Part shown: positions 1 through 27,505 of the stretch, one piece after another | How the letters are laid out: each line of letters begins with the position of its first letter | How positions within the stretch are numbered: position 1 is the stretch's first letter | Assembly: GCA_026025075.1 (NCBI GenBank) | Contig: JAPEUI010000073.1 | Span: 62,001 to 89,505 of the forward strand | DNA length: 27,505 nt | Source of the DNA: Vezdaea acicularis | Lineage: Eukaryota | Reading direction: 5' to 3' | The notes under the pieces: generated by a model | Databases searched by the model: none | Told to the model about the DNA's origin: nothing | Seen by the model: only the letters and a program-made list of their open reading frames with translations | Translations under genes and position numbers: made by a program

Positions 1-3000
1 AGGTATGCCCTCTCCGATTGCTTTGTGTTCGTCACAACCGTCAATTGACCCCCTTTAGCTTCAAGTTCGTCTCAGAACGCTGCTTGATAAGAAGAGAATG
101 ATGCAATCACGACAAGAGACAACTTCCAAGGTCTCCTCGACTTTCATCACGCTCGAAGAAGGCTTTCAACAATTCAACAACGACTTGAACAAGCTTCAGG
201 TGGGTTCCGTCCGCCAAGCGCTGCAAGACTACGCACTGATTCGCACAGCAATTCGTCGAGGTCAACGCGACTGCTTTCTCGAAGATTCTGAAAAAGGTTG
301 GTCGAAGAATCGAGAGCCATTCTGACTATGCTGACCATTTTCAAGTGGGACAAAACCTCCAAGGTCGGCAATGCGGTCGTGTTTGCCTGGCAGCTTCGGC
401 TGACTCCTCTCCTAGTCCCGAACCAAAGAGCTCTACCTCTCTCGTGCCGTCGACGTGCAGCCTTGCTTTAATCGGGATGTCATCAGCGAGCTCTCAGACC
501 AGGCGACGACCAGCCTCTTGGAATTAGGGGCATGGGCTGAGGGAGAAAAGGTGAACTTCGGAGCGCGCTCAGCTGATCACACTGTAACCAGCCAGCGAAT
601 CGGGACCGAAGAAAATGACACAGACTCCCATCTGCTGGATGCGATCAATTCAGGAAACCTTTCTACCGTACAGGATTGGATTCGAAGGCTGAGGGAGTCA
701 CCAAACGCAAAAGAGCGCGTTACGAGGACTTTCCTGACGACGATCAATGAAGCACCGGAAGACACGCTAGATTTGCTACTTGCAACAGACCTTGTAGACA
801 TACAATCGGAAGACGAGATAAACGAGAGGAATGTCCTCCACGAGGCGGCCATCTCTGGGCGCATGTTCCTCTTGAGGACAGCCCTCTCGAAGGGCGTTAA
901 AGCCTCAAGGGTTGATGTGTATGGCCGTATCCCTCTCCACTATGCCTGCATGCATGGAAGAGTCGACATGTTGCAGACTCTGGTCGAATCGGACCCGCAG
1001 ACTGTCAACATGATGGACCACGATAATTTCACACCACTCATACACGCCGTCGTACATCACCAACTCAGCTGCGTCCAGCGATTGATTTCCTTTCATGCGA
1101 AAGTAGATCCCAACTCCGATTCCGATCACATCCCGTTGAACCTTGCCTGTCAGCACGGGTGTACATCAATCACAGAGGTCCTACTAAAGGAGGGGGCAAA
1201 GGTTCTTCCAGATGCCGAAGGCCTTTACCCACAACATCTCGTTGCTCGTTCGGGCAAGACCCCTGAGCTCCTTTTGGTCTTGAAGGGCTACGGTGTAAAC
1301 CTGAACGAGATAGATAAGATGAATCAGTGGACACCTTTGTTTCATGCGTCAAGTGAAGGTCATGTAGCTTGTTTGCAGACTCTTTTAGACAATGGAGCAA
1401 GGGTGGATATACTGGATGAGAAGGGGCTTTCGGCAATGTACTACGCTGCCTGGGAGGGTTACCTCGAGTGTATGAGATTATTAGGTATTGCTGGAGCCAA
1501 ACCAGATCCTGCACGATTGCCCCTTTCTGCAACTCTGATGCCCACGAGTGTCACACCTGAGCCGATGAGTTTGGAGGCGGATAGCATCCCTAATCTCGTA
1601 CTCCCTCCCCCGATACTTCCTCTCCGACGATACGGACACAACTTCCTGGACAACAAGACCTTTGTTCAAATCAATTTCGAAGGCATGGGCTCAGACCCGA
1701 TTATCTTCTACCACGACAGCAAATATCCCGCCGCTCGTCTCACCATATCTTCTAAACATTCAGACCTCATCCCCCGCAACGTTCTCCTCCCCTTCCAAGA
1801 AGATACGAAAATCATCTCCTTCCAGATCGACAACCTCGAATCGTTCGCCATCGACTTCGACGTCTTTCCTACCTTCGGTGCTCGTGTCATCGCGAAGACG
1901 GTCGCCCTTCCGAGCATCTTCTCTGCCCTGACAAGCAGCTCAGGATACTGCTGCCTGCCCCTTTTCGACCCACGCTTGCGTGCCATTGGCCAGGTCAGCT
2001 TCACTTTCCAGGTCATCAAGCCATTCCACGGCATTCCTCTCGAGATCACCCACTTCGCCACGTACTGGAAAGCCACTAGCCAGGATGACGACCTTCCTGC
2101 CGCGCTGATCACTGGATCCAGCTTATCTGGGGAGTATGTCCGCCTATGCGTCCAACTCACCAATGATGGCGTACCTGTCATCTGCCCTTCTTGGACCGTC
2201 AACCATGGCGGCATCGACATCCCAATTAGCCAGCTGACACACGATCAATTTCGCTTCGTTGGAAAGCACAAGGGTGTCACCGGCAAACTAGCGCCCGTCC
2301 CGGAGCATGATATCGCGGCCATGCACCGTGTCCTCGCCGCCTCCTTCTGCACCCTCGAAGAAGCACTCGCATACCTCCCCGCCAGCATCCACGCCGAGAT
2401 CCACGCCCTATACCCCACCGTTGTACAGGAGAAGAATCTAGGGCTGGGACCGGCACCAAACTTGAATACCTTTGCAGACAACATCCTGAAGGTCGTCTTT
2501 GAGCACACACGACATTCTCGAGAGGAAGGCGCACGGAGTGAGTTTGGACGGGGATTAGTTTTCAGCAGCTTCAACCCAGACATCTGCACGGCGCTGAACT
2601 GGAAGCAACCGAACTGTACGTAATCTCCTCTCCTCTCCTCAAGAGGAACTGTAGGTCTGACACAAATTAAAGATCCCGTCTTCCTCTGCAACGCTCTCGG
2701 CGCAATCGAATCTCCCGCTTTGTCCTCTACAGAGCCTGCCGTAGCTGGCATACCCGCTTACCGCCCCAGAGACGCAAACGGTGGCGGCAAGAACGCGATG
2801 AGCGTCAAAGAAGCCGTGCGCATCGCGCAAACCAACAACTTCATGGGCCTGATCTGCTCGCGTCGACTTCTCGTACGACCTCCCCCCTCCCTCCTTTTCC
2901 CCTTACAAAAACAATTCATATGAACCTAGCTGACCACCCCTCCTCCCGGGGCCTTTAGGATCTCGTCCCCGCCCTCATTCGCTCCGTCAAAGTCGCCGGA

Positions 3001-3138
3001 CTCGTCCTCGTCATGGATACTGCCGCCGAAGCCAATACAGGGGATGCGCAGATGGGCCACCGCCCCACTCGGAAGGGCGTCGATGGTGTACTAAGGAGGG
3101 AAGGTGTGCTTAGGTTCGAGGAGACGATTAATATGTAG
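1..3138 (+). CDS. PHO81: SPX-ankyrin-GDPD-like cyclin-dependent kinase inhibitor PHO81/NUC-2 (5'-partial)
   Basis: Exons 59-199, 249-296, 346-363, 416-2615, 2673-2872 and 2959-3138, all flanked by GT..AG introns. The spliced SPX end reads LNKLQQFVEVNATAFSKILKKWDKTSKSRTKELYL. Ankyrin repeats follow (GRIPLHYACMHG, NFTPLIHAV, QWTPLFHASSEGH), then PPPILPLRRYGHNFLD and a degenerate GDPD-like C-terminus (LVFSSFNPDICTALNWKQPNYPVFLCN). Stop TAG at 3136-3138. Confidence 0.93.
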
Positions 3139-3180
3139 GCTAAGTGGAACTGCGAATCAGTGGCACGGAATGAGCGGGAA

Positions 3181-3229
<49 letters not shown>
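3181..3229. repeat. Poly-G homopolymer (G49)
   Basis: 49 consecutive G in the intergenic/3'UTR region between the convergent PHO81 and RAD1 genes. Confidence 0.9.
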
Positions 3230-3230
<1 letters not shown>

Positions 3231-3641
3231 GGAAGGGGTTGCTAGGATGGGCTCGCTCGTGCGGTGGGGTGGGGTGGAGGCGTTTTGGGTTTTTGGGGAA
3301 GGGGGGCGGAGAAGATTGACAAGAGAAGGGAAGGTGAGAGTGGAAAGCGAAAAGATAAAATTCAATCCCGATAGAACCCCCTTTTTTCCCCATTCTATAT
3401 CGCTATGGGACGTGCGCGTGGAGTCGAAATTGTATATGGCTGGAGTACCGAGTTCCTTGCGGCCTTCCCTTCGCTGCGGAATCTTCGCTGTGCTTCTCCC
3501 TTGTCCTCTCCTGTCCTCCCTATATGGGCTGCTCATCGACTCACCCCTGTTTGAGCTCATTGTCGATTAACCTCGCATTTCTCTTCTTCGTAACACTCCT
3601 GCTCCCATCAATCCCCACCCCCTGGACCATCCAAAAAAAAG

Positions 3642-6600
3642 TCACTCAAAAACACTCCTATTAAAAAACTCCCAAACCTGCCTCCCCGCCTCTTTCCCCA
3701 GGACCTCTTCGATCCTGTCCCTCTCCCAATTCGCCAGCTCGAGAAGATCGCGCGCCTCGAGAACGAGGCGACTGATATTCTTCGCCGACACGCCCTTGAC
3801 GGCGCGGAGCATATCCTGGGGTTCCGCATTCCAGACGGCAGGGCCGCCGGCCTCGGCGTCTTCGCCGGGTTGGAGACCGATTTGGACGGCGCGGAGGGGG
3901 TCGGGTTCGGGGGCTTGGGTCTTGAGGGTTTGGAAGATGGAGGCGGTTTGGTAGGGGGAGGAGGACCAGATGATTTTGAGGCGGGGGAAGGCGAGGGTGA
4001 GGAGGACGAGTTTGGATTGGAGGTCGGATGGGTTGGCGGCGGACGCGAGAGAGGTGGGATTGGAGTAATCTTGGAAGGGCTGGGGAGGGGGTGAGGGTTT
4101 GCGTTAGCGGCCAGGGATGTTCAAGAGGGGGGGAGTAGGGGAAGGGAGGAATGACACACCTCGAGAGTAAAGCTTTTCCCGACATCGAACTCGATGAGGA
4201 GCATGGGGCTCTTATAGTGCTGCAGCATCGTCTCGGCCTGGTTGTACAGCCGCCCGTCTTTGAAACTGCTGATCAGGTCTTTCACGCTTTTGCGCTCGAT
4301 GCAGATGTCCGGTGTGAGGACGTAGTCGCCGACGGTCAGGAGGCAGGGGACGACTACTATGCTGGAGCCGTGCAGGAGGGAGGGGAGGGACGAGCGGAAT
4401 TCGCGCACGTCGACGACGACGCGGGGGGGCTCGGCGGTGGCGGCGAGGCGCCCGCCGCCGGCGATGCGCGTGTTGACCGTGCGGAGGAAGGCTTCTTGCG
4501 GGTCGAGCAGCTGGGCGTCGGTCGTGAGTGTGATGGCCATGTTCTGAGTTGGGTAATGTTAGCTGGAGCTTCCTCTGGTTCTGAATGTTGATGGCGGGCT
4601 TACCCCCTTCTCCTTGATCAGCCTGGTGAAAGAGTCCTTCTCCCGCCTCACGGCGCTGAGGTATCTTTGCTCTTCTACTGAGCCACTGTAGTACATGAAG
4701 TAGACTCGAACGTTCCGGTCGCTATGTGAGCTGCGATAGACTTCCACGCGCCGAATGAAAGCTGCATCCGGTTCATACATGATGATGTATCTTGGCTTCA
4801 CCTCCTCCAGGACGTGCTCGTCAAGGTCCCCATCGTACGCATGGACAAGAACAATGTCATCCATTTCGTACAACTCAAAGTAGTCTTCCATATCATCCAA
4901 AGGGTCGGCAGCAATCTCATGCTTTTGCTGCCCTTCAGACTCGGTAGGTCGAATCTCAGCCACGAGATCCCTGATAAGTGAGGCATTGTCCTGAGCTACT
5001 TGCAAGCTCCCGTTCGAGCTGCGAGAAGGTCCAGTAGCAACAGATCCACCCCCACGAACTCTCCGACGTTTGTTCGGGGGCGCCTTCCCCTGCTGTCTAC
5101 CGCCTCCTGTCTTTGATTCCGCCGCCCCATCCAAAACCTTCTGATTCTCGGCGAAGAGTGACGCGCTGACTTTGGCAAAATCTTTCTTCCAATGGAGATA
5201 GTTTCGAAGCTTTCGCCGCATCATGAACGACGCAGAGGCTTCTGTTTGCAGCATTTCTTCATCAGATCCTGTTTCAGGATCATCCAAAGAGACATGCTGG
5301 GTCTGCAAATACTCTCTCAGCTGCCGGCAAGTACCTTCATCCGAGCACATTATCAGAATCGTACCATTGGAGTCATCGCGAACCATAGGATTGAAATAGG
5401 CATCACGCTCTATCTCCTCCAATATCTCCGAGAGCCAATGCCATTTGGGCTGCTCTTCCAGGACTGGTCTCAAAGAAGTTGGTAATGCGTCGCCACCAAC
5501 AAGATTGCCGTCCGCTTTTCCAGTGTATACTCTTCGCTTTGCAGTATCAAAAATGATATGTGCTGCGTCAAGGAAAAGCCATGGAGACTGGCTCTGCCGC
5601 GTAGACCCTGGTGGCGGGGAGTGGGCTGCTAAGATGGTATCCAGATAGCGGTTGAACGTAACCGCATCATATGTCAGCAGAGAGCTTGCCTCATGGTTAG
5701 CAGAGACGCTATAGTGAGGGTTGTAGGGCCAACTGACTGGAGGATCTGGCGCAAAATCGTCAAGTCGTGTACAATCTGACGGGTCTTGTAGCTAACACGA
5801 TGCCAAACCGGATCAAGTTGTCTCCTGATGACGGTATCAAAGTTCTTGTGCAAGGCGCTATCCAATGTCCATTCATCCATTTCCAGCCCAGAGTTCGCTT
5901 TCTTCAGCTCCCCTATGCTAGCTTCAACGCATTCGAGAATGGCATTCTGAATATCTCGCATGTTTTCTGTCATGGGCACTTCGAGCTCGATCACCTCTGC
6001 CTTTTTCCTGCCCTCCAGAGACTTCGCCACCGTGACATGAAAGCGCGGCCATAGCGACGGCTTTCGAAGGAAAAGATTCCTCAACGATGCGGCAAGAGGT
6101 GAGTAGCCACTAAATTGCTCGGGATTATCGGAAAATGCCTTGAGAAATCCTTGCTTGTTGTTCTGTCTATACACTCGAAGAATAAAAGCCTCGGTCGAAG
6201 TAGCAATGACTTTCTCTGCGTGCAGAACTACCATACCAGTGATTGTTTGAGGATCGAGAAGACTGGTCAGGAGATCCACTACTAGTATCCTCGACGTGAT
6301 GCTGAAGATCCCTCCTTGACTATACATCTTTTCCCTTGTTCCCACACTCATCATATCTGTATTCACGACGCTTAAGCCCCGAGCGTTGGACGCCATGCTT
6401 ACTGCAGCATGTTCTGCCAGTGCCTCTCCGATCCAGCCATTCTCGCGCTCGTCCGCACCGACGACCACGATCAAGTTATTTCCAGCTGCATCATAAGAGT
6501 GGAGAAGGTTGGTAACAATGCGTAAGAGGCCAAGGCCTCGTGCAAGAAGCACAAGCTCATCTTCAGACCGAAGCTCATGAAATAGGTCTTGCTGGTATTC

Positions 6601-6701
6601 CTGGCCAATGATTTAGTGTCGATGTGAGGAGAACGTCGGGCGAAACCTACAAGTGGAAGTGAAAGCTTTACGGGTAGCTTTGCATCGTTTTCTGATGGCA
6701 T
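3642..6701 (-). CDS. RAD1: DNA repair endonuclease XPF/Rad1/Rad16/MEI-9 (ERCC4 family), about 938 aa
   Basis: Exons 6701-6651, 6600-5738, 5684-4604, 4543-4160 and 4079-3642 total 2817 nt, in frame. Motifs: helicase-like SITSRILVVDLL, LWPRFH and LEEQPKW; ERCC4 nuclease VVVDVREFRSSLP..VGDYVLT..ERKSVKDLISS..GRLYNQ..LLIEFD; C-terminal HhH-like region. Confidence 0.95.
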
Positions 6702-7039
6702 GTGGGTTTCTTCGATGCTTTGTTCCGGCTTGAAACCAGAGTTGATGTTAAGGTGACCAGGCATCGAATTTAGGACCACATCCTTTCGTCATATACTGTA
6801 CTCTGGCTCGCAAAATCACGAAAGCTTCCCTTGATGTATTCATAAATACAGTTTTTGATTAAATTTTACTAATACAATTAATTTCGGACATTTAGAGCGG
6901 TTTGAGAACCGCAAAAGCCAGCGCCTCAGGGTTATAGGTCCTCACGAACATACGACTGAACAGTCCTCATCTAGCAGTTGGCCTCTCATTCCAGTGTGCT
7001 TATTACATCTTCGGAAATATTAAAATAACACAGAGAGCC

Positions 7040-9945
7040 TTATGTTATACCATCTGCTTCACCCAAAGCCTTAACTACTTGCTTGAGCAATACACTCCCA
7101 ACATTAGGAGGTACGGCGTTCCCAATCTGCCTCTTAATCCCAATAGGGCCGAATTGGTGTTCTAGTGGGAAACCTTGAAGGCATGCAAATTCCCTTAGCG
7201 TGAAATTTCTTTGCCCACTTGGGTGGTAGTTGCCATCGCCTCCTTTCGTCGTGATACAACTCCTTAGCGGTTCGTTACCATTATATGGGGGCTTGGTTTG
7301 TCGCAAACGAGCCTGAGCCAAGTCGTGATTCGCATGACCTATAGGTATGTGAGAGATGAAGCTATTTACCGAAGTGTAACGTGGTAAACCTAAAGGATTT
7401 GGGCAGTCTCTGGGAACGTGCGTCGGTTTAGGAAAAGGGGGAAGTATTTCTCCTGGACTACGATGTGTCAGCACAGACGGAGTAGAGTCGGGTTCATCTA
7501 TAGAAATACCATGATGCTATGATAAACAAGCGATTCCTAGACTGCACAAGACCGTAATCTGCACAATTGATGATTTTCCAGCGGACGCTAAAGCCTAGAT
7601 CAGTAAACATGTGAACGACAGTCTTCATGAACAGAGGATGTCTTTTCATGAGACCGGAGGTTTGTTCAAGTGTGACAACCCGCGGCCTTGCCTTTTTGAT
7701 GACTTCAGGAATCGCAAACAGACTAGCGGTATTCATCTCGTCGTCCTTTCCCTGGATCGTGTGCGCCGCCGAAAAGAACTGACATGGGGGAGACAGATGG
7801 AGAATATCCACTACATCATTATCCTCTTTCAGAGTGACAAAATGGCTTGCCTCAGCCAGACAGTCGTTGGCCTCGGGGAAGTTCAGACCAAAAGATCTAA
7901 TAGCGTGCTTGTCAAAGTCGAAGCCCCACTGTACTCTAAGATCTGCTAGTTTGGCAGCACGTGACATACCCCCAGCTCCGCAAAAGGCATCCCCGAACGT
8001 GTAATGATGCCCACGTTGCTCAACATTACCGAATGGATCTAATAGTTTTAGACGTTTATGAACTGACTGAGCCAGCTTTTGTCCTGCTGGGGATAAACCG
8101 TCTGGGGTGCACGGTGCACTCCATGATGAAACATCCTCTCCAGCAGTACTCCATACGTCCTCGTCAAGATAGGGCTGCCGTCGCCTTCGACGGGGGCTAC
8201 TTGTTGGCGTAGTGTCATAGCCAAATGAAGCGTTGCTAGATGGGGTGAAGCTTGTAAAAGGATCACTGGCAGTAAGATCGATAGTGTTCGGAACAGATAG
8301 ATTGGGGAACAGTCGTCTATTAGGACCCAATCCAGCCTCAGAATGTGAAGTTAGGTCAATAAAGGCCAGGTTCTTGTTGCTTTGCGCCTTAACGGAGGTT
8401 GCAAAATTAGGGTAGTATTCTTTATTGCGGCCACGACGATTTTGACAGGGTAAGGTCTGAATAACATCCGATGGTAGATTATGCTGAGGACGTCTTGTCG
8501 GAGTTATGGGCTGCATACCGTTGCGCCGTGATGAAGCAGGTGCCGCCAGGATATGTTCTGGTCGCCAGCGAGATCTTAAAGTCCTGTTCGATAAGCCCAT
8601 ATTTTCATCGATATCTTCTTCCTGTAGCTTCTGTATGAACTGGTCACACCATGCTTTCTTTCGACTATCTTGTGCGTTCTTCGCAACGGCAACAAACTTC
8701 CATCGACAGATAAGATCATATTCACTGTAAACGACATCATCCGAACCACTCAAGCCACGGTCCCTGAAGGACAGCTCGGGGAAATCGCGATTCGTCATGA
8801 TGAGGTTCCTTTTCTGTCCAGTCTTGAGCTCGTTCAGGGGTACCTCCTTTATCGCTTGTTCTTTGGCAGACTGCTCGTTGCTCTCGTCAAATTGAGAAAT
8901 CCAGCAGAGCTCGTTTCTCCGGTTGGGAAAGTAGCCTGGCATAGCCTTTGTTCGCCAAAATATCCACCCTCGTAAAACAACCTCCATCGTCTCTTTATGC
9001 CTCAAAATACTGCGAATTCGAATGAACTCGCCGTTCTCCAATTCGAGTGCATCGCCAATCTTCAAGTTGTTGTCAAACCCGCACCGCTCAATCTTTGTAT
9101 ATGGCTGAGAAGGGAGACCTTCATGAGACATGATGCTACTATCACGTAAGAAAGCATGGACATTCTCACCCTCATCCCTCAGATGATTCTGGTATTCAGC
9201 TTGGGTGATTTCGTCCTGCTGCAAGCCAGTAAGGTCGATGACTGACCCTTCGGTATCCGAATAATCCGAAACATCCACCAGATCAATTATCTCAGTATTT
9301 ACGGCGTCTGGTCGAGCGGCTATCGAAACTCGAGACGTTTCGGGAACTGGTGTGACCTGTAATGAATACTTTTTGGAGGAATGTGGCAACAAAGGTGATG
9401 CACGACGGGCATTGGTTGATCTATTAACATCTACTAGCTTCTCTTGAGTTCGAGGCCTTGATTCACCATTGAGAAGGGATTGAACGTTGGTATTAGCACT
9501 GTTTGCCGGACGCATCGCGTGAATAGTCTTCGAAGAGTCATTGACACGATTGCGAGAAGACCCCGCTGTATGTAGCAACGATCAGTCAGACACTAAGCTC
9601 CAAACATAAGCTCTCATTAAGCCCAGTTCAGGGGAAACGGAGAGTGTGTGAAAGTGGTTTGTGGTGCTTACAAGTACTGCCTGAGTTCATGTTCGTGGCA
9701 CTAGACGTATGGTTTACGCGTGGATTGTAGGTAGCTCCTTTAGCTAAAATTGACTTCATGTTAGTGATTTGGTTCATTGATCATGTCAATATTTGAGTTG
9801 GAGAGAGGATTGTTCGACGGATAAGCTGTATAAACGTGAAATGAGGACCATAAGGCCAGAGCTATATCTCACCCTTACCTGGGACTTCATTCTGTGGAGA
9901 CTTGCCATCCTCAATGACAATAGCGTCATTTCGCGAACCCGACAT
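7040..9945 (-). CDS. rid: RID/Masc1/DmtA-family C5 cytosine DNA methyltransferase, about 870 aa
   Basis: Exons 9945-9879, 9743-9672, 9565-7510 and 7457-7040 total 2613 nt, in frame; the two short 5' exons are less certain. Motif I DAFCGAGG, motif IV HLSPPCQ, motif VI LEQTSGL (EQT in place of ENV is diagnostic of the Masc1/RID class), motif VIII QSRNRLFIIASCPGE, motifs IX/X RNFTLREFACLQGFP..QIGNAVPP. Confidence 0.9.
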
Positions 9946-11464
9946 CTCTGCGTCAATAAGATTCGAGCTCTTCGAGTAGCTTGATTTAAATGAGTGATGA
10001 AGTGGAAAGTACGACTGTCGATAGATATTAAGGGACGTGACTTGAAGTGGGACCTGAATATCGCTAAATAAGTCCATACTAGGTCAGTAGGGCTGTGATG
10101 TGGAGTAAAGATAGATGGAGAATCCCCTAAAGCCGCCAGAGGAGATATCAAATGTCAAACTTTGTCCTAGTAAGACAAAGGCGGATAGGTGCCTCCCAAA
10201 AAGAGGGCATAGGTGAAACTCTTTCACGTTTGATTCCCGTAGAAGAATAGACAAGATAGAAGCTGAAAGGGTCCACGCACTATTCCTGACAAACATGGTG
10301 GTCTCTCGGTCCCCCAGAAACGACACGAGCTGTGGAACATCCCAGGCTAGTTTGAGAATAACATTTTTGCTCTGGTATCTTCCTGGCACGCCCAGAATCT
10401 ATCCTACAGCACTTATGAAAAGCTTCCATATTGCAAAGAGGGCTGTTTGAGAGCGGCGAGCTTTGGGATAGCTCATGTCTTAGGGCGCGTTGCTGCAACA
10501 TGCTCGCAACCTTCGGGCGTCACTATAATTTACAAGTCCTATTGTATTAGGGATGTAGGAAATAAGTATCAAAATACTTGAAGAGGACAATCATTTCTCT
10601 TCACTCTCCCGTAATCACCAGAGACCGAGCTGCGCAGACAGAGATGCGAAAAGAGAAATTTGGGATGACGCTCATCCCTGGAAAAGGAACGCGAAGTAGA
10701 TCTAAACTTAGATCATCTATCAAATTTTAATCGTAAAATGGGTTGAGTTTGTCGTGATACTTCATCAGCTTCAGCATTTCCGCCTTGTGATTTTCGAGCT
10801 GCATAAGGACAAAGAAGTCCGTGGGAATTGATGATGCGACGGCCTGATAAGCAAAGGGCACATGAGTGAGGACCAACTGGCACTGTCTGAGTCTTTCAAA
10901 GCCTGCTTGAAGGCGGATTGCCACAGAAAAAGCTCCATCGCCTCACTTGTCCCATCCTTGCCATTGAGTACAAGTGCACAATGTCAAAATCAAGAGGCGA
11001 GTAAAGTATCACTGCGCTCTCCAACATCCCTGCTTGCTTTCCATACCCCGGCCCCACCTCGGCTCCAACAAAAAATCCCACTAAGCCCCTCTTGCACAGG
11101 CCTCTAGCACAATCTAAACTTTCTCGTAAACTTGAGTCTTGCCTTTAACTTAAGACACCATGGTCTTCTCCTTTCCTGCAAGACGCGGGCCGATTGAGCC
11201 CAAAGCCAGCCTCTTCTTCTGGGTAAGCATAATCTTTTCGAGCTTGAAGGCAGCCATCTGTAATAAAATGATTGCCACACGCGACCTCGAATGATGAACA
11301 AATATTTTCAAGATGTTAGACTGCCGAAACAGCATGTGGATATTTACTATTTTCCTGACAACACGCTCCACATTAGCATATGTCAACGTTATACAGCCCA
11401 TAATACGTATGCTAATGCACTTCCTCTGCAGCTTCCTAGCCGTATTCCCTAAACTCGCCTCAAT

Positions 11465-13308
11465 ATGTGTGGTATTCTCGCCCTCACCCACAACGACACT
11501 TCGTCCACTTCCGCTGCGGTCGAACTTCACGAAGCATTGTATCTCTTACAGCATCGGGGTCAAGATGCTTGTGGCATTGCAGTCTGCGGTTCAGGCGGCC
11601 GGATCTATCAACGGAAAGGGAATGGCATGGCGGCAAGAGTGTTCCATGAAGGAGCCCATCTCGTAGATCTGCCGGGTTATATGGGACTTGGACATCTTCG
11701 ATACCCTACTGCTGGAAGTAGTGCCAACGCGGAAGCACAGCCCTTCTATGTGAACAGCCCATACGGGATAATTTTCGCACACAACGGCAACCTTATCAAC
11801 GCCGAGGACTTAAAACTCTTCTTGAAAGAAAAGGCACGTCGGCACATCAATACCGATAGCGATAGTGAGCTGATGCTCAACATTTTCGCGTATGAGCTGA
11901 ATAAAACTGGAAAGGCTCGTGTCAATGCAGAGGAGGTTTTTGCAAGCCTTGGTAGGATGTATGGTAGATGCGTTGGCGGATTTGCTTGTACCGCTATGAT
12001 TGCAGGTATGTCATCAAAAGACAAATAGTGGCTCGAATCGTCTAAGCCTCCCTTTAAGGTGCAAGCGTTATTGGTTTTCGTGACCCGTATGGAATCCGGC
12101 CTCTTATACTTGGCCAACGTCCCTCAAAGAGCGGTAATGGATTCGACTACATGATGGCTTCAGAGTCTGTAGCTTTAGATCAACTAGGATACAGTCAAGC
12201 AGTGGATATACTGCCCGGACAGGCCGTCATTATTCCAAAAGGCTCATCTCCAATTTATCGACAAGTTGCACCACAGCTAGGATACTCTCCAGATATTTTC
12301 GAGTTTGTTTACTTTGCACGGCCTGACACTGTCATAGACGGGATCAGTGTACATCGCAGCAGGCAGAACATGGGGTATAAACTAGCTGATATGATTCTGA
12401 ATGTCCTCGGGAAGGATGGAGTCAAGGACATTGATGTTGTCATTCCTATCCCAGAAACTTCGAATACCTCAGCTTTGAGTGTCTGTCACCGGCTAAAAAA
12501 GCCTTATTGTCAGGGCTTTGTCAAGAATAGATATGTCTTCAGAACTTTCATCATGCCTGGTCAGAAAGCTAGGCAGAAGAGCGTTAGAAGGAAGCTCAAT
12601 GCAATGAAATCGGAGTTCGAGGGCCGGAGTGTACTTTTGATTGATGACAGCATTGTCAGAGGGACAACAAGCCGCGAGATTGTACTCATGGCAAGAGAGG
12701 CAGGAGCACGAAAGGTGATATTCGCTAGTTGCGCACCGCCAATCACGTAAGTTCTCTACTTAAGTATTATTTATTAGCAGCTAACAGTGCGTGGACACGC
12801 ACACATCTACGGCATCGACCTCGCTTCACCCCAAGAGCTCGTTGCGCACAATCGTGACAGTCAGGAAGTTGCAGATCACATCGGTGCAGATGCTGTGATA
12901 TACCAGTCACTTTCCGATCTAAAGGAAGCCTGCGCAGAACTATCTCCTCGAGACCCTAGAACACAGTCCTTTGAAGTTGGCGTCTTCTGCGGCGAATATG
13001 TCACGCCTGTTGAAGAAAACTACTTCGAGCATATCGAGTACCTTAGGGGTGAGAACCAAAGACTGAAGGCGATGGAGAGTGCAAGGCAAGCGGTTGTACA
13101 CGGCACCGCTGGCGAGAAAGAGATGCGAATCGCGGCGAAAGGACTTGTAGTAGATGCACATGGTAATTTCCTAGAAGACGATGATGAGGTGAAAATGAAT
13201 GGATACAAAGTGAACGGGGCAAGGGAGCGCGATGAGGAGCCTACGCATGTCAAGTCTCAGACGGATATCAGTCTACATAATTTTGGAGATTATCCAGAAG
13301 GCGGATAG
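11465..13308 (+). CDS. ADE4: Amidophosphoribosyltransferase (PurF/Ade4), about 580 aa
   Basis: MCGI start with the catalytic Cys, [36 protein letters not shown] and the PRPP motif [13 protein letters not shown]. Exons 11465-12005, 12059-12746 and 12795-13308; the second intron needs a non-canonical acceptor (see findings). Confidence 0.96.
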
Positions 13309-13576
13309 GCTTGGGAAGCTTCTATAAACTTTTAGCCAGTATAGCCGGATGCCAGCTTCCCCTCTTACAAGTTTACTAGACGTTCAAAAAGCTTTCACAT
13401 CCGATAGCGATTCCAAGCATGTATTATCAAAGCTTGCTTTCATTCTTGTACAGGCTCAAACTCGTTTCGGCGTAAATTGGTGAGATTACTTAAGTTGCCA
13501 CAAAGCCTAAAGCAATAGTGTCCATTGGCCTTGCACGCGATCATACCATCTTAATACGGGATTATTATAAAACACA

Positions 13577-14240
13577 ATGGCTCCACAAATGCTACAGTCT
13601 ACCGTCCAAGCTGCAGTACTTAGTGCGATTGCCAATATTCTCGCGCAGATAATCACAAGCTACCGTAAAAACGTACTGTAACCTTCAAATCCCCAACGAT
13701 CCCATACCCTCCATGTCCCACTTTACTCCTACCCTTCTTGCAACAGTACTAAACGTAACTAACCCACATCAGATACCCATCACCCTCTCTCTCTCCACAA
13801 TTCTCACGTTCGTAATCTGGACCATCCTCGTCACGCCACTAAACCTACTATGGCAACAATTCCTCGAACGCACCTTCCCTGGCACCGTCCCCGCCTCCAC
13901 ACCCAAAACTTTGCCCAATTCCCCCGCAAAAGAGCACGTGGTGGTTCCCGGGTCACGCCTTCATAAGGGCAATTTGCTCAAGAAGTTTGTTATCGATCAG
14001 ACGGTCGGTGCTGGGCTAAATACAGTGGGATTTATCGCATTTCTTGCGGGCGTTAGGGGCGGGAGCATGCGGGAGAGGATCATCCAGGATTTCTGGCCAT
14101 ATACGTCTGCGGGCTTGAGATTTTGGCCCTTCGTTAGTCTGTTGTGCTTTGCGGTAGTGCCGGTCAACCATAGGGTGGTAGTAGGGAGTGCGTTTGGTGT
14201 CGTGTGGGGCGTTTATATGAGCTTGGTGGTAGGGGTTTGA
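13577..14240 (+). CDS. Mpv17/PMP22-family membrane protein, about 187 aa
   Basis: Exons 13577-13672 and 13773-14240 (intron GTACTG..CTAAC..CAG). Motifs ANILAQII, PLNLLWQQFLERTFPG, KFVIDQTVGA and FWPFVSLLCFAVVP..WGVYMSL. Confidence 0.85.
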
Positions 14241-14625
14241 AGGGGAGACGGCAGATATTTTTAAGCCATCTAGTCAGGCGCATAGGAGGTATTCGAGGGC
14301 GTTTGATACTACATAACTTGATGGCATAGTATAAGTTTACATTATGTTGGTCTGATAAAAAGCAAGTCATATTCCACTGATGCTAAAGGTATGAATGAGA
14401 TGTAGTATAAATGCCGGCCAGTCAAAGTTATGCCCTTAATGATATCCGCCATGATTGCAAAGCCATATATGAACAGACAGTCAAAAGTCCATGCCGATAT
14501 GCCACAGAACTGAAGCAAGAGACCAAATAACACTAAGCTATATATTCGAGATACCATAGGACCTACTTCCGCCGTACGGTAATTGTGATTATATGGTCGA
14601 TGAAGATATAATGCTGATTTGACTT

Positions 14626-16380
14626 TCATTCGTTGGCGTCCTCTTCCTCATCTTCATCCTCAGTTGGCAGCTCGTCATCTTCCTCAATATCACTTTCATC
14701 GCTATCAGGTGCTTTCTTCTGACCCTTCTTTCCTTTCGGCTTCTTGGTAGGACTACTTCCAATCTTTCTTTTTCCCGTCCGCTCGACTAGATGGTCGATA
14801 ATGCATCCCTTCTCCCAACCCTCCGCACTTTCAGATGTTGCCGCTCTGCACCTTGGACAAGTCTTGCCGTGCCTTATGAGCAATTGGTGTAGAGGATATT
14901 TGAGGTTGTCTGGGATGCGGACCTCAAGATGGCTATAAGCAGAATTTCGGGTAGCTTTCTCGCGAGGAATCCAGTTGAGCCATTTGCAAAGGCGGAAAAC
15001 ATGAGTGTCCACTGCGAAAGACGGTCGTTGCATGCAGAAGAGAAGGACACATGATGCGGTCTTCGGGCCAATACCAGGATATTTTATTAGCGTGTTCAAC
15101 GCCTCGTCTGACCCAAGGGCGTGCAGATGGTCGAGTGAAAGAACACTCTGTTCTGCTCGAGCAATTTCAATTTCTCGATCAGCCTTTGTCTCATTCATGA
15201 TTCCAGGGGGTCCCGCAGCATCTCCTTCCTTCTTTGCTTTCAATAGACCTTCTCGACGTTCCATATTCTCAACATAGACAAGATCCAAAATAGCCTTGAT
15301 GTTCTTGCTCTTAGCATTAGCAAGCCCACCACTTTTGATAGCTTCGAAAACTTCCTTTTGATCTGCACGACGGACCTTATCCCAGTCGACACTTCCTTTA
15401 CCGATGCCGTCATCCAGCAGACCGAAGGTATTGACAAGACCTTGGAAGGCTCGACTAGAATTTGCGCCAGTAGTAGCTGCGCTGAGCAAGGTCCGAATGA
15501 GAGCATCAAGAATCGAAGGAACTTCGCCGCACCCTGAGACGGTTGTTGAAGGAGCAGGAATTGTTACTGGCGCTTTCACCTCTCCATGAACAGAAGAAAG
15601 GAGGTCATTGACAATTTGACACTCCTCTGGCGTCGGATGTTCAAAATCCGGATAAGGAGTCTCGCCAGGCGTCAAGCCGTACGCATTCGTTCTGGCCTTT
15701 CGACCTTTTCTTGGAGATTCTTCGGTTTTAACAAGGCCATTCGCTATTTTTTGGGCAGCCTGGATGTTTTCGGGGTCATTCAGCTGGTCAGCAGCGCTGA
15801 CTTGGGAAGGTTTGGTGTTCTCCCGGGGTCTGTTCATACGCGTTTGTTTCCGCTCATTCTGGCTCTCTTCAATCACCTCTTCTTTGATATTCCTCTTAGG
15901 AGAATCTGTTTGAGCCCCAAGCTTTTCCTCTGCTGTCACTTTCTTGGCTTTGCTCGCTTTCTTAAGAGGTAGCGGTTTGCGTTCCAGTTCCCCAACGACA
16001 TTGCCGTTGACATTTTGAGGTATCTTCCGAGCTCGGGACCGCTTTACAGACGGGCCTTTGGCTGCAATGCTATCTTTAACTTGATGCGCTACAACTTTTG
16101 TCCCCAAATTGTGGGGAAGTTCGTTGATATCTCCAAGCTCTATAGGGGCTCGTTTACGCTTACGAAGGACGGGGCTCAGAGGTGTGAGTAATGATCCATT
16201 ACCACTGCTCTTCGGCTCTGGTGTCTGGGCGAAGGCAGCCTTCTTGGTCTGTCTTGTAGCTCTTCTTGGCTTTGGTGTGACTGGAGGACTTGATAATACC
16301 GCATGTTCGGCTTCCCCATCTGGTGAGTTCTCGATTGTAACCCCTTTTGCAGCGGCAGAACGGGTCCCACGTGCACCCAT
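14626..16380 (-). CDS. HhH-GPD base-excision DNA glycosylase (endonuclease III/DEMETER-like), about 584 aa
   Basis: Single exon from ATG 16380; the TTG-started upstream extension in the ORF track is probably not real. HhH motif LIKYPGIGPKTASCVLL, catalytic Asp in FAVDTHVFRL, LIRTLLSAATT, HGKTCPRC. Long basic N-terminus and acidic tail. Confidence 0.88.
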   Translation of the reverse strand: MGARGTRSAAAKGVTIENSPDGEAEHAVLSSPPVTPKPRRATRQTKKAAFAQTPEPKSSGNGSLLTPLSPVLRKRKRAPIELGDINELPHNLGTKVVAHQVKDSIAAKGPSVKRSRARKIPQNVNGNVVGELERKPLPLKKASKAKKVTAEEKLGAQTDSPKRNIKEEVIEESQNERKQTRMNRPRENTKPSQVSAADQLNDPENIQAAQKIANGLVKTEESPRKGRKARTNAYGLTPGETPYPDFEHPTPEECQIVNDLLSSVHGEVKAPVTIPAPSTTVSGCGEVPSILDALIRTLLSAATTGANSSRAFQGLVNTFGLLDDGIGKGSVDWDKVRRADQKEVFEAIKSGGLANAKSKNIKAILDLVYVENMERREGLLKAKKEGDAAGPPGIMNETKADREIEIARAEQSVLSLDHLHALGSDEALNTLIKYPGIGPKTASCVLLFCMQRPSFAVDTHVFRLCKWLNWIPREKATRNSAYSHLEVRIPDNLKYPLHQLLIRHGKTCPRCRAATSESAEGWEKGCIIDHLVERTGKRKIGSSPTKKPKGKKGQKKAPDSDESDIEEDDELPTEDEDEEEDANE

Positions 16381-17446
16381 GAAGCTGAGAAGGCAGACTT
16401 CAAGTTTTCTTTGAGATAAATTTGTAATTAAAGTCTGTCTCTTCAACTCCGCAGTCAATGCAGGGGTCTGAAGGCTTCGAGTTATTTGGCGGTCGGTCCG
16501 GGTCTTGACTTTAGAGTAACCTCGGCGACAAAGCACAGTAACGCTCAATTTGCATTCTAAACCTAGGAAAAATATGGCTGCAACGGTAATATCGATAAAC
16601 AAATGATGCTAGGTGGTATTTGATAAGTTATAGAAATCTGCGGTTACTGATGCATATGCTATCGAGTAAGTACGCTGTGCTGGGCTGAGATGATGAGGTC
16701 ACTGAAAAGTTCCGTGGCAGCCCAAGGGCGTTAGCGGCCAGCTGATCACCAACCAAAATATGATGTACGAGGGTACACTTCAATAAATTCAAAATTGGAG
16801 TTTTGAAAGATTGGAAAAGATCTGCATTACGACCTACTTCGATTCACTGGAACCTAGGGCGATGATAAGAGGAGAGCTCTAGCCTTGAGACCTTGCAACG
16901 GGTATCGTGACCAGCGCAATTGCATTAAGGGGTGGACGCCTAGACTCAGAAAGCCTGCGTACCTTTTGTTATTTGGCCGTCAAAATTACTTTGAACTAGC
17001 AACTTCATGACACTAATCAAAGTATATCTCATGTTCTACTCTTCTATGTCTGATTGATCCAATGATGCCTGAAATAGGGGCTTGGCAGGCTAGTCTTCTT
17101 CCTGTCAAGTGTGAAAGTCAAAGTGTGTTGGACCACCACCCCCACATCCTGTATTCTGACTCCAACTCCTCTCACTCAACTTCCTTATTCATCCAACACT
17201 TTACTTCACCTAAGTTCCTTCTTCGACCAACTTCCTTCTTCACTCAACTTGCTCCTTCCCCTAATCTGTCCATACTTAAGATCCATGTAGATTCACTAAA
17301 GGTTCTAAACCTTAGTGGTCAGGCACATCGCGTTTCGCTCGTCAATGCACTTCTCATGATTTCCGCCACACATTTGACGCGCCTATACTTTTCGAAAAGC
17401 TTCGCGTCAATCTCCTAGGATTTCACGCGGGTTGTCCCCCATCACG

Positions 17447-19526
17447 ATGCCTGGTGGTCTATTCGTGTCCCAAAGCTCGGCCGGCACGCCGAGCCCGCGT
17501 AATTTTCCGGTCAAAAGCGAGCCTACAGACGAGCGGGATGACCTCTACGACGAGGACAGCGAAGCAGATGGGGAGGCTGGATTCCAGGCTGATGAGAATG
17601 GGTACACACCTGTAGAAAAGCTGCCATACTCAGTGCATAAGGAATTTTCAATTTGGAATATATATAGTGGGTTATACCAACAAACAGGTGTGGGCAGAGT
17701 GGGTCTTGGAATCTGTTGACCCAGCATCAACAAATCCACCTACCCCTTCAAATGAAAACTTGCCTGACTTAAGCAGCATATGCCAACACTGAGTTACTGG
17801 ATTTGGATGCAGAATACCAAAGGGATGTGGTATGGACAGGTTTGTTGTATCACACAGATTCTTTGTAAATGTTTCTCATTGTGTGATAGAACCAAAGGTC
17901 GTGGGCCTGATAGACTCGATCGAGAGTAAATCTACCCTAGAATGAGCAGTAAGGAGGTAATATTAATGGCGCAGAGGGACACTATGTGCCGCCACTCTTA
18001 TTCAACGTCGAATATATCGATCACCCACAAGGCGAGCGGCGTGCGGATGGTTCGATCAAGAAAGTAGTCAAGCGCACCGTTGTGGACGGGAAGCAGCGCA
18101 TCACTGCGATTACGAAATTCATGAATGGCGAGGTGCACTTCAAAGATGGCGCTGGAGTCAGATGGTGAGAAATCACCGTTCAGTTCCTCTATACTCAGGG
18201 TCGGTATCATTAAGTACTAGCCTAGGTACTACCAGAATCGGATCGGGCCTGATGGATTAGAGGTCCATTCGAACCGGCGAATTTTGAGTGATGAATGGAA
18301 ACAGCGATTCCGTAATAAGAAATTGATGGTCCATGAGTTCACTCAACTAACTCTCGAGCAACAACGGGATGTTTTTGCGCGAGTTCAAGAAGGCACTCCT
18401 CTTCTAATCGCCGAGAAGATCTTTGCAACAGACGGGCCCTGGCAGCGGTATGCGAAAAAGATCCTCCAGGACTTCCCTGAGACAACTAAGTGTGAGTTCG
18501 GGTATTCCCCCAAGCAAAACAAAGAATAGCCACTGAAATTCATATCAAGTGGCGAAGAGTGCGCGTGCAATAGACTTTCGTAACGTTCTAGCTGCGATGA
18601 TGCAGGTCCACGAGGTAGACAAGCCGACTAGCAGCCGTGGCGTACCCACTTTCGTCGGGGTCTCTAAGAGACTCCAACTTTTCTGTAAGGAGAACCATGA
18701 ATATGGTCCGGACTTGTCCATTCGTATGACGAGAGTCTTCCAGGCCATGGATAAGTTGCGCCTACAATACCCGGAGACGTTCCAGAATAACGCGTACAAA
18801 GCGGTCAGGACGTTTTCCCCGATCGAATTTATTGGGATAGCTGTCATTCTCTGGTTATATCTTGACAGCCGTTCTCTCAAGTTGCTTTCCAAAGACATCT
18901 TGTACGTACGAAGGGAGCTAAGAAACGTATACAAGGATTTAAAGAACAACAACAATACATGGAAAGACGTATGGTCGCTGATACAGGGCATCGAGTCGCA
19001 ACGTGGTGCCGTGCCATATGTGCGTGAGGAACAACCAAGAAGCCCCTTTCGAAACGACGACGCTATCGAGGATCGCATGACAGATAACAACGTTCACGGC
19101 ATGGAGATTGACCCTCCACAGAGGGCTCATCCGTCCCGGGCTCCTCTACCTAAGTCGACACCCAGCAAGGTTACGAAAAGCAATCCTACATCGAAATCCA
19201 GAATGGGCCCTCCAAGCGCTCCTCGTTCTAATGGAGCTACCCATAGCGCGAATCCATTGAAACATGAGCCGTCACATCCTCCATCTACTCCTATTCCTCT
19301 AAGGGGACAATTCACCACTGGAGCCAACGCAAGCAGTCCTATTCTCGCAAATACAACAAGTTCGAGACCAGAGAGTACTCCTACAACCACGCCGGGTGGG
19401 AATATGCGTTCCTCACTACGTCAGCAAAGTGTTGATCTTGATGCTCCACTACGAGGCGCTAGAGCTTTGCAGCAAAAACGGAAAAGAGGGTACTCTGCTG
19501 TCTCTACAGAGGATGGTGGTGACTAA
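17447..19526 (+). CDS. DUF262 (ParB/Srx-like, GmrSD/SspE N-terminal type) domain protein, about 583 aa
   Basis: Exons 17447-17666, 17777-17839, 17890-17925, 17975-18164, 18226-18491 and 18550-19526 total 1752 nt, in frame, with all introns GT..AG. The spliced product reads LDLDAEYQRDVVWTEPKVVGLIDSIEKGHYVPPLLFNV..VVDGKQRITAITKF..QRDVFARVQEGTPL, matching the DUF262 QR, DGQQR-like and FxxxN-like motifs. Confidence 0.85.
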
Positions 19527-20072
19527 CAATGCTGGGGGGGCATGCAAACATGACCGCAGATTATCTCAAAGGAAGTAAGAATAAGATTTGATAGAGGATC
19601 ATTGCAGCATTTTAGCTGTGCTGCCAGATTATTTGAGTGCTTGACGCTATGCTTCTCGGAGGAAATCTTTTGGGGCTAGCTGCCTTTTACAAGCATTGTT
19701 TTCAGAAGCTTTGGTGTCAGGGGTGCACTTCTTGGCAATTGGGACTCAAGGTTCATACTTGGTATCTATATCAATCTCGGAATTATTTGGCAAATACTTG
19801 TGAAAATTAGACTCGTGAGACGTAAAGAAGTGGACGCCATGGATAATTCCAGGAGTAGTAAAGCCCCGCCTGTTCTTCCCCAATAGTTCTTCCACTATAG
19901 CTCGTCACTACAGTTCTTCCATCCAATACACCCACTAATCTCTCCCTGCCGCGTCTGCAAGACTTGCTGAAATAAGTCTCTCTCTTTCTCTCCACAGACC
20001 TGATCTACTTGATACTTTGATCTTATCTCACCAAATCTGCCACTCAAGATATTGGGCTGCCTCTCCTCAGCC

Positions 20073-21068
20073 ATGGCACCTAACGCGCGCATTACTGCCC
20101 TCTCCCTCCTCCAGCCTACGTCTAACCGCGCACTTCCATCCGAGCCCTCCATACACCCCTGTGCATGCGCCGCCACAATCCACTCTCTCCAAACCGCCGC
20201 TCCGAATTGCCTCTCCTGTGGCAAGATCATATGCGTCCGCGAGGGCCTCGGTCCCTGCAGCTTCTGTCACACGCCACTTCTAAGTCCGGCGGAGGTCCAA
20301 GCTATCATACAGGAGCTACGTGGAGAGAAGCCACTTCCAGAGGGAAATCATGCGGGGAAAGCTTCAATCTCGGCACAGCAATCCGGCAGCAGAAGCGGAG
20401 CTACTAGTGGAGGTAAACATGGCAAACATGGCAAGGGAGAAGTTTTCAAAACGCTTGCAGGAGGAGGTGCCGGGGGTCTCACAGCGGCTCTCGAGCAGAG
20501 AGATAAACTCCTTGACTTTCAGACGCAGAATGCACAGCGGACTCGAGTGTTGGATGAGGCGGCGGACTTTGAGCTGCCGGGTGAGGGGAAGTCACATGTT
20601 TGGGCGACGCCAGCAGAGAGAGCAGAAAGATTGAAGGCGCAGGCAAGAGAGTTAGAGAGAGTGGAAGAGGCGGGAAAGGATGAGTGGGAGCGGAGAGGGG
20701 TCGTGCTCGAGATTGATGCTAGTAAGGGGAAGGTAGTGAGAAGGATGGGGAAGGTGGGGGAGCTGGAGAGGACAAAACAAGCGCAGATTCCGTCAAAAGA
20801 GGAGCAAAGCGCCGAAGGAAAGGAGAGGCAGGATGAGTCCGAGAGGAGAGGGGGCGCATTTTCTCATAATCCACTCCTCGGCAATACTCTAGTTCGTCCC
20901 ATATACAAACCATCAAAAGGGGCAAAGGGAGAACCAGAACGGGATGGGACGGAGTCAAGACAAGAAAGGGGTAAGCTTTGGCGCAAAGTCCAGGACGATT
21001 ATGACGACAACGAGGCTATAATTCTCGACGGAGGTGTATACGGGACAAGCCAGCAAGAGCAGCGATAG
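20073..21068 (+). CDS. C2HC5 zinc-finger protein, ASC-1/TRIP4/Rqt4-like, about 331 aa
   Basis: CACAATIH..PNCLSCGKIICVREGLGPCSFC zinc finger, plus ALEQRDKLLDFQTQNAQRTRVLDEAADF and WATPAERA, typical of fungal Rqt4-like proteins. The start ATG at 20073 is inferred. Confidence 0.82.
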   Translation: MAPNARITALSLLQPTSNRALPSEPSIHPCACAATIHSLQTAAPNCLSCGKIICVREGLGPCSFCHTPLLSPAEVQAIIQELRGEKPLPEGNHAGKASISAQQSGSRSGATSGGKHGKHGKGEVFKTLAGGGAGGLTAALEQRDKLLDFQTQNAQRTRVLDEAADFELPGEGKSHVWATPAERAERLKAQARELERVEEAGKDEWERRGVVLEIDASKGKVVRRMGKVGELERTKQAQIPSKEEQSAEGKERQDESERRGGAFSHNPLLGNTLVRPIYKPSKGAKGEPERDGTESRQERGKLWRKVQDDYDDNEAIILDGGVYGTSQQEQR

Positions 21069-21315
21069 GAATGTAGAATACCCCCACAAACATCAGAATT
21101 CCAAATAACCATTATCCCTATGCTCCGATAGACGGGTCGCTATGTGTACTCATAAGTGAGATAATACCGCTGATTCTCGTCTTTCCAGAGTATCCTCTCG
21201 CCTTTTTTTGCTTGCTAGCTCCAGCTCAGGACGCCCAAATTGCAAGACCCCATCTTGACTTATCATGATCGCAGTTTCTTATGTACACGACGTGTATAGA
21301 AACCAAGGCCGTAAT

Positions 21316-21990
21316 CTAGATCTCATCAATATCGACCTCCTTGTCATCGGCACTTCCTTCACGATCCTCGTCGAACTCGAAGTTGCAATCGTCACCCCCC
21401 TCGTGACCGTATGTGTCGGTCTCGTTGATCTTCGCATGCTCTGGTAGTTCCCCATACGCCTTCAGACTCCGAGCCTCGTCCGCAGAGTACTTTAGGATAA
21501 CATCACCCTTCTCATCTTGGTAGTCCCGAAGCGAAAGTAAGATGATGTCGCCTTGGTTGATCCAGACTTTCTTGCGAAGCTTGCCCCGGATATGAGCCAG
21601 TCGTTTTTCGCCATCGAAGCACAGCGCTTCTAAACGGCCGTTACCGAGCATTTTGACTACTTGAGCATATTCTAAAAGGATTTTCCGTAAGCTATAGTTC
21701 GGGAAGGGGTTTTTCTAAGGTTGACAAACCTTGGCCTTCTTCCTTGAAGGTGAGTTCACGCTTTTCATTGTCATTCTCGTTCTTGCCACGACGCCGATTT
21801 TTACCACCCTGTAGCACAGAGCACGTCAGCTTGTTGACGAGAAGAGTAGTAGCGCACTATCTTCGCGAATTTAAGGAATTCGTAGCCGTGAACCCTTGTA
21901 CAGTGGTTGCGCAAGCCCGCCGATGACTACTGGCTTGTGGCGGGGGCATAGTGTGGGGTCATCACTTACTTTTCCCTTATTCTTGGGCAT
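21316..21990 (-). CDS. TIF11: Translation initiation factor eIF1A, 151 aa
   Basis: Exons 21990-21970, 21808-21730 and 21671-21316. Reads [44 protein letters not shown]..acidic tail ending DIDEI. Confidence 0.97.
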
Positions 21991-22187
21991 AGCTAATCCG
22001 TCTCAGACTTGTGAGGCTGTCTTTCAGGTTGAGTATGTTGTATTCTTGGTTTCCTGTGTCGCAAATTACGGTTGGTAAGATGTGAGTTAGGAAATAAGCA
22101 TTATTTCTTGCGCGGAGTGGGGTGGATTATAAGGGCACGGGAATCGGTGTTGGTATTTGCTAAAGCGGCGATGTGTCAAGCAGTGGA

Positions 22188-22994
22188 ATGTTTGGTCGGC
22201 TTTCGTTCCCCTTAAAATGTTCATCTGTGAGATCTTTAAGCTTCAACAAAGCTTCACGACTACACAAGCTTCTACCGGCAACAAAAACAGTTATACAGAC
22301 CTCTTTCTATATCGGAGCACCCTCCCCATTCACACCATCCATGTGGCCGAGACGTAATTCTTTGAAGTTCCAATCTGGGGGCCAACTTTCCTCTTTCGAA
22401 ACTTCTGCCACTGCGTTATAGCGTTACGCAGCTGTTTCAAGGAATATGGCTTCCCTCACCAGCAAAGCCCGTGAACAATGGCTTAAGGTTCCGGGCTTAT
22501 CACTTCTGGTCATACGTTACTCCTCAATTCGACCGCCCCGACATGCAGAGAGCGCTTCGGGGCATGGAGACCCTACCGACCCTCGCTACATTATAGAACG
22601 ACGTAGGGCCGATGCCTATGCTGCTCGTTCAGATAGACTGAACTGGCTAATCAACATTTCAGCATCTACTGCGCCCAAAAAGGTCGTCAGATCCTGGATG
22701 AAGAGGCGATTCAGGAATGCCATTGAACAAGCATTACGGGCAAGGAATTTGGACTGGGAAGGGCAACCGCTGGAGGGTAGATTAGGTAGCTTGGCAACGG
22801 CGGACAGTCCTAGGGGATACTTCATATTATTTCTTCAGAAGAAATCCGTAACTGCAACGTGGGAACTTGTGAAGAGAGAAGCTGATATATTGGTCACCGC
22901 TGTCATAAGACAAGGTCAAAATCCAGAACCTCAGCGCAGACCATCTCGACCGCAAACTAATAGACCCTCGTTAAAATGGAAAACTTCGCCCTAA
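22188..22994 (+). CDS. Hypothetical protein with a mitochondrial presequence-like N-terminus and an RnpA (RNase P protein)-like motif, about 242 aa
   Basis: Exons 22188-22353 and 22432-22994 (78-nt GTAATT..GCAG intron with a weak branch site). The first 55 residues are rich in R/K/S/L and have no acidic residue. Core reads WLINISASTAPKKVVRSWMKRRFRNAIEQAL..YFILFLQKKSVTATWELVKREADILV. Confidence 0.65.
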
Positions 22995-23180
22995 TCTTCA
23001 TGACTATCTTTGTGAAGTGACCCTAGACGGCCTGTAAAGATTATATGGTTTTGAGGAATGCTCCATTCTTAGCTCAATGCGCAGAATCAGTATTCGCTTC
23101 GCCCAAGTCGGTCCCTCGCGAAAGTAGAACCGTTCTCAAATATCTCTCATTCAACCCGAATAATGTCAACACCATCGGCG

Positions 23181-24465
23181 ATGTTGGTCTCATTGACTGT
23201 TGGCAAGGTGGATGCAGGGGTCGCTGTTCTCTTGACAGATGACAAGAGGCTGGTAGCTCTCACTCTCCTCATATTTCCCCCACTCCCAGGTCTCCCTTAC
23301 ACATTCACCTATGGGCAACATCTAACATGAGATTATCATTCAGATAGAGTTTCCGTCGATTTTACTTCCTCCTAATATTTCATCTGGGTCGATTGTAGAC
23401 ATTACTGTTGCCCGAAACCTCAACTCCGAGGCAGCTGCGCAAAAGGCGTTTCATAACTTGCAAAATACAATCTTTAATACCTATGGTCGAGTCTCCCCAA
23501 GTGCTCCGGTCTTACGATGCCGTAACGCCACCCAAACCTCGGTCGTCCTCGAATGGGATCCTCTACAACTAGCAACAGCAGACCTGAAGTCTTTAAGTCT
23601 GTACCGAAATGGCAGCAAGGCAGGAAATATTCCCAGACCCACCGAGATTCAGGCAACGAAAATATCTGGTCTTGCCGTTGATACAGAATATGTCTTCCAC
23701 CTTGTACTTCGAACATCTGCAGGCACGTACAGCAGTGAGAAGCTTGCAGTCAAGACACACAAGATGACAGACCTCTCCGGCATCACCATCACACCCGGCG
23801 TGCTGCCAAATCAACTTCGTGAGAGCTTAGAGAAAGCAACTCATCGGATCGGCGCAAAGCTAATCGAAGGTGTGCGCATCGACACGACACATTTCGTCTG
23901 CACCGAGGGCAAGGGACAAGCATGGGAGAAGGCCCTTGAGATGAACATTCCCGTGGTACGACCTGAGTGGGTAGATGGCTGTGAAAGAGAAGGCAGAATA
24001 GTTGGTGTGCGAGGATACTATCTCAACGCAGACCCACGACTGCGACAAGTGGGGCCAGGAGTGGCAATACAGACACAGCAACCAGCATCGCAAAGTGCAA
24101 CCTCATCAAGGGACGAGAATCAGAAGGCTTTGCCTATTCGGCAAGAGCACTCGCCTCAACCACCAGAGCACACGAATGGAGTGCGTGAAGGACAGAAGCC
24201 TCTTCCATCGACACCGCCGGCTCAGGGGGATACATCGCCAGAGGAAAGCGACGAAGACTCGGACCAAGATTCGGAGTCCACGGAGAAAGCGGAACCTAAG
24301 ATCGCGGAAGGGCAGGAGGGCAAGGCCCGGATAGACGATATGAAATCACCAGACAAGCCATTGCATATGAGGTCTACGGAAACAGACACAGGGGCTGTTA
24401 AGGAGAGCACACACGACACTAAGCCATCACCTGCAGGAGAGGACTTCAGTGATGTGGCTTTATGA
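23181..24465 (+). CDS. CHS5: Exomer subunit / chitin biosynthesis protein CHS5 (FN3 + BRCT), about 397 aa
   Basis: Exons 23181-23252 and 23344-24465. [33 protein letters not shown] start, FN3 region (NATQTSVVLEWDPL..LRTSAGTYSS), BRCT region (DTTHFVCT..NIPVVRPEWVDGC) and acidic low-complexity tail. Confidence 0.95.
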
Positions 24466-24813
24466 TGGCTGTTCTCCTGTCATACTAGAGCGATTTTAGG
24501 AGAGGACTTGAGCGGCGCCTTTTTCTTTCATCAAATAGCGACATACTCCGGGGCAGTTGCAATCTCGTCTGATTCACATATATTCATTTGTACTTTTACT
24601 TTCCCCTTCAATGTCCGAATAAGGCTAATGAAGTTGCAGCGGCGGTACAGCGCCGATAAGTTAAATGCTACTACTTTCACTTCAAGTCTTTCACGCCGAT
24701 TTCATGTAACAGTTATGACATAGCCCTGAACCTGATATTTCCAGCCGCGAGTCGTCACATCTCATCTATTCTTATCGTACATCGTGACCATAAGTCGTTC
24801 CACTTCTCTGCTT

Positions 24814-25065
24814 CTAGTCCTTGTTGAGCTCCGCCGCCCTTGCCCTCAACTCTTCTTTGCTCTTCTTTTCGAAGTCGCCCATTTTCTCGGGAATGGCAGG
24901 GCCAGGGGCTGCTTTGTGGTCCTCGGCGGTGGCTTTAGCGGACTGGTGTCCTTCATGGGTGGAAGCAGTCGATTGAGTATTGCTGGATGGATTGTCCGCA
25001 ACGGACTCGGTGATAGAGGAATGTCCAGCCTGGTGGGCGTTTTCTTCCGTTGGGTGAGCAGGCAT
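24814..25065 (-). CDS. Small hydrophilic hypothetical protein (83 aa)
   Basis: ATG in a good context (CAACATG) and a single exon. Hydrophilic composition; the C-terminal PGPAIP..SKEELRARAAELNK resembles small uncharacterised ascomycete proteins. TATA-like element upstream. Confidence 0.7.
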   Translation of the reverse strand: MPAHPTEENAHQAGHSSITESVADNPSSNTQSTASTHEGHQSAKATAEDHKAAPGPAIPEKMGDFEKKSKEELRARAAELNKD

Positions 25066-25213
25066 GTTGAGGGATTACTTCTTGTTTTCGAGGTATGAAA
25101 GTATGGTTGATTGAGTCAAGACTGAACTTAGATGAAGACCTGAAGTTATACGAAGCGCCAAGCTGTAGTAACAACAGAAAGAGATTATGTCTGAATCGCA
25201 GAAAGGAGTAAGG

Positions 25214-25253
25214 TATATAAGGAAAGACAAGTTTTAAGCCGAATCGTGACGTA
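25214..25253 (-). promoter_or_regulatory. TATA-like element (TATATA) and ATF/CREB-type CRE core (TGACGT) upstream of the small protein gene
   Basis: TATATAA at 25214-25220 and TGACGTA at 25247-25253, about 150-190 nt upstream of ATG 25065. Confidence 0.4.
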
Positions 25254-25848
25254 GCGCTGGAGCTTGAGCCATGTCAGGCGGCAAAATGCGAACGGTTGCC
25301 ACACAGATTTATCTTCCTTTGTGTCTCACAATATATCCGCAGACACCCGTGTGATAATAACTATATTAATACCATAATACATTTCAAAGGTGAACGTGAT
25401 CGTCTCGTGACTTGATCTGAAAGTACCATTTCAAGAACGCTCCACACGGACTCGTAAAAGGATTCTGCGTCTAAATCGTCGTCATCCCAATGCACCAGCC
25501 ACACGGTGGCACTCGCGTTTGGCTAGGAGCTAATACGAATGTGGAATTCACCCGCTCAGCCCTGGCGATAGTCGGACACATGTATATTGACGAAAGGCAC
25601 CAGAACCCGCTGATCGAGAACCCATTTCTGTTACCTGAGCAATTTTCAGCGGCCCCAGTACTGTCATTGCCGCGTTGACTTTGGCTGCTCTTGTGATACT
25701 CCCAAGTCGTCACAAATAAGCTGTATGACGCCAAGGCGCAAATAGCATTTCAGGCCCCCGAAGACTGAAAGGCTCCGGAACTTCAAGAGGAAACGACAAC
25801 GAAACGCTTATGATTGATGTATCTTGGGAGTGAAGATTGTCCTCCAAG

Positions 25849-27505
25849 ATGCCTTCTATTCTCACCGACGAGGACAAAGAGACCGTCAGGAGAGTTGTCT
25901 CAAAGCCTGCGAACAAGATCTTGGCTGTTGCCGTTGCGCGGCTGTACGTTGCATTACCAAACAAGCAGCGATGGACGTATACAGGACTTCAAGGCGCTGT
26001 GGTTCTAGCAAACGACCTAATCGGACACACATTCTGGTTGAAGCTAGTTGACGTTTCGGTATGTTCCCAGACGATAGCATATGACATCCCCCCCGTTCAC
26101 CCCTAGGGCTCACCTTCAGCACAACTGGTATATGCCCTGAAAGCTACTAACGAAAGTATAGTCTGCGAGCCGAGGAGTCATCTGGGATCAAGAGATATAT
26201 GACACCTTCAATTACAATCAGGATCGCACATTCTTTCACACGTTCGAACTTGAGAACTGCTTAGCTGGGCTATCATTCTCAAGCGATAAAGAAGCAAAGA
26301 CCTTCAAGAAGAAAGTGGATGATCGCGAAAGCAGGGCCAGCAAGGAGACTAAAGCTACGCCATTCGGAGCTACATATGGTGCCGGCGGTCCCAATGCAGC
26401 ACCATCCAATGGGCATAAACATAGATTTGGTCTCAGTAGCTTGATAGGTCACCGCTCTTCATCGGCACCGAGTCATCCTCCGCCACTGCACGAACCTCCC
26501 AGAAACTCGATCATCCCATCCCATCAAGTGGCTGAGCTAGATGGGAGGACTCCATCTGCCAAACATGCGATTGATCCGCAGATGCTGGAAGAATTAAAAT
26601 CGTTGGGAATCACAGAAAATGAGATTGAAGCTAATGCGGACTTCATCAAACAATATATCGAATCGAAGCAAACAATGGGAGCTCTAGAAACGAGCAACCC
26701 AAGCAGAAGTCAAAACAAAAGCCCCCCACCACCTCCACCGCCAGAACCATCGAGGGCCCGAATACAGGCTCTGAGCCCTCAGAACACTGGCAGCACCACC
26801 GCCTCAAGGAGAGGCCAGCCACCACCACTGCCGCCAACAAGAAGGACACGGACCGACTCCGTACCTACCGGCTCAAGCTCACCAGGCCGGGAGTCCCCCC
26901 CCCAACCAAAACCCAGGTTCAGAGCCCCACCGCCAATTGCGGAGGCCGGAAAGTTTGCAAACGCCAGCGGTCCTCCCCCTCCCCCTCCAAGACAAAGCGT
27001 CTCATCAGACCGACCACCACCGCTTCCCCCCAAAACACCACACGACAACGCTCCCCAGGCAAAATTCGGCGTGGCCCCTGCCTACCAAGGCCCACAACGC
27101 GTACCGTCTGGCACGCCGGTCCCACCACCCCGATCGTCCGGTCCTCCTCTGCCACCCGCACAAGAAAAGTCACAAATCTACTCCGTTCCCCCGCCAGCAC
27201 CCATCCAACCCCCTGCCCTTCCCCCCAAAGTCGCAAACACACCTGCTCTCCCACCCTCCACAGCATCCCGACCCATCCCGCCCCCACCGACAGCCGCAGC
27301 TCTCCCGCGCGCTGTACCTCCTCCGCCCTCCGTTGTCGCCCCCCCACCAGTCACCTCGTTCGCCAACAGCGCCGCACCACCACCTCCCCCACCACTACCA
27401 CCGGCCCCCGCCCCCTCCTTCTCCAACACCGCCGCACCCCCACCTCCACCTCCTCCTCCCCCCCCAAGCAGCTCCGGCCCCCCTCCCCCACCCCTCCCCC
27501 CGGGC
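25849..27505 (+). CDS. LAS17: WASP-family actin assembly factor Las17/Wsp1 (3'-partial)
   Basis: Exon 25849-26058, intron 26059-26161, exon from 26162 to the window end. WH1 domain (ILAVAVARLYVA..WTYTGLQGAVVL..FWLKLVDVS|SASRGVIWDQEIY..YNQDRTFFHTFE), then LGITENEIEANADFIKQYI and polyproline tracts. Confidence 0.94.

Follow-up and report, generated by a model that had tools for sequence, protein, structure and literature searches.

A DUF262 gene with five introns in the fungus Vezdaea acicularis and its family of nuclease-free ParB-type proteins

Introduction

To our knowledge, nucleotide-gated DNA switches of the ParB type occur mainly in prokaryotes and their elements, and sulfiredoxin (Srx), the familiar eukaryotic relative, has abandoned DNA. 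What, then, is the DUF262 gene found in a 27,505-nucleotide stretch of the Vezdaea acicularis genome (the window), and what might its product do? The window sits on contig C287 of the 18.9-Mb assembly and carries ordinary fungal genes. The original prediction, made from the sequence alone, treated the DUF262 gene singly and proposed that it encodes a nuclear sensor of modified DNA or nucleotides, of GmrSD/SspE type.

In the literature searched, in which few subscription papers were covered, we found no study of the corresponding fungal family or of its viral link, and no relevant paper joining giant viruses with DUF262 or GmrSD. The only fungal mention found there was a marker table in PMC5406856. 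PMC4619093 lists three eukaryotes among GmrSD hosts, and the word "fungi" is absent from its main text.

Results

Gene model

The DUF262 gene is split into six exons (Table 1). When spliced, they form 1752 nucleotides encoding 583 amino acids and a stop codon, with zero internal stops, and all five introns, of 49–110 nucleotides, are of the GT..AG type, in agreement with the claim that the gene is intact. Shifting the donor of intron 5 by two nucleotides upstream introduces 19 stops into the model; an in-frame alternative donor can be read from the sequence at 17688. The four motifs quoted in the original prediction are all present in the spliced product. The latter is colinear with full-length fungal proteins (best E about 4e-81, 34–38% identity) and could be aligned with 149 of the 149 non-self matches listed, 47 of which extend from residue 90 or earlier to residue 395 or later.

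Table 1. Features of the window; positions are counted from its first letter.
Feature	Position	Strand	Remarks
Presumably RAD1-like gene	4121-6612		no Pfam match
C5 cytosine methyltransferase	7040-9581	-	one of three such loci in the genome; by its layout we take it to be RID/Masc1-like
HhH-GPD DNA glycosylase	14626-16608	-	divergent, about 1 kb upstream of the DUF262 gene
Exon 1	17447-17666	+	start codon, acidic low-complexity head (aa 1-55, 24% D/E), first DUF262 strand
Intron 1	17667-17776	+	110 nt; weak donor (GTGGGT); branch site CTGAC; 39/47 homologues ungapped at the junction
Exon 2	17777-17839	+	63 nt; motif I Y87-Q88-R89-x-x-x-W93 at 17815-17835, by motif the counterpart of the SspE sensing patch
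Intron 2	17840-17889	+	50 nt; weak donor (GTTTGT); site also used by other fungi
Exon 3	17890-17925	+	36 nt; L101 and S104 (17916-17918), each conserved in 45/47 homologues
Intron 3	17926-17974	+	49 nt; site also used by other fungi
Exon 4	17975-18164	+	YxPP; motif II D144-G-K-Q-R148 at 18085-18099 (predicted NTP site)
Intron 4	18165-18225	+	61 nt; site also used by other fungi
Exon 5	18226-18491	+	variant motif III F220-x-R-V-Q224-x-G-x-x-L229 at 18374-18403, part of the predicted dimer interface
All-helical domain	18431-19010	+	aa ~239-412; spans intron 5; occupies the position of the ParBDB DNA-binding domain
Intron 5	18492-18549	+	58 nt; acceptor AAG; interruption at this site in a few other loci, e.g. 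L192, L221, L238 (by eye)
Exon 6	18550-19526	+	stop codon at 19524-19526
Disordered S/T/P-rich tail	19011-19526	+	KRKR (NLS-type) at 19476-19487
190-aa ORF	22422-22994	+	no significant Pfam match

Junctions 1, 2, 3 and 4 are ungapped within three residues in 39, 45, 44 and 42 of the 47 long homologues, respectively. At junction 5 this holds for 17 of 47 only, because a clade-specific three-column indel falls at that point; the BLAST alignments of two homologues, P0012 and P0011, pass it without a gap. The same intron sites are used elsewhere: among the readable distinct fungal metagenome loci, an intron at the same codon and in the same phase was observed in 22 of 55 for intron 2, 24 of 57 for intron 3 and 19 of 50 for intron 4, and twelve loci have all three. 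These counts are over 60 distinct loci out of 80; intron 2 of the window gene itself has so weak a donor that it fails the search pattern. A group of soil-metagenome homologues (L211–L226 and L232) has the core without introns 2–4 in eukaryote-like gene surroundings.

At the level of sequence, the six-exon, five-intron gene is confirmed as real, its junctions resting on homology. Contamination or recent transfer is ruled out by the introns, the shared intron sites and the placement of the protein in the fungal clade (see below), which agree with the initial argument that the introns speak against a bacterial contaminant.

Motifs, domains and tails

The consulted parts of PMC12065111 and PMC4619093 give the ParB-DUF262 motifs as QRxxxW, DGxQR and FxxxN. 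In the fungal family, motif I has the form YQRxxxW, with Y, Q, R and W each present in 47 of 47 full-length homologues. In motif II, DGKQR, each residue is retained in 46 of 47, and the lysine in 143 of the 143 fungal matches that have the motif. Motif III is FxRVQ in all 47 and FxxxQ in the window protein, with Q replacing the published N. This Q is seen in 138 of the 143 fungal matches, the motif being unread in the remaining five, and the Q-type motif, a conservative variant, also occurs in 14 of 46 non-fungal rows.

The Pfam family GmrSD_N matches exon 4 alone with E 3e-5 and 24.6 bits, under the curated cut-off of 33.2, while full-length homologues pass the cut-off (best E 3.9e-20, 73 bits). 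The DUF262/ParB-type module, proposed from the letters alone, is supported; its fold is considered below. GmrSD_N is found in 59 of the 83 scanned homologues, and the 24 misses appear mostly to be gene calls starting past the domain. Neither GmrSD_C nor an HNH family was found by Pfam in any of the 83, the [DE]H[ILV]xP motif was not found in the 583-residue model, and the V. acicularis genome, whose assembly may be incomplete, yielded no match to GmrSD_C; the earlier statement that no HNH motif is visible can thus be extended to the scanned homologues. Other searches were barren: exon 4 had no match among PDB sequences, NCBIfam provided nothing meaningful, none of 88 candidates from a word-index search matched exon 5, and the same search with exon 6 returned only the window's own fragment.

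The predicted S/T/P-rich tail and its KRKR motif were found as described, with an S/T/P content of 36% and the motif at residue 568. An NLS-type motif, K[KR]x[KR], is present in 39 of the 41 homologue tails; after shuffling, the share of tails with it is 18%. Of the 39 homologue heads, 33 contain an acidic patch. The protein is probably nuclear, as had been suggested.

Predicted fold and homodimer

The fold and dimer predictions were made for P0005, a homologue from Candelaria pacifica that is 38% identical to the window protein. In this model the block of residues 61–410 has pLDDT mostly above 90, the parts outside it are disordered, with the tail below 50, and the region past DUF262, earlier called likely helical, consists of confidently predicted helices. 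In the PDB the model is matched best by BrxU, ParB proteins and SspE, at Z of only about 8 and TM about 0.2. BrxU is the first of them (E 4e-6, Z 8.4, rmsd 11.4 over 294 residues, TM 0.18); PadC has Z 8.1 with rmsd 2.9 over 98 aligned residues, and SspE has Z 7.4. The N-domains of ParB, Noc, KorB and PadC are among the leading structural matches, and BrxU, PadC, ParB and Srx head both structure searches. P0005 is predicted to combine a ParB/Srx fold with a helical domain.

The latter domain is less easily assigned. Its similarity to SspE_CTD (Z 5.2, rmsd 4.5 over 145 residues) is within helical-bundle noise. The profile of NsnA from the Menshen defence system runs into it for two of six homologues (P0121, P0015), with no independent profile match for the domain. 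A profile of the helical domain only gave a best E of 7.1 among 4030 viral and prokaryotic ORFs, and in the Atlas the domain alone retrieves unnamed clusters with a recognition value under the reliable range.

Sulfiredoxin (Z 6.0) and the free serine kinase (Z 4.2) share the fold of P0005, and Srx is, by the consulted parts of PMC4619093, an earlier case of a ParB domain put to a new use in eukaryotes. The family could then be an enzyme of the ParB/Srx fold directed at small molecules or proteins, for instance sulfiredoxin-like, serine-kinase-like or an NTP pyrophosphatase, with no role on DNA. However, these scores are below those of BrxU, SspE and the ParB proteins, DGKQR stands in place of the Srx signature, the NLS-type motif is conserved and the helical domain is retained. 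We regard such an enzyme as very improbable.

Two P0005 cores modelled with ATP and Mg yielded a homodimer score of 0.62, compared to 0.00 for three controls, with contact agreement of at least 92% between runs and partner pLDDT of at least 85; the prediction was made without an alignment. Of the solved microbial proteins, 21 of 30 homodimers and none of 23 monomers attain the mark set for homodimers; for eukaryotic proteins the figures are 17 of 29 homodimers and none of 30 monomers. The predicted dimer runs through the N-domains, with the YxPP and motif III surfaces, and its interface residues S111, Y117, P119, P120, R223 and V224 (P0005 numbering) are invariant or near-invariant in the family. 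The pass may come from likeness to the solved ParB and BrxU dimers: among eukaryotic dimers with no older solved relative, only one of seven reached the mark.

Fungal family

A HMMER scan of the helical region (18552–19010 of the window, residues 260–412) against 1.84 billion representatives retrieved 249 clusters at E ≤ 0.001 and 137 at E ≤ 1e-10; the family therefore comprises at least 249 clusters at 50% identity. Many members bear the automatic UniRef label [quoted passage not shown]. The named ones, among them Pseudovirgaria, Westerdykella, Tuber and Lasallia, belong to the Dothideomycetes, Lecanoromycetes, Lichinomycetes sensu lato and Pezizomycetes and to Neolecta. Thus the prediction of a real fungal DUF262 gene holds, but the gene is no one-off: the family is widespread in the Ascomycota and already annotated automatically. 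The nearest Atlas cluster (88 members, score 0.95) is made up mostly of Basidiomycota, so a basidiomycete counterpart of the ascomycete family is probable.

These proteins agree with the window protein in architecture, motifs and intron sites, at 30–38% identity over the core, and the window copy shows no difference in kind, being a divergent member with an end branch of about 1.0. Hence the window gene is an ordinary member of an annotated, apparently unstudied fungal family. It is single-copy, the V. acicularis genome having one GmrSD_N match. No name from the Sordariomycetes, Eurotiomycetes, Leotiomycetes or yeasts occurs among the 120 of 252 matches listed; as evidence of loss this is weak, the profile being rich in Dothideomycetes. 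The absence of the usual model fungi among the same listed matches may be the reason why the family has been overlooked.

The predicted dimer through the N-domains and the ParB, Noc, KorB and PadC matches would also suit a clamp that NTP closes on DNA in the manner of ParB, or a loader of chromatin, which would recognise no chemical mark and serve ordinary chromosome tasks such as loading, spreading, segregation or repair. The single copy, the long retention and the shared introns would fit such a housekeeping gene. On the other hand, by sequence the family belongs to DUF262 and not to canonical ParB, its YQR patch of the SspE type does not vary, and the missing sordariomycete, eurotiomycete and yeast names among the listed matches hint that the gene is dispensable. 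A clamp of this kind is unlikely, though it deserves to be kept in mind.

Relatives outside the fungi

Foldseek was run against a library of viral models, containing no cellular ones. The top matches were proteins of Yasminevirus, Hokovirus, Tunisvirus, Catovirus and Indivirus (E 1.5e-17 to 7.2e-15), with target TM of 0.53–0.68 over 356–547 columns, far above the TM of BrxU. When the fungal core profile was applied to the ORFs of 80 viral and 80 prokaryotic loci, the viral contigs L018 and L011 came first and L004 and L007 were in the top seven, all four with the Q-type motif III; bacterial DUF262-HNH proteins and a Patescibacteria protein, L085, were interleaved with viral contigs in the ranking. 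In the reverse search with a viral profile, the fungal proteins follow directly behind the viral rows, L085 among them. The profile-profile homology between the fungal and viral proteins stops in the first helices past DUF262, and the model of the L018 protein, whose helical half is weak, adds a DUF262/ParB match only. Plasmid sequences contributed little, none of the 36 tblastn records spanning 80% of the query.

In the phylogenetic tree (67 rows, 177 columns) all fungal rows group together (100/100), and nine giant-virus-like rows are their sister group (97/86). After removal of eight long rows and seven fungal rows the support for this sister relationship is 99/94. The window protein is inside the fungal clade (100/100; 100/99 in the reduced tree), beside a Vezdaea protein. 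The phylogeny proposed in the original prediction, with bacterial and fungal DUF262 proteins, places the gene within the fungi. By the AU test the pairing of the fungi with the bacterial DUF262-HNH proteins L108 and L151 is rejected (p-AU 0.007), while that with the Patescibacteria protein L085 is not (p-AU 0.168). Non-fungal rows were found with fungal-derived patterns and comprise the best 80 of 162 per collection, thinned to 46; the named BFVD giant-virus proteins are outside the tree, and it took in no named basidiomycete sequence.

The giant-virus label is based on GVMAG contig names for four rows and, for L007, on an adjacent poly(A) polymerase of the APMV type; for L004 and L011 it comes from weaker neighbour clues, and for L018 and L008 from clustering alone. 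In the genome of one viral contig checked, about 6% complete, there was no match to A32 or capsid.

The stand-alone DUF262 proteins of giant viruses, including those of the IMG/VR contigs L004, L007, L011 and L018 and of the GVMAG loci, share with the fungal family DGKQR and the Q-type motif III, and none of the seven scanned has an HNH. They differ in being single ORFs of 330–440 residues with 17–20% identity to the fungal proteins and no long S/T/P tail. Among the relatives sampled (best 80 of 162 per collection), these proteins, and not GmrSD or SspE, are the nearest non-fungal ones. Since the fungi are sister to the viruses and not nested among them, the transfer may have gone either way.

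Several sampled loci are of interest in their own right. In L085, the Patescibacteria protein closest to the fungal and giant-virus group among the sampled rows, the DUF262 gene comes after a C5 methyltransferase, a second, similar-looking ORF and an HNH gene (491–5332), an arrangement resembling a restriction-modification locus. The loci L104, L108, L151 and their relatives form a bacterial clade with DUF262 proteins of about 455 residues that combine the Q-type motif III with a classical HNH (PF01844), not DUF1524, at the C-terminus. In the GVMAG locus L046 (2974–4822), a separate HNH_2 ORF directly follows the DUF262 gene, a possible split sensor–nuclease pair.

Comparison with known systems

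GmrSD/BrxU and SspE share with the window family the predicted DUF262 fold and, at the level of residues, the NTP-site and sensing positions. However, they have DUF1524/HNH and DGQQR, whereas the fungal family has DGKQR and no HNH, and the whole-chain TM is about 0.2. The label "GmrSD/SspE-type" hence did not survive as the closest description: the best defence-system profile is another, and the nearest sampled sequences and structures are giant-viral. The family does not belong to GmrSD or SspE, yet is built like the sensor half of those systems.

The functional residues are known from two proteins. For SspE, the parts of PMC9646914 and PMC13251355 consulted ascribe sensing of the mark to the YQR patch (Y30/Q31/R32; PMC9646914), report that it needs Y30/Q31 and Y63, and assign NTP hydrolysis to R100 and R133, with the arginine of DGQQR needed for GTP hydrolysis. 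For BrxU, the consulted parts of PMC8565348 state that S42, Q101 and R102 are required, Q101 and R102 for NTP hydrolysis; that nucleotide binding shifts the dimer; that Q35A and R38A are without effect; and that NTP hydrolysis is not stimulated by DNA. By motif, the counterparts in the window protein would be Y87-Q88-R89, S104, Q147 and R148.

A further reading is that the ParB fold itself cuts DNA, so that an HNH domain is unneeded. The consulted parts of PMC4619093 cite nuclease activity for two proteins of the ParB/Srx fold, Osa and Arabidopsis Srx, and the Tunisvirus structural match is labelled "Putative nuclease". However, this label is an annotation, not an assay, and in BrxU it is the C-terminal HNH domain alone that accounts for cleavage (PMC8565348, parts consulted). 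A cryptic nuclease is the least credible of the alternatives considered.

In PADLOC the best profile for six of six full-length homologues is Menshen NsnA (E 1.5e-13 to 2.3e-18), which consists of ParB-DUF262 and ParBDB (PMC12065111). Like the window family, NsnA has a nuclease-free two-domain layout and the motifs QRxxxW and DGxQR; it differs in N instead of Q in motif III, and the introns and eukaryotic tails are confined to the fungal side. Nuclease-free DUF262 genes are found in Menshen, Dazbog and PD-T4-2 and, according to the consulted parts of PMC10952713, are needed for defence in the first two. Together with the viral affinity of the nearest sampled relatives, this would suit a sentinel against viruses or transposons: on sensing DNA that is foreign or marked, it would set off a separate fungal effector, the role proposed for NsnA in Menshen. 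No NsnB ABC-ATPase or NsnC effector gene is adjacent to the window gene, which is flanked by the HhH-GPD glycosylase and a zf-C2HC5 protein; nor are the neighbours of the family conserved. Immune genes usually expand and diversify, and the single copy and slowly changing core are unlike them. We consider a sentinel distinctly unlikely.

Genome neighbourhood

The window genes include, besides those for a PHO81-like ankyrin/GDPD protein, a glutamine amidotransferase, eIF1A and CHS5, several suggestive of DNA modification and repair (Table 1). A cluster of DNA-modification genes, with the HhH-GPD glycosylase and the RID-like methyltransferase as partners of the DUF262 gene, was rejected as a candidate: either neighbour is found in none of 80 fungal loci, 33 of which are at least 10 kb long. 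Across these loci the only recurring neighbours are MPV17-like and WH1 genes, once each. The richness of the window in DNA-repair genes is probably due to chance.

With three C5-methyltransferase loci and a TET/JBP-like ORF in the genome, it is plausible that modified cytosine is available in principle in the host, with no tie to the DUF262 gene. The TET/JBP-like dioxygenase ORF, on contig C3 (L257:1980–2720, plus strand), matches Pfam Tet_JBP with E 3e-8 and 33.4 bits, compared to the cut-off of 34.9. Beside it there are Mutator-transposase-like and SWIM ORFs (L257:3176–4126, minus strand). Basidiomycetes show pairings of TET/JBP genes with transposons, and this case recalls them in an ascomycete.

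Discussion

We consider it probable that the fungal family is a nuclear, NTP-switched, DNA-binding dimer that does not cut. The full statement, in which this nuclease-free dimer is gated by NTP, reads DNA in the nucleus and also recognises a mark, is a tentative one, somewhat short of an even chance. Mark reading is the less certain part, because Q35A and R38A are harmless in BrxU and the motif is common to proteins with different ligands. By analogy, the product may be inferred to be a sensor of modified DNA; its sensing residues are conserved, but they are common to DUF262 proteins of different ligands.

By comparison with BrxU, SspE and NsnA, the helical domain would hold DNA, and the YQR pocket would check a chemical mark, most likely a modified cytosine (of the 5mC or 5hmC class) or a lesion. 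Binding and hydrolysis of NTP at DGKQR would switch the dimer. The disordered head and tail may relay the signal to fungal chromatin or repair proteins, replacing the absent nuclease. The gene would have been acquired once, in early Ascomycota or before, from a lineage common with the DUF262 proteins of giant viruses.

A bolder scenario has a giant virus (Nucleocytoviricota) passing a ParB-DUF262 gene to an ancestor of the Dikarya, in which it was retained as an NTP-gated nuclear protein reading DNA that is modified or foreign. We regard it as decidedly improbable, more so than the sentinel. According to the consulted parts of PMC13533422, no giant-virus infection of Dikarya is known, and the question is raised of what defends them; the domain is not mentioned in those parts. 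If the scenario is true, the family would be a eukaryotic nucleotide switch of the ParB type acting on chromatin and a candidate for that defence.

The family is conserved in Dothideomycetes and Neolecta as well as in truffles and lichen fungi; its NTP and sensing residues are intact, a dimer is predicted, and it carries a nuclear signal. Should it turn out to read a mark on DNA, it would be an unrecognised fungal epigenetic reader, and the giant-virus link would add an ancient exchange of genes between viruses and fungi.
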